In this document: positions 1 through 64,000 of the stretch, in pieces
Layout of the letters: each line of letters starts with the position of its first letter
Numbering within the stretch: the first letter of the stretch is position 1
Origin: a virus
Strand: one strand, 5' to 3'
Virus record (IMG/VR): IMGVR_UViG_3300035228_001078
DNA length: 64,000 nt
The notes under the pieces: generated by a model
What the model was told of the DNA's origin: nothing
Databases searched by the model: none
The model's input: only the letters and a program-made list of their open reading frames with translations
Program-made: the position numbers and the translations under genes

Positions 1-286
1 TGCCGTTATCGTCATGCATAGATATGCCAGAATTTTTATGCCAGACATAAAGTTGAACATCAGCTTCTTGATATGGGAGAACATGATGTTCCAAACATTC
101 TAACACAGATTGTTTTAAATCGCCCTCCAGGTCAGTCATGGTAACAACTCCAGTGTCACCAACCTTTAGAGAGTCATCCCAAAATAACTCACTAACAGCC
201 CAAACATTTTTTTCTAAAGAATCCTCAAGAAAATTTTCACAGTTATGTAAAACTTCTTCAGTCAGTACTCCATGTCTTATAATCAT
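1..286 (-). CDS. 2OG-Fe(II) oxygenase family protein (runs off the window edge)
   Basis: Manually translated, not in the ORF track: MIIRHGVLTEEVLHNCENFLEDSLEKNVWAVSELFWDD...QLYVWHKNSGISMHDDNG. The YxW...GIxxHxD segment is typical of prolyl-hydroxylase-like 2OG oxygenases. Open to position 1. Confidence 0.7.
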   Translation of the reverse strand, partial: MIIRHGVLTEEVLHNCENFLEDSLEKNVWAVSELFWDDSLKVGDTGVVTMTDLEGDLKQSVLECLEHHVLPYQEADVQLYVWHKNSGISMHDDNG

Positions 287-704
287 AATAATCTTTTTTA
301 TAATAACGACCCAAGATATTACTGTTGTAATACTTGGGGTCACCGTTTTCAAGAGATTCTGTTAGGACAGAATGGACAAATAATTGTTTGGTTTCCTCGT
401 AGTTAACTTTACCCTTTGTCAATTGTAGCGAAAGTATTTCTCGTCTGAAGGAACTATTTCCAATTGTACGGCGTTCTCCATTAAGTTCATCAGAGCTTCC
501 GTAATATTTTTTCCAGTCGCTCTCACTTCTAACCCTCCTACCTCCACCTCTAGGCTTTCGTAGTTGGTGAAAGTATTTCCTACCGATGTATTGTCTACCG
601 GATTCGAGATTTGTAATCCGATAGACAAAACCGATAAAGTCACCAATGTTCTCAGATAAAAAAGGTTGTCCTTCAAAAATCCAGGGGTTTTCATAATCAA
701 CCAT
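258..704 (-). CDS. GIY-YIG family endonuclease (endonuclease II/Seg-like)
   Basis: GFVYRITN...YIGRK motif, YYGSS, conserved E (NYEE) and YYNxNI. Confidence 0.85.
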   Translation of the reverse strand: MVDYENPWIFEGQPFLSENIGDFIGFVYRITNLESGRQYIGRKYFHQLRKPRGGGRRVRSESDWKKYYGSSDELNGERRTIGNSSFRREILSLQLTKGKVNYEETKQLFVHSVLTESLENGDPKYYNSNILGRYYKKDYYDYKTWSTD

Positions 705-739
705 GATGTATTTAAACTACATTATATAGTTGTGGAAGA

Positions 740-2743
740 TCAGACTCCTTTAACTAACATAGCAGCACGCTTGTCACCAAACTTTTTCATTCTTTTTTGT
801 CTGTCAGACAGTCCATCATTGCTGTAATCGCGGTATGTATTACCGTGACCATCAGTAGCAGTTGCTTTTTGTTCTACAACAGATGGATCATTCATAAAAT
901 CATCAATGATCTCAACGATCTGAGCACCAGTGAGTTGCATCATGATCTCTTCTGCTTCCTCTACACTCTCCATGAGATTGTTTTCATCAAGGAATGTAAG
1001 GATGATGTCATAGATGTTGTAATCATCTCTAGTAAACTGAGGATGACCATCTAACTTCATACCTCTCTTCTTCTCAAGAGCTGCTTTCTTTTTCTTAGAC
1101 TCTTCACCAGTACCATCAGAGTATCTATTGTCATGCTCTGCTTTCTTCTTCTTAGCCTTCTCCTTGATACGCTCCTTAGCAGCAGCAGCTTCCTTATCAG
1201 AGATGCGATATCCATCACGATCAGTCTTTAACTTCTCGTCAGGCTTATCATATCCTTCTACATTCAGAGTCTTAGGATAGTCCTTGTCACCTTTCTTAGC
1301 AGGTGACTCACCACGCTTACGCTTGGCATGAATGTTATCCCAGAGACCTTTCTTCTCTTCGATGGTCTCACCTTCCTTCACACAGTTAGGTACATCCTTA
1401 CCGCCTTTCTTCTTAGTTCCTTTTGCCTTGTATCCATCCCAGCAGGTGCTAGCACCAACATTCTTCCGTGCCTGCCCTAGACCTTCAACCATTTCACCTT
1501 CTGGTTCAAATGATTGATTCATCTGCTTGATCATGGCATCCATCTTCATCTTTCTATCACCAAGTTTACCAGCAAGTCCCTGATTGCCAGTAGGTCCCTT
1601 AACTTGTTTCTTAGCAAGTGGGTTTTTGATATCTAGATTAGGATGACCAATGTATCCATCTCCAGGTTTGCCACCAACAAACTCATTCATCTTAATTTTT
1701 TCTTGTTGCTTAGCCTTCGTTACAGTTGGTTTTGGGGTACGATTGATTTTTATACCCAGTTTTTCCAAACTACCTTGGGCTTTTTTAGTTGCGTCGTCAA
1801 CCATGCCTGCCAAACCTTCAGTCATTTCACCTTCTGGTTCATGAGAGTTCTTCAGTGAAGAGATCTCTTTACTACCAGATGCTCCAGACTTTACCTTAGA
1901 AGCAAGACTAGGGAAGTTCTTTGCCCACTGTTGCATTGGTGTAGCACCATTGCTCGCACCAGTACGAGTCGAGGCAGAACCGTCTTTGTTCGTTTTTGGT
2001 GCAGATACTGATGAGCGTTCTTTGGTGGGGGTAGTCTTGGATTGATTAGCCTTCTGCTTTGCTGCCTGTTGCTTGGCATCATTTGCTGCAGGCGACCTCT
2101 CATCAGTAACCTTAGAAGCTACTGTTGCTGAAGAAGGAGTAGCGGGTTTTGTATCTGACTTAGTAGAAGTATCGATAGGAGCAGCACTCTTAGTTTTCAG
2201 TGATGGTGGAACACCTTTACCACCTTGGTCACGATATTTTTGTGCTTTCGCAATTTCTGGAGAAACAGAATTACCCTGTGGGTTTCCTGAGAAGAAATTG
2301 CCTGCAGCTCTCTTCGCATCACGAAGTTTCTGCATCAAATTAAATTCCGCAATGATAGCTCTTGCCTGCCGCTTCTCTGCAGTGTCAAGATTCTCATAGA
2401 TTCTAGGGTTGACTGCATGTAATGCAGCGCGGAACTCCTCACCAATGACATCTTTGGGAAGTGCTTCAATCAGGTTGTCAATCAACCTAGAACTTTGATA
2501 TCCCTCTTCAATAAGAATTTCCGCAAGGGAGAGATAGTTCTCTGCCATTGCGGGATCCATTGCTTTCAGTCTCTTAAGATAGAAAGACTCACAAGTACAC
2601 TTGTCTACTTTCTTCTTATCAACTTTTTTTCCTTTCGGTTTGTCGTCACTCTTATTCCAGTCCATTGCCGACTTCTCATGCTTGCCACCTTCAGCGATGG
2701 TTGCATAAGATTCGCTTAATTTCTTCAGTTGAGAAGCGTCCAT
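740..2743 (-). CDS. Lysine-rich modular protein; putative head-internal polyprotein with repeated gp21-type cleavage sites
   Basis: 667 aa of short basic modules separated by hydrophobic-X-E motifs, including EPEGEM(T/V)EGL twice. Late promoter GATAAATA at 2771-2778. Confidence 0.6.
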   Translation of the reverse strand: MDASQLKKLSESYATIAEGGKHEKSAMDWNKSDDKPKGKKVDKKKVDKCTCESFYLKRLKAMDPAMAENYLSLAEILIEEGYQSSRLIDNLIEALPKDVIGEEFRAALHAVNPRIYENLDTAEKRQARAIIAEFNLMQKLRDAKRAAGNFFSGNPQGNSVSPEIAKAQKYRDQGGKGVPPSLKTKSAAPIDTSTKSDTKPATPSSATVASKVTDERSPAANDAKQQAAKQKANQSKTTPTKERSSVSAPKTNKDGSASTRTGASNGATPMQQWAKNFPSLASKVKSGASGSKEISSLKNSHEPEGEMTEGLAGMVDDATKKAQGSLEKLGIKINRTPKPTVTKAKQQEKIKMNEFVGGKPGDGYIGHPNLDIKNPLAKKQVKGPTGNQGLAGKLGDRKMKMDAMIKQMNQSFEPEGEMVEGLGQARKNVGASTCWDGYKAKGTKKKGGKDVPNCVKEGETIEEKKGLWDNIHAKRKRGESPAKKGDKDYPKTLNVEGYDKPDEKLKTDRDGYRISDKEAAAAKERIKEKAKKKKAEHDNRYSDGTGEESKKKKAALEKKRGMKLDGHPQFTRDDYNIYDIILTFLDENNLMESVEEAEEIMMQLTGAQIVEIIDDFMNDPSVVEQKATATDGHGNTYRDYSNDGLSDRQKRMKKFGDKRAAMLVKGV
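1481..1841. repeat. 28-nt direct repeat (26/28 identical) encoding the EPEGEMxEG linker
   Basis: accttca-ac-catttcaccttctggttca at 1481-1508 and accttca-gt-catttcaccttctggttca at 1814-1841. Confidence 0.9.
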
Positions 2744-2769
2744 GTCTACAATTAAACAGTCTCGTTTGA

Positions 2770-2898
2770 CTATTTATCGTACTTCTTCTTTAGCACTCCA
2801 TATATCCATGCTTGAGAAAGGGAGGTGGGACCTCCCTGTTCTTTTATCTGAAGATACTTATTATAGGCTGAATCCCGCAAACGAGTTTGCTTTGACAT
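2770..2898 (-). CDS. Small hypothetical protein (42 aa) overlapping the nrdB 3' end
   Basis: Manual translation MSKQTRLRDSAYNKYLQIKEQGGPTSLSQAWIYGVLKKKYDK. Fills the gap between nrdB and the 667-aa ORF. Confidence 0.4.
   Translation of the reverse strand: MSKQTRLRDSAYNKYLQIKEQGGPTSLSQAWIYGVLKKKYDK
2771..2778 (-). promoter_or_regulatory. T4-type late (gp55) promoter
   Basis: GATAAATA on the minus strand, about 28 nt upstream of the ATG at 2743. Confidence 0.6.
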
Positions 2899-4048
2899 CT
2901 TGTTTGATTCCTCCGACAACATAAGACTCTACCTCCGTTTCTTGTGGTGCTACTTGCAGACCCTTGGATGAAATCCAATGCTCAGTCCATGGTAGTGGAT
3001 TATTTCTTGCAGCAATGTCATAAATCGGATCAAGACCGATTGCTTTCATGCGACGATTAGCAACCCATTCAACATATTGTGATAGAAGCTTTTCATTGAG
3101 ACCAATCATAGATCCGTCTTTGAACAGATACTCTGCCCATTGCTTCTCCTGATTAACAGCTGCTTGGAAAGTCTGGATCAACCAGTCTTTTTGTTCTTTA
3201 ACAATCTCGACCATCTCTGGGTCATCGCCTTTCTTCCAGTTGTTGAGGATGTTTTGAGTAATTGCAAGATGCTGATTTTCGTCTCTTGCGATGAGAGAGA
3301 TGATTTTAGCGGATCCTTCCATAAGCTTGAGTTCACCAAACGCAAACGAGCAAGCGAACGAGACATAAAACCTGATGCCTTCGAGAATATTGACATTGGC
3401 TACAGCACGATACAGTTTTGTCTTTAGTTCTTTCTTCGCAAATCTCTGTGCATCAGAGTTATTCCAATTGGCATCCCACATGCTACCACCATCCCACTCA
3501 TGAGCGATGTTGATAAACTCATCATACGCTTGAGTAATAGAAGCAGCTCTCTCAAGGATCCTCTCATCATGAATGATGGTATCAAAGATCTCAGAAGGAT
3601 CACTATAGACATTTTTAATGATATATGTGTATGAACGACTATGGATCATCTCCATAAACTGCCACACATTCATACAAGCTTCCAACTCAGGAAGCGAACA
3701 GTATGGCGAGAATGCCATACCAGGACCTCTACCTTGAATAGAATCAAGCATTACCTGATACTTCAGGTTGCTAGTGAAGATATGTCTTTGCTCAGGTCTT
3801 AGATCATGATAATCGGATCTATCTTTCTGCAGAGAAATCTCTTCAGGTCTCCAGAAATAACCCAACTGCTGCTGAGTCATCTTCTCAAAGAAAGGATACT
3901 TATAAGAATCGTATCTCTGAACTCCTAGAGGAGCACCAAAAAACATTGGTTGCTTTTTCGTGTCCACATCGGTCGTATTAAAGACCGTCATACCCTCAAC
4001 TTTAGTTTTAGGCATGTCTGCGTTTGTTCTAAATTGCACAGGCGTCAC
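2861..4048 (-). CDS. nrdB: Ribonucleotide reductase class Ia beta subunit
   Basis: FWRPEEI, EMIHSRSY, EGIRFYVSF, RDENQH, VAPQETEVESY. True start may be GTG at 4039. Confidence 0.97.
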   Translation of the reverse strand: MTPVQFRTNADMPKTKVEGMTVFNTTDVDTKKQPMFFGAPLGVQRYDSYKYPFFEKMTQQQLGYFWRPEEISLQKDRSDYHDLRPEQRHIFTSNLKYQVMLDSIQGRGPGMAFSPYCSLPELEACMNVWQFMEMIHSRSYTYIIKNVYSDPSEIFDTIIHDERILERAASITQAYDEFINIAHEWDGGSMWDANWNNSDAQRFAKKELKTKLYRAVANVNILEGIRFYVSFACSFAFGELKLMEGSAKIISLIARDENQHLAITQNILNNWKKGDDPEMVEIVKEQKDWLIQTFQAAVNQEKQWAEYLFKDGSMIGLNEKLLSQYVEWVANRRMKAIGLDPIYDIAARNNPLPWTEHWISSKGLQVAPQETEVESYVVGGIKQDVKANSFAGFSL

Positions 4049-6317
4049 ACTCTGATTGTTTTTCTAGGTTATTGAGTAAGTTTTCTACACTAGGAATTTC
4101 TTCTTCTACTTCGTCAGTCTTGTTATCATATGTATTCTGATAGTAGGAGGTCTTCCAACCGTACTTATATGTAGTCAATAGATCTCTTGCCATCACAGAC
4201 ACAGGTACTTCATTATCAGGATAGTTACTGGGGTTGTAACTCCAGTTACCAGAGATAGCTTGGTCAAAGAATTTCTGCATAACAGAAACTACTTTAATAT
4301 ACCCATCATTACTTTCCATGTCCCAGAGAAGGGTGTAGTGACTCTTGTGAGTATTGTACATTGGTACAATCTGCTTAAGTGGTCCCTTCTTGGATTTTTT
4401 AGTGGACAAGAATCCTCTAGGTGGTTCGATTCCATTGGTTGCATTTGACACAACGGAGCTGCTCTCTGAAGGCATTTGTGCGGACAGTGTTGAGTTCCTA
4501 AGACCGTGGGTGGTGATAGATGCCCTAAGACTTTCCCAATCATACTTTAACCTATGAGGAACAATATCGTCTACATCTTTTTTATAGGTATCAATAGGAA
4601 GGATACCGTCAGAATATTTAGTACGATCAAAATATCCACAAGGTCCGTACTCAATAGAGAGTTGATTGGATGCCTTTAGAAGATAGTATTGGAAAGCTTC
4701 TGTCAGATCATGAACCATCTGATGTGCTTCTGGATCATTATAACCTACTTTATGCCTTGCCAGGTAATGTGCCAGACCAATATAACCAATGCCCAGAGAA
4801 CGACGATTCTTAGTGCCAATTTCAGCTGCTTTGACTGGATACCCTTGGAAGTCAATCAAGGCGTCTAGAGCACGCACAGAGAGGTCACAGAGTTCTTCCA
4901 GCTCATCCAGGTTACGAAGCTTGCCTACATTGATAGCAGACAGAATGCACAAAGCAATCTCTCCTTCACCATCAATATGCTGCAGCGGTTTAGTTGGAAG
5001 TGTGATCTCTTGACACAAGTTACTCATCTCTACCTTGTCTTTAAAGGAAGAGTGAGTATTGCAGTGGTCAAGATTCATAATATAAAGACGACCAGTCTCT
5101 GCTCTCTCCTTCAGGAGATTGAGAAAAAGTTCTTGAGCCTTGATAGTCTTTCTTGGAATAGTGAGATCTGATTCATAGTCCACATAGAGACTATCAAACT
5201 CGTCAGTGCCAAAAGCATCATACAAACCTGGGACATCGTGAGGACTGAATAGCGTGATGTTTCCATTTTCGATGAACCGCTCGTAGAAGAGCTTGGTGAT
5301 TTGGATGGAGTAGTCGAGTTTTCTGACACGATTGTCCTCGGTTCCTTTGTTGTTCTTAAGAACAATAATATCTTCTATCTCTTTGTGCCAGATAGGAAAG
5401 TGAACTGTAGCAGAACCACCTCTGATGCCGTTTTGTGTGCAGCATCTGACAGTGCTTTCAAACTTTTTAAGGAAGGGGATAACGCCTGTGTGTTGTACCT
5501 CGCCGCCTCTAATCTTAGCGTTGATGCCACGAATTCTGCCTGCGTTAATGCCGATACCAGCCCTTTGTGCGACATATTTACCAATAGCCATATCACTGCT
5601 AAAGATACTATCGAGGGTGTCATCAACATCAACGAGAACACAAGATGCATATTGACGGAGCGGTGTCCGAACTCCTGCCATGACTGGCGTTGGGATGTTG
5701 ATTTTGTGTTTTGAGATTGCATCGTAGTATTTTTTTACATAATCCATGCGAGTCTCTTGAGGATAGTCGCTATAGATGGTGGCTGCAATCAAGATATACA
5801 TGAACTGAGGAGTTTCGTAGACATGTCCTGTACTACGATCCTGCACTAAGTATTTATCCGCAACTTGTCTAAGCCCAGCATAGGTAAACAGATAGTCTCT
5901 GTCATGATCGATCATATTGTTGATCTGATCAAACTCCTCAGCAGAGTACTTTTGAAGGATCTCAGGGTCATATACGCCCCTCTCAATGCCAATCCTAATA
6001 TGATCGGTTAGATTGCTATGTTCATGCATCTTACCCCACAGTTGTTTCCTCAGAGAGAACAACAACAATCGAGCTGCTACGAATTGATAATTGGGATTTT
6101 CAAGGTCGATGAGATCAGAAGCACTACGGACCAAGATCTCTTGGATCTCTGCAGTTGTGATACCATCATAAAATTGGATCCCAGAATTAATTTCAATCTG
6201 AGATGCAGACACACCTGTGAGGTCAGTACATGCCTCATCAACCATCTTGTGCATCTTATTGAGGTCAAGAGATTCTACTTGTCCAGACCGCTTCTTAACC
6301 TTTGTCCCGTTGGTCAT
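4029..6317 (-). CDS. nrdA: Ribonucleotide reductase class Ia alpha subunit
   Basis: N-terminal ATP cone, PTPVMAG, SCVL, SNLCQEI, C-terminal CxxC (CDAC). No intein-size insert. Confidence 0.97.
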   Translation of the reverse strand: MTNGTKVKKRSGQVESLDLNKMHKMVDEACTDLTGVSASQIEINSGIQFYDGITTAEIQEILVRSASDLIDLENPNYQFVAARLLLFSLRKQLWGKMHEHSNLTDHIRIGIERGVYDPEILQKYSAEEFDQINNMIDHDRDYLFTYAGLRQVADKYLVQDRSTGHVYETPQFMYILIAATIYSDYPQETRMDYVKKYYDAISKHKINIPTPVMAGVRTPLRQYASCVLVDVDDTLDSIFSSDMAIGKYVAQRAGIGINAGRIRGINAKIRGGEVQHTGVIPFLKKFESTVRCCTQNGIRGGSATVHFPIWHKEIEDIIVLKNNKGTEDNRVRKLDYSIQITKLFYERFIENGNITLFSPHDVPGLYDAFGTDEFDSLYVDYESDLTIPRKTIKAQELFLNLLKERAETGRLYIMNLDHCNTHSSFKDKVEMSNLCQEITLPTKPLQHIDGEGEIALCILSAINVGKLRNLDELEELCDLSVRALDALIDFQGYPVKAAEIGTKNRRSLGIGYIGLAHYLARHKVGYNDPEAHQMVHDLTEAFQYYLLKASNQLSIEYGPCGYFDRTKYSDGILPIDTYKKDVDDIVPHRLKYDWESLRASITTHGLRNSTLSAQMPSESSSVVSNATNGIEPPRGFLSTKKSKKGPLKQIVPMYNTHKSHYTLLWDMESNDGYIKVVSVMQKFFDQAISGNWSYNPSNYPDNEVPVSVMARDLLTTYKYGWKTSYYQNTYDNKTDEVEEEIPSVENLLNNLEKQSECDACAI

Positions 6318-7282
6318 ACTTTTTTCCACTCAGTAAATTTAACTTGTGCTTCTAGCCCAGAATATGTATTCGATTCTAGCGCATCGTTCACATCGATGCC
6401 TGCTAAAACCATATCATTGATGTCTTTTTGTCTTATACTTGTTGGCCAGATGACGACTTTCTCGCCTCTAGATATAGCTCCTCTGATGCGTCCAACAATC
6501 TCGCCATTACGGGGCTCGTTATCAAAAGTATAAATGCAATCGCTTCCCTCAAGACAACTAAGGTCACCGTCAGCACCACACAAAGCCACACTATTGTCGA
6601 TGAAAGTGCTGTCAAAGGGTCCTTCGACCACATAGATTGGTAATCCTTTATCGACTTCATCAAATCCATAAATTTTTGGTGCCTCATCGTTAAACATAAT
6701 AGTTATATATTTGATATGGTTTGGCAATAATGCCCTACCTTGAATCCCCACAAGATCATTTTGATACCATAAAGGTATGATAATCCTGGGTTCTTCGTTC
6801 TTTGTGTCCTTGAATGTTGGTTTTATACTGTTAACAAATGTTTTAAATTTGTCAGCATAATAAAACTGATTAGAGTCTAGTTTTCTCTGCTTTAGATACT
6901 CTCTAGCACTATCTACCGCAGAACACTTCGGTAGATTCAACCTTGCTTTGAATTTTGGTTTCTCAAACTCAAACACAGGGTCTTCGACTACAGTCGCTTT
7001 TCCAGTCAACCCCTGTTTGAACCTCTCCATAACATATCTTTTATAGAGAGTTCCATCAATCTTCTTGATGAAGTTGCTGAAAGACATCGACGCGCCACAA
7101 TTATGACACTTGTAGTTAGCGTCATTCTTCATGGCATAGATGTACCCTCTCGCCTTGTTCTTATACTTTTGGGAGTCCCCACAGATGGGGCACCTAAAGT
7201 TATAGAGGTCAGCTTTGACTCTCTTGAACTTCTCGAATCTAGCTGAGAGTAGACCTATGTACTTTGAATCTATCAGATTCAT
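6314..7282 (-). CDS. gp61: DNA primase
   Basis: Zn ribbon CPICGDS...CHNC and TOPRIM motifs EGPFDS and FDNEPRN. Confidence 0.95.
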   Translation of the reverse strand: MNLIDSKYIGLLSARFEKFKRVKADLYNFRCPICGDSQKYKNKARGYIYAMKNDANYKCHNCGASMSFSNFIKKIDGTLYKRYVMERFKQGLTGKATVVEDPVFEFEKPKFKARLNLPKCSAVDSAREYLKQRKLDSNQFYYADKFKTFVNSIKPTFKDTKNEEPRIIIPLWYQNDLVGIQGRALLPNHIKYITIMFNDEAPKIYGFDEVDKGLPIYVVEGPFDSTFIDNSVALCGADGDLSCLEGSDCIYTFDNEPRNGEIVGRIRGAISRGEKVVIWPTSIRQKDINDMVLAGIDVNDALESNTYSGLEAQVKFTEWKKV

Positions 7283-7685
7283 CAACCAGTCCAGTGCCTG
7301 GTACTATCATACTGGTTTCTTGTGGCGATGTCAATCCCCTCATCAATGCTTGACCGGGAACGCTGACCATGAATGAGATCACAGCGAGACCACCGAAGAT
7401 TGTCCACATCTTTTTCTCCATCATCCTGAGTCTGTCATCTACCATACGAATGTCTCTCTCACAACCTTTCTTGATTGTGTCTGTCTCTTTATTCAGATCT
7501 GCATGAAGTCTATCTACTTTTTCAAATAGAATTCCATCGACTTCACTCTGTGTGGCTAACTTCTCGTTATGCACAGCAAGAAGTTGTCCCATCTTTACAG
7601 AGTTATCCTGTAACGAATCAACTACTTTTTCTAATCTTTCAATGATGGCAGTATTTAAAATTGTAGTATTTAAATTAGAGTCCAT
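7239..7685 (-). CDS. Conserved hypothetical coiled-coil protein with a C-terminal TM helix
   Basis: Heptad pattern, then hydrophobic WTIFGGLAVISFMVSV. Confidence 0.7.
   Translation of the reverse strand: MDSNLNTTILNTAIIERLEKVVDSLQDNSVKMGQLLAVHNEKLATQSEVDGILFEKVDRLHADLNKETDTIKKGCERDIRMVDDRLRMMEKKMWTIFGGLAVISFMVSVPGQALMRGLTSPQETSMIVPGTGLVDESDRFKVHRSTLS
7306..7334 (-). promoter_or_regulatory. Sigma70-type promoter for primase-nrdA-nrdB
   Basis: TTGACA-17 nt-TATGAT on the minus strand, just upstream of the primase start. Confidence 0.75.
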
Positions 7686-7695
7686 TGCTGTTAGA

Positions 7696-8121
7696 TTACT
7701 TGGTTAGATCTCTTCGGAATTGTTGCTGTCCATACCATGCTGTACCAGAAGCACCGTTCTTAGCCCACCAACTAGGATGATTCTTTTTTGTACTCAGTTG
7801 AGCTGAACGATTAATTTTGTTTAGTTCAGGATCATTTTGAACTTTTAATTTAACTGCACCTTTATTGTCAGCTTTAGTTCCTACACCATCAAGTCCACCA
7901 GTAGCACGGCGACCAGAGTTGTCCTGTGACGCGGTAGTCTTGCTTGGAGTAGATGTAGGTTGTCGAGTAGAGGGAGTCACATCAGATTTTGGAAGTCTAT
8001 CTTTAATAAACTTAGTCGCTGGTTTAACTACATGACGATTTAAACGATCGCCAGCAGCCTTGATGCCAGCTTTAAACTCACCAAAACTCTTAAGTCTGAT
8101 GCCCTCTTCTAGATGATTCAT
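7696..8121 (-). CDS. Basic low-complexity protein, candidate internal head protein
   Basis: N-terminus MNHLEE|GIRLKSFGEF resembles a T4 internal-protein leader. K/T/S-rich. Confidence 0.55.
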   Translation of the reverse strand: MNHLEEGIRLKSFGEFKAGIKAAGDRLNRHVVKPATKFIKDRLPKSDVTPSTRQPTSTPSKTTASQDNSGRRATGGLDGVGTKADNKGAVKLKVQNDPELNKINRSAQLSTKKNHPSWWAKNGASGTAWYGQQQFRRDLTK

Positions 8122-8336
8122 TTCTTATTCTTCAGGTGATCAAGCCAGACTTTTCTTGAACCGTGTCCACCAGTAGCATACTTTTTTCTACTAAAAGGTT
8201 TGTCAGTAAGAGGTTTGTCATATCCAGCAACAGGTCCAGCAGGATCTGCCTTGCCACCAAAACCACCAGATGCACCGACTGCATTACCAGCCATCATCTC
8301 CATGATACTATTAACCTTTCTAAGTCTTCCCATCAA
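8118..8336 (-). CDS. Small Gly/Lys-rich hypothetical protein
   Basis: Overlap-coupled ORF with IME|MMAG and GPVAGYD motifs. Confidence 0.6.
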   Translation of the reverse strand: MMGRLRKVNSIMEMMAGNAVGASGGFGGKADPAGPVAGYDKPLTDKPFSRKKYATGGHGSRKVWLDHLKNKK

Positions 8337-8704
8337 ACGGTCCTCAGCTGTTCTAAGCAGTATTCATCATCATGAATATTATTTAGTTCAGTCCGAGGAT
8401 AGTCAGGAATTCTACCTAGGTAAGTTAAAAAACTCTTGGTACATGTCCAGAGTTCTTTATCTAATTTAAAGAATAGCAGGGGAACTCCAGCATCACCAAA
8501 AACATTAAAAAGGACTATAAAGTGATTAAGAATAAGGTGGGTTCGTAACTCACCAGTATTCCTGTATCGCTTCAGTAGCCTCTTAATATATTTTATCCGT
8601 TTCAAGTCATCATAAAAATCATCTTGAGTAACCGCTTGTGGGTTATCATAATTTTTAATGGCAAAAAGCAGATAGTTGCTATCATTCAATTCATCAAATC
8701 TCAT
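8333..8704 (-). CDS. Conserved T4-like phage hypothetical protein
   Basis: FAIKNYDNP...DLKRIKYIKRLL...LILNH pattern, recognised from cyanomyoviruses. Confidence 0.75.
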   Translation of the reverse strand: MRFDELNDSNYLLFAIKNYDNPQAVTQDDFYDDLKRIKYIKRLLKRYRNTGELRTHLILNHFIVLFNVFGDAGVPLLFFKLDKELWTCTKSFLTYLGRIPDYPRTELNNIHDDEYCLEQLRTV

Positions 8705-8711
8705 TTATCCC

Positions 8712-9215
8712 TTATTCATCAGTAGGATAAGCAATTCCATTAGCACCTGTGGAGATTCCAGAAGCAGCTACAAGAACTTCGCTCTTGACTCTCAGGTTAC
8801 CATGCATATCAATATAAGTGGTAACACCTACCCATCCATGATGAGCAACACCGTATTGACCAGCAGTATCTGTGGAAATACCGTAGACTAAAGAATCTGC
8901 CTCAGATCTTTCTTCTTGATATACACTGTCCTTAACAGTATACATTGGTAGTTCGCTGATACCGTATGTAGTAGCAGCAATACTTGCTGCACTCAATCCA
9001 GCATCTGAATCGATAGTAAGAATACGGTCACTAGTGATGCCACTGATAACAGCGTCACCATAGTAGGTTCCTACACCGCCGCGAGCACCAACACGAATTA
9101 CTTGACCAACTTCAACATCGGTTGTAAAAGTGGTTCCTGTGCCAGTTACAGTAAGACCACTAACGGCTACTGTGCCAAAGGTTTGAATATTGTCGTTAAG
9201 ACCCCAGAGAGCCAT
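8712..9215 (-). CDS. Putative virion structural protein
   Basis: MALWG start, beta-rich, HHGWVG...RVKSEVLVA. Perfect late promoter upstream. Confidence 0.7.
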   Translation of the reverse strand: MALWGLNDNIQTFGTVAVSGLTVTGTGTTFTTDVEVGQVIRVGARGGVGTYYGDAVISGITSDRILTIDSDAGLSAASIAATTYGISELPMYTVKDSVYQEERSEADSLVYGISTDTAGQYGVAHHGWVGVTTYIDMHGNLRVKSEVLVAASGISTGANGIAYPTDE

Positions 9216-9248
9216 GTTCTTACACCCGAACTACAGTTTTCATAGAAT

Positions 9249-9256
9249 TATTTATA
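9249..9256 (-). promoter_or_regulatory. T4-type late promoter
   Basis: TATAAATA on the minus strand. Confidence 0.75.
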
Positions 9257-9258
9257 AC

Positions 9259-9462
9259 CTATGCATCCTCGCGGGTTTTGATAGCATTGGTGACAACTTC
9301 AAGTAGTTGATCATCCATGTCAGTCTTGGTCAGCTTAACCGCTTTAGCAAGAATAACAAGACAGATCTCAACCATCTTCTCACCAAGTTCTTCATTCTCA
9401 GGAATTTTATTAATAGCATCAGTAATAATTTTTGATGCCAATGGAAGTAAAAAAGAAAGCAT
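9259..9462 (-). CDS. Small conserved hypothetical protein
   Basis: 67 aa, helical, TKTDMDDQLL motif. Confidence 0.7.
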   Translation of the reverse strand: MLSFLLPLASKIITDAINKIPENEELGEKMVEICLVILAKAVKLTKTDMDDQLLEVVTNAIKTREDA

Positions 9463-9507
9463 AATTTGAGATAATTACTTCAATATATAGGCTCAATCTT
9501 TTTCTTT

Positions 9508-10791
9508 CTAGTCCTTTTTCTTTTTATCCATTAAAGCACCCTTACCATGCTTAGCACGGATTTGTGCTTTGACAATATCCATAGCACTCATACCCTTTCC
9601 GTATTTCTTCTCAGTCTCTTTTTGAAGAGCGGTCTTTCCTTTACGCTTTTTATCATCATCAGATCTTTTGGTAGGGCGATCATACCGATCATTACCATCA
9701 ACACCACCGCGTTCCATGCGGCGATCTTTCATAGCATCTGATGCTTCTTCTTTAAGCTTAGCAGCATCAACTTGAGCCCTCTTTTTACTAGAAGGTAATT
9801 CACCTAGACGCTGTTGTAACGATTTGCCAGCTTCAATTGAAGAATCAGATTTGAATATACCAGGGTTGGCAGTAGAGTTCATACCTTTTTGGTTTTTAAA
9901 ATCCAGACCTGCTTTCTTCACTAAAGCTTTAATCCCCTTGATCGCTCCACCGTTAGCGTCAAGTTTCTGCATGTTCTTCTCAGCTCTCGCTCTTGTCGCT
10001 GCTCTTGCTGCCGCAGCATCTGCTGCCATAGATGCACGATAATCGGTTGCTTGTTCCTTCTGTATTTTTTTCTTAATATCAGCAATAGTATCCTTTACAT
10101 TTTCAGAGGATCCAGTGTCAACAGTACTGAGTTTCTTCGCTTCAGGACCTGCTTCACCTTTAGTACCTTGTTTAGGTGCAGAATCTGTAGCCTTTGATGC
10201 TGCCTTAGTCTTAGCCTTAGTCTTAGTCTTAGGCGTATCCTTCAGACCATATCTAGGAGCATCAGGTACTTCAGAAGCTTGCCTAATTCCAAAACGCTTT
10301 ACTTGTCTATCATACGATGACATCTTATATCCAGGATCACTCTTATCTTCTTCAGAAGATGGTCTCCTTTGGCTCGAGGCAACACCACCAGCCTCATAGA
10401 AGTTCTTAACGGTTTTGACCAACCCCTCATTGACATCAGGATTAATAACGACTTTATTCTTTACAGGCTTCTCTTCGATCGTTATTTCTTTTTCGTCTGA
10501 GTTGGTTGCCTTCTCAGACTTATAGAGCTTTTTTTCGGATAATTCTCCAACCTTGGTGCGGAGATGAAGTTCTAATTCTTCTTTCTTAGTGCGCCTTGCT
10601 TTGTCTGCAGCAATAGCGGCACCAACTGTTTTACGACGCTTTTTCAGATAACCATCAGACTTATCAACATCGCCATCATTATCAATGTCATCATCCTCTT
10701 TGCCCACAGGATCTAAAGCTTCAGGCATGAAGACATTTGCCATGCTGCTAAGCATGATATCCTCTGCGGATTGCTCAATAAAATTAGCCAT
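9508..10791 (-). CDS. Lysine-rich modular protein; putative head-internal polyprotein
   Basis: Modules (LDPVGKEDDDIDNDGDVDKSDGYLKKRRK; ASDAMKDRRMERGGVDGN) separated by MPE|A, LSE|K, VNE|G, QKE|Q, KEE|A. Late promoter at 10829-10836. Confidence 0.6.
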   Translation of the reverse strand: MANFIEQSAEDIMLSSMANVFMPEALDPVGKEDDDIDNDGDVDKSDGYLKKRRKTVGAAIAADKARRTKKEELELHLRTKVGELSEKKLYKSEKATNSDEKEITIEEKPVKNKVVINPDVNEGLVKTVKNFYEAGGVASSQRRPSSEEDKSDPGYKMSSYDRQVKRFGIRQASEVPDAPRYGLKDTPKTKTKAKTKAASKATDSAPKQGTKGEAGPEAKKLSTVDTGSSENVKDTIADIKKKIQKEQATDYRASMAADAAAARAATRARAEKNMQKLDANGGAIKGIKALVKKAGLDFKNQKGMNSTANPGIFKSDSSIEAGKSLQQRLGELPSSKKRAQVDAAKLKEEASDAMKDRRMERGGVDGNDRYDRPTKRSDDDKKRKGKTALQKETEKKYGKGMSAMDIVKAQIRAKHGKGALMDKKKKD

Positions 10792-10820
10792 TGCTGATCG
10801 CCTGAAGAATGTGTTTCTTT

Positions 10821-12023
10821 CTATTTCTTATTTATAAATGACTTTACCTTCTCCATAGGAGTCAGTTTCTGTACATACTCTCTGTAAGAGTCAGTACCCA
10901 CCTCCCGTTTATGTGCGGGAACACCAGAAGGGAAGCGGGAAACATATTCGGTCAAATCCTTAATCCAAGATTTGAACATGATACCTTCTTTAGTAACAGC
11001 AATGACATGATTTGCACCGCGTCTAATGATTCTGCCGACTAGTCCAGTATTAAGGGACTCTGCAAGAGTGCCAAGTCCAAATACATTGCCCGCAACATAG
11101 TGCTCTCTAAGTGTTGTTTGATCATACTTAGGAGCAATTTGCCAAAGCTCTACACCTTCAGTTGCAGCAGCTGCACCCATAGATCTTTGTACGGTATTGA
11201 ACAATTCTCTTGCTACCATACCCTTTGCTGCTTTTGGCAACCCATTCTTAAATGCTTCAAAGTCACCATCTGCTGCTAGAGATCGAAGTTTGGAAGCAGA
11301 CATGCCCTCCACCCCCTCAGAGTCGGCGTCCCGTTCTCCTGCAGAGATGACATTAATCGCATCAAAATTATAGAGTTGCCCGTTGTATTTGTTCGCGAGG
11401 TTCTCAAACTCTTTTTGTCTGTCAGAACCAACCACGATGTTGATACCGCTGTATCCTTCTGCATCTGCTTGTTTTAGTGCATCAAAAATAGTACGAATCG
11501 CTGGATCATAAACGATAGAGTTCGCATGATCGGGGAACATCTTCTTCATGAACAGGATCTTGGTCTCAGAATCCAAGGGATTCTTTTGGGGATCCACCGA
11601 ATGAGATGGATATACAATATATTGATCGCCGTCAGCGGTATTTTTTATCTTATCGAGAAGTTTTTCGTGACCAGATGTGGGAGGATTAAACCTACCAAAT
11701 CCAATCGTCAAAGTTCCGCGTGTCTTTTCTACTTCTGCTTCTTCTTCTTCAGGAGGTATCTCCCCTCCGCCTTGACCACCAACTGGTGGTGGTGGATTCT
11801 CTGGAGTCAGTCCTCTAGCTGCAGGACCAGGTGTATTAGGGTCAGTTTCTTGAGCTAGTTTTCTACCACTGTTAAAAACCAACTCGCCATCTAAGGTTCT
11901 ACCAACAATTCTGCCATTGGTATCTACCCACGAGCCATGACCATCACCGACAAGACCAAGCTTCTTCGCCTGCTTTGCCGCGTTACTTTGTGCTTCGTTC
12001 AGAAAGTGAAAGAAACTTTTCAT
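10821..12023 (-). CDS. HIGH-superfamily nucleotidyltransferase (cytidylyltransferase-like) with a capsid-targeting-like leader
   Basis: FGRFNPPTSGH (HIGH-like), VVGSDR and MSASKLR (KMSKS-like). N-terminus MKSFFHFLNE|A. Confidence 0.85.
   Translation of the reverse strand: MKSFFHFLNEAQSNAAKQAKKLGLVGDGHGSWVDTNGRIVGRTLDGELVFNSGRKLAQETDPNTPGPAARGLTPENPPPPVGGQGGGEIPPEEEEAEVEKTRGTLTIGFGRFNPPTSGHEKLLDKIKNTADGDQYIVYPSHSVDPQKNPLDSETKILFMKKMFPDHANSIVYDPAIRTIFDALKQADAEGYSGINIVVGSDRQKEFENLANKYNGQLYNFDAINVISAGERDADSEGVEGMSASKLRSLAADGDFEAFKNGLPKAAKGMVARELFNTVQRSMGAAAATEGVELWQIAPKYDQTTLREHYVAGNVFGLGTLAESLNTGLVGRIIRRGANHVIAVTKEGIMFKSWIKDLTEYVSRFPSGVPAHKREVGTDSYREYVQKLTPMEKVKSFINKK
10829..10836 (-). promoter_or_regulatory. 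T4-type late promoter
   Basis: TATAAATA on the minus strand. Confidence 0.75.
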
Positions 12024-12026
12024 GAT

Positions 12027-12656
12027 TTATGAAAATACCCGCCTAGCAGTCTCCGCAACTCTATTTATGTTAAATGACACAGTGATACGAAGTTTGTCAG
12101 ATATGTTCTTTTTTACCATATGTTCCAAGCAGGATGGGAATATAACAATGTCACCCTCTTCTACATCAACATCATTAAACTCATCTAGATGTGGATTTAC
12201 ATCCATGTCAATAGATGTACCCTCAGAATGGATATTCATATGGGTGAGATATGCGTAAATATCTGCTTGAGGATTAACAAAAGTTGTTCCGATATGTTCT
12301 TCAGGATCGAAACAAACATAATGTATCCCAGAAAAAAACCCAGGCAAATGGGTATGACCTTCCTGGAAGTGTGATTTCTCATAGGCATTCATCCAAATTT
12401 CATCAATAACAGGTCTACCAAGGAACTGCATGTCATCTTTCCATTGATAAAGAATATCATTGTAGATGTTAGCGTATTCCTCATGAGGAAAGGCTCCAGA
12501 ACCAAACTCTGTCCTTACATTACATGACCAACCCTCAGGAGTTCCATTGGTTGCATGATTTTTATAGGATTGATATCTTTGGACCAATGTATTTTTCAAC
12601 TCAGGATCATTAAGATTGTACTTATAGATTCTCTGAGGAAACAAATCAATATACAT
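12027..12656 (-). CDS. 2OG-Fe(II) oxygenase-like protein (TIGR02466-like)
   Basis: WMN...HTH...SGIHY...EGDIVIFPSCLEHMV...RITVSFN. Confidence 0.85.
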   Translation of the reverse strand: MYIDLFPQRIYKYNLNDPELKNTLVQRYQSYKNHATNGTPEGWSCNVRTEFGSGAFPHEEYANIYNDILYQWKDDMQFLGRPVIDEIWMNAYEKSHFQEGHTHLPGFFSGIHYVCFDPEEHIGTTFVNPQADIYAYLTHMNIHSEGTSIDMDVNPHLDEFNDVDVEEGDIVIFPSCLEHMVKKNISDKLRITVSFNINRVAETARRVFS

Positions 12657-13349
12657 TTATTCAGTGTAGATAGCTTTTAGGAAGTTGACATCTTTGTCCA
12701 GATCATACTTAGACTTTGTAGGTTTTTGTACAATCTGCAATGCCGTCGTAAATCTATAGTTATACATCACGCTTCCACCCCTCTTCACACGAATTCTAAC
12801 CCTCATGCTAGGATTGAATTGTGGGACAGGTAACTGTACAGGATTTTGCAGCATGTAGTACATGCCATATCCACCTATCTGGATGTAATAGTTTTGCTTA
12901 GCAGCATAGTAGTTCCATAGAGCTGATGGTTTGATAGGCAAAAAGGCATCCTTAAACCTAGCATAGTCAGACTTCACCATGTCTTGGGTGATCGACTTGT
13001 TCGGAATGATGCCTTTGTTCGGTTGACCTTTAGGTCCCCAAGTTTTATTCACAAACTGCTCAACGCCAACTGCCCTAAGCAGTTGACGCATCTCGTCTGC
13101 AGCAGCAGTCTTTGCTCCTCCTAATTGCCAGATCTTTTTCTTCTGATCAAACTCAAGAGTTCCTTGACCGTAATCAGCTTTGAGATCTAATTTAAGTTCT
13201 AACTTTTGATTTGCTTTGTTATAGATGAACATTGCATCTGGAGCATTCGCGTCAGAACCTGCAGGGGTAAATCCGTTTGGAACTAAACCAGCTGCTTTTA
13301 GTTTTCTGTGTATCTTTCCTTCGTAAAGGAACCCAGCTTCCCCTGCCAT
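12657..13349 (-). CDS. Putative PD-(D/E)xK nuclease
   Basis: GFLYE...APDAMF...LELK arrangement matches the E...PD...ExK core. Basic protein. Confidence 0.5.
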   Translation of the reverse strand: MAGEAGFLYEGKIHRKLKAAGLVPNGFTPAGSDANAPDAMFIYNKANQKLELKLDLKADYGQGTLEFDQKKKIWQLGGAKTAAADEMRQLLRAVGVEQFVNKTWGPKGQPNKGIIPNKSITQDMVKSDYARFKDAFLPIKPSALWNYYAAKQNYYIQIGGYGMYYMLQNPVQLPVPQFNPSMRVRIRVKRGGSVMYNYRFTTALQIVQKPTKSKYDLDKDVNFLKAIYTE

Positions 13350-13360
13350 TAGAGATTAGT

Positions 13361-13510
13361 TTACTTTTTTTTATTTAGAGACTTATTGTAGATAACAACT
13401 TTTTCTCCATCGTGAGTAAACACCAGTTCATCATCATGACCCCAACACAACTCTTCGTACAAAGAATTTAATTTTCTTAAATCTTCGTATAGTGCATTAG
13501 GGTTCAGCAT
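13361..13510 (-). CDS. Small hypothetical protein
   Basis: MLNPNALYEDLRKLNSLYEELCW..., coupled to its neighbours. Confidence 0.6.
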   Translation of the reverse strand: MLNPNALYEDLRKLNSLYEELCWGHDDELVFTHDGEKVVIYNKSLNKKK

Positions 13511-13709
13511 CTTTTTTCCCCTTATTGAAACCAAAAGGTGCAAGTTTATCTTCTACCCGCTTTTTCATAACAACACCAGCAAGAGACTCCATAACTTTAA
13601 GAATCTCTTCTGCCTTAGCACCTTCGCCAAGCTCTTTGGCAACATAGAAATACTTAGGAAAAAATTCTTCTCCAGCATTCTTGTATTCGTCAAGAGTAAT
13701 AGCTTTCAT
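13497..13709 (-). CDS. Small hypothetical protein
   Basis: 70-aa ORF in the operon. Confidence 0.65.
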   Translation of the reverse strand: MKAITLDEYKNAGEEFFPKYFYVAKELGEGAKAEEILKVMESLAGVVMKKRVEDKLAPFGFNKGKKDAEP

Positions 13710-13861
13710 TTACCAACTCCATAGTCACCACCACTTTTACGGTGCTCTGATTCAAGATTGCTAATTGTCTCATGCAGTTTCTTGACTGCTTCAATCACTT
13801 CAGGAGTTTCTTCCCACTCCCAAGTTTCACCTTTGCTGCTAAAAAATTGTCTTGTAGTCAT
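13706..13861 (-). CDS. Small hypothetical protein (51 aa)
   Basis: Manual translation MTTRQFFSSKGETWEWEETPEVIEAVKKLHE.... Start and stop overlap both neighbours. Confidence 0.65.
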   Translation of the reverse strand: MTTRQFFSSKGETWEWEETPEVIEAVKKLHETISNLESEHRKSGGDYGVGK

Positions 13862-14544
13862 TACAGATCACCTGTCTTACGATTTTCTGAGTAATAAGAA
13901 TCAAAAGTTCCTGCTGGATAACGCTTCGATAGTTTATCGATATTACGGTCAAGAACTTCTTCTAAGGAAATGTCAAGTGCCATACATGCCTGAGCAACAT
14001 ACCACATAACATCACCAAGTTCGATCTTTAGATGATCTATATTAGCTTCGTCCCAGGGTTTGCCTTGGAAAATAATTTTCTTAACAATCTCCATGAACTC
14101 ACCACCTTCAGCAGAGATGCCCACAGCAGCAGTTAGAAGACGCTGAATCTCACAACCACCTGCTTGAAGTGCAGCAACACGAGCAATAAACTGTGCAGGA
14201 TCCTTAGATGGAGCACTAGTTACTTGATTAACAAACTCAAGATAACCATCCTTAGAAGTAGTGGTATTAGTATCTGTATTTGTAATTACAACATTAGGAG
14301 CGGGAGTAGGAACCTCTGTAGTATAGGCAATTCTTGGGTCCACTTTTGGTTGAGGATTGGTATGATTAGGATTACCTAACTGGGGTCCAGTACGATCTTC
14401 TGAATCATCGGACCATCCTTCAGTACCAGGATCGCCAGGTTCTGCTTCCCAGAACTCTTTAGCGCGAGGACGACGAGGAGGGGTAGCTACAGGTCTCTGT
14501 GGATCTGGAGTAGCGTCAGCAATAGCGTTAGAATAAGTAGGCAT
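13861..14544 (-). CDS. mazG: MazG-family NTP pyrophosphohydrolase with a Pro-rich N-terminal extension
   Basis: AEGGEFMEIVKK, ELGDVMWY, NIDKLSKRYP. Confidence 0.92.
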   Translation of the reverse strand: MPTYSNAIADATPDPQRPVATPPRRPRAKEFWEAEPGDPGTEGWSDDSEDRTGPQLGNPNHTNPQPKVDPRIAYTTEVPTPAPNVVITNTDTNTTTSKDGYLEFVNQVTSAPSKDPAQFIARVAALQAGGCEIQRLLTAAVGISAEGGEFMEIVKKIIFQGKPWDEANIDHLKIELGDVMWYVAQACMALDISLEEVLDRNIDKLSKRYPAGTFDSYYSENRKTGDL

Positions 14545-14546
14545 AA

Positions 14547-15413
14547 TTAGTTTAAAACAGAAGTGTATTGTGGATGATAGTTGTGTACAGAGTTCAACCT
14601 AAAGGCTTCCCATGTAGCACCCACAGTGCTCAGATCTGAATCTGGGAAATCCAGAGCATCTGGATATACAGTGAGGAATGCAGTTAACATCATTCTATCA
14701 TAGTCCCCATGCCATTCTGGTTGAATGTATGGGTTATGAAACTGCATGGTGGAATACATTACAAGATCATTATACTGCATTTGTACAGCATCTTCAAGCC
14801 TGAAGTTCTCATAATCTTCCATTTGAAACCACGAATCAGCTTTAGCATCTTCGTGTCTTTCATAGAAATTACTTAAGGCATTTGCCTCATCTCTATTCAT
14901 ATCCATCCAGTTATTTCTACCCATCCATGACCAAAAACCAGTCCTCACTGGGTCTGGAGATTGAGACAGATTGATGTTAGCTGCAATATGCATCTGAAGA
15001 TAATCAGGATCATCTAGTTCATTGTCTACATGAGGATAGCAACAAGAACATGACGATCTATCTAGGGTCATATTACCACCCTCTAAATTTACATACCCAT
15101 CTCTAACTGCAATAGTGTTAACACCAAGAATTTTTTTGACAGGAGTTGTAAGGAACTTGTAAAACTGAGTTTGAAACAAAGGTGGAATCTCAGCTGTCAG
15201 TCCAGGGCGAACCGTAGTATCCGTCTCCTCAATATCTTTGGTCGCCCAGTAAGGAAAGGTAAGCAGGAACTCACGAACCTTGTCAGGATATTTAAACACA
15301 TCCTTTGCAACAATAATGGTAAATGGTTGCCTTGTTCCTAGATCATGAAATTCAAACTCAAGGTTATTAGTAACGGAAATTTCATTCCATATCTCGCTAG
15401 ATGCTTTAATCAT
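14547..15413 (-). CDS. Putative 2OG-Fe(II) oxygenase (DUF6445-like)
   Basis: PHVD...FHNPY...R triad pattern. Confidence 0.6.
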   Translation of the reverse strand: MIKASSEIWNEISVTNNLEFEFHDLGTRQPFTIIVAKDVFKYPDKVREFLLTFPYWATKDIEETDTTVRPGLTAEIPPLFQTQFYKFLTTPVKKILGVNTIAVRDGYVNLEGGNMTLDRSSCSCCYPHVDNELDDPDYLQMHIAANINLSQSPDPVRTGFWSWMGRNNWMDMNRDEANALSNFYERHEDAKADSWFQMEDYENFRLEDAVQMQYNDLVMYSTMQFHNPYIQPEWHGDYDRMMLTAFLTVYPDALDFPDSDLSTVGATWEAFRLNSVHNYHPQYTSVLN

Positions 15414-16779
15414 TGAATTTCAATTTAGAAAATTTATCTGCGGTATCGTTAGTGATTAAAGTTTCTTGACCACTATCTAAAAGATTGCCACCATCGCTTT
15501 GTTCACAATCATACAACCGCATCTTTGCCCTGTCAATACCTACGACAAATCTCTTATTGAGAGTAGGATCATTGTATCTATTCTTCAATTGTTTGACCAT
15601 AATTTGTCCTAGTCCCTCAAGGTCATCTGTTGAAATAAGGGCAAACATAAGATCAGCAGTAGCAGGGAGACCAAAGGACTCACTAGTGTCAGTAATGTCA
15701 ACATCAGAGCTACCATAACCAGAACGAGTGGTCTGGGTGGCAGATAAGATAGGGACCCTTGCCTCAACAGCGAGTCCTCTAAGTTCTTCAGCAATAGACT
15801 TGATAACCGTATATGAATTGACATTGCTGCCTCCCCGATACCTGCTGGAAGCACAAATATTAAGGTAATCAATGAAAATAATATCAGGTCTAAATGACTT
15901 CTTAAGTGCAAGCTCATTAAGAAGTGCCTTAAAGTGTCCACTATGTGCGCTAGCAGTAGGATACTCTTTAATTATAAGAGAACCTTGTGTCTTCTTAGCT
16001 AGATTTGATACTTTATTTTCAAAGATAGATTTAGGAAGTTCTACAAGGTCCTTGATATTTACATTCAATAAGTTAGCATCAATTCTCTCTGCAATTCTCT
16101 CTTCAGCCATTTCAAGCGTGATATATAACACATTCTTTCCTTGGAGTAGAACCGAACTTGCGAAATGACACATAAACAAACTCTTACCGACGCCAGTCCC
16201 AGCCAAAGCAATATTGAGCGTTTTGTTTGGTAGACCACCCTTGGTAATTTTGTTGAAATAATCAAGGTCAAATGGGATCTTGTCTTCCTTCCTGTGGTAT
16301 GACTCGTACCGTTGCTCATAATCTTCTAGGTAATCGTGTCCAATGTGATTGTCAAACGATACTGCTAAAGCTTCTGAGAGAATACTAGGAATAGCATCTC
16401 TAGTTTTCTTTTCATCGCCACCATCAGCAATCTGGATAGACTCCATAAGAGCTAGGTAGATAGCACGATCACGACACCACTGCTCAGTTGTGTCTAGCAA
16501 CCATTGTGTATGAGTTTCTGACTCACGAAGGATGTCTACTACCTTTGTAGTGTCCTTAAATTCTTGTTCAGACAGATCTTCTCTGTTCTGAATCTCAATA
16601 TTTAAAATTTCTGGAGTGAGAACTTTGTCATACTCTAGAGCAAAAGTAGAGATCTCCTGAAATATGATCTTCTCTGTACGCTCTTCAAAATAATCTTCCT
16701 TAATGAAAGGCAACACCTTCCGAAGGAACTCTTCATCATGAATGAGATTCCTTAGGACGGTCAGTTCTATACGATCCAA
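15406..16779 (-). CDS. gp41: Replicative DNA helicase
   Basis: AGTGVGKS, ITLEMAEE, IDYLNIC, QLKNRYND. Confidence 0.97.
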   Translation of the reverse strand: MDRIELTVLRNLIHDEEFLRKVLPFIKEDYFEERTEKIIFQEISTFALEYDKVLTPEILNIEIQNREDLSEQEFKDTTKVVDILRESETHTQWLLDTTEQWCRDRAIYLALMESIQIADGGDEKKTRDAIPSILSEALAVSFDNHIGHDYLEDYEQRYESYHRKEDKIPFDLDYFNKITKGGLPNKTLNIALAGTGVGKSLFMCHFASSVLLQGKNVLYITLEMAEERIAERIDANLLNVNIKDLVELPKSIFENKVSNLAKKTQGSLIIKEYPTASAHSGHFKALLNELALKKSFRPDIIFIDYLNICASSRYRGGSNVNSYTVIKSIAEELRGLAVEARVPILSATQTTRSGYGSSDVDITDTSESFGLPATADLMFALISTDDLEGLGQIMVKQLKNRYNDPTLNKRFVVGIDRAKMRLYDCEQSDGGNLLDSGQETLITNDTADKFSKLKFND

Positions 16780-16781
16780 AA

Positions 16782-17786
16782 TTACTCACCATAACTAAAT
16801 TCTTTCTTGGCAACATCATCGAGTTGTTGCATCACTTCTTCAGTAAAATACTGTTCAGGATCTTTATAGATCGCTTTAGCATAGACTTTCTTACCGTCTA
16901 TCTCATAACGACCTGCTACATTTTTCCAAAGTCCGCCAACCTCACCGAGTTCAAGAAGACCAAAATATCTATCAAGACCACGATCATCGTAATAGAGACG
17001 CACCGTAACATCCTTGTTCTCCTTACTCAAACGCGACTTGTGAGTCTTTGCCTTGATAAGATTACCAATGACTTCTGTTCCATCCTTCTCTTTCTTCTTG
17101 CTGAGATAGATGATTGTACTTGCTGCATACTTGAGACCAGAACCTCCTCCCATTTCCTTTGTAGGGACATAAGAACCAATGACATCGTAAGTGTGGTTAG
17201 TGACAATCATTGGTATTTTAGCCTGTCCTAGCTTCAATGTCAACATCCTGAAGGCACCTTTAACCAGTTGTGATTTTGTCATATCACGAACCTGTTTCTC
17301 GTCAAGAGCATCTCTGATTTCCTTCTCGGTAGATAACATACCAAGAGAATCCAGAACAAACATACAGGGTTTACGATCTTGCTCAGGTGTTTTCAAGTAA
17401 AGATCAACTGCTTTCAGAGCTTTACTACGAAAGTCTTCAATAGTAACAACATTAACTACGACCAGGCGATTGAGATCAATTCCTCTACTTTCGAGAAGAG
17501 ATTTATTAACTGCTGACTCGGTGTCAAAATAAAGGCAATATCCACCAGGATTAGAATCAAGAAAGTTTTTGACGACAGCGAGAGAAAAGAAAGTCTTGCC
17601 AGTAGAAGACTCACCAGCAATGGCAGTAATCTTATTCCCAGATACACCCCCAAATATACTACCTGAGCAAAGCCCATTAAAGATGTAAGAGCCCGTGTCC
17701 ACATATGTCTCAGAGTCATTAATATCTGCGGCAAGTTGTGTGTATTCACCACCCACCTCCTTGACAATTTCTTTCAAAAAATCCAT
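16782..17786 (-). CDS. uvsX: RecA-like recombinase
   Basis: GESSTGKT, FDTE, DSLGML, GGGSGLKYAAS. Confidence 0.96.
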   Translation of the reverse strand: MDFLKEIVKEVGGEYTQLAADINDSETYVDTGSYIFNGLCSGSIFGGVSGNKITAIAGESSTGKTFFSLAVVKNFLDSNPGGYCLYFDTESAVNKSLLESRGIDLNRLVVVNVVTIEDFRSKALKAVDLYLKTPEQDRKPCMFVLDSLGMLSTEKEIRDALDEKQVRDMTKSQLVKGAFRMLTLKLGQAKIPMIVTNHTYDVIGSYVPTKEMGGGSGLKYAASTIIYLSKKKEKDGTEVIGNLIKAKTHKSRLSKENKDVTVRLYYDDRGLDRYFGLLELGEVGGLWKNVAGRYEIDGKKVYAKAIYKDPEQYFTEEVMQQLDDVAKKEFSYGE

Positions 17787-17960
17787 TTAGTTTTCGTCCC
17801 ATCTCAATGTCTTGAGGTATTCTAGCACATTTTCCCGCACTGACATCAATTCATTAAAGCACTCTTGATTGTGAGCACAGTTCCTAAGTTTAGAGTCTGG
17901 TTTGTGGACGCTTTCAATAAAGAGGTCAAGCCCCCTATTCCACCTTTCTTGATCTGTCAT
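17787..17960 (-). CDS. Small hypothetical protein
   Basis: MTDQERWNRGLDLFIESVHKPD...CAHNQEC, coupled to the gp43 stop. Confidence 0.7.
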   Translation of the reverse strand: MTDQERWNRGLDLFIESVHKPDSKLRNCAHNQECFNELMSVRENVLEYLKTLRWDEN

Positions 17961-20452
17961 GTGAAGAAGAGTTCTAAGTTTGCTGTTTTTTCCACTGACC
18001 ATCCAATAGCATCAAGAATAGTCCTCAAAGGTTCTAAAAACGCTTTGTTGAATTGAGTGTCGTAATCGACATACTTATTAATACCCAACTCCTTAGGAAA
18101 ATCCTGAATAAATGAGATGACATTCTCATGTAAGATGTTGGGTTTCTTCAGATAACAAAACTTGATCTTCTCACCGTTTTGAATGAGAGAATATTTGTTA
18201 GTAAGTTTTGCTTCTTTAATATAATGGTTATAAAGAAGAGCACCGCGACAGTGGATTGGTGTTCCCTTAGAATAAATGTCCGAAGAAGATTTATATTTTA
18301 CAACATCGCTGACAGATCTTGGAAAAGAAATTTCTTCTGGAGGGAGAGACTTGAATTTGGTACGACATTTGTCGATGTAGTCAATCATGTCATCTTCAGA
18401 CCCTGACATCATAATCTTAAAGGCATCCTTTAACATTGCTCTGCATGGAGCAGGTGTGGATGACTTTACAGCTTCGATGCCCATCACCTTTAATTTAGGT
18501 TCGGAATATGCTACACCTTCACTATTGTAAACATTCAGGATATATCTTTTTTTAGCAGTCCAAATACCACGGTCAGCGATATTCTCCCGCTTCATACTCA
18601 TCTTTTGCTCGTATGCCGAAACATAATCCGCAAGCTCTTGATATGAGGTCTCAATAAATGGTTCCAGTTTCTCTTGGCAGATCTTGTCAAGTAACCCCAC
18701 AACTGCTGCTTTATCACCAGACTTAGAACTAAGAAATTTAGTAACAAGAGGTCCAAGATTAAGATAGATTGAGTCGGTGTCACTTGCGACAACATAGTCT
18801 TCACTCTTTGTCTGCAAAAGTTTATTTAGATATTCATTCACCTTGCCCTCAATCCAGCGGATAGAGACCTGACCAGACAGAGTAATAGCTTCTGCGTTTG
18901 CTAGTTTGTAGTACCTAAAATATTGATTACCAATAGCGCCATAAGCAGAGTTAAGAGAAATCTTCTTCGCCATTTGAATGTTGTTGCATCTAGAGATCTC
19001 CTTTTTAAGTGCTTCAGTAGGAGTCTTCTCGTACTGCTGCTTGGCTTTGAGCATCCTCTTCTTGAATATAACACGCTCTCCATACATTTTCTCCATAAGT
19101 TCGGGCAAGAATCCCTTCTTATCTTTACGGAACATAGCACCGTTTGGACAAACAGCGTACTGTTTGTACATCTCAAAACTTATCTGTTTACTAAGTATCT
19201 TGTCAACGGAAGCAGTTGGGTGCCTTTCGTCCAAGAGGGTTTCTGGTGATATGTTGTACTGCATGATGAGATGAGGATAAAGAGAGTTGAGGTCAAAAGA
19301 CACAACCCAGTCATAGACTCCCGGAATCGGTTCCTTAACATAGGCTCCTGCATACTTTTCATCCTTATTTGATGATACTTTAGGTGGAATGACAATACCT
19401 TTTTTCTTTAGGTAGTTATAGATGATAGTATCCCACATCCTTACTTGATAAAAGACATCACTATAGTTAACTTTAGCATCGTATGCCATAGTTAAAGCAA
19501 GCTCGATCAACTTCATCTTATCTTCAAGACGGTCTACGAGCTCCACATCAATGATATTATATTCTACAAATTTTTGCCACCCATTAGTATAGAAATCCTT
19601 AAAGGTATCAAACTCTGAGTGGTCAAGTTTTTTCTGACCAAGTTCTACATTTGCAATGTAATCAAGACGATACGATTCTTGATTGGTATATGTAAATTTT
19701 TTATAAAGATCGAGATAATCTAACTGGGAAATACCGCCAATGTCATAGAAGACTTGCCTACGACCTTTGATAAAGACCTCTTTCTGAGATACTAATCCCC
19801 AAGGCGATAATCTCTTAGCAAGTTTTTCGCCAAGAACACGATCAATACGCTTTGCAATGAACGGCATATCGAACAACTGAATGTTCCAACCAGTCACAAC
19901 ATCAGGAGTATTCTCCATCCACCAGTTGATAAAACTGTTGAGTAGATCCCGCTCATTGTTGAACTGAATGTAGCGAACATTGTCCTGTTTAATCTTGAAC
20001 GGACCCTGACCCCAGGTTGTAATCTCCTTTGTATTATAATCTTGAATAGTAATCAGCAAGATCTCTTGATCAGCTGCCTCAACATCAGGAAATCCATTCT
20101 CAGCACGAGTTTCGATATCGACTGTGATAAGGCGAATCTTACTAGCATCAAATTTAATCTCTTCTTGAGGATACTTATCAGAGATATACTGATAGATGTA
20201 CCGCTCATTACCGTAAACCTTAAAGTTATCAACATCACTATACCGCTTCATAAAGTCACGACAATCACGGACACTTCCGGGTTTGACAGGCTCTACATAT
20301 TCACCGTCAAGAGTCTTGTAATAAGTTTTTTTCTTTGCCGGAACGAATAATGTTGGAGAATATTTCTCTCTAAACTGAATGTACTCACCATTTTCATAAC
20401 CACGAACGAGGAACTGGTCCCCAATCATTTGTACATTAGTATAGAATTTCAT
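17957..20452 (-). CDS. gp43: Family B DNA polymerase
   Basis: Exonuclease DIET, then DLNSLYP, KISLNSAYG and SDTDS. Uninterrupted 831 aa. Confidence 0.98.
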   Translation of the reverse strand: MKFYTNVQMIGDQFLVRGYENGEYIQFREKYSPTLFVPAKKKTYYKTLDGEYVEPVKPGSVRDCRDFMKRYSDVDNFKVYGNERYIYQYISDKYPQEEIKFDASKIRLITVDIETRAENGFPDVEAADQEILLITIQDYNTKEITTWGQGPFKIKQDNVRYIQFNNERDLLNSFINWWMENTPDVVTGWNIQLFDMPFIAKRIDRVLGEKLAKRLSPWGLVSQKEVFIKGRRQVFYDIGGISQLDYLDLYKKFTYTNQESYRLDYIANVELGQKKLDHSEFDTFKDFYTNGWQKFVEYNIIDVELVDRLEDKMKLIELALTMAYDAKVNYSDVFYQVRMWDTIIYNYLKKKGIVIPPKVSSNKDEKYAGAYVKEPIPGVYDWVVSFDLNSLYPHLIMQYNISPETLLDERHPTASVDKILSKQISFEMYKQYAVCPNGAMFRKDKKGFLPELMEKMYGERVIFKKRMLKAKQQYEKTPTEALKKEISRCNNIQMAKKISLNSAYGAIGNQYFRYYKLANAEAITLSGQVSIRWIEGKVNEYLNKLLQTKSEDYVVASDTDSIYLNLGPLVTKFLSSKSGDKAAVVGLLDKICQEKLEPFIETSYQELADYVSAYEQKMSMKRENIADRGIWTAKKRYILNVYNSEGVAYSEPKLKVMGIEAVKSSTPAPCRAMLKDAFKIMMSGSEDDMIDYIDKCRTKFKSLPPEEISFPRSVSDVVKYKSSSDIYSKGTPIHCRGALLYNHYIKEAKLTNKYSLIQNGEKIKFCYLKKPNILHENVISFIQDFPKELGINKYVDYDTQFNKAFLEPLRTILDAIGWSVEKTANLELFFT

Positions 20453-20733
20453 CAGGTAGTCAGTTCTTTGTATGCGTCGAGAATAAACTTTTCAGGATTG
20501 ATCAATGTGAGGATGTTATCGCTCTGAATCCTACACTTCTTATCAGAAGACATATTCATAACTGCCCAGGGCACAAGACGATCCTTGTAGTCTGCAGGTT
20601 CTTCATCTAACACCGTAAATTCATAAGGTTTAGTCAGTTCGCAGTCAGGTTCACCGATGTCAGCACCAATCTCTTCAACATCAGCAATAATGCAACGATA
20701 ATCTTCCTTGAATACAATAAGTTTAATTGCCAT
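20452..20733 (-). CDS. Small hypothetical protein (possible Sm-like fold)
   Basis: MAIKLIVF...IIADV...L..PY...PW. Resembles the upstream neighbour. Confidence 0.7.
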   Translation of the reverse strand: MAIKLIVFKEDYRCIIADVEEIGADIGEPDCELTKPYEFTVLDEEPADYKDRLVPWAVMNMSSDKKCRIQSDNILTLINPEKFILDAYKELTT

Positions 20734-21040
20734 TGAGTAACTCCAGGTACATGGTTTTGATATCAGGCAGAGGTTCATAGACCGTCTGCACATTGTTTGG
20801 ATTCACGAGGAATTGTGTGTCAGCTGTTAGTGGTTGCCAAGTAGCAAAAGAAACTTGAGAACTTGTTTGCTGTACATTTGTATCATCCTCTTCTTCTTCG
20901 GTCAGCATGACTCTCTGCGGTTGCAGAATAAGCTTAAGGGGGTTGCATATCAGATATTGACGACTCTTATCCTCATCCAGGACTTCTTTGACATCACCAA
21001 TGATTTGATCAGAACCAATGATTGCGACTTTAATGGACAT
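20723..21040 (-). CDS. Small hypothetical protein (possible Sm-like fold)
   Basis: MSIKVAII...IIGDV...NP...W.P. Confidence 0.7.
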   Translation of the reverse strand: MSIKVAIIGSDQIIGDVKEVLDEDKSRQYLICNPLKLILQPQRVMLTEEEEDDTNVQQTSSQVSFATWQPLTADTQFLVNPNNVQTVYEPLPDIKTMYLELLNGN

Positions 21041-21071
21041 AATGCAGTTCTTACCTCTGGGTATTATAGCA

Positions 21072-21110
21072 TAAAAAAAGGGGACTGTCTGGATTTTGCC
21101 AGACATCCCC
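21072..21110 (-). terminator. Rho-independent terminator after hsp20, directly followed by a TATAAT -10 box
   Basis: Minus strand GGGGATGTCTGG-caaaat-CCAGACAGTCCCC-TTTTTTT, then atgcTATAAT. Confidence 0.85.
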
Positions 21111-21133
21111 TTGCGGCGACGATACGCTTCTAT

Positions 21134-21568
21134 TTAGAACCAACTTTTCCGCTGATGAGATTCGGGTACAATCTTGCCCAGTTCGACAGTTAACAATCCA
21201 TCTTCAAAGTCCACGGACTTAACCTCAACATCATCAGAGAGCGTCCAGACCCGCGTGAAGGACCTCTGTGCCAGTCCTTTGTGAGCGTAGGTTGTATCGG
21301 TCTCCTTATCCTCCTTCTGCCCCTCTACGAAGAGTTTCCCTGCCTCCGTGTAGACATTAACCTCTGCCTTCCTGAACCCCGCTAGAGCGACCTCTAGCCT
21401 GGATGTTACGGCACTTACAGTTATGAGGTTGTATGGGGGATAATTTGAGGTAGTCTCATGCAGTTTGAAGAGACGATCAAAGTATTCGTCCATTCCAATA
21501 CTGTTTTTGTTAATCCTGTCTAGTAGCTGGTCAATGTTTGCAGCATTAAACTTCATCAGTGTACTCAT
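21134..21568 (-). CDS. hsp20: Small heat-shock protein (IbpA-like Hsp20)
   Basis: NYPPYN, ALAGF, HKGLAQRSFTR, FEDGLL. Confidence 0.96.
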   Translation of the reverse strand: MSTLMKFNAANIDQLLDRINKNSIGMDEYFDRLFKLHETTSNYPPYNLITVSAVTSRLEVALAGFRKAEVNVYTEAGKLFVEGQKEDKETDTTYAHKGLAQRSFTRVWTLSDDVEVKSVDFEDGLLTVELGKIVPESHQRKSWF

Positions 21569-21620
21569 GATAGCTCCTTAGTAAGCGAGTTTGTCTTGTA
21601 TGGACCCTTTCGGCATCCAC
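21569..21620 (-). promoter_or_regulatory. ROSE-like RNA thermometer 5' UTR of hsp20
   Basis: Hairpin UGGAUGCC-GAAA-GGGUCCA, then CUCGCUU-acu-AAGGAG. The UCGCU motif with a bulged G pairs with the SD sequence. Confidence 0.65.
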
Positions 21621-21640
21621 TACTAATTATACAAGAAGAC

Positions 21641-21669
21641 AAAAAAAAGAGGGTGTGGTTAACCCCCTT
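21641..21669 (-). terminator. Rho-independent terminator downstream of regA
   Basis: AAGGGGGT-taaccac-ACCCTC followed by TTTTTTTT. Confidence 0.75.
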
Positions 21670-21717
21670 ATAGTAGCGTATATTCCGATGTAGCGTGTCG
21701 CGCACGAAAAGGCGACG
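21641..21717 (-). ncRNA. Candidate ~77-nt small RNA (or structured regA 3' UTR)
   Basis: AATAAATA late promoter overlapping the regA stop, 5' GUCGC/GCGAC hairpin, two ACGCUAC repeats, terminator GGGGGU/ACCCUC plus U8. Confidence 0.45.
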
Positions 21718-21723
21718 AACTAT

Positions 21724-22164
21724 TTATTCGGTTTCCACAACCTCTTTTGTCTTTCGACCGATGTTGTATTTGGTCTCTAGTGTCCAATTCTCTTTTTCTT
21801 TATATGCTAGGACTTTGATCTGATTCAAGGGAGCAATGTCCTGAATTACCTCAGCATCAGAGACTTTAACCAGACCCCAATCAGAGAGCAATTGGATGAT
21901 TCTGTTTCGTCTTTGAACATCATTGATAGTAAGGTTAGCTCTCTTACCATCCAATGCGAATAACTCTTTAAAATGTACAATGAAGTACTTTCCTTGCTTA
22001 TGAAGAATGTGGCATGATTGATATAACTTCTTTTCTTTCCTAGAAGCTACACCAATTCGTGTCAAAGTTTCTCTCACTTTCAAGAAATCATCTGGTTCAC
22101 CGAGGAATACCTCAACCATTTTCTCAGGTGCCCACTCAAAAATGGGCTCAACAACGACGCTCAT
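21724..22164 (-). CDS. regA: Translational repressor RegA
   Basis: DDFLKVRETLTRIGVAS, QSCHILHKQG, HFKELFALDG. Confidence 0.97.
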   Translation of the reverse strand: MSVVVEPIFEWAPEKMVEVFLGEPDDFLKVRETLTRIGVASRKEKKLYQSCHILHKQGKYFIVHFKELFALDGKRANLTINDVQRRNRIIQLLSDWGLVKVSDAEVIQDIAPLNQIKVLAYKEKENWTLETKYNIGRKTKEVVETE

Positions 22165-22191
22165 CTCAATATATCAAAAAGTTTGAACTAT

Positions 22192-23022
22192 TTAGCGCAG
22201 CTGTTCTTTATAATCAGCTATAGCATTTTTGACAATATTATAGGTTGATCCGTTATATGATTTCTCAATATATCTCTTATCCCACCATTGATCGATATCA
22301 CATTCCTTACCAGTTTTTTCTTCATAGATTGCTATGAACAGTGACAATAAGTTCCATTGACTGGGTGGAATGTATCTGGGAGAGATGCAAACAAAGATGT
22401 GATCATAATCATAGTTACCATGATCATATTCCTCCTTAAAGCAACTCCTCCATGTTGATTCTGTTGGCATCATGTGCTTCATGATGAATTCATTTACGAA
22501 GGTACGAGTATCACAAACATGCTCATGAGGATTTCTAATCCAAGTCATGCTGTTTAATCTACCATCGATTTGAAGTTTTGCTCCCCAGTTACCCTCATCA
22601 ACTTTATTAAATGCTTTGATCAGAGCCCACTCTAGAATATGACCACCTAGGTATACATCTTCTTCCATCTCATGAGTATTGTCACCATCAATATTAGATC
22701 CACAAAGAAAATCATCATGATGATCAATGTTTACCAGGTCAATATTGTCTCCTTCAAGTCCCTCAAGGATAAAATCATGATCAAAACCAAAACATACTTT
22801 CGCATTTGGACTTGCATCCAAAGCTCTGGTAAAAGTTTCAAGTATATAATCTAAATTTTCTTCGTTAACAATGTTCTCCCGCGTATCCATATCGGGATAC
22901 TTACAAAAATAGAAATGCCATTTGGCAGCTGGATGCCAATCATCCCACATTTCATTTTCTTCGTTTGGCCATTGATCAACTGTGTCAAAAACATAGTCAA
23001 TGTCGATACTTAAGACCTTCAT
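22192..23022 (-). CDS. Arginase/deacetylase-fold (UPF0489-like) metal-binding protein
   Basis: LSIDIDY, DHD, NIDHHDD, EGNW, CISPRY. Confidence 0.6.
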   Translation of the reverse strand: MKVLSIDIDYVFDTVDQWPNEENEMWDDWHPAAKWHFYFCKYPDMDTRENIVNEENLDYILETFTRALDASPNAKVCFGFDHDFILEGLEGDNIDLVNIDHHDDFLCGSNIDGDNTHEMEEDVYLGGHILEWALIKAFNKVDEGNWGAKLQIDGRLNSMTWIRNPHEHVCDTRTFVNEFIMKHMMPTESTWRSCFKEEYDHGNYDYDHIFVCISPRYIPPSQWNLLSLFIAIYEEKTGKECDIDQWWDKRYIEKSYNGSTYNIVKNAIADYKEQLR

Positions 23023-23399
23023 TTGATACCACCAGTGTCAAGTTTTTTACGAATAAAATCAATCTGTTCGTTACTCAGGATTCGCATAGCTTGCTGTGCT
23101 TTTTCTGTGCTATATCCGTAGTATTTTTTGACTAATTCCAAGTCTTTAATCTTCTCTTGTTTTAACCAAGGAGAAAATCTTTTCTTTTTTCTAATGCTAT
23201 GTAGCATGAAACTATACTGCATATCTTTGTCAAGATTTGGATGCTTGTTCATCTCATTCGCAAACATAATAGCATCGAGATGACCTGCAAGACAGCGGTT
23301 TACGATGAAGGGTGGGTATTGTTTAACGGAGTCGGGGTTTTCTTTAATAAGGTTTTCCTTATTAAGGTTTATCGAATTGAGCCAGTCTTTGAGTTCCAT
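23019..23399 (-). CDS. gp62: Clamp loader small subunit
   Basis: YPPFIVNRCL, ANEMN, KKYYGYS. Confidence 0.93.
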   Translation of the reverse strand: MELKDWLNSINLNKENLIKENPDSVKQYPPFIVNRCLAGHLDAIMFANEMNKHPNLDKDMQYSFMLHSIRKKKRFSPWLKQEKIKDLELVKKYYGYSTEKAQQAMRILSNEQIDFIRKKLDTGGIK

Positions 23400-23575
23400 T
23401 CTTTTTTGATTTTAAAATACATTTTGTAGTACCGTCCCTTCATTTCTTCAAGGACTTTCATGTCATCACCAAACCCCATATACTTACAGAGTTGATATGA
23501 TCCTTCTAATTCACTAATCAATCTTAGAATGTTTGCAGGATGTTTTTCAAGTCCTCCAAAATCATATTGTGACAT
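23369..23575 (-). CDS. Small hypothetical protein
   Basis: MSQYDFGGLEKHPANILRLISELEGS... Confidence 0.65.
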   Translation of the reverse strand: MSQYDFGGLEKHPANILRLISELEGSYQLCKYMGFGDDMKVLEEMKGRYYKMYFKIKKEWNSKTGSIR

Positions 23576-23576
23576 A

Positions 23577-24302
23577 TCATTTCTTTCGGGAATATTCAAT
23601 ACCATTTTCATGGTAAGCCTTAAAGATACTAACAGTTTTTGAGTTGTACATAAAGTAGTACAGATCTAAATCACTCTCTGTTAAGTTTGGGAAGGGCAAA
23701 TCAAATTTATTTTTTAGTTCATTATAGATCAAAAGTTTGCTTACATATTGACCAATTTTTTGACTTCTTTGATATGACATTCCACCAACAGCAGTCTCAA
23801 GAGTCCACATCCATAACTTTTGACACTCAATGTTTTTTACAATAGAGTTTGCATCGACAAACAAAGATGTTGGTGTACTAGCTTGTTCTTCATAGTGGTC
23901 TAGTAAGAGAGTGTCGCACTTACCTTTGTATTCATTAGCGTCACAATGAATGACCTCTACATCATCAAACAGTTCTGGATTTATGAACTTGTGATAGTCA
24001 ATAATCTCTTGGTTTTTTTCTACAACTGTTACCTTAGTAACACCTGGTTTATTTAAAATCCAATTTTCTCTGACACCTAACCCAAGTCCAGTGCAAATAC
24101 AATGTCCTTCAGCCTGATCCCAATGAGAATATAGTTCATATGCTTGGTCATGATCTTCAGTGCGGTAAGACATCCACTCCTCACCATTAACACTTAACTT
24201 ATAAGCTTTAGGTTCCTGATCCCAAATCACTTCACAAGTATCTGTTTTATATAATTTAAGATTGGGTGGAGTATATCCCAAAGATGACAACAGTCTAAGC
24301 AT
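23577..24302 (-). CDS. Class I SAM-dependent methyltransferase / spermidine-synthase-like protein
   Basis: Motif I CTGLGLG, VVEKNQEIID, CDANEY, DTLLLDHY. Confidence 0.7.
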   Translation of the reverse strand: MLRLLSSLGYTPPNLKLYKTDTCEVIWDQEPKAYKLSVNGEEWMSYRTEDHDQAYELYSHWDQAEGHCICTGLGLGVRENWILNKPGVTKVTVVEKNQEIIDYHKFINPELFDDVEVIHCDANEYKGKCDTLLLDHYEEQASTPTSLFVDANSIVKNIECQKLWMWTLETAVGGMSYQRSQKIGQYVSKLLIYNELKNKFDLPFPNLTESDLDLYYFMYNSKTVSIFKAYHENGIEYSRKK

Positions 24303-25116
24303 AATTCATCAAAACCAATTCCTTTCTATCTTGCTGTTCTCTCATATATTCACCAACAGATCTCATGGTGTATGTGTGTTGGAATTCAGAAGCATTCCAA
24401 TCTTTAAAGCGATCACAAACAAGTTGAGATGAGTTATAAGAAACTAACTGATCACACTCATATTTTTGACAGTCAGCAGCAAACCTATCATGATCAAATC
24501 CTTTATGCATATCTCCACTCTTACCGTAGAGATTTGCTTTGATATCGTATGGTGGATCTAAGTAGATTAATGTATTCTGATCGTTAGTCAGTAGTGTTTC
24601 ATAATCAGACTTTGTGATTTTCCACTTCTTAATGATATCTTGAAATCCAGTAATTCTGTCAATGCCACGCATTGAGAAGTTACTTTCTGATGCTTGCTTA
24701 CTAAAAGAAGACGACTCAGTGAGACCTGAGAAAGAGCACTTATTAATGACATAGAACGATACAGCTCTATGAAAATTGTTATCACTTGTTGCCAGGTAGT
24801 CCTTAGACTCTAGGAACAACTCTTTTGCACTTGATGGTTCTGGATGTCTATTCTTTAATTGTACAAGTTCGTCTCTCAGTCTTGTACCATCGGTTTGAAT
24901 ATGCTGCCAGAAATTAACAAGAGGTTCATAAAGGTCACTGACCCAAACAGAAGTATCTGGATATCTCTTTGTCCACTCAATAGCAAAAGAACCTCCACCA
25001 AGGAAGGGTTCTCTAAACTCGGTATATGTTTTATCTTTGCAAATATAGGCAAACAACTTTTGGACAGCACGAGACTTACCGCCAGGATATCTTAGAGGAG
25101 TTTTATATGCTTTCAT
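24295..25116 (-). CDS. dam: DNA adenine methyltransferase (Dam/D12 class)
   Basis: LRYPGGKSR, EPFLGGGS, YLDPPY. Confidence 0.93.
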   Translation of the reverse strand: MKAYKTPLRYPGGKSRAVQKLFAYICKDKTYTEFREPFLGGGSFAIEWTKRYPDTSVWVSDLYEPLVNFWQHIQTDGTRLRDELVQLKNRHPEPSSAKELFLESKDYLATSDNNFHRAVSFYVINKCSFSGLTESSSFSKQASESNFSMRGIDRITGFQDIIKKWKITKSDYETLLTNDQNTLIYLDPPYDIKANLYGKSGDMHKGFDHDRFAADCQKYECDQLVSYNSSQLVCDRFKDWNASEFQHTYTMRSVGEYMREQQDRKELVLMNYA

Positions 25117-26057
25117 TTAAAGTTACACTCCACCATAATTTCTGTGAGAGCTGCTAACAAATTTATTTCTTGATCCGCGACGAAGGCAATCTGATACTGA
25201 TACTTAGCAATAATGAGCACAGCAGCAGCAATAGAAGGACCTTCCAAGGATGCAAAAAGAGCATCGTAAACACGCCGCAAAAGTACACTAGGATCATTGT
25301 CCAGATTATTAACGACCCATTTACGGGTAGCTTGAAAATCTTTCTCCTTAAGTTTCTTAATAAGATCATGTACTTTTACATCTCCAAATTCAGCAAGAAT
25401 TGCTGAATCAATTTTACCACCAACAGCATATCTCTGACACTCATTTAATACACGACGCCAATCAGGGAAGTGCTTGTTAATTAATTCTACCAGGACCTTG
25501 TTATCATATTCAATACCTTCTGCATCCAAGATTTCTTGGAGTCTGGCAAAGAATCCTGCGGCAATTGCTGGTTTTTGTTTCCCTCCGATTCCAAACTCGA
25601 CGACTGCACAACGAGAGTGAAGGGGTTCAATGATTTTGTTTTTGAAGTTGCAGGTAAAGATGAATCTGCAATTACCATAAAATGTCTCAATGTTTGCCCT
25701 AAGGAGGAGCTGTACATCATGGGTTGTGTTATCAGCTTCGTCAATGATGATGACTTTGTGGTTAGCATCTGATGAAAGCGAAACGGTCGAAGCAAAGTTC
25801 TTTGCTTGATTCCGCACCGTGTCAAGAAATCTTCCTTCATCCGAACCATTTATGATTATATAGTCACAGTTTAGTTGTTCACAAAGAGCCCGTGCTACAG
25901 TAGTTTTACCGCAACCTGCAGGACCTGTCAATAAAAGATTGGGAATCTCACCTTGCTTTAGGAAGTCATTGAATGTCTTCTTAGTAGAGTCAGGGAGAAT
26001 ACAATCATCAATCTTTTTGGGGCGATACTTTTCTACCCACAAAAATGCACTACGCAT
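25113..26057 (-). CDS. gp44: Clamp loader large subunit
   Basis: WVEKYRP, GPAGCGKTT, IIDEAD, PLHSRC, FPDWRR. Confidence 0.96.
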   Translation of the reverse strand: MRSAFLWVEKYRPKKIDDCILPDSTKKTFNDFLKQGEIPNLLLTGPAGCGKTTVARALCEQLNCDYIIINGSDEGRFLDTVRNQAKNFASTVSLSSDANHKVIIIDEADNTTHDVQLLLRANIETFYGNCRFIFTCNFKNKIIEPLHSRCAVVEFGIGGKQKPAIAAGFFARLQEILDAEGIEYDNKVLVELINKHFPDWRRVLNECQRYAVGGKIDSAILAEFGDVKVHDLIKKLKEKDFQATRKWVVNNLDNDPSVLLRRVYDALFASLEGPSIAAAVLIIAKYQYQIAFVADQEINLLAALTEIMVECNFK

Positions 26058-26072
26058 AATAATAAAAATAAA

Positions 26073-26264
26073 TTATTCAAAAATAGGAAGGATGCGTTGT
26101 CTCATTTCTTTGAGTTGTTCTGGATCATTACCATACTCACCCATATTCATGTTAACACAATCAATATAGCGTAAATCGTTACGCTGTGCATCTAAAGTAA
26201 ATGAATCACAATACTCAAGAATTTCATATGGCACCTCAACTTGCCTGTCATAATCAATAGTCAT
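26073..26264 (-). CDS. Small hypothetical protein
   Basis: MTIDYDRQVEVPYEILEYCD... Confidence 0.6.
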   Translation of the reverse strand: MTIDYDRQVEVPYEILEYCDSFTLDAQRNDLRYIDCVNMNMGEYGNDPEQLKEMRQRILPIFE

Positions 26265-26409
26265 AATCAATAACAAATTTGTCTTTTAAGTGCCAGTGAA
26301 TGTCATCATGCACTTGCTGCATTGCGTTGTGTTTGATTGCCCAGTAATCATCATCATCGTTGATGAGGACAGTGACTTGGGTTTTCACATCAACTCTAAG
26401 TGCTTTCAT
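26254..26409 (-). CDS. Small hypothetical protein (51 aa)
   Basis: Manual translation MKALRVDVKTQVTVLINDDDDYWAIKHNAMQQVHDDIHWHLKDKFVIDYDY. Start overlaps the upstream stop. Confidence 0.6.
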   Translation of the reverse strand: MKALRVDVKTQVTVLINDDDDYWAIKHNAMQQVHDDIHWHLKDKFVIDYDY

Positions 26410-26921
26410 TACACCCACTCAGGTTTACGATCTGGGATACGAAGGTAATTATCACATACCCAAGGCTTAGAAGCAATATACATTTTATACGCATCGATAG
26501 TAGAAATACTATCGTCCCACTTATACTCTTCTGGCATTGCACGAACAAAGGGAGTATGATCACCCCATGATACATACGGAATAATTTCATCAGCAGCAAG
26601 GAGTGTCTTAAAGCAAGTATGGCATTTACCATATCGATTAAAATACTCTTCGCATAATGCAATGCCATGAGTAAGCAACCATCTAGCGTTTGATCTAGTC
26701 TCGTTTGCCCAGATAGTACAGGGATGGTTACGGAATGCTCCCTTGTCCGTAGCATAGGGATTACCGTCTTTCTTAGGCAGTGTGCCATAACCATGTCCCC
26801 ACTTGTCTGAGGCGACTATAGAGAGCATCTGGCAGGTCTCCAGGGGCATCTTGACGATGTGCTTGTCAGGCAGAACTTCTGCTGATTTCCATGGAGACTC
26901 GTCAGTGACAAAGATGTTCAT
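26409..26921 (-). CDS. Pyrimidine-dimer DNA glycosylase / endonuclease V family protein
   Basis: MNIF...DKHIVKMPLETCQML, HPCTIWA, EYxxRYGK.H, AMPEEYK. Confidence 0.75.
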   Translation of the reverse strand: MNIFVTDESPWKSAEVLPDKHIVKMPLETCQMLSIVASDKWGHGYGTLPKKDGNPYATDKGAFRNHPCTIWANETRSNARWLLTHGIALCEEYFNRYGKCHTCFKTLLAADEIIPYVSWGDHTPFVRAMPEEYKWDDSISTIDAYKMYIASKPWVCDNYLRIPDRKPEWV

Positions 26922-26968
26922 GATCTGATGATTCTTTCTTCTATACTACCACGGGGAAGTGACGCCTA

Positions 26969-27646
26969 TCAACCGTCGTAGGTTGAATCTGGTTCGAGTG
27001 CGATGTAATAGTCAAGGTTGTAACTATGGTTGGTGAACTTAGAAAGAAGTTTCTTTGAGATCACAACATCATAAGATCCAGGGATCAGTTTGATGTTCTC
27101 GATCTTAAAGTTGAACTCAAAGCTCTTATCAGTTTGTCCAACGATCAAAGAGAACTCGTTAGAGTTATCGTTCTTCTTATCACGGACGGAGAGAACAATC
27201 TGCTCACGATTGCCAATGGCAGCAAGGTCAGGCAACTGATAGATCGAAGATGCTTTCAGAAGTTTCTGAAGTTGAGAACTATCAAGTTGGAAGCATACCT
27301 CTTCGGTAGGAAGAGTAATACCTTTATCAGGAGGAGTTACGATAACTTCTGGATCTGCAAAAGCAAACTTAACTTTAGTAGTCTGTCCTTCACGAATGAC
27401 CATGTAAGAATCATTCTTAAGATCAATGTCAGGATCATTCATCATCCCAACGCCATTGAGGAACTGTGGCAGGTCATAGATGCCAAAGTCTTTCTCAAAG
27501 TTTTCGTCAATACTAGCTTCTGCAAGGATGTTCTTCATCACAGAAATAGTACGAAGTTTAGTTCCCTTCTTGACCAGAATCGACTGATTAATAGAAGAAA
27601 AGTTTTCAAGCAAGTCGATTGTTTTATCAGAAAGTTTCATATCCAC
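26969..27646 (-). CDS. gp45: Sliding clamp
   Basis: MKLS...LENFSSINQSI, FGIYDL, YYIALE. Confidence 0.95.
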   Translation of the reverse strand: MDMKLSDKTIDLLENFSSINQSILVKKGTKLRTISVMKNILAEASIDENFEKDFGIYDLPQFLNGVGMMNDPDIDLKNDSYMVIREGQTTKVKFAFADPEVIVTPPDKGITLPTEEVCFQLDSSQLQKLLKASSIYQLPDLAAIGNREQIVLSVRDKKNDNSNEFSLIVGQTDKSFEFNFKIENIKLIPGSYDVVISKKLLSKFTNHSYNLDYYIALEPDSTYDG

Positions 27647-28106
27647 GCTCGATAGTCTCCTGGTCTAAGCCATAAAAGTGATAAAGAAGAACAGCATAAT
27701 GAATGATCTTCTTGATGTCCATTGTAGCAGATCCCTTCTTGTTATAACGGGATGCATACTTAAGAATGTTGCCACGACAGAACGCAGCACCGTCTCCACA
27801 GGATTCAATCAGATCAAGTGTCTGAATGCCGTTGGAAGCATTGTAATGGGCACGATAGGTGCCACTGATGTATTCCTTTACCTCTTCAAGGATTTTGTCT
27901 TCATTGTATTTAAACACAGTTCTACCCTTTTTCAAGTCTTTAACATTTTCAGTTTTTTGTTTTGGCCAGACAAATCCGTCTGCAGTAATTTCAACATTGC
28001 CAGTGGGAGGTTCAGGCGTATATTCAAAACCTCCGTTCTGTTTTACCCATTCCAATTCGTCTTCAGGTCCGTACATTTCCTCGTATAATAGAGCCCATGC
28101 GTTCAT
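27627..28106 (-). CDS. DUF3310-like protein
   Basis: HY...QTLDLI...FCRGNILKYASRYNKKG...DIKK. Confidence 0.75.
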   Translation of the reverse strand: MNAWALLYEEMYGPEDELEWVKQNGGFEYTPEPPTGNVEITADGFVWPKQKTENVKDLKKGRTVFKYNEDKILEEVKEYISGTYRAHYNASNGIQTLDLIESCGDGAAFCRGNILKYASRYNKKGSATMDIKKIIHYAVLLYHFYGLDQETIERGYETF

Positions 28107-29185
28107 TCTACCATCCCATCATTAGTTTGTCCAGAGAAATCGACATCGGCGTCAACTTTATCATAAAGATCCATGAAAGCTGCTTTGGTTTCATCATCAA
28201 AACGGTTTAAACATACTTGGATAGCTTTCTGCCTGTCCTTCCAGATAGAAAAAGCACGAACAATGTGGACTAAACGACGGGTAGAAATGACTTCATCCAC
28301 ACCACCATCATAGAAGGTCTTACGGATAATGTCTGCCCAGTCTACAAGACGACTAGTAAACTGATCGTCATCACAAAGTTTAGAAAGGATCTTTGTTTCT
28401 GTAGCAGGAGAGGGATAGGACTGCTCAAAGGTGACAGGGAAACGCTCAAGGAATGCTTCGTTGAGCACATTGGTGCCAATGAAACGACCATCATCAGAAC
28501 CCTTACCTTTGGTGTTAGCAGTGGCAACAACAGTGAAACCCTCAGCAGGAGCAACCCACTTGCCAATCTTCTTTAGGAAGACACCTTTACCTTCAAGGAT
28601 AGATTGAAGACACATGATCTTGTTAGATGCAAGGTCAATCTCATCTAGAAGAAGTACAGCTCCTCTCTCCAAAGCTTCGATGACAGGACCATTGTGCCAA
28701 ACAGTATCGCCATTGATAAGACGGAAACCGCCAATAAGATCATCTTCGTCTGTTTCGATGGTGATGTTGACACGAATCAACTCCCTACCCAATTGAGCAC
28801 ACGCTTGCTCAACTGAGAGTGTCTTACCGTTTCCAGAAAGACCAGTGATAAACGATGGATAGAATAGACGGGACTGAATAATTTTTTTAAGATCAGCGAA
28901 ATTGCCAAACTTGATGAAAGAATCATCTTTTTCTGGTATAAGATTTTGTTCGATAGCAGGTTGTGCAGCGGGAGCTTGATAGGTTTTCTCAAGTTGTTGA
29001 GTAACAGTCAGGTTCCACTTGCCAGTACCCTTCTTATATGGCAGAAGATATTTAGTGACAGTCTGATAGGTCACATCATGCTGAGCACAGTATGCTTTGA
29101 TGTCAGCAGAAGTGATTTTAGGTCCGTAGAGATCACGAAGATTGTCAAGGAGTGATTCAGGATTCACTTTAGCTTCAAAAGGCAT
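28103..29185 (-). CDS. cobS: CobS/MoxR-type AAA+ ATPase
   Basis: GLSGNGKT, LLLDEIDL, TANTKGKG, NEAFLERF, ISTRRL. Confidence 0.9.
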   Translation of the reverse strand: MPFEAKVNPESLLDNLRDLYGPKITSADIKAYCAQHDVTYQTVTKYLLPYKKGTGKWNLTVTQQLEKTYQAPAAQPAIEQNLIPEKDDSFIKFGNFADLKKIIQSRLFYPSFITGLSGNGKTLSVEQACAQLGRELIRVNITIETDEDDLIGGFRLINGDTVWHNGPVIEALERGAVLLLDEIDLASNKIMCLQSILEGKGVFLKKIGKWVAPAEGFTVVATANTKGKGSDDGRFIGTNVLNEAFLERFPVTFEQSYPSPATETKILSKLCDDDQFTSRLVDWADIIRKTFYDGGVDEVISTRRLVHIVRAFSIWKDRQKAIQVCLNRFDDETKAAFMDLYDKVDADVDFSGQTNDGMVE

Positions 29186-29208
29186 TGGTTGTTCTTTGTT
29201 ATGTAGTC

Positions 29209-29253
29209 ATTATAGCGTCAAAACAAGGGTGCTAGACGCTGAGTGGACACTTT
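29209..29253 (-). promoter_or_regulatory. Phage promoter: AAAGTGTCCAC motif, inverted repeat, TATAAT
   Basis: AAAGTGTCCAC-28 nt (containing AGCGTC...GACGCT)-TATAAT. Confidence 0.7.
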
Positions 29254-29254
29254 C

Positions 29255-31357
29255 TCAAGCGACCAGTTCAATAAATTCAGAGAGAACACGCTTATTCATT
29301 TTCTTGCCAGACAAAGATTTCTTAAATGCATTCTTAATCTGAGATTTTGTAGCGTCTTCAGAGACTTGAAAGTCTACAGCATTTGCCAAAGCAGTTGATG
29401 CGATAACAAAATAACTTTCATATCCCATGTTCTTGATAGTAAAGGTTCTATCCCTTTTCCACTTGGAACGAGCTTTCTCACGCTCATCATAATTATTAAT
29501 GTAAGATGCGAGCATACCAGACAGACCACCATCAAGAATACGGAACCCAATAAAATTACAATCTGGAATTGTAGATTTTAGATCGTCTAGCAGGATCTTA
29601 GTAAAGTCATGCCAAACCTCACTGAGACGAATAATGTTTCCAGTTTTTTGATTACGAAGGAAAGAGTTCCAAGTAATCCGACGACAACGGAGATCAGGTT
29701 CCGCTTCCCACGACCGATGTACCATTGCAATTCTAGAGCAAGGATTTGCTTCTCCATCTGTGAGAACAACGCAATTTACTTTCTCAACACCATTCCTTTT
29801 CTTAAAGTCAGGAATAATTTTATGAAGAGTCATGATTGCCTCGTTAAGAGGTGTTCCTGACAAACCTAACTTAGGAGGAACTCCACCATACATGTGCCTC
29901 TGAGAATAAGCAACACGCCAAATAGTCTTCAGCTGTTCCTCAGAAACACGATTGTTGACACTACTAGTCAACAGATTCATCATACAGAACTCATCCCTAA
30001 TGTAGAGAGTGTTCTCTTCTTTAGGTTTAATCTGGTTGTACTGAAAGGTTGGTTGATCGCGATACAAATACTCTTCAGTAAATGCATACACATCATATGG
30101 GATATTTGTCTTACGGCAGAACCAAATCAAGCTATAAAGTTGCTTGATTGTGCTCAACATAACATTGCCCATAGACCCAGACCAGTCAAGAACAAACACG
30201 AGTCCGTGATTCTTTCCGTCAGGAACTACAGTAACTTTCTTGAACAGATCTTCATTGTATTTGTATGTGTGAAGCTTGGACATGTCAAGAACACCAGTGC
30301 GAGATGTTGTTGCACGGGCATAGTTTGATGCAGATTTTTTACACTCAAACTCTTTTACCAGATAGCTGACTTCTTTTTGAGTGTCTTTTTTAAACTTAAT
30401 AAAAGCATCATCAGCGTAACTCCAGAACTCATCAATCTCCTCAAACTTACTCCAATAGTTATTAACATACTCATGAATCCCTTTATTGTCTGCAACAATC
30501 TGATCCATGTTCATCCGAGGAAGAGTCAAGTAGATAGGAACTGAATTCTCATCAGTATTGACCATGGACTGTAGATTGGATTCAAAACTTTTTACAGTAT
30601 CTACCTCGTCATCAGAGTAGTTATTCTCCTGTTCATAACTAGGAATATCTAGTTGTGCAGGGTCTTTAGGATCACTATCAAGTTGTTCCCAATCACCATC
30701 ATCATCTGTAGATTCTTGCTGCTCATTATCTTTCTCATCTACAGTCTCCTGGTTACCCGGTCCAGTAGTTTGTGGAGGGATAGGGGCAGAGACCTGTTGA
30801 GGTTCACTAGAACGCTTCAGAAAACTGCTGAGAGCTTTAGCAGCATCCAGTGCATCATCGAAGGTCTCTGCTCCTGCAACTAGATCTACGATCTCCATTT
30901 CTTCTGGAGTAAATTTAATACTCAGATAAGAACCAATCTTAAAATACAAGTTGATACGATCAGGAAAAGAATACTCATTAGGATCCTCTTCACCAATTTC
31001 AAAAAAGTCTTTATCGTTGAGTGTGTTGTATCCACGATAGAAAGTCTTGTTAAGACCACCATACCGACGCTTCATCAGTTTTTCAATTCGAGCGTCTTCA
31101 GTGATGTTCACAAAACTTTTTGGGACATCTGACCATCTCGAATCTTTGTTCCATTCGCGGTCGTCTGTGTATAAAGCGTGTCCAACTTCGTGAGCTACCA
31201 GCAGATCATAGACATCTTCGGAGTTAGTGTTCCAGATGGGGAGGGTCAGTACCCTGCGAACCACATCAAACTGTGCTGTCTCCACATTGCGGTGTTCTAC
31301 GATTAAGTTCTCGGTAGCGAGAAGTTTAGCAAGCTTTCCTTTGATTTCTTGAAGCAT
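29255..31357 (-). CDS. Zn-metallopeptidase plus vWA domain protein (partner of the CobS/MoxR ATPase)
   Basis: HEVGH and EDARIE; acidic linker; MIDAS DWSGSM, GTPL, LTDGE. Confidence 0.85.
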   Translation of the reverse strand: MLQEIKGKLAKLLATENLIVEHRNVETAQFDVVRRVLTLPIWNTNSEDVYDLLVAHEVGHALYTDDREWNKDSRWSDVPKSFVNITEDARIEKLMKRRYGGLNKTFYRGYNTLNDKDFFEIGEEDPNEYSFPDRINLYFKIGSYLSIKFTPEEMEIVDLVAGAETFDDALDAAKALSSFLKRSSEPQQVSAPIPPQTTGPGNQETVDEKDNEQQESTDDDGDWEQLDSDPKDPAQLDIPSYEQENNYSDDEVDTVKSFESNLQSMVNTDENSVPIYLTLPRMNMDQIVADNKGIHEYVNNYWSKFEEIDEFWSYADDAFIKFKKDTQKEVSYLVKEFECKKSASNYARATTSRTGVLDMSKLHTYKYNEDLFKKVTVVPDGKNHGLVFVLDWSGSMGNVMLSTIKQLYSLIWFCRKTNIPYDVYAFTEEYLYRDQPTFQYNQIKPKEENTLYIRDEFCMMNLLTSSVNNRVSEEQLKTIWRVAYSQRHMYGGVPPKLGLSGTPLNEAIMTLHKIIPDFKKRNGVEKVNCVVLTDGEANPCSRIAMVHRSWEAEPDLRCRRITWNSFLRNQKTGNIIRLSEVWHDFTKILLDDLKSTIPDCNFIGFRILDGGLSGMLASYINNYDEREKARSKWKRDRTFTIKNMGYESYFVIASTALANAVDFQVSEDATKSQIKNAFKKSLSGKKMNKRVLSEFIELVA

Positions 31358-31379
31358 CAGTAGTTTGCTGTATGTGCAT

Positions 31380-31425
31380 ATTATAAAACCCCCGATGGTG
31401 ATCGAGGGTCTAGTGTGGACACTTT
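31380..31425 (-). promoter_or_regulatory. Phage promoter: AAAGTGTCCAC motif, inverted repeat, TATAAT
   Basis: AAAGTGTCCAC-29 nt (containing ACCCTCGAT-cacc-ATCGGGGGT)-TATAAT. Confidence 0.7.
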
Positions 31426-31437
31426 ATAAACTGTCTA

Positions 31438-33168
31438 CTATCCACTAACAGAAGTTTTTTCACTCATGTAAGAGAATCCAGCTTTCTTATTAAACTCTAT
31501 TACATGGTTAAACTTGTCAAGCATGTCGCTCTTGTGGGAAATAACAAAAGTATTTGAATCTTTGATTACAAATCTAATAATCTTACCAAACTCTTCAGTA
31601 CCCACAGTATCTAAAGAACTATCAAACACTTCATCCAAGATAAGCAGATTTGTATTTGCCGAGTTCTTAAACCTAGCAACTTCTCTCCAAGCGAAGAGAA
31701 GAGCTAAGTCGATTCTCATTTTTTCTCCTTCCGAAAACGACGAGTACGAGAACTTATCTTGAATCGGATTTTTAACAGTCTCCACAAATTCTTCATCGAG
31801 TTGCAGGTTGATGTAAAAGTCCATCATCTGCAGGTATCGATTAACTTGCTGATTAATAAAAGGTAAGTATTTTTTAATAATCTTTGTCTTAACGCCTCCG
31901 TCTTTCAGGAGAGAGTATGCAAAGTCTCTGTATTTTACTTCCTCTTTTTTATCTGCTAGTTGTTCAAAGATTTTTTGAAGATCTTCCCTAAACCCTTCTA
32001 ATTTCTCGTGTTCAGAATTTCTGTTTGATAGCTGATTGGTAAAAGTTTGAATTTCGTGTTGTAGATCTCTCGCCTGCTTCTGATGTCCAGAAATTCGTAA
32101 ATTGTTTTGAGAAATGCCATGCGTGAGTTTAGTAATCTCCTGAGTTGTTGTTTTTAAAAGACGCTCTTTTTCTTCTTGTAATAATATCGACTCCTCCAGT
32201 TTTTGATAACCTTCTCTGAGTTCCTTTGCTTTAGATTGAGCGTCTTCAATTTTATTTAGTCTGAAGTCTTCGTCAATCGACTGGGTGCAAGTGGGGCATA
32301 CCGTATTCTGTGAGAAAAATTTATGTTCCTTTGTAATGGTAGATACTTTCTGAGAGATTTTACCTTTTAAGTTACCAAGTTCTCTAAGAGTTTTTGATGA
32401 TCCTTCATAGTTTTTTAATTCTTCCTGGCACCCATTCACCTTCTCATCAAGAGAACTATTTTCCTTAAGAAGTTTATCAATTTCAAGATCAAGAGTATTA
32501 ATAGAACCTTTATTCTTCTCTATAGTAGTCTTATGTCTATTTTCTAACTCCTCAATAAAACCTTCTTGCATCTTTACCTTTTCTTTTACAGTATCTTTCT
32601 TAAAGGTAAGATTTTTAATATTATCTTTTAGTTGTCGTATTTCCTCTTTGACAAGATTGTTCATAGCAGAAAAGATGCGAATGTCCAATAGGTCTTCAAT
32701 CACCTCTCTACGGTGAGCCTGGGACAGTTGCATGAAGGGTATGAAGTTACTGCTACCTAAGATAACAATTTGAGTAAAAGATTTATAATTTAATTTGAGA
32801 ATTTGTTCTTCTAAAATTTTCTGGTTAGCTCTATCATCTGCTTCTTTATTTCTCATCTCGCCATTGATTTCGATATCAAACACATTAGGTTTGATACCTC
32901 TCCTAACAAGATAGTTTCTACTGTTAGCAGTAAACTTTATTTCTACAAGACAACCTTTCTCATTAGTCATGTTGACCAACTGAGGTTTATTAATCTTTCT
33001 GTATGGTTTATTGAATAGCACAAAGCACAGGGCATCGAGCATAGTCGATTTCCCTGCACCATTAGTACCGATGACAAGAGTTGTAGAGGACTTGTTTAGA
33101 CTAATCTCTGTCCATTGATCACCTGTAGATAAAAAGTTTTTCCAACGAACGCTTTCAAATGTTATCAT
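31438..33168 (-). CDS. gp46: Rad50/SbcC-like recombination ATPase
   Basis: GTNGAGKST, CPTC hook, FSEGEKMRIDL, LDEVFDSSLD. Confidence 0.96.
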   Translation of the reverse strand: MITFESVRWKNFLSTGDQWTEISLNKSSTTLVIGTNGAGKSTMLDALCFVLFNKPYRKINKPQLVNMTNEKGCLVEIKFTANSRNYLVRRGIKPNVFDIEINGEMRNKEADDRANQKILEEQILKLNYKSFTQIVILGSSNFIPFMQLSQAHRREVIEDLLDIRIFSAMNNLVKEEIRQLKDNIKNLTFKKDTVKEKVKMQEGFIEELENRHKTTIEKNKGSINTLDLEIDKLLKENSSLDEKVNGCQEELKNYEGSSKTLRELGNLKGKISQKVSTITKEHKFFSQNTVCPTCTQSIDEDFRLNKIEDAQSKAKELREGYQKLEESILLQEEKERLLKTTTQEITKLTHGISQNNLRISGHQKQARDLQHEIQTFTNQLSNRNSEHEKLEGFREDLQKIFEQLADKKEEVKYRDFAYSLLKDGGVKTKIIKKYLPFINQQVNRYLQMMDFYINLQLDEEFVETVKNPIQDKFSYSSFSEGEKMRIDLALLFAWREVARFKNSANTNLLILDEVFDSSLDTVGTEEFGKIIRFVIKDSNTFVISHKSDMLDKFNHVIEFNKKAGFSYMSEKTSVSG

Positions 33169-33424
33169 CTTTAGATGGAGGAATCACGATATCATCAGGC
33201 ATAATGATAGTGTACTTATAATTGTACATCTCACAAGCCTTTATAGCGAGGTCTTCTTCGACCTCAAGAGTGTTCATTTTGGTGCCATGCTCATCTTCTA
33301 ATTGTAGAGCATACCTAAGTGCGTCATCCTTATCCGAGAACATGAATAAAACCTTTTCTCCATTACGATCTTTGACCGCATATGCACCTTCGGTTTTTTT
33401 ATTTTCTTCTGTTAAAAGAAACAT
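33155..33424 (-). CDS. Hypothetical protein (DUF3110-like)
   Basis: EGAYAV...LFMF...DDALRYA...DDIVIPP, lying between gp47 and gp46. Confidence 0.7.
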   Translation of the reverse strand: MFLLTEENKKTEGAYAVKDRNGEKVLFMFSDKDDALRYALQLEDEHGTKMNTLEVEEDLAIKACEMYNYKYTIIMPDDIVIPPSKDDNI

Positions 33425-34476
33425 TACTCAAATTCGCAAGCTTTAGAGTAGAGGGAACCAAATATGTTTTTAACCTTGGATTTGTCAAGATCTACTTCAG
33501 ATTCTTCAATGTATCTATGTAGAATTGATACAGTATTCTCTTCTTCTGTAACTTCAAAATCTTCAGAGTGAACCCAACCATTGTTGTAATCAAAGTTTTC
33601 TACAATCTTGAGTTCTTCAACTCCAGATGAGTAGAGTTTATCGATAAACTTTTCAAAGTCTTTTGGTTTGGATTTTTTCTTTACGATTACTTTTACGATT
33701 TTGCCACCATATTCAGATGCATTGAAGAGTTGATGTGGCGTGTCTTCGTAATAGACATTATAGAACATTTTATATGGATTATCAACATTTGTCAACTCAT
33801 ATGTTTCTGGGTCGAACAAATGAAACCCTCTAGTATCATTAACATCGTTCCAATACATCTCATAAGGATTGCCAAGATAAAAAATCTTTCCATCATCACT
33901 ACGAGTATGATAGTGACCACTAAAGACTCTATCAAACTTGGATAAGACCTCTGCATCATATCCACGATCCTGAGTGAATCCACGATAAGCTGCAAACCCG
34001 TTAAGTTCTAAATGACCAACAGCAAGTTTTGCCTTACTCTTATTGATTAGTTTCATAGTCTGTTCTTCATTCTCTTTGTTAATCCAAGAGATAAAGGCAA
34101 ACTTTGTTCCACCAATTACATGTTCTGCATAATCAGTGATAGGGATAATATTATCGTACTCTCGTAAGAGTAGATCAATTGTGTTAATGCCGTTATTATT
34201 TTTGTAGTAGGCAGTATGATTGCCCACAACAGTATACACAGTGATTCCCATATCACGGAGACGATCGTAGTAATTCTCCTTAGCCCATTTAAGAGACCAG
34301 AAGTCAATGCTCCTACGATTGTCAAAAGTGTCCCCCATATCGATAAGAGTTGTGATACCCTCAGCAGAAAGTGTAGGAAAAAAGATGTCGTTATAGAATT
34401 TAAGAAAGTAATCATGAAATAAAATACTTCCTTTTCTCATACCAAAATGTTGGTCAGTTATAATTCCTATTTTCAT
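33424..34476 (-). CDS. gp47: Mre11/SbcD-like nuclease
   Basis: TDQHFG, GDTFDNR, GNH, GHLEL, SGHYH. Confidence 0.96.
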   Translation of the reverse strand: MKIGIITDQHFGMRKGSILFHDYFLKFYNDIFFPTLSAEGITTLIDMGDTFDNRRSIDFWSLKWAKENYYDRLRDMGITVYTVVGNHTAYYKNNNGINTIDLLLREYDNIIPITDYAEHVIGGTKFAFISWINKENEEQTMKLINKSKAKLAVGHLELNGFAAYRGFTQDRGYDAEVLSKFDRVFSGHYHTRSDDGKIFYLGNPYEMYWNDVNDTRGFHLFDPETYELTNVDNPYKMFYNVYYEDTPHQLFNASEYGGKIVKVIVKKKSKPKDFEKFIDKLYSSGVEELKIVENFDYNNGWVHSEDFEVTEEENTVSILHRYIEESEVDLDKSKVKNIFGSLYSKACEFE

Positions 34477-34482
34477 TATCTG

Positions 34483-34956
34483 TCATCGAGATGTTCTATA
34501 GTGAATATTATCCTTCATAGTATTATAATCACTAGTTTTTCCGTTGGCACCATCTTCAACAACCATGACCTGATCATATCCAGTTTTTTCAATGATCTTG
34601 GTTTTAATCTCTAATTGCTTTTTCTCCTTCTGAATCCTACGAAGGAAAGCATAGTATATGATTTGAGTAAAGTAAGCAAAAGGATTAGAAGACTTTTCTG
34701 GATTAAAGTTGTGTATATATTGTACGCAGTTCTCAATTCCATCGCCAATCATATCCTCACGGAACATGTAGTTGACAAAGTTTGGTTTGTACGATAAGTG
34801 CGTAGCAATCTTCAGAAAACAATCTCCGAGGTAATTGCTGATGAGAGGAGGAGGATCACCACTTTCTTTCGCTCTAGCCACACTAGCACGATAGCGAACC
34901 ATTGCATCTAGTAACTCTTTGTTATTGACATAATGGTCAGATCTCTTCTTAGGCAT
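34483..34956 (-). CDS. gp55: Late-transcription sigma factor
   Basis: HYVNNKE, NFVNY..REDMI.DGIENC, NPFAYFTQI. Confidence 0.96.
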   Translation of the reverse strand: MPKKRSDHYVNNKELLDAMVRYRASVARAKESGDPPPLISNYLGDCFLKIATHLSYKPNFVNYMFREDMIGDGIENCVQYIHNFNPEKSSNPFAYFTQIIYYAFLRRIQKEKKQLEIKTKIIEKTGYDQVMVVEDGANGKTSDYNTMKDNIHYRTSR

Positions 34957-34978
34957 ATCGTGTTAAGTTCTTGTATAC

Positions 34979-35006
34979 ATTATAGCACAGCTTGACAACT
35001 TAGCAA
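34979..35006 (-). promoter_or_regulatory. Sigma70-type promoter of gp55
   Basis: TTGCTA-16 nt-TATAAT with TG upstream of the -10. Confidence 0.7.
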
Positions 35007-35020
35007 ACCTTGTGTAGAAT
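34992..35020 (+). promoter_or_regulatory. Antisense sigma70-type promoter (divergent, overlapping the gp55 promoter)
   Basis: TTGACA-17 nt-TAGAAT on the plus strand. No plus-strand gene downstream. Confidence 0.6.
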
Positions 35021-35066
35021 AACTCTGTCGGAGTTCAGAAGATTGTAGCTATAAGAGCTCTATTAT

Positions 35067-35507
35067 TTAAATATGGGTAGCAATTCCTGCATTAGAATCA
35101 GATTCTATAGCAAAACATTGTTCTAGTTTTTCTTTTGCGTCGTCAACATTTCCTAAGTAACCCATTGTCTTTGTGGGTCTTACTTTTCTACTGCCTCTGG
35201 AAGTTCCGTTGGATTTGTCTTCGGCTTGTTCGATTAAATAATTTGTATAGTATTCAACCATATCATGGTCCATTTCAACTTCTGTCATGGTTATAACTTT
35301 ATCCATCTTGACAAAGTAGAAGTTGTCATCTGGGACATGCATCCATGGTTCAACTCTTACGAAAGAACCGCGAGGTCCATGAATTGTATCGATACATACT
35401 GGATCTGAAAGGATCAATGTATCTGGATGATCATCATCCGTGCATGTAATTGCAAAGATCTCTTCTCCAGAAACTAGTTTAATACTAGAGTAAAATTCTT
35501 CATTCAT
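35067..35507 (-). CDS. Conserved hypothetical protein downstream of uvsW
   Basis: IKLVSGEEI...PW, and C-terminal MGYLGNVDDAK...LE. Confidence 0.75.
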   Translation of the reverse strand: MNEEFYSSIKLVSGEEIFAITCTDDDHPDTLILSDPVCIDTIHGPRGSFVRVEPWMHVPDDNFYFVKMDKVITMTEVEMDHDMVEYYTNYLIEQAEDKSNGTSRGSRKVRPTKTMGYLGNVDDAKEKLEQCFAIESDSNAGIATHI

Positions 35508-36976
35508 AACTTTTTCCTTAGATTGACTTTTATCAATTCATAATTGAAGTTCTCTTCATTGTAGATTTTAATTCTTTCAACCATATGATTCAAGGTGTAA
35601 TTTCTTTTTTTATTATAAGTACAATCGTCAGCAATATCGTAAAGAGTAGCACTAAATTTGTTATTGCCTTTTCTAAGAACTCTTCCGATCGATTGTAGAT
35701 TACGGATCCTTGATTTTGACGGTGAGGCAAAAATTACATTGTGTAGGTTTTTAATGTTAATGCCTGTACTGAATGTGCCATAAGAGGCAACAATGATGGA
35801 GTTTTTTTCGTTTTCAATAATAGACCTAGCTTTCTCCCGATCCTCTACATCGACGCCACCGTGTACGAAGAAAACTTTTCTATTTTTGGTTACATTAGTA
35901 TTTATCATACCGAAAAGTATCTCCCCATGATCAGCAACCCTAGAAAATAAAACTAATGTATTCCCTTTTAAGTCTATTGCTAAATTTTTAATAAAGTTAT
36001 TTCGCTGTTGATGTGATATTAAATAATCTATTTCTTCTTGATAAGAAACAAACTCTCTAGGATCATGTTGCAGTAAAATAATCTTTGAATTTAACTTTGC
36101 CAAATATCCTTTATTCATTAACTCTTCAGTACGAATCAATCTATATGATGGTCCAAACAATCCTTCCAATACCCACTTATGAGTTTGTGATCCATCAAGA
36201 GTTCCAGTAAATCCATATCGGTATTTTGCATCATGCAGCTTAGTCATGATACTAGTGAGAGACTTTGCTTTGAATAGATGTGCTTCATCTCCAATAACAC
36301 AGTTAAATCTTTCAAAATAACTCTTCTCAAGTTTATAGATAGATTGCCAGGTTGTAATCACCACTGGTGCTTTTGCCTCGCGTTCTTTACCAGCATAGAT
36401 TTTCTGGCAAAATGAATCTGCATTCCAACCATAATCCTCAAAGTCCTTATGCATCTGCTCTACTAGCGATGTCGTCGGAACAATTAAAAGAGTATTTTCT
36501 TTGCGCTCTGTATGGTATCTCACGATTGCGTAAATCATCAGGGACTTACCAGATGCAGTCGGACTTATCACTAACCTTCTATTGTGTCTTAGAGCATCAT
36601 ATACTCCCGCTAATTGGTAGTCCCGAGGAGGATGCTTAGAAATAGCAGTCATATAATCTTTTATCCCTTCAGGCGAGATAAAATCATTCTGCTCGTATGG
36701 AGTTCCGTAATATTTGTTATCTATAAATTTATATTCATAATTATATCTTTGACAAAAAGATACAAGCTTGTCAAGCAATCCAACATACAACTCTCTTGTA
36801 TGTGTAGAAAACAATCGTATCTTTCCATCCCAATATCGTTTTCGATACTGGTTCATATACTTTGCGCCTTCAATATCAAAAGAGAAGTGTTCTGACAACT
36901 CCTGGTATACATGCGGTTCAGACTCAATTTTTAGGAAGACTTCGTTCTTCTTTGATATAAGGACTTCTGTCATCAA
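35504..36976 (-). CDS. uvsW: SF2 helicase UvsW
   Basis: SPTASGKS, GDEAH, GFTGTL, QSIGRVLR. Confidence 0.96.
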   Translation of the reverse strand: MMTEVLISKKNEVFLKIESEPHVYQELSEHFSFDIEGAKYMNQYRKRYWDGKIRLFSTHTRELYVGLLDKLVSFCQRYNYEYKFIDNKYYGTPYEQNDFISPEGIKDYMTAISKHPPRDYQLAGVYDALRHNRRLVISPTASGKSLMIYAIVRYHTERKENTLLIVPTTSLVEQMHKDFEDYGWNADSFCQKIYAGKEREAKAPVVITTWQSIYKLEKSYFERFNCVIGDEAHLFKAKSLTSIMTKLHDAKYRYGFTGTLDGSQTHKWVLEGLFGPSYRLIRTEELMNKGYLAKLNSKIILLQHDPREFVSYQEEIDYLISHQQRNNFIKNLAIDLKGNTLVLFSRVADHGEILFGMINTNVTKNRKVFFVHGGVDVEDREKARSIIENEKNSIIVASYGTFSTGINIKNLHNVIFASPSKSRIRNLQSIGRVLRKGNNKFSATLYDIADDCTYNKKRNYTLNHMVERIKIYNEENFNYELIKVNLRKKL

Positions 36977-37398
36977 CCTGCCCTAAAGACACGCCAGTCA
37001 ATAATGTTTTTAATCATGTAACTCCGGTTGTTCACTTGTTTAATAATGTCTTCTAGGTATGTCAGCATGACATCGTAATATCTTATCTTTAAGACAATTT
37101 GTTGCACACGCTCGTCAGCTCCCATGTATCTCTGGAGAGCTTCTTTTTCTCTTACTTTGTATGGGAAAGGATTTTTTTCATATACTTCTGGTTCTGCTTT
37201 ACCAGTGTAATATGAATGTCTTTCTAATTTTACTCTTGATTCATTCGAGTAAGCTCTTTCTCTCAACAACTTGATGTTGTTGTATAACTCAAAATACTTT
37301 GCATGTAAAGATGGAATTTTAGATGCTTCGTCATGTAAATTATCTTGGTCAATCTGTGCGTCTTTGACCCACATACTTTGTATAGTTTCAAGATCCAT
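36973..37398 (-). CDS. uvsY: Recombination mediator UvsY
   Basis: IPSLHAKY, YYTGKA, RSYMIKNIIDW; synteny. Confidence 0.9.
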   Translation of the reverse strand: MDLETIQSMWVKDAQIDQDNLHDEASKIPSLHAKYFELYNNIKLLRERAYSNESRVKLERHSYYTGKAEPEVYEKNPFPYKVREKEALQRYMGADERVQQIVLKIRYYDVMLTYLEDIIKQVNNRSYMIKNIIDWRVFRAG

Positions 37399-37401
37399 AA
37401 A

Positions 37402-37938
37402 TTAGGTTTCCACTTCAATAGTGTAAATTAAATACTTAAATGTTGCGGTTGCTGTAAAGTATGTATAATCCTGATCTGTCGCTGTAAATTCTAGTGCTGA
37501 TAAGGCAGTTGGATATAAATCTTTGAATTTCACTCTTGCACTAACATTAAAATTACTATTCAATATTGCAAGAGTTCCGTCACAAAATTGTTCGTTAGGA
37601 TCTTTTAATCCATCTTCCTTAGTAATAAGATCTTGAAACTCTTCGACACTATTAGGGTAACCCAGTCCATAGATCCAAGTATGGATAGACAGGTAGTTTT
37701 CTAAATCTTCATCTACAATAAATTGGATTGTTAAATCTTCAAACTCAATGTTGTCTCCAGGAACATCAATTGCTTTAAGATAGTTTGCTACTTTAATTCC
37801 ACCTAAAGTAATGCCTGGTATCTTCGCACTGTTGGAGAAGAAATCAACCTTAGGAGTTTTTGTTAAATTAAATTTAAATCCAACAGGCGATAGATAATTT
37901 TTATTCTCTACCTGTTTGCTGAGAAAATTGTAAGACAT
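37402..37938 (-). CDS. gp3: Tail tube terminator / tail completion protein
   Basis: NYLSPVGFKF, IPGITL, PGDNIEF, FIVDEDLENY. Confidence 0.88.
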   Translation of the reverse strand: MSYNFLSKQVENKNYLSPVGFKFNLTKTPKVDFFSNSAKIPGITLGGIKVANYLKAIDVPGDNIEFEDLTIQFIVDEDLENYLSIHTWIYGLGYPNSVEEFQDLITKEDGLKDPNEQFCDGTLAILNSNFNVSARVKFKDLYPTALSALEFTATDQDYTYFTATATFKYLIYTIEVET

Positions 37939-38126
37939 TATATGCTCATGGTATTATTAGTTTTAAGTGGTCCTTGTGGAGGGACTATTGGCATATTATA
38001 TTTCCTATAGTTCGTATCTATAGGAGCAAATTTTAAATGATATTTTTTCTTTCCAGTGGGTTTTATCTTATGTGACTCTCGTTCAGCTCTACTGTAAGCT
38101 TCTAAGCAAAAATCTTTGAATGTCAT
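37938..38126 (-). CDS. Small basic protein with a capsid-targeting-like leader (62 aa)
   Basis: MTFKDFCLE|AYSRAERESHKIKPTGKKKY... Confidence 0.6.
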   Translation of the reverse strand: MTFKDFCLEAYSRAERESHKIKPTGKKKYHLKFAPIDTNYRKYNMPIVPPQGPLKTNNTMSI

Positions 38127-38127
38127 T

Positions 38128-38301
38128 TTACTTTCCTTGATAGAAGAATGGGTCGGATGGCTTTCTTGGATTTCTACCAAACTGTTTCTTCACCCAATCA
38201 GGTGTTTTCTTTTCAGGTTTGGGCAACTCTTTTTTAACCTCTGTGGGTTTCAATCCAGGAATCTTATAGTAATCTTCAAAAAACTGTCTTAAAGATTTCA
38301 T
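38128..38301 (-). CDS. Small basic protein with a capsid-targeting-like leader (57 aa)
   Basis: Manual translation MKSLRQFFE|DYYKIPGLKPTEVKKELPKPEKKTPDWVKKQFGRNPRKPSDPFFYQGK. CTAAATA late-like promoter near 38314-38320. Confidence 0.6.
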   Translation of the reverse strand: MKSLRQFFEDYYKIPGLKPTEVKKELPKPEKKTPDWVKKQFGRNPRKPSDPFFYQGK

Positions 38302-38322
38302 CGACTTTTTAAATATTTAGAC

Positions 38323-38348
38323 AAAAAAAGAGACCCTTTCGGGTCTCT
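38323..38348 (-). terminator. Rho-independent terminator (copy 2)
   Basis: AGAGACCC-gaaa-GGGTCTCT followed by a T-run. Confidence 0.9.
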
Positions 38349-38377
38349 CACTTCCTTCACACGGAAACTACATTATA

Positions 38378-38554
38378 TCACATAAGAACTTCTTTACAAA
38401 TCCTTTTGCATTCTGGGGCACTTAGTGAACTGCATTCAATTAGACACTCATAATAATCATTTAATTTTTCTTGTTCCTCTACGGCAAAATCATCAACTGG
38501 ACTTTCTACAATTTTCCATTCGTTGAGTTGAGCCATTGATAGTAGATTGTGCAT
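38378..38554 (-). CDS. Small twin-CX3C protein (58 aa)
   Basis: Manual translation MHNLLSMAQLNEWKIVESPVDDFAVEEQEKLNDYYECLIECSSLSAPECKRICKEVLM, with an AAGGTG SD. Confidence 0.7.
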   Translation of the reverse strand: MHNLLSMAQLNEWKIVESPVDDFAVEEQEKLNDYYECLIECSSLSAPECKRICKEVLM

Positions 38555-38667
38555 TTAATCACCTTGATTATTGAATATAATATAGAAGTTTCAGATCATG
38601 GTAGTAGTTTATTCTGTTTCTATTTAGTCAGCGTATGCTAACTTAATGAAGTAAATTAAATACACAC

Positions 38668-38693
38668 AAAAAAAGAGACCCTTTCGGGTCTCT
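38668..38693 (-). terminator. Rho-independent terminator after gp23 (copy 1)
   Basis: Identical to 38323-38348. Confidence 0.9.
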
Positions 38694-38716
38694 GTGTTAA
38701 GTATGTGAAATATAAA

Positions 38717-40162
38717 TCACATGAGGTTCTTAACAACAGTACGCTGGTAGTAGCGGTTGCTGTTAGAAGTAATACGACCAAGACCCTGAGCGGTGCCTTC
38801 AGCGTAAGGATTGGAAACAAGACCATAGCGGGTCTTGAAGCCAATTTTGGGCTGGAAGGTGCCGTCGTTGACGGCGCGTACCATCTGGAGGGGTACATAA
38901 GGACAGTAGAAGAGACCAGCGTCATATGGGCTGGTTCCCTTGTAACCAACAACATAGTACTGGTTAGCAGCACTGTTGGCAGAGAAAGGATCGATGAAGA
39001 CTCTGTACTTACCGTTGATAGTACCAGCGAAGGTATTACCAGTGTCGTCAACCTGAAGGTTGGCGTTCAGAGCAGGGGTGTAATCAAGTACACCAGCCAT
39101 GGTCAGAGCAGAAGCGACATCAGCACTTGTCATGATGATGTTGCCCTTTCCACGACGAGTTCTTTGGGCGATGCGGTTTGCATCTCTCTCGATGTTGAAC
39201 AGGAGACCCTTGAACTTCTCAACCGACCAGCGACCGTTGGAGTCAACATCCAGGTCGAAGAAACCAGCGTTGGCAACATTGACCTGTGAACCAGCTTCAG
39301 CAGTCTTGTAGATTGTACGGATAACCTCGCGGTTGATCTCAGCAAGAATCTCGCTAGACAAGATGTTAGCAAGTTCTGCTTCAGCGTTAAGACCGTGGAT
39401 AGCACGAAGGTCTTGTGCCAGTTCCATGCTGTACTCTGCTTTCAGAGCACGGGACTTAGCGGTTACGGTGACTTTCTCGATCGAGAATGCCATCTCGTTG
39501 AAGTCGCCATTGCTGCCGTCTCCGAGTGCCTCAGAGTCGCCAGTTGCCATACCTTGACCCAGTGAATACTGAGATTGTACAGCGTCAGAAGCAGCTCCTT
39601 CCAAGATTGCGGGGTTAGTACCACGCTGAGTGCTTGTAGAACCGAAACCAACGGCACCGCCGTCATCAACAGCATCGGTGTAGTCGCCTTGCGTTGACTG
39701 ACCAATGTTTGTGCCTGCCTTGTTAGCAGAGAATGCGGAATCAGGCTCGTTGAAGAACGACTCAGTACCAGACTGATTGGTGTAGCGTGAACGCATTGCG
39801 AAGATCAGTCCAGTAGGACCGTTCATCGGCTGAACACCAGCAAGCTCATATGCAACCAGGTTAGGCATTGAGCGTCTGATCAGAGAGATCAGAACGGGGT
39901 CGAAACCTGCGGTAGGACCTGCGTCAGCAGAACCAGCACCGAACGCGCCTGAACCGCCTACAGCGTTACCAGAGTTGGTAGGTGCAGACTCGGTAAGCAT
40001 ACCGTTGCCGCTAGAGAAAGCAGCTTCTTCTTTGAGGAAACGCTCTTGGTTCTCAAGGAGAATAGCGGTTGTAGCGCGTCTATGTGAGTCCTTAATTGGA
40101 TCTACGCCTTCGGCGTCGAGAAGCGGACTCCACTTCTCAAGTAATTGTTGTGCGTTATACAT
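38717..40162 (-). CDS. gp23: Major capsid protein
   Basis: LLENQE, LTE|S cleavage site, GVQPMNGPTGLIFAMR, KSRALKAEYS, FYCPYVPL, GFKTRYG. Confidence 0.98.
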   Translation of the reverse strand: MYNAQQLLEKWSPLLDAEGVDPIKDSHRRATTAILLENQERFLKEEAAFSSGNGMLTESAPTNSGNAVGGSGAFGAGSADAGPTAGFDPVLISLIRRSMPNLVAYELAGVQPMNGPTGLIFAMRSRYTNQSGTESFFNEPDSAFSANKAGTNIGQSTQGDYTDAVDDGGAVGFGSTSTQRGTNPAILEGAASDAVQSQYSLGQGMATGDSEALGDGSNGDFNEMAFSIEKVTVTAKSRALKAEYSMELAQDLRAIHGLNAEAELANILSSEILAEINREVIRTIYKTAEAGSQVNVANAGFFDLDVDSNGRWSVEKFKGLLFNIERDANRIAQRTRRGKGNIIMTSADVASALTMAGVLDYTPALNANLQVDDTGNTFAGTINGKYRVFIDPFSANSAANQYYVVGYKGTSPYDAGLFYCPYVPLQMVRAVNDGTFQPKIGFKTRYGLVSNPYAEGTAQGLGRITSNSNRYYQRTVVKNLM

Positions 40163-40192
40163 TAGGGGAAGTTAACAGTGTTTGTTTGTGGA

Positions 40193-41242
40193 TTACTGTT
40201 GAGCTGTTCCAAGAGCTTTTAGATAGGAGTGCATAGAGCCAGAGACTTCTACACCACCTGCTTCTACGCCCTCAGAGAGCGTTTCAGTTTTTGCGGGAGC
40301 TTTTGCAGGGTCACTTGGGAAATACGATTCCTTCAGTGTTACAAGCTTCTCGCGATACAATTCCTCACCCTCAAACTCAACACCTTCAGACAGTGCGACC
40401 AGTTTCTCTCTTTGTGTAACAGCAAGACCCTCGGTTACTTCACGGAAAATTCCATCTGCTGTAGATTCTCCAAGGCGCTTGTTAAGAGAAATGTTCGACT
40501 CAATCTGTTCGTTAAGTCTGGCTTCCATTTCATCAAGTTTGGAGACCATGTTCTCCAATACATCATACTTATCTTCAGGGATTGTTACATAATGATCTTC
40601 AAATAGACCCTTCATTCCTTGCAGGAACGATTCAGTCATTTCGGTCTTCAGACCGTGTTCTACTTCGAGTGTGTTTTCAGTTACCCACTCTTCAGAAACA
40701 TACTCAAGATATGCATCGACCCGCTCAACGAGCTCAGTCTTTACTTCCTCAAGATGCTCAGAAAGAGTTGCTTCGTATTGAGCAGCCATTTCTTCTTGTA
40801 CAGCAACTACCTTAGCGGTAACAACTGCCTCAAAGATTGTGCGAGCTTTATTCTGAAACTCTTCGGAGAGTTCCTCGCCGCCAAACAGGGCGGAAAGATC
40901 TTCTTCGATATCGACAGAAGGAGTCTCCTCCTCTTTCATGGTCTCATCTTCAGCTACGACCTCTTGACCTTCTTCTGCTTCAGCGGTATCGCCAGCAGAA
41001 AGAGATTGCATAGGTTCAGCAGCTTTAGCGCCACGGTTGACGATATCTCTTACTGTTTTGATTTTGGGTTCTGCGAATTTCGCGGAGTCGTCGTCGGGCT
41101 TATAGTTCTCGGGGGTAGGACCACCGAGGACTTCATAACCACCGAGACCAGCTCCAGGATCAGCAAGCTTGGGCATCCCCTCGCCAGCTTTCGCACCCCT
41201 TGTTACAGGATTTTCCATTTCTTGTAATTCCTTAGCGGACAT
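40193..41242 (-). CDS. gp22: Prohead core scaffold protein
   Basis: Acidic coiled coil, KARTIFEA, YLEYVSEEW, LKESYF; synteny. Confidence 0.93.
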   Translation of the reverse strand: MSAKELQEMENPVTRGAKAGEGMPKLADPGAGLGGYEVLGGPTPENYKPDDDSAKFAEPKIKTVRDIVNRGAKAAEPMQSLSAGDTAEAEEGQEVVAEDETMKEEETPSVDIEEDLSALFGGEELSEEFQNKARTIFEAVVTAKVVAVQEEMAAQYEATLSEHLEEVKTELVERVDAYLEYVSEEWVTENTLEVEHGLKTEMTESFLQGMKGLFEDHYVTIPEDKYDVLENMVSKLDEMEARLNEQIESNISLNKRLGESTADGIFREVTEGLAVTQREKLVALSEGVEFEGEELYREKLVTLKESYFPSDPAKAPAKTETLSEGVEAGGVEVSGSMHSYLKALGTAQQ

Positions 41243-41285
41243 TTTGGTGAACTCTCCGATTATAATCGTTGATATAATCTATATT

Positions 41286-41293
41286 TATTTATA
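41286..41293 (-). promoter_or_regulatory. T4-type late promoter
   Basis: TATAAATA upstream of gp22. Confidence 0.75.
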
Positions 41294-41295
41294 AA

Positions 41296-41946
41296 TTAGA
41301 TACTTGAGAGGAACTTATTGAACAGAGCAAGCTTCTGTTCCTGCAGGGCTCTCTGGTCTACAAGCGTATTAATTTGCTTGTATGTCTTCTCCACAAGTCG
41401 TTCGCGGACAATACTACCGTCCATTACCCAATCTTTTCCTTCCATAATTCCCGATACAAATGCATCAGGTGCGGAGGGATCTGCTACGATATCAGCAGCA
41501 GTTGCAAGCATAAAATCGTCAGAAACAATTTTAATGCCATTCTCGTTAACGGCAAGTGAACCAAGACCACGAGAGGATACACCCAACTTAACACCTTCAT
41601 CGATAAGATTTTGTGCAATCTTACCCATAGGGGTGTTCAGGATTTTTGCCTTACCAATAAAATTAGTTCCTTCTTCCCTAAGTGAAGTAATTTTATGGGA
41701 AACGCGATCCAGGTTAAGGGTAGGTCCTTCGGGATGTCCGAGTTCACCGAGAGCTCTGCCTTTACCGACAAAACTTTCGTTGTAACGACCTACTTCTCTA
41801 CGAAGGGTATCCATAGGATACATCCGACCATTTCGGTTCTTGATGTCACCTTGCAGGAATACACCTTCAATGTACATAGATTTCTTACCGTTGCGTTCTT
41901 CAACGATAACTTCGACCTGTTCGATTTCTTCCGTGATCAGTTTCAT
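41296..41946 (-). CDS. gp21: Prohead protease
   Basis: MKLITE, NRNGRMY, GELGHP, GVSSRGLGS, DIVADPSAPDA. Confidence 0.97.
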   Translation of the reverse strand: MKLITEEIEQVEVIVEERNGKKSMYIEGVFLQGDIKNRNGRMYPMDTLRREVGRYNESFVGKGRALGELGHPEGPTLNLDRVSHKITSLREEGTNFIGKAKILNTPMGKIAQNLIDEGVKLGVSSRGLGSLAVNENGIKIVSDDFMLATAADIVADPSAPDAFVSGIMEGKDWVMDGSIVRERLVEKTYKQINTLVDQRALQEQKLALFNKFLSSI

Positions 41947-41950
41947 TTGG

Positions 41951-42220
41951 TTAGCCTGTAAATCCTACTTTGGAACCCTTTACGCCAGCATTAGCTGCAA
42001 ACACGCATTGAGTTGGTTGTTTTTCTAAAAATTCTACAGAACCTGCAGGCATGGTAAACGAACCTACCGTATCTCCACTTCTTGTTTCTACAACAGTAAC
42101 AAGATGTGCAGAAGTGTGGGTATTAATCAAACGAACAACTGTCGCTTGAGTAAAACTAACAGCAGCACCAGTTGTTGTGGGCAGAGCTGCCTCTGCACCT
42201 TTACATAGAGTTCTTGCCAT
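41951..42220 (-). CDS. Small hypothetical (likely structural) protein
   Basis: 89-aa beta-rich ORF between the portal and protease genes. Confidence 0.7.
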   Translation of the reverse strand: MARTLCKGAEAALPTTTGAAVSFTQATVVRLINTHTSAHLVTVVETRSGDTVGSFTMPAGSVEFLEKQPTQCVFAANAGVKGSKVGFTG

Positions 42221-42390
42221 TATTCTGGTTCCTGAGTTTCTTGGTCAGATACGCCAAAGAGAGATGCTGCAGCATCGGGACGCATAGCATCTACTTTGCC
42301 AGCAGCTCGCGTATACAGCAGATCCTTAATCTGGTCGCTGATATCTACGGCAGAAGAATCTGTCGCAATCATATTAATGAGCTCTTCCAT
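42220..42390 (-). CDS. Small prohead core protein-like (gp67/68 position)
   Basis: Manual translation MEELINMIATDSSAVDISDQIKDLLYTRAAGKVDAMRPDAAASLFGVSDQETQEPE. TATAAATA at 42416-42423. Confidence 0.65.
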   Translation of the reverse strand: MEELINMIATDSSAVDISDQIKDLLYTRAAGKVDAMRPDAAASLFGVSDQETQEPE

Positions 42391-42418
42391 CTATCAATAA
42401 TCAATGGTATAAACTTAT

Positions 42419-44092
42419 TTATATCTCGCCTTGTCCTTGAGGTGGCTCTGCGTTCTGCGGATTGGGAGCTTTACCAGGAGGAAGAGCGGCAGGATCGGGC
42501 TGACCTTCTAGTTGTGGATCCCCTGCAGACTCTGCTTCCATCTCAAGCATTTGCTGGTTTGGATCAGGAATAACACCAGATGCGATCTCTTGTTCAATCT
42601 GAACATCGATCTCAGCAATTTCAGCATCTCTCTGACGGAGAACCTGTCTTCTGACATATTCCGTAGAATAATACCGACCAACATATGGTTCAATCATTCC
42701 AAGAAGACCAAGGCGACCTTCCATCAATTCCTTATCTTTAAGTTCTGCAAAGTGATTATCGTAGATAAAGTCAAACTGAATATGCTCAGACATTACCTCC
42801 CAATCCTGAGTAGTGACAATGTTCTTGAGGAGCAGTTGAGTCTTCAGCATATCTATAAAGATGTTACTGAATCTCTTACGGAGACGACCAACAAACTTAG
42901 AGAACTTAAGTTCATCTCTTAAAATTTCACTAGAACGACCGAGGTTGAAACCATCACCAGAACCAGCGATTCTAGACTCAGGTACACCAAGAGATCTATA
43001 AAGTTTAGATTGGAAATATTCAATGTCAGCAAGCTCTCCAAGATTCTGACCACCAGGTAGCGTGGTAATTTCTGTGCCACGACCACCTTCACGACGAGGT
43101 AACCAGAAATCTTCCAGCATACTCATCATCTTTTTATCGTCACGAATCTCACCGCTGTTGGAATCATAGACCAACTTATTACGGTAGCGCATCATGACAT
43201 CGCGCAGATATTGTTCTGCCTTTACCTTAGGTAAGTTGCCAACATCAATATAGAAAATACGACGCTCTGGTGCGCGAGACATTCTATAGATAACCAGAGA
43301 GTCTTCAATCATACGGAGTTGATTGATTGACTTGATTGCTTTATGTAAGTACGATAATCCTACACCTTTATTTCTATCTACAAGTCCAGATGTGCAATAT
43401 GTGATTGAGTCTTTTGCAATCTTAACACCCTTCATTGCAGTGCCAGCACCAATTGCAGCAATGTTTGTTGGGTATTGTGCTTTTGGAGTATACATGAAAT
43501 ACTCCTCAATCTCAGGAAAATATACCTTCTGAGATTCATGAGCACTGGTTTGCCTAAACAGATCAGATCTCTCGTCTTTCTTCTTCTCTTTGCGTACATA
43601 ACGCATTTTGAGAGGATCGATATATCTAAGATCTTGTAAACCCGCTTCAGGATTTGCAATATCAATTACTTTGTTATAGTATAGTCTTCCGTCAACATAC
43701 CAGTTTCTAAAAATTTCATGGGACTTTGTATCAAAGTCTAGAAGATCTTTAATATGTTTAAATTCTTTACGAATAATATTTTTAATAGAGTCACTAGCGT
43801 TCAGGTTCTCCAGATCAATCTCTACAGGAGAATCATTTGTATCTGATACGATAGCTTCATTTACTACATCTTCAATAGCATTATCCACCTCTGGGTGCAA
43901 TGCCATCTCCCGATATCTTCTGATGAGCTCATGCTCGCTTTTGTATATACCTTCAATATCTACAACTTGACTAGAAAAACCCCCCTGAATATAATAGTCA
44001 GTCCCATTCTCACCTTGTGGTGGAATAGGGCTGACTACGCCTTTAGGATTCTTTTCTCCGTCCTCAATTGAGAAACCAAATAGTTTCGCCAT
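42419..44092 (-). CDS. gp20: Portal vertex protein
   Basis: YREMALHPE, WYVDGR, RAPERRIFYIDVGNLP, EDFWLPRREGGRGTEI. Confidence 0.98.
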   Translation of the reverse strand: MAKLFGFSIEDGEKNPKGVVSPIPPQGENGTDYYIQGGFSSQVVDIEGIYKSEHELIRRYREMALHPEVDNAIEDVVNEAIVSDTNDSPVEIDLENLNASDSIKNIIRKEFKHIKDLLDFDTKSHEIFRNWYVDGRLYYNKVIDIANPEAGLQDLRYIDPLKMRYVRKEKKKDERSDLFRQTSAHESQKVYFPEIEEYFMYTPKAQYPTNIAAIGAGTAMKGVKIAKDSITYCTSGLVDRNKGVGLSYLHKAIKSINQLRMIEDSLVIYRMSRAPERRIFYIDVGNLPKVKAEQYLRDVMMRYRNKLVYDSNSGEIRDDKKMMSMLEDFWLPRREGGRGTEITTLPGGQNLGELADIEYFQSKLYRSLGVPESRIAGSGDGFNLGRSSEILRDELKFSKFVGRLRKRFSNIFIDMLKTQLLLKNIVTTQDWEVMSEHIQFDFIYDNHFAELKDKELMEGRLGLLGMIEPYVGRYYSTEYVRRQVLRQRDAEIAEIDVQIEQEIASGVIPDPNQQMLEMEAESAGDPQLEGQPDPAALPPGKAPNPQNAEPPQGQGEI

Positions 44093-44126
44093 TATGCTAA
44101 TAAAGGTCCTGTTATAGGACTATTTA

Positions 44127-44747
44127 TCAATATACCGAACCGCCGTTTCCGTCAGCTTCCCACCATTGAACTTGGAAGGTAACTGTGAATTCTTCCAGAG
44201 CATCTGCCTGATCGTAGGAAAGATCCAACTGAGAGACATTTGTTGGGAAGCAACCATGGAACTTATAAGTTCTCAGGATTGGCATATCGGGTTCAGAATC
44301 TTGTGTATTCTGAGTAACTTCAGCTCTGCCTAACTGGTAGACTTTAAGATCTTTGATGTAGTCTTCAGGATTTGTGAGACCAGAGTTATCAGATACCTTA
44401 GCAATAGAGTTCATCCATCTTTCCATGGAAGAACGGATTGCAAAATCGGTATCATTGATAATCGTTACAGTCCACTCATCGAATGTTCTGTCACCAGCGA
44501 TCTTAAGTGTACGCCCTCTAAAGGGAACACTAATAGGAGCAATGTTTGAAGCGGGAAGTGCTGCAGCTTTGACTAAGAATCTACTCTTAATACCAAAATC
44601 ATTTACATCGGTGTCGATGACACCATCTGGGGTTGAAAGTACAACCTCAAATAGATTAGGTCTTGCAATACCACCACTGATTCTTGCCTTGAACTTGTCA
44701 ATAGTTCGACTTGAAGTCTTTGGGGGATTTTGTTGATTAATGGGCAT
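44127..44747 (-). CDS. gp19: Tail tube protein
   Basis: ARPNLFEV, FRGRTLKIAGDRTF, EEFTVTF. Confidence 0.95.
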   Translation of the reverse strand: MPINQQNPPKTSSRTIDKFKARISGGIARPNLFEVVLSTPDGVIDTDVNDFGIKSRFLVKAAALPASNIAPISVPFRGRTLKIAGDRTFDEWTVTIINDTDFAIRSSMERWMNSIAKVSDNSGLTNPEDYIKDLKVYQLGRAEVTQNTQDSEPDMPILRTYKFHGCFPTNVSQLDLSYDQADALEEFTVTFQVQWWEADGNGGSVY

Positions 44748-44780
44748 TGTTTTTTCCTCTAAGAGTTAGTTACTAAACGA

Positions 44781-47153
44781 TCAAACTCGACCAATAACTT
44801 CTTCAAAGCTGATGCCCGTGCGGGTAGCAACGAAGGTTAGACCGATGAAGTTGATAGACCTGTTGGGCTTGACAAAGATGTCAGCAACGAATTCGTTATT
44901 ATCAATGACCGCAGCAGTGTTGTTTGTCTCATCGCAAACAACTACGAAGTCTGTGATACCTCTCTTAGATTGAACATCCCTGAGGAATGGTTCTACGATG
45001 TTGAGGAAATTAATTCTCGTAATCTCATCGTTAAACTCGAAGAGTTGATCTCTTGCAGCAGCAGCAATTGCTTTCTCCAAGTAGATAAACAGACGACGAA
45101 CATTGATTCTGTCAAAAGCAGAAGACCTACCTAAACCAGTCTTGTCGCCAAAGAGGATAATTCCTGCACCAGGCGAGAAGATTATAGGGTTAACTCTATT
45201 AGAATAGAGTTTGTCACGCTCTTGTTGATCAGGAGTGTACGCAAGTTTAACTGCATTCAGGATACCACCTCTAACTGTACCACCTGGTGAGAACCAAGGG
45301 AAGTTGTTGATATCGTTTCTAGCGCAGATACCTGCCATGTCACCATTCATAGGAACATAGCGGAACTGTCTGCCAAACCGATCATACATGTACTTGTAAC
45401 CACTATCGAAGATAGCGTAAGAAGACGATGTAATAGCGGAATAGAAACTAATTACATTAGATGTAATAGTATCAGAATTCAGTACTAGATCTTCACCATC
45501 ACCAGAGGCACTCAAGAATGCTTGTCTGTGAGGAGAGATGCAAGCGATACAATCCTTTCTGTATTCTGCAACTGCAATCAATTTGTTTGCAAGTGCTTGT
45601 GTCTCTTCTTTTCCATGAGCACCAGAGCCCATGAGCAAGAAATCTAATTGATATTGATCCTTATTCTTAAGAAGATCGTATCCAGCAGAAAGATCTCCAA
45701 CATTTACTTTGAGGGAAGAGGTGTCACCAACACTAACGGCACCACCATAATCCTTACCATTTCCAAGACTTACAGAATAGTTACCAATAGCAGCAAAGGT
45801 AATATTCTCAGTATCCTGATCCCAACCAACATCAGTCAGAGGATCAAAATCACCGTCAAGAGCTGTCGTTACAACACCAGCAGGAGCTCCACCACCAAAG
45901 ATGTTGCCACTTGCGATCTGGAGAACCTTTCTCCAGTAAGCAGCATCACCTACAGAGTAGATTGCATCTTTTGCTTTCGATGTTGCTACAAACTTATCGA
46001 CAAGAGTTCCAGCGTTACCAGATACTTTACCGAGATCGTCGTGTACAACAATATGAATCTCATCATTTTTAGAGTTTCTTTCTGCAGCGTAGGAAGAAGT
46101 ACCAGGTCTGTCAGCAAGAGTATTCCAATAGATCTTCTGACCATCGTTCAGAGTGATCCACTGATTGTCAAACCAGTCTGTTTCGCCAGTATAAGAAAGT
46201 GTGCCAGGAGAATATGCTACAGCAGATGTATAGCGGGAATCACCAGCAGTGATACCAGCGCCAGTCAGAGCGGTCAGGAAGTCTGCGTTAGCAAAGCTTG
46301 ATCCGTAAGAAACCTTACCTGCTTGCCAACCTCTACCTGTATTACTTTGTACATGCAGATGAAGACCACCAGAGGCGTTGCCAGTATTTGTAAAGGCATA
46401 TACACCACCAGGTGTGTAGTCAACTGAAGTTTCTGTACCAGCTGCGCTGACATGAGAAACAAGTTTTACTGAAACCTGTGCAGCACCAACCTCAGTGATT
46501 ACACCTTTGAGGTAACCGTCAAGGACGGCAGTAGTACCAGCACCAGCAATAACTGTATTGGCAGGAACTGCTTGAGTAACTCCAAGACCAACTGATAGGT
46601 TGACCTCTGCAATACCATCTTCATATCCAGCAACAGCACCAAGTCCTGTTGAGGAAAATCCGAGAACGGCAGTGGTATTGACACCAGTCAGAATCTGGTC
46701 AGCAAGACCATCAATAGCAGAAACCTTAAGGCTGTTGCCCCAACTACCAGGGTTCTTAGATGCAAAGACTACACCAGGAATGGTGTTCTCCGCATAACCT
46801 TTGTTGATATAATCTTCGTTGCTCTTGATCCTGATACCTGTTACTGTGCTTGCAACTCCTGCAAACGCATTCTTCATATCAGCTTGATCTGATCTTACGA
46901 CTCTGAGTACACCGCCGTATGCCAGATACGAGGTTGCGGTGAGCCAGTATTCGTAATGATTGCTGTCCTTATAGGGAGATCCGAAAGAATCGAGGAGCTC
47001 CGCTTCTGTTTGTATGAGTGTAGGTTCTTCTACTGGACCTTTGGCGAAAGGAGCGACCAGACCACCAGCGAGTGTAGATGTGGGATCTACTCTGCCATTG
47101 GTAAGATCAACTTCCTTAACGACAATTCCAGGAGATGCTAAGTTGAGCGGCAT
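44781..47153 (-). CDS. gp18: Contractile tail sheath protein
   Basis: Start MPLNLASPGIVVKEVD, PWFSPGG, FDRINVRRLF, FEFNDE. Confidence 0.96.
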   Translation of the reverse strand: MPLNLASPGIVVKEVDLTNGRVDPTSTLAGGLVAPFAKGPVEEPTLIQTEAELLDSFGSPYKDSNHYEYWLTATSYLAYGGVLRVVRSDQADMKNAFAGVASTVTGIRIKSNEDYINKGYAENTIPGVVFASKNPGSWGNSLKVSAIDGLADQILTGVNTTAVLGFSSTGLGAVAGYEDGIAEVNLSVGLGVTQAVPANTVIAGAGTTAVLDGYLKGVITEVGAAQVSVKLVSHVSAAGTETSVDYTPGGVYAFTNTGNASGGLHLHVQSNTGRGWQAGKVSYGSSFANADFLTALTGAGITAGDSRYTSAVAYSPGTLSYTGETDWFDNQWITLNDGQKIYWNTLADRPGTSSYAAERNSKNDEIHIVVHDDLGKVSGNAGTLVDKFVATSKAKDAIYSVGDAAYWRKVLQIASGNIFGGGAPAGVVTTALDGDFDPLTDVGWDQDTENITFAAIGNYSVSLGNGKDYGGAVSVGDTSSLKVNVGDLSAGYDLLKNKDQYQLDFLLMGSGAHGKEETQALANKLIAVAEYRKDCIACISPHRQAFLSASGDGEDLVLNSDTITSNVISFYSAITSSSYAIFDSGYKYMYDRFGRQFRYVPMNGDMAGICARNDINNFPWFSPGGTVRGGILNAVKLAYTPDQQERDKLYSNRVNPIIFSPGAGIILFGDKTGLGRSSAFDRINVRRLFIYLEKAIAAAARDQLFEFNDEITRINFLNIVEPFLRDVQSKRGITDFVVVCDETNNTAAVIDNNEFVADIFVKPNRSINFIGLTFVATRTGISFEEVIGRV

Positions 47154-47236
47154 CTTTAACTCCTTTAGAATCCAAATATAACTAAAAATATTTATGGAAA
47201 GGCTTCTTTTCAGATGGGAAACAGTGCATGAACACA

Positions 47237-47458
47237 CTACCAATCAGGATATTCCCATCGTGAAGATTTGCCCGACTTCCTAGTTTTTCGGATTCTATTT
47301 TTAGTACATTCTTTACACTCATAAGAATATGATGATGGACCACTAGTTTTTCTAATTTTATAAAAATCAGAAGTAAGGTCCTTTGTCAAACGACAAGTTC
47401 TACATTTCCTTTCTGTAAAGACAAAATGCTCTAACTCAAACTCTTCCTTGAAATCCAC
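47237..47458 (-). CDS. Small Zn-finger protein
   Basis: CRTC...FY...SYECKEC...WEYPDW. GTG start. Confidence 0.7.
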   Translation of the reverse strand: MDFKEEFELEHFVFTERKCRTCRLTKDLTSDFYKIRKTSGPSSYSYECKECTKNRIRKTRKSGKSSRWEYPDW

Positions 47459-47459
47459 A

Positions 47460-49127
47460 TTAATAATACTCCCACATATATGACGAGTCACCATATGTAG
47501 ATGATATTTCCTTATCTACTGACCATTTTGTACCATCGCTCTCGGTAATAATATCCTCATCTAATCCATCACTAATAAAACCGAATGGTGCCATGTCCTG
47601 TTCAATCTGCTCTTTTTGCTCCTCATAGATTCGTTTACGGACATCATTATCCGTCATCTCTCGGAAGTAATCCTGAGCAACTAACCAGGCAAAGATAACC
47701 AAGCACATTGCAAGGTCATCATGACAACCATCTTCTGCCTCCCACGATTGTTTCTTCTGTACAAATGTAGTAAGTTCAGCAATGATATCATAATCATTAG
47801 TCGTGAGCTTGTCTTCTTCTACCAACGCTTTGAGGTTGGAGCATCCAGTCTTTTTAACAGCAGCAGTCATTCTGACTCCCATCTGCGTTTTCTTACCAGA
47901 GAACCCAGATCCAACAAGTTGACCTGCTCTACCTCTCATAGAACACATCAGCATATTCTCATATTCTAAATCGTATTGTAAAATTGTCGCAACTTGATCA
48001 CCAATATCATTCACCTCAACTAATACATAAGCTTCGTTGTATGCCCTTGCCATATCCAAAATAATATTTGGAAACAGCATCGGTTTAATTTCATTATTCT
48101 TATATCGCGCTACAGTTTTATATGGGAACTGTGTGATATCAAAAACTATAAATGCAGAGTAATCATGATCAATGCCTCTAGCCGTGTCAACAGTCATAAT
48201 ATAATTGTTTTCCTTCTTTGGGGTCTCGTATACCACGAGACCTTTTCCATTATTCTGTATTGGATCTTCAAAAACAAGATTGCGTAGCTTAGAGACGCTA
48301 ATTAATGTATCAACAGATCCAAGGAATTCGCACTCAAACTCAACCTTAAACTGTTGATCTGATGTGTTAGCAATAGTCTGTCGTTTCCATTCAGCATCTC
48401 TACCAGGAACCTCAGACCAGTGAACCTCTGTAGCTTTATATTCATTCTTCCCTCTCTCTGCGTTGTGCCAATATCTATAGAAATGGTTCATGCCGTGAGG
48501 CGTTGAAACCATAATTACCTTTGTGCTTTTACCAGAAGTAATAGTAGGATAAACAGAGGCAAAGAACGACTCTGCAATATGGTTTGGAACGAACGCAAAC
48601 TCATCGAGGAAGATGATGTTAAACGACATGCCTCGGACAGCACTTGCAGATGTAGATGCTGCCAATATCTTACTGCCATTCTCCAGCTCCATCGATCCTT
48701 TATTCCAGGATAGTATACCCTGCTGCATCCATTTAGGCAAGTTCTCATAGGCAGTTTGTAACCTGCCTAACAACTCTCTTGCAGTTGCTGCTTTGTTAGC
48801 AAGGATACCTACATTAACACTATCATTAAAAACAATAAAATGTAAGAGATAAGATACACATGTAGTAGACTTACCAGTCTGTCTTGGCATCTTACAGATA
48901 TTAAATCTGTGCTCATGGAAGTTCTTAATCAATTTCTCTTGGAAGTCCCACATCTTGAAAGGCACCAAACCTTCGTCAAGAGAGACAATCTTTACATAGT
49001 TCTTTGTGAAATAAATTGGATCTTGCTTGCATTTAATCCATTCCTCAACCTGCTTCTTAGTGAAGTTGATTGCGGTATTTGCTTTTTTTAGATTAGGATT
49101 ACCTAGATAGATTTCATTTTGACTCAT
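47460..49127 (-). CDS. gp17: Terminase large subunit
   Basis: PRQTGKST, LDEFAF, STPHGMNHFY, HDDLAM. Confidence 0.98.
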   Translation of the reverse strand: MSQNEIYLGNPNLKKANTAINFTKKQVEEWIKCKQDPIYFTKNYVKIVSLDEGLVPFKMWDFQEKLIKNFHEHRFNICKMPRQTGKSTTCVSYLLHFIVFNDSVNVGILANKAATARELLGRLQTAYENLPKWMQQGILSWNKGSMELENGSKILAASTSASAVRGMSFNIIFLDEFAFVPNHIAESFFASVYPTITSGKSTKVIMVSTPHGMNHFYRYWHNAERGKNEYKATEVHWSEVPGRDAEWKRQTIANTSDQQFKVEFECEFLGSVDTLISVSKLRNLVFEDPIQNNGKGLVVYETPKKENNYIMTVDTARGIDHDYSAFIVFDITQFPYKTVARYKNNEIKPMLFPNIILDMARAYNEAYVLVEVNDIGDQVATILQYDLEYENMLMCSMRGRAGQLVGSGFSGKKTQMGVRMTAAVKKTGCSNLKALVEEDKLTTNDYDIIAELTTFVQKKQSWEAEDGCHDDLAMCLVIFAWLVAQDYFREMTDNDVRKRIYEEQKEQIEQDMAPFGFISDGLDEDIITESDGTKWSVDKEISSTYGDSSYMWEYY

Positions 49128-49263
49128 CTTCTAGTTCAGCAAATGCTATCTTTAATATGTATGCAATATATCCAAACGATAATGCGACAGCAAGGATAGT
49201 CAAGATAATTACCGACCATACAGGATCAGCTGGATTATCAAGAGGACGCAATAATAAATTCAT
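49114..49263 (-). CDS. Small membrane protein (49 aa)
   Basis: Manual translation MNLLLRPLDNPADPVWSVIILTILAVALSFGYIAYILKIAFAELEDESK. Confidence 0.6.
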   Translation of the reverse strand: MNLLLRPLDNPADPVWSVIILTILAVALSFGYIAYILKIAFAELEDESK

Positions 49264-49266
49264 TAC

Positions 49267-49470
49267 TCATGAGTCAAAATATTTCTGAAGAACTTCAATG
49301 CGTTCTTCTTCATGTGCAATCACATCAAGTTGATCCTGAATAGAAGCAAGTACATCAGGATGCTCTCCAATACCTACAGGATATTTAAGGTAGATCTCAA
49401 TGTTGAGTCTTGCCTTCTCAATATTGCCGGTGGCATTTGCTTTAAGAGCTTTTAAAATTTCATTTCTCAT
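49267..49470 (-). CDS. Small conserved hypothetical protein
   Basis: NIEIYLKYPVGIGEHPD motif. Confidence 0.8.
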   Translation of the reverse strand: MRNEILKALKANATGNIEKARLNIEIYLKYPVGIGEHPDVLASIQDQLDVIAHEEERIEVLQKYFDS

Positions 49471-49473
49471 TGT

Positions 49474-49641
49474 TTAATAATTCCAATTTTCCCAAGGATC
49501 TTCATTATGTAGACATGATCTTGGATGCTTCCATTGATCAGAAGATTTTAAATTATCTAGTTGGGTTTCCAGCTTCCAAACCTCAAGTTTCAGCATCAAA
49601 TTTTGTTCTCGCAATTTGCGAAGTTCTTTTTTCAGGCTCAT
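49474..49641 (-). CDS. Small hypothetical protein (55 aa)
   Basis: Manual translation MSLKKELRKLREQNLMLKLEVWKLETQLDNLKSSDQWKHPRSCLHNEDPWENWNY. Confidence 0.55.
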   Translation of the reverse strand: MSLKKELRKLREQNLMLKLEVWKLETQLDNLKSSDQWKHPRSCLHNEDPWENWNY

Positions 49642-49753
49642 TTTGTTTTACATTGCAAGTTAATTCACATAGGGCACCAGTGTATTCTGAGTCTGGTATG
49701 AAGGGTTCAGATCCACAGACTGCACTCCTACACCATTTAATTCCCCCAGACAT
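49583..49753 (-). CDS. Small Cys-containing hypothetical protein (56 aa)
   Basis: Manual translation MSGGIKWCRSAVCGSEPFIPDSEYTGALCELTC.... Overlaps its neighbours. Confidence 0.4.
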   Translation of the reverse strand: MSGGIKWCRSAVCGSEPFIPDSEYTGALCELTCNVKQNEPEKRTSQIARTKFDAET

Positions 49754-49940
49754 CCCATCTGTCCTTAAAGTAGAAGTTGACTTCTGTTAGTGTTCCTGTT
49801 GGAGTATCCTCCGCAGACTCTGCCCATCTCTCACAAAATTTATGTACAGATTCTGAACCATTGACAGTTGGAACACCATACATTCTAGAGAATGCACACA
49901 TAGCAAAGTTAAATCTAGTCTTGTTTTTTTCTTGATACAT
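49737..49940 (-). CDS. Small hypothetical protein
   Basis: 67 aa, FSRMYGV...FCERWA. Confidence 0.65.
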   Translation of the reverse strand: MYQEKNKTRFNFAMCAFSRMYGVPTVNGSESVHKFCERWAESAEDTPTGTLTEVNFYFKDRWDVWGN

Positions 49941-49943
49941 GAT

Positions 49944-50405
49944 TTAATTTGGTGCTAATGATTTAAAAATTTTAGAGCAAGTATCAATAGCATAAGGTGC
50001 TCCATATACTCCAGAGAAGATATAGGATATACCCAACTTAGAGCAATACTTCTCAAGCTCCTGACATTTTGTTATGTCACTGTTACTATGATCAATAATG
50101 ATATCACCCTCTTCAAGTAATGGTAGTAACTCATCAAGTATGTCTTCTGCCTTTTGCTCTGGGAGTGTAATCTGAAAGATACCAGGAATTCTACCAGAAC
50201 TAGTATATTGCTTGCTATCAGATTTAACTGCTTGAACAAGATACTCTAATGAAGTTACACATCCACTAATATATCCTGCTTCATATTGTCCACAGGCACT
50301 TTCATAGTTAGTGCTACTGTAACCCCAAACTTCAATTCCCTTTTCAATCATACGGCGGGACATACCTTCACCAGTACGACCCAAACCAATCATTCCAACT
50401 TTCAT
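49944..50405 (-). CDS. Gnd (6-phosphogluconate dehydrogenase)-derived Rossmann domain only
   Basis: MKVGMIGLGRTGEGMSRRM, PGIFQ, GDIIIDHSNS. Ends at 153 aa with no catalytic or dimerisation domain. Confidence 0.8.
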   Translation of the reverse strand: MKVGMIGLGRTGEGMSRRMIEKGIEVWGYSSTNYESACGQYEAGYISGCVTSLEYLVQAVKSDSKQYTSSGRIPGIFQITLPEQKAEDILDELLPLLEEGDIIIDHSNSDITKCQELEKYCSKLGISYIFSGVYGAPYAIDTCSKIFKSLAPN

Positions 50406-50412
50406 AATTCTC

Positions 50413-50628
50413 CTATAAACTAATTTTTAACCAAGGTAATAGTGGGGGGATCACTCCGATGAGCCTGAGGAGACCTTCAGCAAACAGAGAGAGAACAACC
50501 CAACCGACACACATAGAAATAATTCCAGCATTACGGTTGTGTTTACGAATGGCGTCATCGATCATCTCCTGACATTTCTCTTCAGTCACATGGTGACTAG
50601 GTTTAATTTCAGTCATTCGGTGGGGCAC
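50413..50628 (-). CDS. Small membrane protein
   Basis: IDDAIRKHNRNA followed by a TM helix. Confidence 0.7.
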   Translation of the reverse strand: MPHRMTEIKPSHHVTEEKCQEMIDDAIRKHNRNAGIISMCVGWVVLSLFAEGLLRLIGVIPPLLPWLKISL

Positions 50629-50632
50629 TATT

Positions 50633-50923
50633 TTAGTAAAGCTCTTCCTCTGCTTCTGCTTTGATTACACAGTTAGAAGTGGGATATGAAACGCATAGGA
50701 GTGCAAATCCTGCTTCCATCTGATCGTCGTCTAAAAATGATTGCTCTTCTTGATTGACAGTTCCTGATTCAATCTTACCAGCGCATGAAGAACATGCACC
50801 AGCGCGACAAGAGTATGGTAAATCAATACCTTGCTCCTCAGCCTCGTCAAGAATGTAAGAATCTTCTGGACACTCGAAAGAGGTTTCGGTGCCGTCTGTT
50901 TGCTTGATTAAAATTGAATACAT
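50633..50923 (-). CDS. petF: Plant-type [2Fe-2S] ferredoxin
   Basis: [13 protein letters not shown]...LLCV. Confidence 0.97.
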
Positions 50924-50924
50924 A

Positions 50925-51248
50925 CTAATCTACATGAATTGTGCCAGTCATCCCTGCGCTCTGATGAGGACCACAGAAGAAGTTATAGTCCCCTGCGTCA
51001 GCAAATAGGACATCTTGTGATTCCCCAGGAGCAAACAACAGTGCTTCTCTGGAGAGATCAGGACGCGCCTCAACAATAATATTGTGAGGAGGTAGTGATT
51101 CATTAATAAAATGAACCGTATCACCTGCAGAGATTGTAATCTCATTCGGCGTAAATACTAGGTTGCCATTAGCACCCATTGTGACATCTACTGCCCATGC
51201 AGGTAAAGCAAGGAACAGTGAAGCGATTAGGACAAATAAAGGCTTCAT
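50925..51248 (-). CDS. petE: Plastocyanin
   Basis: Signal peptide ending AWA, PHN, Cu ligands in CGPHQSAGM. Confidence 0.95.
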
Positions 51249-51317
51249 TGAATGAAGTGTTTGCAACTATACTATCTAGTTATCTTCTTAGATTGTATAA
51301 AAAGCAATATCAGGACT

Positions 51318-51626
51318 TCAAAACTCAAATCCCATCTCATCTCCAAGATCTCTCATTTTCTCCATTGCATCTTTCTTTTCTTTCATTACTCCGTCAATAT
51401 ATCCCATCCTATACTCCCAAGTCTGTCCACCATCCTTACCCTTCAAAGGATTAATGCACTGCTCATCGCCTAGTTTATTACAAACAAGACCAGCAAGGTC
51501 AAGCTCACTAGAATTAGATGAACCGCCAGTGCCACGCCAGACATGAGTTCCATTAATCCAGGTTGCTCCACACTTCTCACATTCTTTACGCTCTAGTTTA
51601 AAATCTGAAAATTCCTTGTCAGACAT
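51318..51626 (-). CDS. Conserved Cys-containing hypothetical protein
   Basis: CEKCGATWING.H.W..G...DLAGLVCN...CINP. Confidence 0.75.
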   Translation of the reverse strand: MSDKEFSDFKLERKECEKCGATWINGTHVWRGTGGSSNSSELDLAGLVCNKLGDEQCINPLKGKDGGQTWEYRMGYIDGVMKEKKDAMEKMRDLGDEMGFEF

Positions 51627-51692
51627 AATTACTCCTAGATCAGACATCATCACCCCTATAGGATATCCTACAGATACATTATAGCCTATTTA

Positions 51693-52250
51693 TTAGCAGT
51701 TCCACGCCCTAAGAGACTTATTAATCCTGCTATCGGGATCGCCTGCTGTCTTCTTAGATGTAAGTTTCTTCTTCATGCCTTTCATTCGCGCACAAAAACT
51801 CGCTCTACGAGGGTTCCCAACTTTTTTTGAAGGTGCCTTAAGATCGCTTCCTGGGTTTTGACGCTCATACGACTTCCGTCCTTTTTCATTTAATCCACCT
51901 TCACTGTTTTTACCTGACTTTTTCTGCCAGTCTTCGCCCATCATTTTACTATCAACATTCTTTTGACTAAAATCCCAGTTCTTTGGATCTCCCTTGAGGA
52001 TTTTATTCAAAGTATTCATTCTTCTCTGCTGAGCTTTCTTTATCCCAGCTGAGTTATCAATGGTATCCCCTATCTGATATTGTCCAGGCGGACTGGGATC
52101 GTCATGATTTCTCATGCCAGGAGGTTTAGCTTCATTCATTTTCACGCACGAGTCATCAACCTTATCAGCTTCAAAGTCAGCTGTGGTTGTGACCTTTTTC
52201 TTCTTCGCTTCTGCTAAGAATGCGTCAATATCAGAGTATGTTCCGAACAT
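51693..52250 (-). CDS. Basic modular protein (C-terminal DUF6321-like module), candidate internal head protein
   Basis: FLAE|A, MNE|A and MGE|D junctions; WQKKSGKNSEGGLNEKGRKSY...RRASFCARM. TATAAATA at 52278-52285. Confidence 0.65.
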   Translation of the reverse strand: MFGTYSDIDAFLAEAKKKKVTTTADFEADKVDDSCVKMNEAKPPGMRNHDDPSPPGQYQIGDTIDNSAGIKKAQQRRMNTLNKILKGDPKNWDFSQKNVDSKMMGEDWQKKSGKNSEGGLNEKGRKSYERQNPGSDLKAPSKKVGNPRRASFCARMKGMKKKLTSKKTAGDPDSRINKSLRAWNC

Positions 52251-52285
52251 GTTACGGACGAACTGTTTCCTGAATAATATTTATA

Positions 52286-52714
52286 TTACATTTTATATGA
52301 GTCGTCAGTAGTAATTTTGATTGGTCCCTGCTCAAGACGAATAGTCTGTGCAGGTGCAGTCTGTGCTGCTTTCTCAATCAATCTTTCCATCTGGTCTTTG
52401 GTAATTCCACCACCACCACTACCACCTTCTCCAGCTTTCTTTGCTGCCTGGACACCAAAAGTAGCTAAAACCCCCGTGAAGACGCTGGCTATGAAAGTCG
52501 GATCTAGTTTTTGTTCAGGAATTCCAAGTGCTGGTGGAAGTTTGATGTATGCCAGCGTGAGTATTCCGCCAGACCAAACAAGGATGCCGAGCCTAACAAA
52601 AGTAGACAGAATAGCAAGCTGTTCTTCCTTGTCATCTGCTGCCTCCTTTATCTTTCCAAGCAGACCTTTTTTCTTAGGATCTTTGGATTCTTCCTTCTTG
52701 ACTTCTTCGGGCAT
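52286..52714 (-). CDS. Two-TM membrane protein
   Basis: VRLGILVWSGGILTLAY and DPTFIASVFTGVLATFGV. Confidence 0.75.
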   Translation of the reverse strand: MPEEVKKEESKDPKKKGLLGKIKEAADDKEEQLAILSTFVRLGILVWSGGILTLAYIKLPPALGIPEQKLDPTFIASVFTGVLATFGVQAAKKAGEGGSGGGGITKDQMERLIEKAAQTAPAQTIRLEQGPIKITTDDSYKM

Positions 52715-52735
52715 GAATCAAAAGTTATTTTATTT

Positions 52736-53149
52736 TTATTTAGAACTTTGGTTCATTTGCTTGAGCATTTTTTGCAGCTCTGCTGTAGAACCAACAAACA
52801 TTGCATTGTTTGTAACTGATGTAGGTCCCTTTTTATCTTCATCAATATCTTTTAATTTCTTTTGCAAGTCAAGGAGTTTGTCTGTAGTATCAGCAACACT
52901 CTTAATAATCTGACCTGCAACTTCATATGCTCTAGGAGATTGTGTTTGATCTGCTAGGTCCATTATACCGTTGAGAGTTTCTTGACCTTTCTCAATCAAA
53001 GAATACAAATTACCACGAGTATACTCGTAATCCTTTTGTACATCCTTATTCTCACTGGGTTTTATGGCACTAGATTCTTCTACGATTGGTTGAATATTTA
53101 CAGTCTCACTAGTTGTATTCAGCGTCTCATCAATCTTATCAAAGTTCAT
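52736..53149 (-). CDS. gp16: Terminase small subunit
   Basis: DYEYTR, PRAYEVAG, NAMFVGSTAELQK. Confidence 0.92.
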   Translation of the reverse strand: MNFDKIDETLNTTSETVNIQPIVEESSAIKPSENKDVQKDYEYTRGNLYSLIEKGQETLNGIMDLADQTQSPRAYEVAGQIIKSVADTTDKLLDLQKKLKDIDEDKKGPTSVTNNAMFVGSTAELQKMLKQMNQSSK

Positions 53150-53955
53150 ACATCCTCCTGTCTAGTAGGACTGTAGACTTTACCATCTTCAAAATCTTGT
53201 ACAGTCTCACTAAATCCAAAATCATCTCCTGGTTCTGCATCAATTGGATCAGGAACAGCAGTGTAACGCATTTCTCTCTTGGCGACTTTCTTGTCGGTAT
53301 CAGTGTAGTAATCAACCTGAACCTTACGGATAAGTCCTTCAGTGCTTTGAGCAATTGGACCAAACAGATATGTCTTTGCTTGGAATGTAAGTGTATATGT
53401 TAAGACTCTTCTAGAAGAAAAATCACCTTCATACTCATCGCTAAATGAAATATTTTCTAAGATAATAGGAATGTCTCGTTTCTCTCCAATACTACTAATT
53501 AGATCAACTGTTACATTAAATGATGGTTGGAAGAACGGCAGAATTTGTTCGATAATTTGTAGTGCATCATCATTCAACTTGCACATGATATTTAATTCAA
53601 ACCCAACATTATATGGAACTGGTAAAAATACTTTTTTTATTTTATCGCCATCAGATGTATCAACAGCTTTAAATGTTTTTGTTACTGATGTTTTTCTACT
53701 AGGATCATATGAGATGGAATTCATCTCAAATGACATTCTTGGCAGCGTAATTGCTGTTGCTTTATTTAATTCTGCTTGTTGTAAAATCTTTGCTAAGAAT
53801 TTTGATTTTGGTCCATATGAAAGAGGGACATTCAAATCACTAATTATATTAGATCCGTCCCTATCAGTTTTTTGTACATGAATATCATTAAACAGTGTGC
53901 CAAAAGCGATCACCGTTTTACGAAGAATTTCATGATAGAAATATGTTCCTAACAT
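53146..53955 (-). CDS. gp15: Tail sheath stabiliser / completion protein
   Basis: YFYHEILRK..IAFGTLFN, TLPRMSFE, QILPFFQP. Confidence 0.94.
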   Translation of the reverse strand: MLGTYFYHEILRKTVIAFGTLFNDIHVQKTDRDGSNIISDLNVPLSYGPKSKFLAKILQQAELNKATAITLPRMSFEMNSISYDPSRKTSVTKTFKAVDTSDGDKIKKVFLPVPYNVGFELNIMCKLNDDALQIIEQILPFFQPSFNVTVDLISSIGEKRDIPIILENISFSDEYEGDFSSRRVLTYTLTFQAKTYLFGPIAQSTEGLIRKVQVDYYTDTDKKVAKREMRYTAVPDPIDAEPGDDFGFSETVQDFEDGKVYSPTRQEDV

Positions 53956-56642
53956 CAGAAGTTACCAAATGGATTTTTCTCTGTGAAGTCGAGAATGTTA
54001 TCTGCTACAATCTCGAATTCATCATTAAGAGTAAATGGGCTAGTAGTGTCAATTCCAGTGTGAGACAGAATTTGATATCTGGCAGATGATGCAGTTCCTG
54101 TTATGAACTCACCAGGGAAGAATACGCCATTATTTATTGTGAGTTTTAGTTTTCTTTCAACTTCGTTCCACTCTTGCACATAAGCCTCTGTTCCAGACCG
54201 GGATCCAATAACTCTTTCATTGAAGAAATAAGTTCCAACACCTAGGGATAGGGGATCTCCAATAGTGATTAGTGGTGGAGCCTCATATCCAGATCCAGCA
54301 TTGGTGAGGAAGATTCTACTGAGACCATTACCGCCAAGAATAGAGATTGCAGTTGCTTGTACTTGACCTGGTTTGACTCCTGTGTATAGATCAGATGTTC
54401 CTACTCCAGTCACAGAAGCGATTCCGAGAGAATCGCCATCAGCAACATAAAAAGTATCTCCAACACTAAATCCTTCTCCTCCGTCAGCAACAGAGATAGT
54501 GGAAAGAATGCCACTAATTGCAGTATAGTCAACTATCAATCCTTGACCAGAAGTGGATACCGTTACAATTCCTACATCGTTTCCAGAAGAGGCATATTGA
54601 CCACCAGATAATGCTAAAGAAGTCACCCGTCTTCCGAGAGTAACATTAGCAGCTGCTGTTGTAGTTGTTGCGGTTTCTAATGCATTGTCTGTAAATGTAA
54701 CTGGAACTGAAGCATATTCCGATTGAACATCAAGGAAAGATACGCTAAGAATGCCGTAGTGATCATAATCCGATCCACTGTTTCCTTCTTGTAACAATCT
54801 AAACCAAGTATTTGTACTTTGAGATCCTGGTGTAGCAGAAATATTAAAATCATAATTATCAAGGACACCAGTTCCAGTTCCATTAGCAACAGCTGGAATA
54901 ACAATTCCAAGATCAACCCATAATGAATTATCTGGAGTTGCCCCAATTCCGGTAGTTTGATATTGGATCTTCAGATCTTCTGTGCCAGCGACATCAGGTG
55001 TCTCACCCCCATTGGTTCCATTACCACGAACTGCATAGACTCTAGCAGTATCGACATTTGTGGTATCAACTGGATTTAATGTTGCAAATCTAGTTCCATC
55101 TGCACCACCAAATCTAAGGTGAGTTGAACCAATATTAAAACCACCGGTAGTACCAGAACCAGATCCATTTGACGCAATTGATGTTCCATTTCCAAACTCA
55201 TATATATTTGTCGAATCTGCTGTTCCAACAGTGATACCATCTAACTGAATGGTAGTTACGATACCTGAAGTAATACTAGCTGTTGCGGATTGTCCACTAG
55301 CATCTCCTCCAAGAGTGACGATGGGTGGGAATGTATATCCAGATCCACCACTTGTTATGTTAAATCTCTTTATTGTTCCTGTAGTTGAAAGTCCAGCAAT
55401 TATATCTGCTCCAGTACCAACCCCAGATTGGACAATACTAACAGCGGGAGCAGATTCGTATCCACTACCTCCACCATTTAATAGAATACCAGTAATTGCT
55501 CCATTTGTTACAGTAGTTATTGTTCCCACTGCGGCAACTGTCGGACTACCGCCACTGAAACTTAATGCAAGAGTGCTGTGGAGGTTTGATAGGTATCCAG
55601 ATCCACCAGCTGATTGGAAAGGACTAATAGATTGGACAATGCCAGTAATAGTTCTCTTAAATACATCAGAGGGACTTTGAATTGAAATAGATGGAGCACC
55701 TACATAATTTACTCCTTTATCGGTAATACGAATTGATGTGATACCGCTATTCGTAAGAGACGATGTGGCACCAGCACCTACACCAGGTCCACCAAAAGTA
55801 AACGGTGGTGGTTCTGTATACGCAAAACCTGGATTCTGTAGAACAACTTGGTCAACAGAAAATAAACCACCAGATCGTTCTGTGGTAAATGCAAACGCTG
55901 TTGCTCTAGATGAAGTAACACCAGCAGGAGATTGTCCTACAACCACAGATGGAGCGGAAGTATACCCATAACCATCATCATTCAAGAAGATTTGCTGTAC
56001 TGCACCTTGGCTAGCAAAGGAGTCAACAATAGCACTTGCAGTAGAACCAATGCCTGCGAGGGCAACAGTTGTAACTTCTCCTTCCTCTTGTGCTCTTTCG
56101 TCGATAAACGATACATTCGTATCGAACTGCTCATCTTCATAACGGAAGAGTTCGCATTGTAATTCGTAAATATAATTTTTACCAAGCTGATAGAACGGAT
56201 TTTCATGTTCTACATGCTTAACTTCAAAAAGTCTTTCGCCCAATGGGAAGTAAATTAAATCTCCTTCTTTAGGTCTCTCACCCAAAAGGACATCTGTTCC
56301 TGCATTTTTGGCGTTGTGTGTAACAACAAAGGGTGCAATAAAATCTTCGTATCTTTCTCTAGAAACTGTCAGTGTAATTTCATTCTGCAAATTGATACCA
56401 AATTTTGTCATGATATCACTGCCCTTAGCATATCCCTCAAAATTGTTTAGATACGCTTCAATAATATATGCATCATTAAATTTAGATGATTGTACTTCTC
56501 CGAGTACATCATCCGTACTAATCAGTTTTCTGGGTATGTAATATACATCAACCCCGAACATGGACAGATGCTCATCAATCAACGACTGCATCAGCCGCTG
56601 TTCATCAGGTGATCCTTGAAGAAAGAAGGGATTTAACGCCAT
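53955..56642 (-). CDS. gp14: Neck protein gp14 with large internal insertions
   Basis: N-terminal NPFFLQG...EGDLIYFP...FYQLGK, C-terminal ILDFTEKNPFG. About 600 aa of GxGY repeats plus a reelin-like domain. Confidence 0.9.
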   Translation of the reverse strand: MALNPFFLQGSPDEQRLMQSLIDEHLSMFGVDVYYIPRKLISTDDVLGEVQSSKFNDAYIIEAYLNNFEGYAKGSDIMTKFGINLQNEITLTVSRERYEDFIAPFVVTHNAKNAGTDVLLGERPKEGDLIYFPLGERLFEVKHVEHENPFYQLGKNYIYELQCELFRYEDEQFDTNVSFIDERAQEEGEVTTVALAGIGSTASAIVDSFASQGAVQQIFLNDDGYGYTSAPSVVVGQSPAGVTSSRATAFAFTTERSGGLFSVDQVVLQNPGFAYTEPPPFTFGGPGVGAGATSSLTNSGITSIRITDKGVNYVGAPSISIQSPSDVFKRTITGIVQSISPFQSAGGSGYLSNLHSTLALSFSGGSPTVAAVGTITTVTNGAITGILLNGGGSGYESAPAVSIVQSGVGTGADIIAGLSTTGTIKRFNITSGGSGYTFPPIVTLGGDASGQSATASITSGIVTTIQLDGITVGTADSTNIYEFGNGTSIASNGSGSGTTGGFNIGSTHLRFGGADGTRFATLNPVDTTNVDTARVYAVRGNGTNGGETPDVAGTEDLKIQYQTTGIGATPDNSLWVDLGIVIPAVANGTGTGVLDNYDFNISATPGSQSTNTWFRLLQEGNSGSDYDHYGILSVSFLDVQSEYASVPVTFTDNALETATTTTAAANVTLGRRVTSLALSGGQYASSGNDVGIVTVSTSGQGLIVDYTAISGILSTISVADGGEGFSVGDTFYVADGDSLGIASVTGVGTSDLYTGVKPGQVQATAISILGGNGLSRIFLTNAGSGYEAPPLITIGDPLSLGVGTYFFNERVIGSRSGTEAYVQEWNEVERKLKLTINNGVFFPGEFITGTASSARYQILSHTGIDTTSPFTLNDEFEIVADNILDFTEKNPFGNF

Positions 56643-58210
56643 TATCCAATAAGATCAAAAGGTGGGACTTCGTATGTGGAAAGCATCTTATCTTCGATGC
56701 GTTGTAGTTCCATTACAGCATCCTCATAAATTTGTCTACCGTTTAATTCGACGCCTCCAGGAAGTTTTACTCCTTGGAATTTGATGAGGTTTTGACCCCA
56801 CTGTTTCTTAACAAGAGATGTAAAATATTTTTTGAGGAAAGAATCGTTATAAACACCTGCATAATTTGCAGGATCCATAATTCTTTGGCAATCAATGATT
56901 ATGTAGGTTCCCGCAGAGATTGCACCCCAATCAACATCTAAGTAAAGACGATTATTTCTTTTGTTATATCTGATCTGTTTATTTGTAGATAGTAAGAAAT
57001 CAATATCTTCAATATAAGTCTTTGTCATTGCATAGCTAAGAAGACCGCTATACCCAAGATTAAATGCAACATCATTTAAGAACAACTGATATTTGAAACT
57101 GAACATGTTGTTGGCAATGAAACTAGAATCAAAAAGATAAAGTTTCTCAACACCAATGACTGCATCAGGTAAGTTTAAGTAGTTTGAATTTTCCTCAAAA
57201 TTAGAAACCTCTCCACCAGCTGATGATGTAACAGTCCCATCTATGGGGAACGCAGAAGTTGGTGCAGTGAAATCGCTAGTGTATCTTTCTTTTAAGGTAA
57301 TTCTTACATCATCATAAAGTGCATCACATCCTCTGGTTCCTTGACTAAATGATGACCAGGCATTTAAATGTAGTGGATATGTTACATCATAGTGTACAAT
57401 ATTATTATCAATAATTTGATTGGATGATGTCTCGGCAGACTCCGTTCCGTTCAAGAAGAAGTGAATACTGCCGTCAGATGCTTTTCTAGTTACTGCAACA
57501 TGAACCCAGTTCTGAATGATATCTGTAGAAGTATAAGATCCTAAAGTAGTTCCATAGGTACTATTATGATTTGAATTATCCGTATTCTTCCATCTAAAAT
57601 TAATTTGGCTGCCTTGGTTATCTACCATAAGTCCATAGTTTCCACCTGCATATGATATATGACTTCTTGAAAATAGAGCACCTTGGGATGGACTACTATC
57701 AAGATAGATCCAGGTCTCAAAAGTCCACGGACCAGTAAAATTATATTCGTCATAAATTCCATAATCAAGATATTGCCCACTACCTGTAAATCTAATAGCT
57801 TTGTTTCCAAACTTTACAGGAGATCCTACAAGAGTAGGAGACCCAAAAGAAGTTGGCGTATTTCCAGCATAGTTTGTCAGATCAGAATCAAAAGTTTGTC
57901 TGACAATTACATCGTCCCAGAGTGTATCCCCACTAAGGGTGACAGATCCTGAAGAACCTGTACTAGAAGTAGTGATACCAAGAGTATTGCCACCGCCTCG
58001 TGCTCTGCCTCGTTTGATGTCATTTTCTGTAATCTTGTACTTTAGAAGAGCTCTTTCTACACCATCAAAGTGACGCTCTTGGAATAATTGAAGAGCGTCA
58101 TCTAAATTGTCATCTACCTGCTCATCAGCTACATTTATTTCTAAAACTGGTGCTCCAAGTTGCCTAAGAGCATAATCCTTGAGTTCATCTCTAGTAGTTG
58201 GTTTTGCCAT
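56642..58210 (-). CDS. gp13: Neck protein gp13 with an inserted LamG/concanavalin-like domain
   Basis: YALRQLGAPVLEINV, HFDG, QWGQNLIKF...LPGGVELNG. Insert FTFETW...WVHVAVTR...YDDVRIT...YTSDFTAPT. Confidence 0.92.
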   Translation of the reverse strand: MAKPTTRDELKDYALRQLGAPVLEINVADEQVDDNLDDALQLFQERHFDGVERALLKYKITENDIKRGRARGGGNTLGITTSSTGSSGSVTLSGDTLWDDVIVRQTFDSDLTNYAGNTPTSFGSPTLVGSPVKFGNKAIRFTGSGQYLDYGIYDEYNFTGPWTFETWIYLDSSPSQGALFSRSHISYAGGNYGLMVDNQGSQINFRWKNTDNSNHNSTYGTTLGSYTSTDIIQNWVHVAVTRKASDGSIHFFLNGTESAETSSNQIIDNNIVHYDVTYPLHLNAWSSFSQGTRGCDALYDDVRITLKERYTSDFTAPTSAFPIDGTVTSSAGGEVSNFEENSNYLNLPDAVIGVEKLYLFDSSFIANNMFSFKYQLFLNDVAFNLGYSGLLSYAMTKTYIEDIDFLLSTNKQIRYNKRNNRLYLDVDWGAISAGTYIIIDCQRIMDPANYAGVYNDSFLKKYFTSLVKKQWGQNLIKFQGVKLPGGVELNGRQIYEDAVMELQRIEDKMLSTYEVPPFDLIG

Positions 58211-61200
58211 CAGAATGTGCCTCCGTCAATGCTATTAGACCAAATTGGGATGTTGTTTTCATCTGTGGTTAGCATGTAATTAGAGGTTGTTAAGAACCCT
58301 ACTGTGCTAAGACCACTAACCAGTCTTCCATCTGCTTCAAAGAATGCAACACCGTTAGGTCCGCTATATCCAATACCAGTTAATCCACCTTGATCTGATC
58401 TGTAATATAGACCGTCACGGAATGTACCGTAACCGATTACGCTCAGATTGTCTTGGACAGTTACCTGACCAGCAGCAGAATCAAGAACAAGTTCTCCAGT
58501 ATTTGTATTTATTTTGGTTGAGGAAGAACCAGCACCAATCGTAATATCAGCAACTGTAGAGACACCAGTTACTCTGAAGTTGTTAGTTGTAAGAATGCCA
58601 GAGACATTAACATTGATCGCTCTGATACCAGCGGAACTGGTAACAATTCCAGTAAGAACTGTTCCGTGATCAACAATCAGAGATGCATGAATTTCAGCAT
58701 CCGTTCCAATGTCTAATGTACCAGCTTGCAGTTGACCAGTGATGCTAACACCAGTACCAATGGTTTCAAGTCTCTTATCGTCGTCAAAGTTCAGCTGAAC
58801 TATACCATCGGCATAGAAGTTAGCTAGAGTCTCACCAGTATACTTCTGGAAGTCAATCGTGTTGGAACGAATAATCAGGTTACCCTGACCAGCATCATCG
58901 ATGTAAGAGTTGGTGCCGTTGTGATAGATACGAAGATCGTCATTATCACCGAAGTTCAGGACAGCATCGTCCTTGAAGGTTGTAATCCCAGTGAATACTG
59001 CGTTGGTTACCGCAACACCAGTAATCTTGGCATCAAAGGCATCGAGTGCCTCTGCATCAATCGTTATGATAGTGGCAGCAGTACCAACGATATCCGTTAC
59101 TGCCAGACCAGTGATATTAACATCTTTGGCATCCAGGGTCTCAATATCAACCGTGGTGATAGTTGAATATGTACCAACCAGAGATGTTACAACACCAGTT
59201 ACTGCCTTGAGATCTTCTATCGCAAGATTAGCTTCAAACTCAGAATCACCAGTTACGGTTAGACCTGCGCCAACGATGAGATTAGATGTAAATGTACCAA
59301 CACCAGTGATCTTGAGATCTTCTAGTAAGGTAGAACCAAGAACATCAACTCTTGCTCTAGGAGCTGCGGTTGCAATACCCAGCAACTGACCGTTGGTGAG
59401 GCGCATACCCTCAACAGAGTCAGTGTTGAAACGGATGGTGCCGTCAGAACCAGAGTCATCGAGAGCAATGGATGTATCGCCCTTCTGGAAGGCATCCAAT
59501 TGGATGACCGTAGCAGTCAGGATACCCAGGACATTGACATTGCCAGTGATGTTGATATCACCTGCACCAGCTGGATCAATGTTGATATCTCCAGAGGTTG
59601 ATTCGATATTATTTCCAGCAATCTGGATGTTACCGAATGTACCACTTGTGGGAGTAACAGTACTGCTGTTAGTTCCGTCAGTAATCTGAAGAGATGAAAG
59701 TGCTTGGAGGCTGGTTACTTGTTGTGAGAACGATACCGTACCGTTTTCTTGATCAACGAAGAATGCATCTCCAACTCTGAAGTCTCCTCTTTGGTCAATG
59801 CTAACGAATGATACATCACCGTTATTAATTTCGGTAACTTCATTAGCTTGAATTGCTAGGTTAGGATCGTTAGAGAAGTCACCTCCCGCACCAACATGGT
59901 TGAAGTTGAGAGCGAACAGTCTCAGAGATACGCCATCACCATCAGCAATGACACCCTTCTGACCATACTCAACAGCACAACCAACGGAGCGCATGTCGGC
60001 ACCGAACTCGCTGTAATCAGCAAGGATAACCTTGGTTGCAGTTCCAATACCGCCACCCGCTTGGGTAATGCGAATATCTTGATTGCGAATTACATTATCA
60101 GTAGTTGTGGTTACTCCACTAGAACCGTCAAAGTCGAGTAAGAGAACTGTGTCCTTATCGCCAGTATGTGCGACAGTAGGAGCAGTAAAGTTGGCGGTGT
60201 ATTTGGCGACTCCTCTTTCAATTCGGAAGTCGTCAACCCAACCAGTAACATTTTGACTTGCTCCGTCAAAGTCAGCACCAATTATGATACCTTTAGATGC
60301 ACCGTAGTTAGTTGTATCAGAGGTCTTAATGCCTCTCTGAGTGCCGTCTACGAATAATCTGGTGTCTGTGCCGTCTCTAGCAAGTGCATAGTGCTTCCAG
60401 ACGCCTGTAGCGATGCCTGCGCCAGATCCAGTAATAGCGGTGGTAGTACCAACCCGCATATCAACTTCACCAGCTGCCCGATATGCAACACTAATACCTT
60501 CAGCATCTGTACCGTTATCTCTTAAATCGAAGAGAGTTGCGCTAGTCAGACCAGTTGTATTTGCATATGCCCAGAATTCAATCGTGAAATCTGTATTGGT
60601 TCCGAAACCAAGGTCGCCGCTAGAAGGAGCACTGATAGAATCATTTGTTCCGTCAAGTGCTAATGATGCAGTGCCAAATTTCTTAACTGTAGTGTCTAGT
60701 TGAGCACCGTCATTAAAGGTAATAGCTTTAGCAGTTCTGGCATTGAGAAGTTCAAAACCGGTTTGCTTACCAGTTACACCAAGATATGTTCCGTCGTAAG
60801 ATGCAACAATAGCAGTTGCAACTCCAGTTGTTCCGTCAGTATCAAAGACAGTAATTGTATTACCGACACCAACGGTTGTAATACCAGTCAATCTCAGTCT
60901 GGTTTCACCAGCAGAGCTGATACCAAGAGAACCAGATGTACCCTTGATCGCTTCAGCAGCGAAGTAGGTGAAGCAGTTCAGGTACTCAGAACGAGCACCG
61001 TTGGTCATGATCAGACCTTTACTGTTCGGTACAATGAAAGTAACTTCATTGAACAGGAAACCTGCCTCAAGGGATCCTGCTGCTACCTCAGAACCATCGA
61101 TGTATGCACCACCACCAGCAATATAGGAAGAAGGTGCAGAGTCTGCTGAACTAAAACCATAAGGATCAGCAGCAGAAGTATTGCTGCCTTTGTTGAATAC

Positions 61201-64000
61201 GGTTACACGCTGGACATAAGGAGATCTGCTTGTGATCGCAATACCAGGAGCAAACTTGAATGCATAACCCTGGTTGCCAGCAGTGTCAAAGAACATGTCA
61301 GCAATCGTGACATCCTCAACGACAGATCTGTCGTTCATTAAGAAGCAATCCTTCTGCTTAGTAGCAGTCGTAGGAATGATCTTGGTTGCACGGAGACCAG
61401 CACCCTTAACTGTTAGACCAGCTGGAATAGTCAGTGGGAATGTTTCTTGGTATACACCAGCAGAAATCTGAAGGATGTCATTGACACCAATATTAGAGAT
61501 CTGTGCCAGAGCATATCTAATCGTTCTGTAAGGTCTCTCTGGTGTTCTACCGCGAGATGCATCACCATCATCAACACCATTGGTAGAAACATACCATGTG
61601 TCGAGTTTGGCATTAACGGTAGCAATACCAATCTGAGCGGGTTCACGCCAGGTGATTGTGCCATTAGGATTGGTACTCAGCATGTGCTGAGTATTAACAC
61701 CAACTATACCAGTGGAGTCATACAGGGAGGTAATGAAACCAGATTGTATGAATGCAGAAGTTGCAATACCAACCGAGATAGTTGCATTTAGAATGTCTGC
61801 AACTTCAAAGTCAACCGTAGTGATAGTTGCTGCAGTACCAACGATATCGGTAATAATACCAGAGGTAATCTTGACATCCCTGAGATCAGCAATCTCGGTG
61901 TCAAATGTAGTGATTGTAGCGTAAGTGCCAACCAGTGAGGTTACAACACCAGCGGTGATCTTAGCGTTGACGATATCACCTTCTGTGACATCAATCGTCG
62001 TAATAGTAGCAGCAGTACCGACAGTATCGGTGACTGCTAATCCAGTAATATTTACCTGTCTTGCATCGAGTACATCGATATCAGCAGTTGTAATTGTCGC
62101 ATATGTACCGACTGTTGAGTCAACAATCAGGTCATCGACGCGAGCAACGCCATCGATGTAGATATCGCGCCACTCCTTAGTGGCACTACCCAGATCGTAG
62201 GTATCGTCATCATCAGGGGTGATGTTAGAGTCAACATCACCTGCAAATACGATGTTATCAGTATTGGAATTACCAAGACCAATTGTGCCACCTTCAAAGG
62301 TTACATTACCAACGAATGTGGAAGCTCCACCGACTCTGAAGTCGCCTTGTACATCTAAACCATCGTTAAGATCTACAAACTGAGTTACGGTAAGTCCACC
62401 ACCAATAGTTACATTGGAGGATGCATCCAGAGTTGTGACAATACCAGCGCCAATTGTGGCAGTTAAAATATCAGCTGTTTGAAAATCAACAGTGACGATA
62501 GTTGCTGCAGTACCGACAATATCGGTTACAGCAAGACCAGTGATGTTTACATCCTTGGCATCGAGAGTCTCAATATCAACCGTTGTGATGGTTGCATAAG
62601 TACCAACCTGACTAGTAATAATACCAGCAGTAATCTTGGCATCGAGGATATCAGCAGCATCAAGGTGTGCTGTACCATCAATGTAAATATCTTTCCACTC
62701 ACGATCGGTAGTACCGATATCAAGAGTTCCATCTGCATTGGGAATAAACTTAAGGTTAGATTCCCATGCCTCTCTAGATGTGTCGTATAAGAATTCTTTA
62801 TCTGTTGTTCCCTTAAGAATGATACCGCCGTTATCGGCTGTAGCATCAGCATGTCCACCAGTAGAACTGAATCCAAGTTCAATGTTCTTATCGGTTATTT
62901 GTACAACCGAACTCTGAACGAAACTTGTAGTTCCATTAACCGTCAGATCACCAACAACAGTAAGAGCTCCACCAACTCTGACATCTTTCTGGAAGTCAGC
63001 ATCTTGGAAGGTTACATATGTACCAACCAAAGATGTAATAACTCCAACAGTGATATTGCCTCTAAGGGCATCCACCTTAACAAAGTCTGCTTGGTTGAAA
63101 GTAACAGCATAACCAACCAATGATGTTACAACACCAGCAACTGTCTTCAGGGTATTGATATCACCTTCGTTAGAATCGAAGGTTGTGATCGTGGCATAGG
63201 TGCCAACCAATGATGTTACAACACCTACATCAATATAAGCGTTAGTTGCAATCGCAACCTGAGATCTCAGATTAGTTACTGCAAAGTCAGTAGCAAGACC
63301 AACAGTGATCTTGACATCTTCAATATCAGCATCAACAAAATCAACTCTAGTAATTGTTGCTGCAGTACCAACAGTGTCGGTAATAATACCTGACTGAATC
63401 TTAGCGTTGGTAATTGCAAAGTCAGTTGCTAAACCAGCAGTGACCTTGATATCTTCAACACCAATATCGTTGATATCGATCTGAGGAATTGTAGCAACAC
63501 CAGAGATACTTACATCGCCATTTACCGTAAGTAATGCGTCTGGTGTAGTGGTTCCGATTCCAACCCAACCATCACTATTACCACTAATCCACTTGACACC
63601 TTCTGTGCCAATAATTAACTGATTGTTACCGTCAACAACAGCAGGATCTTGGTTATACCCAATAACGACATTTCCGTCGCCAAGAGTATTAGCACCAGCA
63701 GAATAACCAATAGCAATGTTCTTGCTACCGTCTACACTGAATAATGTATATGGACCAATCGCAATATTTTGTTTCTGCTGTCTAGTTCCTGTACCACCAC
63801 CCAGGAAGCGACCATTCTTGCTGGTTACGCTACCTGTGAGAGTCGTGAAACCAAACGGCATGGTGAATGTATCACCAACCTCGTAACCATCGCCAGGAGC
63901 CATGATTTCGATGTTAGTAATCAGACCAGTAGAACCAGTCTGCAATCTAACTAAAAGTCCAACACCAGATCCACTGGTCTCGGTTACATCTTCTGTCTGA
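58210..64000 (-). CDS. Very long tail-fibre/adhesin-like structural protein (start lies beyond the window)
   Basis: Frame stays open to 64000. GxxT / VGT(A/Y)ATIT repeats, a DUF1565/pectin-lyase-like domain (WYVSTNG...PYRTI), a LamG domain, C-terminal IDGGTF. Confidence 0.85.
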   Translation of the reverse strand, partial: QTEDVTETSGSGVGLLVRLQTGSTGLITNIEIMAPGDGYEVGDTFTMPFGFTTLTGSVTSKNGRFLGGGTGTRQQKQNIAIGPYTLFSVDGSKNIAIGYSAGANTLGDGNVVIGYNQDPAVVDGNNQLIIGTEGVKWISGNSDGWVGIGTTTPDALLTVNGDVSISGVATIPQIDINDIGVEDIKVTAGLATDFAITNAKIQSGIITDTVGTAATITRVDFVDADIEDVKITVGLATDFAVTNLRSQVAIATNAYIDVGVVTSLVGTYATITTFDSNEGDINTLKTVAGVVTSLVGYAVTFNQADFVKVDALRGNITVGVITSLVGTYVTFQDADFQKDVRVGGALTVVGDLTVNGTTSFVQSSVVQITDKNIELGFSSTGGHADATADNGGIILKGTTDKEFLYDTSREAWESNLKFIPNADGTLDIGTTDREWKDIYIDGTAHLDAADILDAKITAGIITSQVGTYATITTVDIETLDAKDVNITGLAVTDIVGTAATIVTVDFQTADILTATIGAGIVTTLDASSNVTIGGGLTVTQFVDLNDGLDVQGDFRVGGASTFVGNVTFEGGTIGLGNSNTDNIVFAGDVDSNITPDDDDTYDLGSATKEWRDIYIDGVARVDDLIVDSTVGTYATITTADIDVLDARQVNITGLAVTDTVGTAATITTIDVTEGDIVNAKITAGVVTSLVGTYATITTFDTEIADLRDVKITSGIITDIVGTAATITTVDFEVADILNATISVGIATSAFIQSGFITSLYDSTGIVGVNTQHMLSTNPNGTITWREPAQIGIATVNAKLDTWYVSTNGVDDGDASRGRTPERPYRTIRYALAQISNIGVNDILQISAGVYQETFPLTIPAGLTVKGAGLRATKIIPTTATKQKDCFLMNDRSVVEDVTIADMFFDTAGNQGYAFKFAPGIAITSRSPYVQRVTVFNKGSNTSAADPYGFSSADSAPSSYIAGGGAYIDGSEVAAGSLEAGFLFNEVTFIVPNSKGLIMTNGARSEYLNCFTYFAAEAIKGTSGSLGISSAGETRLRLTGITTVGVGNTITVFDTDGTTGVATAIVASYDGTYLGVTGKQTGFELLNARTAKAITFNDGAQLDTTVKKFGTASLALDGTNDSISAPSSGDLGFGTNTDFTIEFWAYANTTGLTSATLFDLRDNGTDAEGISVAYRAAGEVDMRVGTTTAITGSGAGIATGVWKHYALARDGTDTRLFVDGTQRGIKTSDTTNYGASKGIIIGADFDGASQNVTGWVDDFRIERGVAKYTANFTAPTVAHTGDKDTVLLLDFDGSSGVTTTTDNVIRNQDIRITQAGGGIGTATKVILADYSEFGADMRSVGCAVEYGQKGVIADGDGVSLRLFALNFNHVGAGGDFSNDPNLAIQANEVTEINNGDVSFVSIDQRGDFRVGDAFFVDQENGTVSFSQQVTSLQALSSLQITDGTNSSTVTPTSGTFGNIQIAGNNIESTSGDINIDPAGAGDINITGNVNVLGILTATVIQLDAFQKGDTSIALDDSGSDGTIRFNTDSVEGMRLTNGQLLGIATAAPRARVDVLGSTLLEDLKITGVGTFTSNLIVGAGLTVTGDSEFEANLAIEDLKAVTGVVTSLVGTYSTITTVDIETLDAKDVNITGLAVTDIVGTAATIITIDAEALDAFDAKITGVAVTNAVFTGITTFKDDAVLNFGDNDDLRIYHNGTNSYIDDAGQGNLIIRSNTIDFQKYTGETLANFYADGIVQLNFDDDKRLETIGTGVSITGQLQAGTLDIGTDAEIHASLIVDHGTVLTGIVTSSAGIRAINVNVSGILTTNNFRVTGVSTVADITIGAGSSSTKINTNTGELVLDSAAGQVTVQDNLSVIGYGTFRDGLYYRSDQGGLTGIGYSGPNGVAFFEADGRLVSGLSTVGFLTTSNYMLTTDENNIPIWSNSIDGGTF

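Follow-up and report, generated by a model that had tools for sequence, protein, structure and literature searches.

A shuffled mosaic protein of T4-like cyanophages as candidate prohead cargo for multi-site cleavage by a gp21-type protease

T4-like cyanophages rank among the most abundant marine viruses and, to our knowledge, nothing in their genomes has been recognised as a counterpart of the T4 internal proteins. In a 64,000-nt virus sequence (the whole stretch analysed, hereafter the window), ORF 740..2743 (P0001; minus strand; stop codon included in the coordinates) codes for a mosaic, Lys-rich product of 667 aa. The question raised by this locus is whether the product acts as one chain or is packaged into the prohead and cut after Glu into a set of small basic peptides, as the original prediction had proposed.

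The gene, its locus and its late-promoter motif

The phage of the window is a T4-like cyanophage, whose best nucleotide matches are 74-78% identical. Upstream of ORF 740..2743 lie nrdB (2861-4048) and nrdA (4029-6329), and on its downstream side there is a segE-type GIY-YIG endonuclease gene (258-704). The 667-aa ORF with its late-promoter motif was confirmed, together with every peptide string that had been quoted from it, and the pI of the product is 9.4. Pfam returned no credible family for it (with E up to 1 over its full length and up to 10 for six parts), no sequence homology to T4 IPI, IPII, IPIII or Alt, and no DUF6321 (PF19846), a 72-residue C-terminal Cys-containing basic domain. The PHROGs matches were families of unknown function only. 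That the ORF might be spurious was rejected, given the more than 1700 homologues with conserved domains obtained in a word-based search.

A late-promoter-like ATAAATA (2771..2777, minus strand) ends 27 nt before the ATG of ORF 740..2743. It falls inside the early/middle gene block, and the adjoining genes are replication genes. The window contains 16 copies of this motif, all 16 on the coding strand, and ten of them are located no more than 80 nt upstream of an ORF start, namely those of gp22, the portal, the sheath, the cytidylyltransferase, ORF 740..2743 and five others. Most of the copies precede genes of virion proteins. This bias in strand and position makes a late promoter credible for ORF 740..2743 despite its replication-gene neighbours, and expression from a late promoter is likely on these grounds.

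The same phage has genes for a Peptidase_S77 gp21 and a gp22 scaffold. The gp21 prohead protease (41296..41946, minus strand; Peptidase_S77, E 5e-33) is the proposed processing enzyme, and the gp22 scaffold (T4_CASP; 40193..41242, minus strand) has comparable V-T-E|G-L and L-S-E|G sites. The original prediction had pointed to L-T-E|S in gp23 (38717-40162), L-S-E|G in gp22 and I-T-E|E in gp21, and the three proteins and their sites were all verified.

Anatomy of the protein and shuffling of its modules

An AlphaFold2 (AF2) model of the product was built on 54 relatives. Residues 1-18 (2690..2743; this and the following coordinates are on the minus strand) form an N-terminal amphipathic helix (3-17 in the model), a leader module ending in I-A-E|G. 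They are followed by a folded helical N-domain at residues 43-135 (2339..2617; pLDDT above 90), which also stands alone at the N-terminus of other proteins. Residues 136-309 (1817..2338; pLDDT below 50) are a low-complexity disordered spacer, variable among orthologues, that ends in an E-P-E-G-E-M-T-E|G linker. Alignments of relatives then delimit two lineage-specific modules (310-354 and 355-420; 1484..1816), ending in a second linker, E-P-E-G-E-M-V-E|G. In the model, disorder extends from about residue 150 to 430, that is, over about 280 residues.

The CW module (residues 421-457; 1373..1483), defined by a logo of 182 occurrences, is a beta-hairpin (438-456) with two Cys and a net charge of +6, and the GLW module (458-496; 1256..1372), defined by its logo and by stand-alone homologues, consists of a short helix (467-476) and a basic tail. 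The computed masses of these modules, if they were released, are 3.9 and 4.5 kDa, respectively. Residues 497-552 (1088..1255) carry a T-D-R-D-G motif and a Lys-rich helix, as seen in the alignments of relatives and in the model, in which Lys-rich helices span 516-560. The protein ends with a conserved acidic helical C-domain (553-620; 884..1087), whose helical acidic part is 577-617 in the model, and with a tail (621-667; 743..883) that is basic and variable in the alignment of relatives.

The product had been described as short modules throughout rather than one domain. A chain of separable modules was indeed found, but the folded domains had been over-segmented: the two 'acidic helical modules', taken as separate units, are in the AF2 model parts of the folded helical domains 43-135 and 577-617, so that the hydrophobic-x-E motifs within them are probably structural. 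A search of the PDB with the model gave no fold match above Z 4.6, and neither folded domain had a recognisable match; the BFVD fold search returned cyanophage relatives only, and the ESM Atlas search unnamed viral clusters only.

An exhaustive phmmer search matched 960 protein-cluster representatives (clusters at 50% identity). The orthologues that align over the full length are colinear; their N- and C-domains are conserved and the middle varies, modules being gained, lost and duplicated there. Outside this set of orthologues, proteins of 66 to more than 900 residues contain the CW, GLW, T-D-R-D-G, L-E-K-K-R-G and G-K-P-G-D-G-Y units in numerous arrangements and with differing copy numbers, which answers positively the question, raised with the original prediction, of whether other cyanophages have the modules in another order. 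Among isolate genomes the CW/GLW pair was found in 71 records, 70 of them from cyanophages, and a module query gave one weak match to a Roseobacter phage. Cultured phages that carry these modules are P-TIM40, S-ShM2, P-HM2, Syn1 and S-CAM7. IMG/VR yielded more than 586 matching stretches. The best 80 of these contexts are all T4-like cyanophage; about 70 of them place the gene immediately downstream of a cytidylyltransferase gene, five have the nrdB-ORF-segE arrangement of the window, and three lie amid baseplate genes. Four of the six matches in 'genome' assemblies are cyanomyovirus-like contigs inside assemblies or bins that bear the name of another taxon or of the host. All 84 readable contexts of the fused forms are T4-like cyanophage. 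ORF 740..2743 thus fits a cyanomyovirus class of mini-module mosaics (PHROGs 28131, 11470, 22379, 27523 and others), in which CW and GLW occur in T4-like cyanophages.

The window itself holds two further genes of this kind. ORF 9508..10791 (minus strand, with a late motif) is another mosaic Lys-rich late ORF belonging to this class, and shares an acidic D-N-D-G-D module with the virion protein S-SM1 gp191. The third, ORF 51693..52250 (minus strand, with a late motif), has a DUF6321 module and a leader ending in F-L-A-E|A; in L013-L015 the orthologous slot holds a protein with CW, GLW and DUF6321, and DUF6321 is also present in a relative (P0087).

The GLW module is found unfused as well. Two contigs, L088 and L089, have it as a separate gene of 43-50 aa, surrounded by further very small ORFs for basic products. 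The portal, scaffold and capsid genes of L089 follow one another in the order typical of podoviruses, and the GLW gene is placed between the latter two. Each of the two small proteins aligns with phrog_16028 along all of its 50 residues (E 4e-18 and 2e-16), and several cyanophage proteins start directly with the GLW module. These stand-alone genes and GLW-first proteins indicate that GLW can work on its own at about 5 kDa, which is the size predicted for the released peptide.

Candidate cleavage junctions and the leader

Motif counts were compared with the expectation from shuffles of the ORF 740..2743 product that keep local composition. [ILVM]-x-E was seen 21 times versus 9.2+-2.5 expected, and [ILVM]-x-E-[GSA] nine times versus 2.0+-1.4 expected (P about 5e-4). 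No enrichment was observed in controls with Asp or Lys at P1, with i+1, i+3 or i+4 spacing, or with mirror-type motifs, except that E-x-hydrophobic was mildly enriched, as amphipathic helices would give. Among the window ORFs of more than 300 aa, ORF 740..2743 has the highest ratio of observed to expected motifs, the ratios of gp22 and gp21 being high too.

Ten junctions had been listed as cleavage sites, about five to seven of which are both disordered and conserved (E18, E309, E420, E457 and E496, with E354 and E624 in close relatives only), while the remainder do not combine the two properties. The N-V-E|G junction fails as a strict hydrophobic-x-E site, its P3 being Asn and its P4 Leu. Conservation is 0.80 at E18, with 1.00 at its P3, and 0.96 at E309. 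Where the chain is disordered, conservation is 0.82-0.96 for junction Glu residues versus 0.11-0.54 for Glu outside junctions and linkers; when motif Glu were compared with other Glu over the whole protein, their conservation was not significantly better (P 0.11). Homologues colinear over the full length with no conservation of the Glu junctions had been named as evidence against processing. The colinearity was observed, but the junction Glu residues are kept, and for this reason the objection as a whole does not apply.

The conserved block of CW (182 distinct occurrences) runs from [VIL]-x-E-[GS] through to P-N-C-V-K-E. Directly before CW, Glu-[GSA] is present in 140 of 154 distinct upstream contexts and P3 is hydrophobic in 110 of the 154; Glu directly precedes GLW in 92 of 99 contexts. 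On its C-side CW mostly has V-K-E with Glu or Asp after it, and the end of GLW has Asn at P3, both being a poor fit to the T4 logo. Local alignments to relatives begin at 417-420 and 463 and stop at 457 and 496, and alignment ends accumulate at residue 618. The context counts of CW and GLW and these alignment ends agree with the proposal that module edges coincide with conserved Glu-small junctions. In some orthologues an extra CW copy is inserted junction to junction, from one V-D-E to the next. Both E-P-E-G-E-M-x-E-G linkers are encoded by a 41-nt repeat (1481-1521 and 1814-1854), whose copies lie 333 nt apart, in frame, and are identical at 26 of the first 28 nt. Judged from the sequence, this linker repeat is probably a route by which modules are gained and lost in frame.

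Residues 10-18 are part of a leader with the consensus S-E-S/A-Y-x-x-I-A-E|G, which is N-terminal in 63 of its 66 occurrences and stands ahead of differing downstream modules, including GLW directly. With I-A-E|G at residues 16-19, ORF 740..2743 has a leader of 10-20 residues that ends in L/I-x-E before a small residue. In T4, a protein with Asp in place of Glu at P1 is still targeted but no longer processed. The T4 capsid-targeting sequence (CTS) is MKTYQEFIAE, and gp21 cleaves after L/I-x-E (PMC8442874, PMC9026906); the likeness of the leader to it is one of pattern, not homology, as far as the sequences indicate. A stricter T4-CTS-like pattern occurred 12 times in 331 module proteins versus 0.15 expected. 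Three of the 12 are N-terminal, two of these abutting a CW module (L013 and L014), and nine come right after a CW module. Across the six frames of the window this pattern was found in two ORFs only, both times at residue 1-2. One is the cytidylyltransferase, which has an L-N-E|A leader; the other (37938-38126) encodes a basic product of 62 aa and lies just past gp23 on the downstream side. For the module proteins overall, a hydrophobic-x-E-small site within the 25 N-terminal residues was not significantly enriched (23% versus 14% in neighbouring genes, P 0.24). A literature search found capsid-targeting sequences tied to cyanophages in no paper beyond a T4 review, and a search for the module motifs gave nothing relevant.

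Virion data, competing explanations and meaning

Virion data are available for relatives. The product of the gene just downstream of the cytidylyltransferase in S-SM1, gp191 (T4-GC1454), was detected in virions by mass spectrometry (PMC3037559 Table S8), and the cytidylyltransferase/NMNAT-like enzyme was seen in virions of S-SM1, S-SCSM1 and S-CREM2 (PMC3037559 Table S8, PMC9602691, PMC10665884). P-TIM40 gp184 carries CW and GLW and has a Lys-rich module in common with S-SM1 gp191. Direct similarity between ORF 740..2743 and S-SM1 gp191 was not found, so that a virion location of the ORF 740..2743 product is indirectly supported, through the network of shared modules.

The architecture and the junction conservation are well established. 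When they are combined with the leader, late motif, protease and virion findings on relatives, the explanation that fits best is targeting and processing in the manner of T4. We put slightly less than an even chance on the product being a mini-module mosaic cargo of cyanomyoviruses that is packaged and cut at several sites by a gp21-type protease. The 18-residue leader would carry it into the prohead, as the CTS does for T4 internal proteins, and the protease would cut after Glu at exposed hydrophobic-x-Glu|Gly/Ser sites, at E18, E309, E420, E457, E496 and perhaps E354 and E624. The proposed products are a 291-residue N-fragment, two 4-kDa basic peptides (the CW hairpin and the GLW helix) and a C-terminal fragment, which would stay associated with the DNA and may pass into the host at ejection.

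The same junctions would be conserved without multi-site cleavage if they were kept as part of the module and as the site of in-frame linker recombination. The product would then be a late, possibly virion-associated mosaic that functions as a single chain, with no cut or at most one that removes the N-terminal leader, Glu-Gly/Ser serving as structural caps and the acidic linkers being flexible, an explanation that we regard as possible and well short of probable. Consistent with it, the linker is repeated at the DNA level (26/28 nt, 333 nt apart) and hence usable as a recombination handle, the x-E-G residues lie within the CW conserved block, P3 or P1' is off consensus at several junctions, the whole-protein test of Glu conservation was not significant, and T4 internal proteins are cut once only (PMC8442874). 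However, it leaves three observations unaccounted for: the hydrophobic P3 in 71% of diverse upstream contexts, the T4-CTS-like elements right after modules, and the occurrence of GLW elsewhere as a separate gene of 43-50 aa.

It is unlikely, in our estimation, that the product is a non-packaged basic protein acting late within the cell, for example in DNA binding or compaction or in host interference during assembly, with a motif enrichment incidental to an amphipathic Glu/Lys-rich composition. The position of the gene beside nrdA/nrdB and a segE homing endonuclease, away from structural genes, and the mild E-x-hydrophobic enrichment would suit such a role, but the ORF has its own late-promoter motif within the early/middle block, the N-terminal leader is recurrent, most relatives adjoin the gene of a virion-packaged enzyme and some lie amid baseplate genes, and module-sharing relatives are found in virions (PMC3037559). 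The repeated E-P-E-G-E linker flanking short modules also recalls a RiPP-like precursor, in which recognition repeats flank multiple cores of secreted or modified peptides. This is extremely improbable, and it was rejected on the lack of an adjacent maturation enzyme or exporter: the neighbours are nrdB and segE, with no modifying enzyme, dedicated protease or exporter nearby, the modules are Lys-rich and of 35-110 residues, and every context read is that of a lytic myovirus.

Among known systems, T4 IPI, IPII and IPIII resemble the packaged and processed cargo proposed here in being basic, in belonging to a T4-type phage with a Peptidase_S77, in having a short leader that ends in I-A-E before a small residue, and in being non-core and variable between related phages (PMC9026906, PMC8442874). 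They differ in size, being of about 10-20 kDa, and are cut once, whereas ORF 740..2743 has 667 aa with several candidate internal sites; unlike them, its product is mostly disordered and made of shuffled mini-modules. Cutting of one chain at many x-x-Glu sites by a gp21-family protease, with some products staying with the DNA, is known for T4 gp22, gp67 and gp68 and for inner-head proteins of phiKZ, 201phi2-1 and SPN3US (PMC9026906, PMC5694885), and is what is proposed for ORF 740..2743. In proteins of the T4 core and phiKZ type, most fragments are either propeptides that are removed from the head or mature domains of large size, in contrast to the proposed products of ORF 740..2743, discrete conserved mini-modules that are also separate genes, and the phiKZ cleavage motif is S/A-x-E, unlike the hydrophobic-x-E of ORF 740..2743. 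S-SM1 gp191, P-TIM40 gp184 and S-ShM2 gp184, hypothetical proteins encoded downstream of the cytidylyltransferase, belong to the same mosaic class and have CW, GLW, Lys-rich and acidic modules in common pairwise, but ORF 740..2743 occupies a different slot, after nrdB with segE, and has other N- and C-domains. The proteins of phrog_16028 (50 aa, basic, from podovirus-like head clusters) are full-length homologues of GLW encoded by tiny unfused genes without Glu junctions.

On a broader reading, which we advance tentatively and consider rather doubtful, each hydrophobic-x-Glu|Gly module would be an independent head-internal cargo in a library shuffled by recombination among marine cyanomyoviruses. 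Such modules would be fused in phages that have a Glu-specific prohead protease and would be tiny separate genes in those that lack one; they would be released in the capsid, ejected with the DNA and re-assorted in frame via the linker DNA. A DNA-condensing or anti-defence role of the released modules is speculation. The mosaic class comprises about a thousand clusters at 50% identity, and the window alone has three of its genes. If its members are capsid cargo cut by gp21, they would identify what T4-like cyanophages inject besides DNA, would account for a large block of 'hypothetical' hypervariable cyanophage genes, and would be a case from nature of modules shuffled in frame around protease sites.

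The late-promoter motif and the linker repeat

All 16 occurrences of ATAAATA in the whole window (16/16) lie on the minus, coding strand. The total number is not above chance, but the bias in strand and position marks this heptamer as the late-promoter core. Within the 667-aa Lys-rich mosaic late ORF (740-2743, minus strand), both E-P-E-G-E-M-x-E-G linkers are encoded by a 41-nt direct repeat (1481-1521 and 1814-1854), the copies of which are 333 nt apart and in frame.

Other ORFs with mosaic structure or leaders

A second Lys-rich mosaic late ORF (9508-10791, minus strand) has in its N-terminal part an acidic D-N-D-G-D module that is also present in S-SM1 gp191, a virion protein. The last 80 residues of this ORF, at the C-terminus, were found again in about 100 cyanophage records. 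In one record, these 80 residues are annotated within a 'cytidyltransferase'. The third mosaic late ORF (51693-52250, minus strand) carries a C-terminal DUF6321 module and a leader ending in F-L-A-E/A (the slash marks the candidate cut after Glu by a gp21-type protease); in the IMG/VR loci L013-L015, its slot is occupied by proteins combining the short modules CW and GLW with DUF6321.

Leaders were also found on two further minus-strand ORFs. The cytidylyltransferase-like enzyme (PF01467; 10821-12023) has a late motif and the leader M-K-S-F-F-H-F-L-N-E/A. Relatives of this enzyme were detected in the virions of S-SM1, S-SCSM1 and S-CREM2 (PMC3037559, PMC9602691, PMC10665884), and the S-SM1 enzyme has a leader of the same kind. 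Directly downstream of gp23 (38717-40162), a basic 62-aa ORF (37938-38126) starts with M-T-F-K-D-F-C-L-E/A, resembling the T4 capsid-targeting sequence; when the window was scanned in all six frames, only one other match to such a pattern was found, which makes a total of two. The 62-aa ORF is thereby a candidate for a true internal-protein analogue.

Modules on other contigs and a possible segE cassette

Runs of tiny Lys/Arg-rich ORFs of 39-112 aa, including stand-alone GLW and DUF6321-like proteins, were observed in two phage contigs, L088 (1980-8000) and L089 (5200-6400). In L089, which shows the portal-scaffold-capsid gene order typical of podoviruses, the run sits between the scaffold and capsid genes. 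Four contigs syntenic with the window's T4-like cyanophage (L084-L087) come from assemblies labelled Flavobacteria, Gammaproteobacteria, Euryarchaeota and Synechococcus; L084 is the 188-kb NZ_RMVE01000006.1, labelled Nonlabens xiamenensis, and the Synechococcus-labelled contig is located in a host bin. All four appear to be of phage origin, having been carried along in the assembly or placed in a wrong bin.

Directly downstream of ORF 740-2743 lies a segE-type GIY-YIG homing endonuclease gene (258-704, minus strand). Because the pair of mosaic gene and segE was seen again in five further loci (L004, L005, L058, L060 and L062), the two genes may travel together, as a cassette, into the slot downstream of nrdB.
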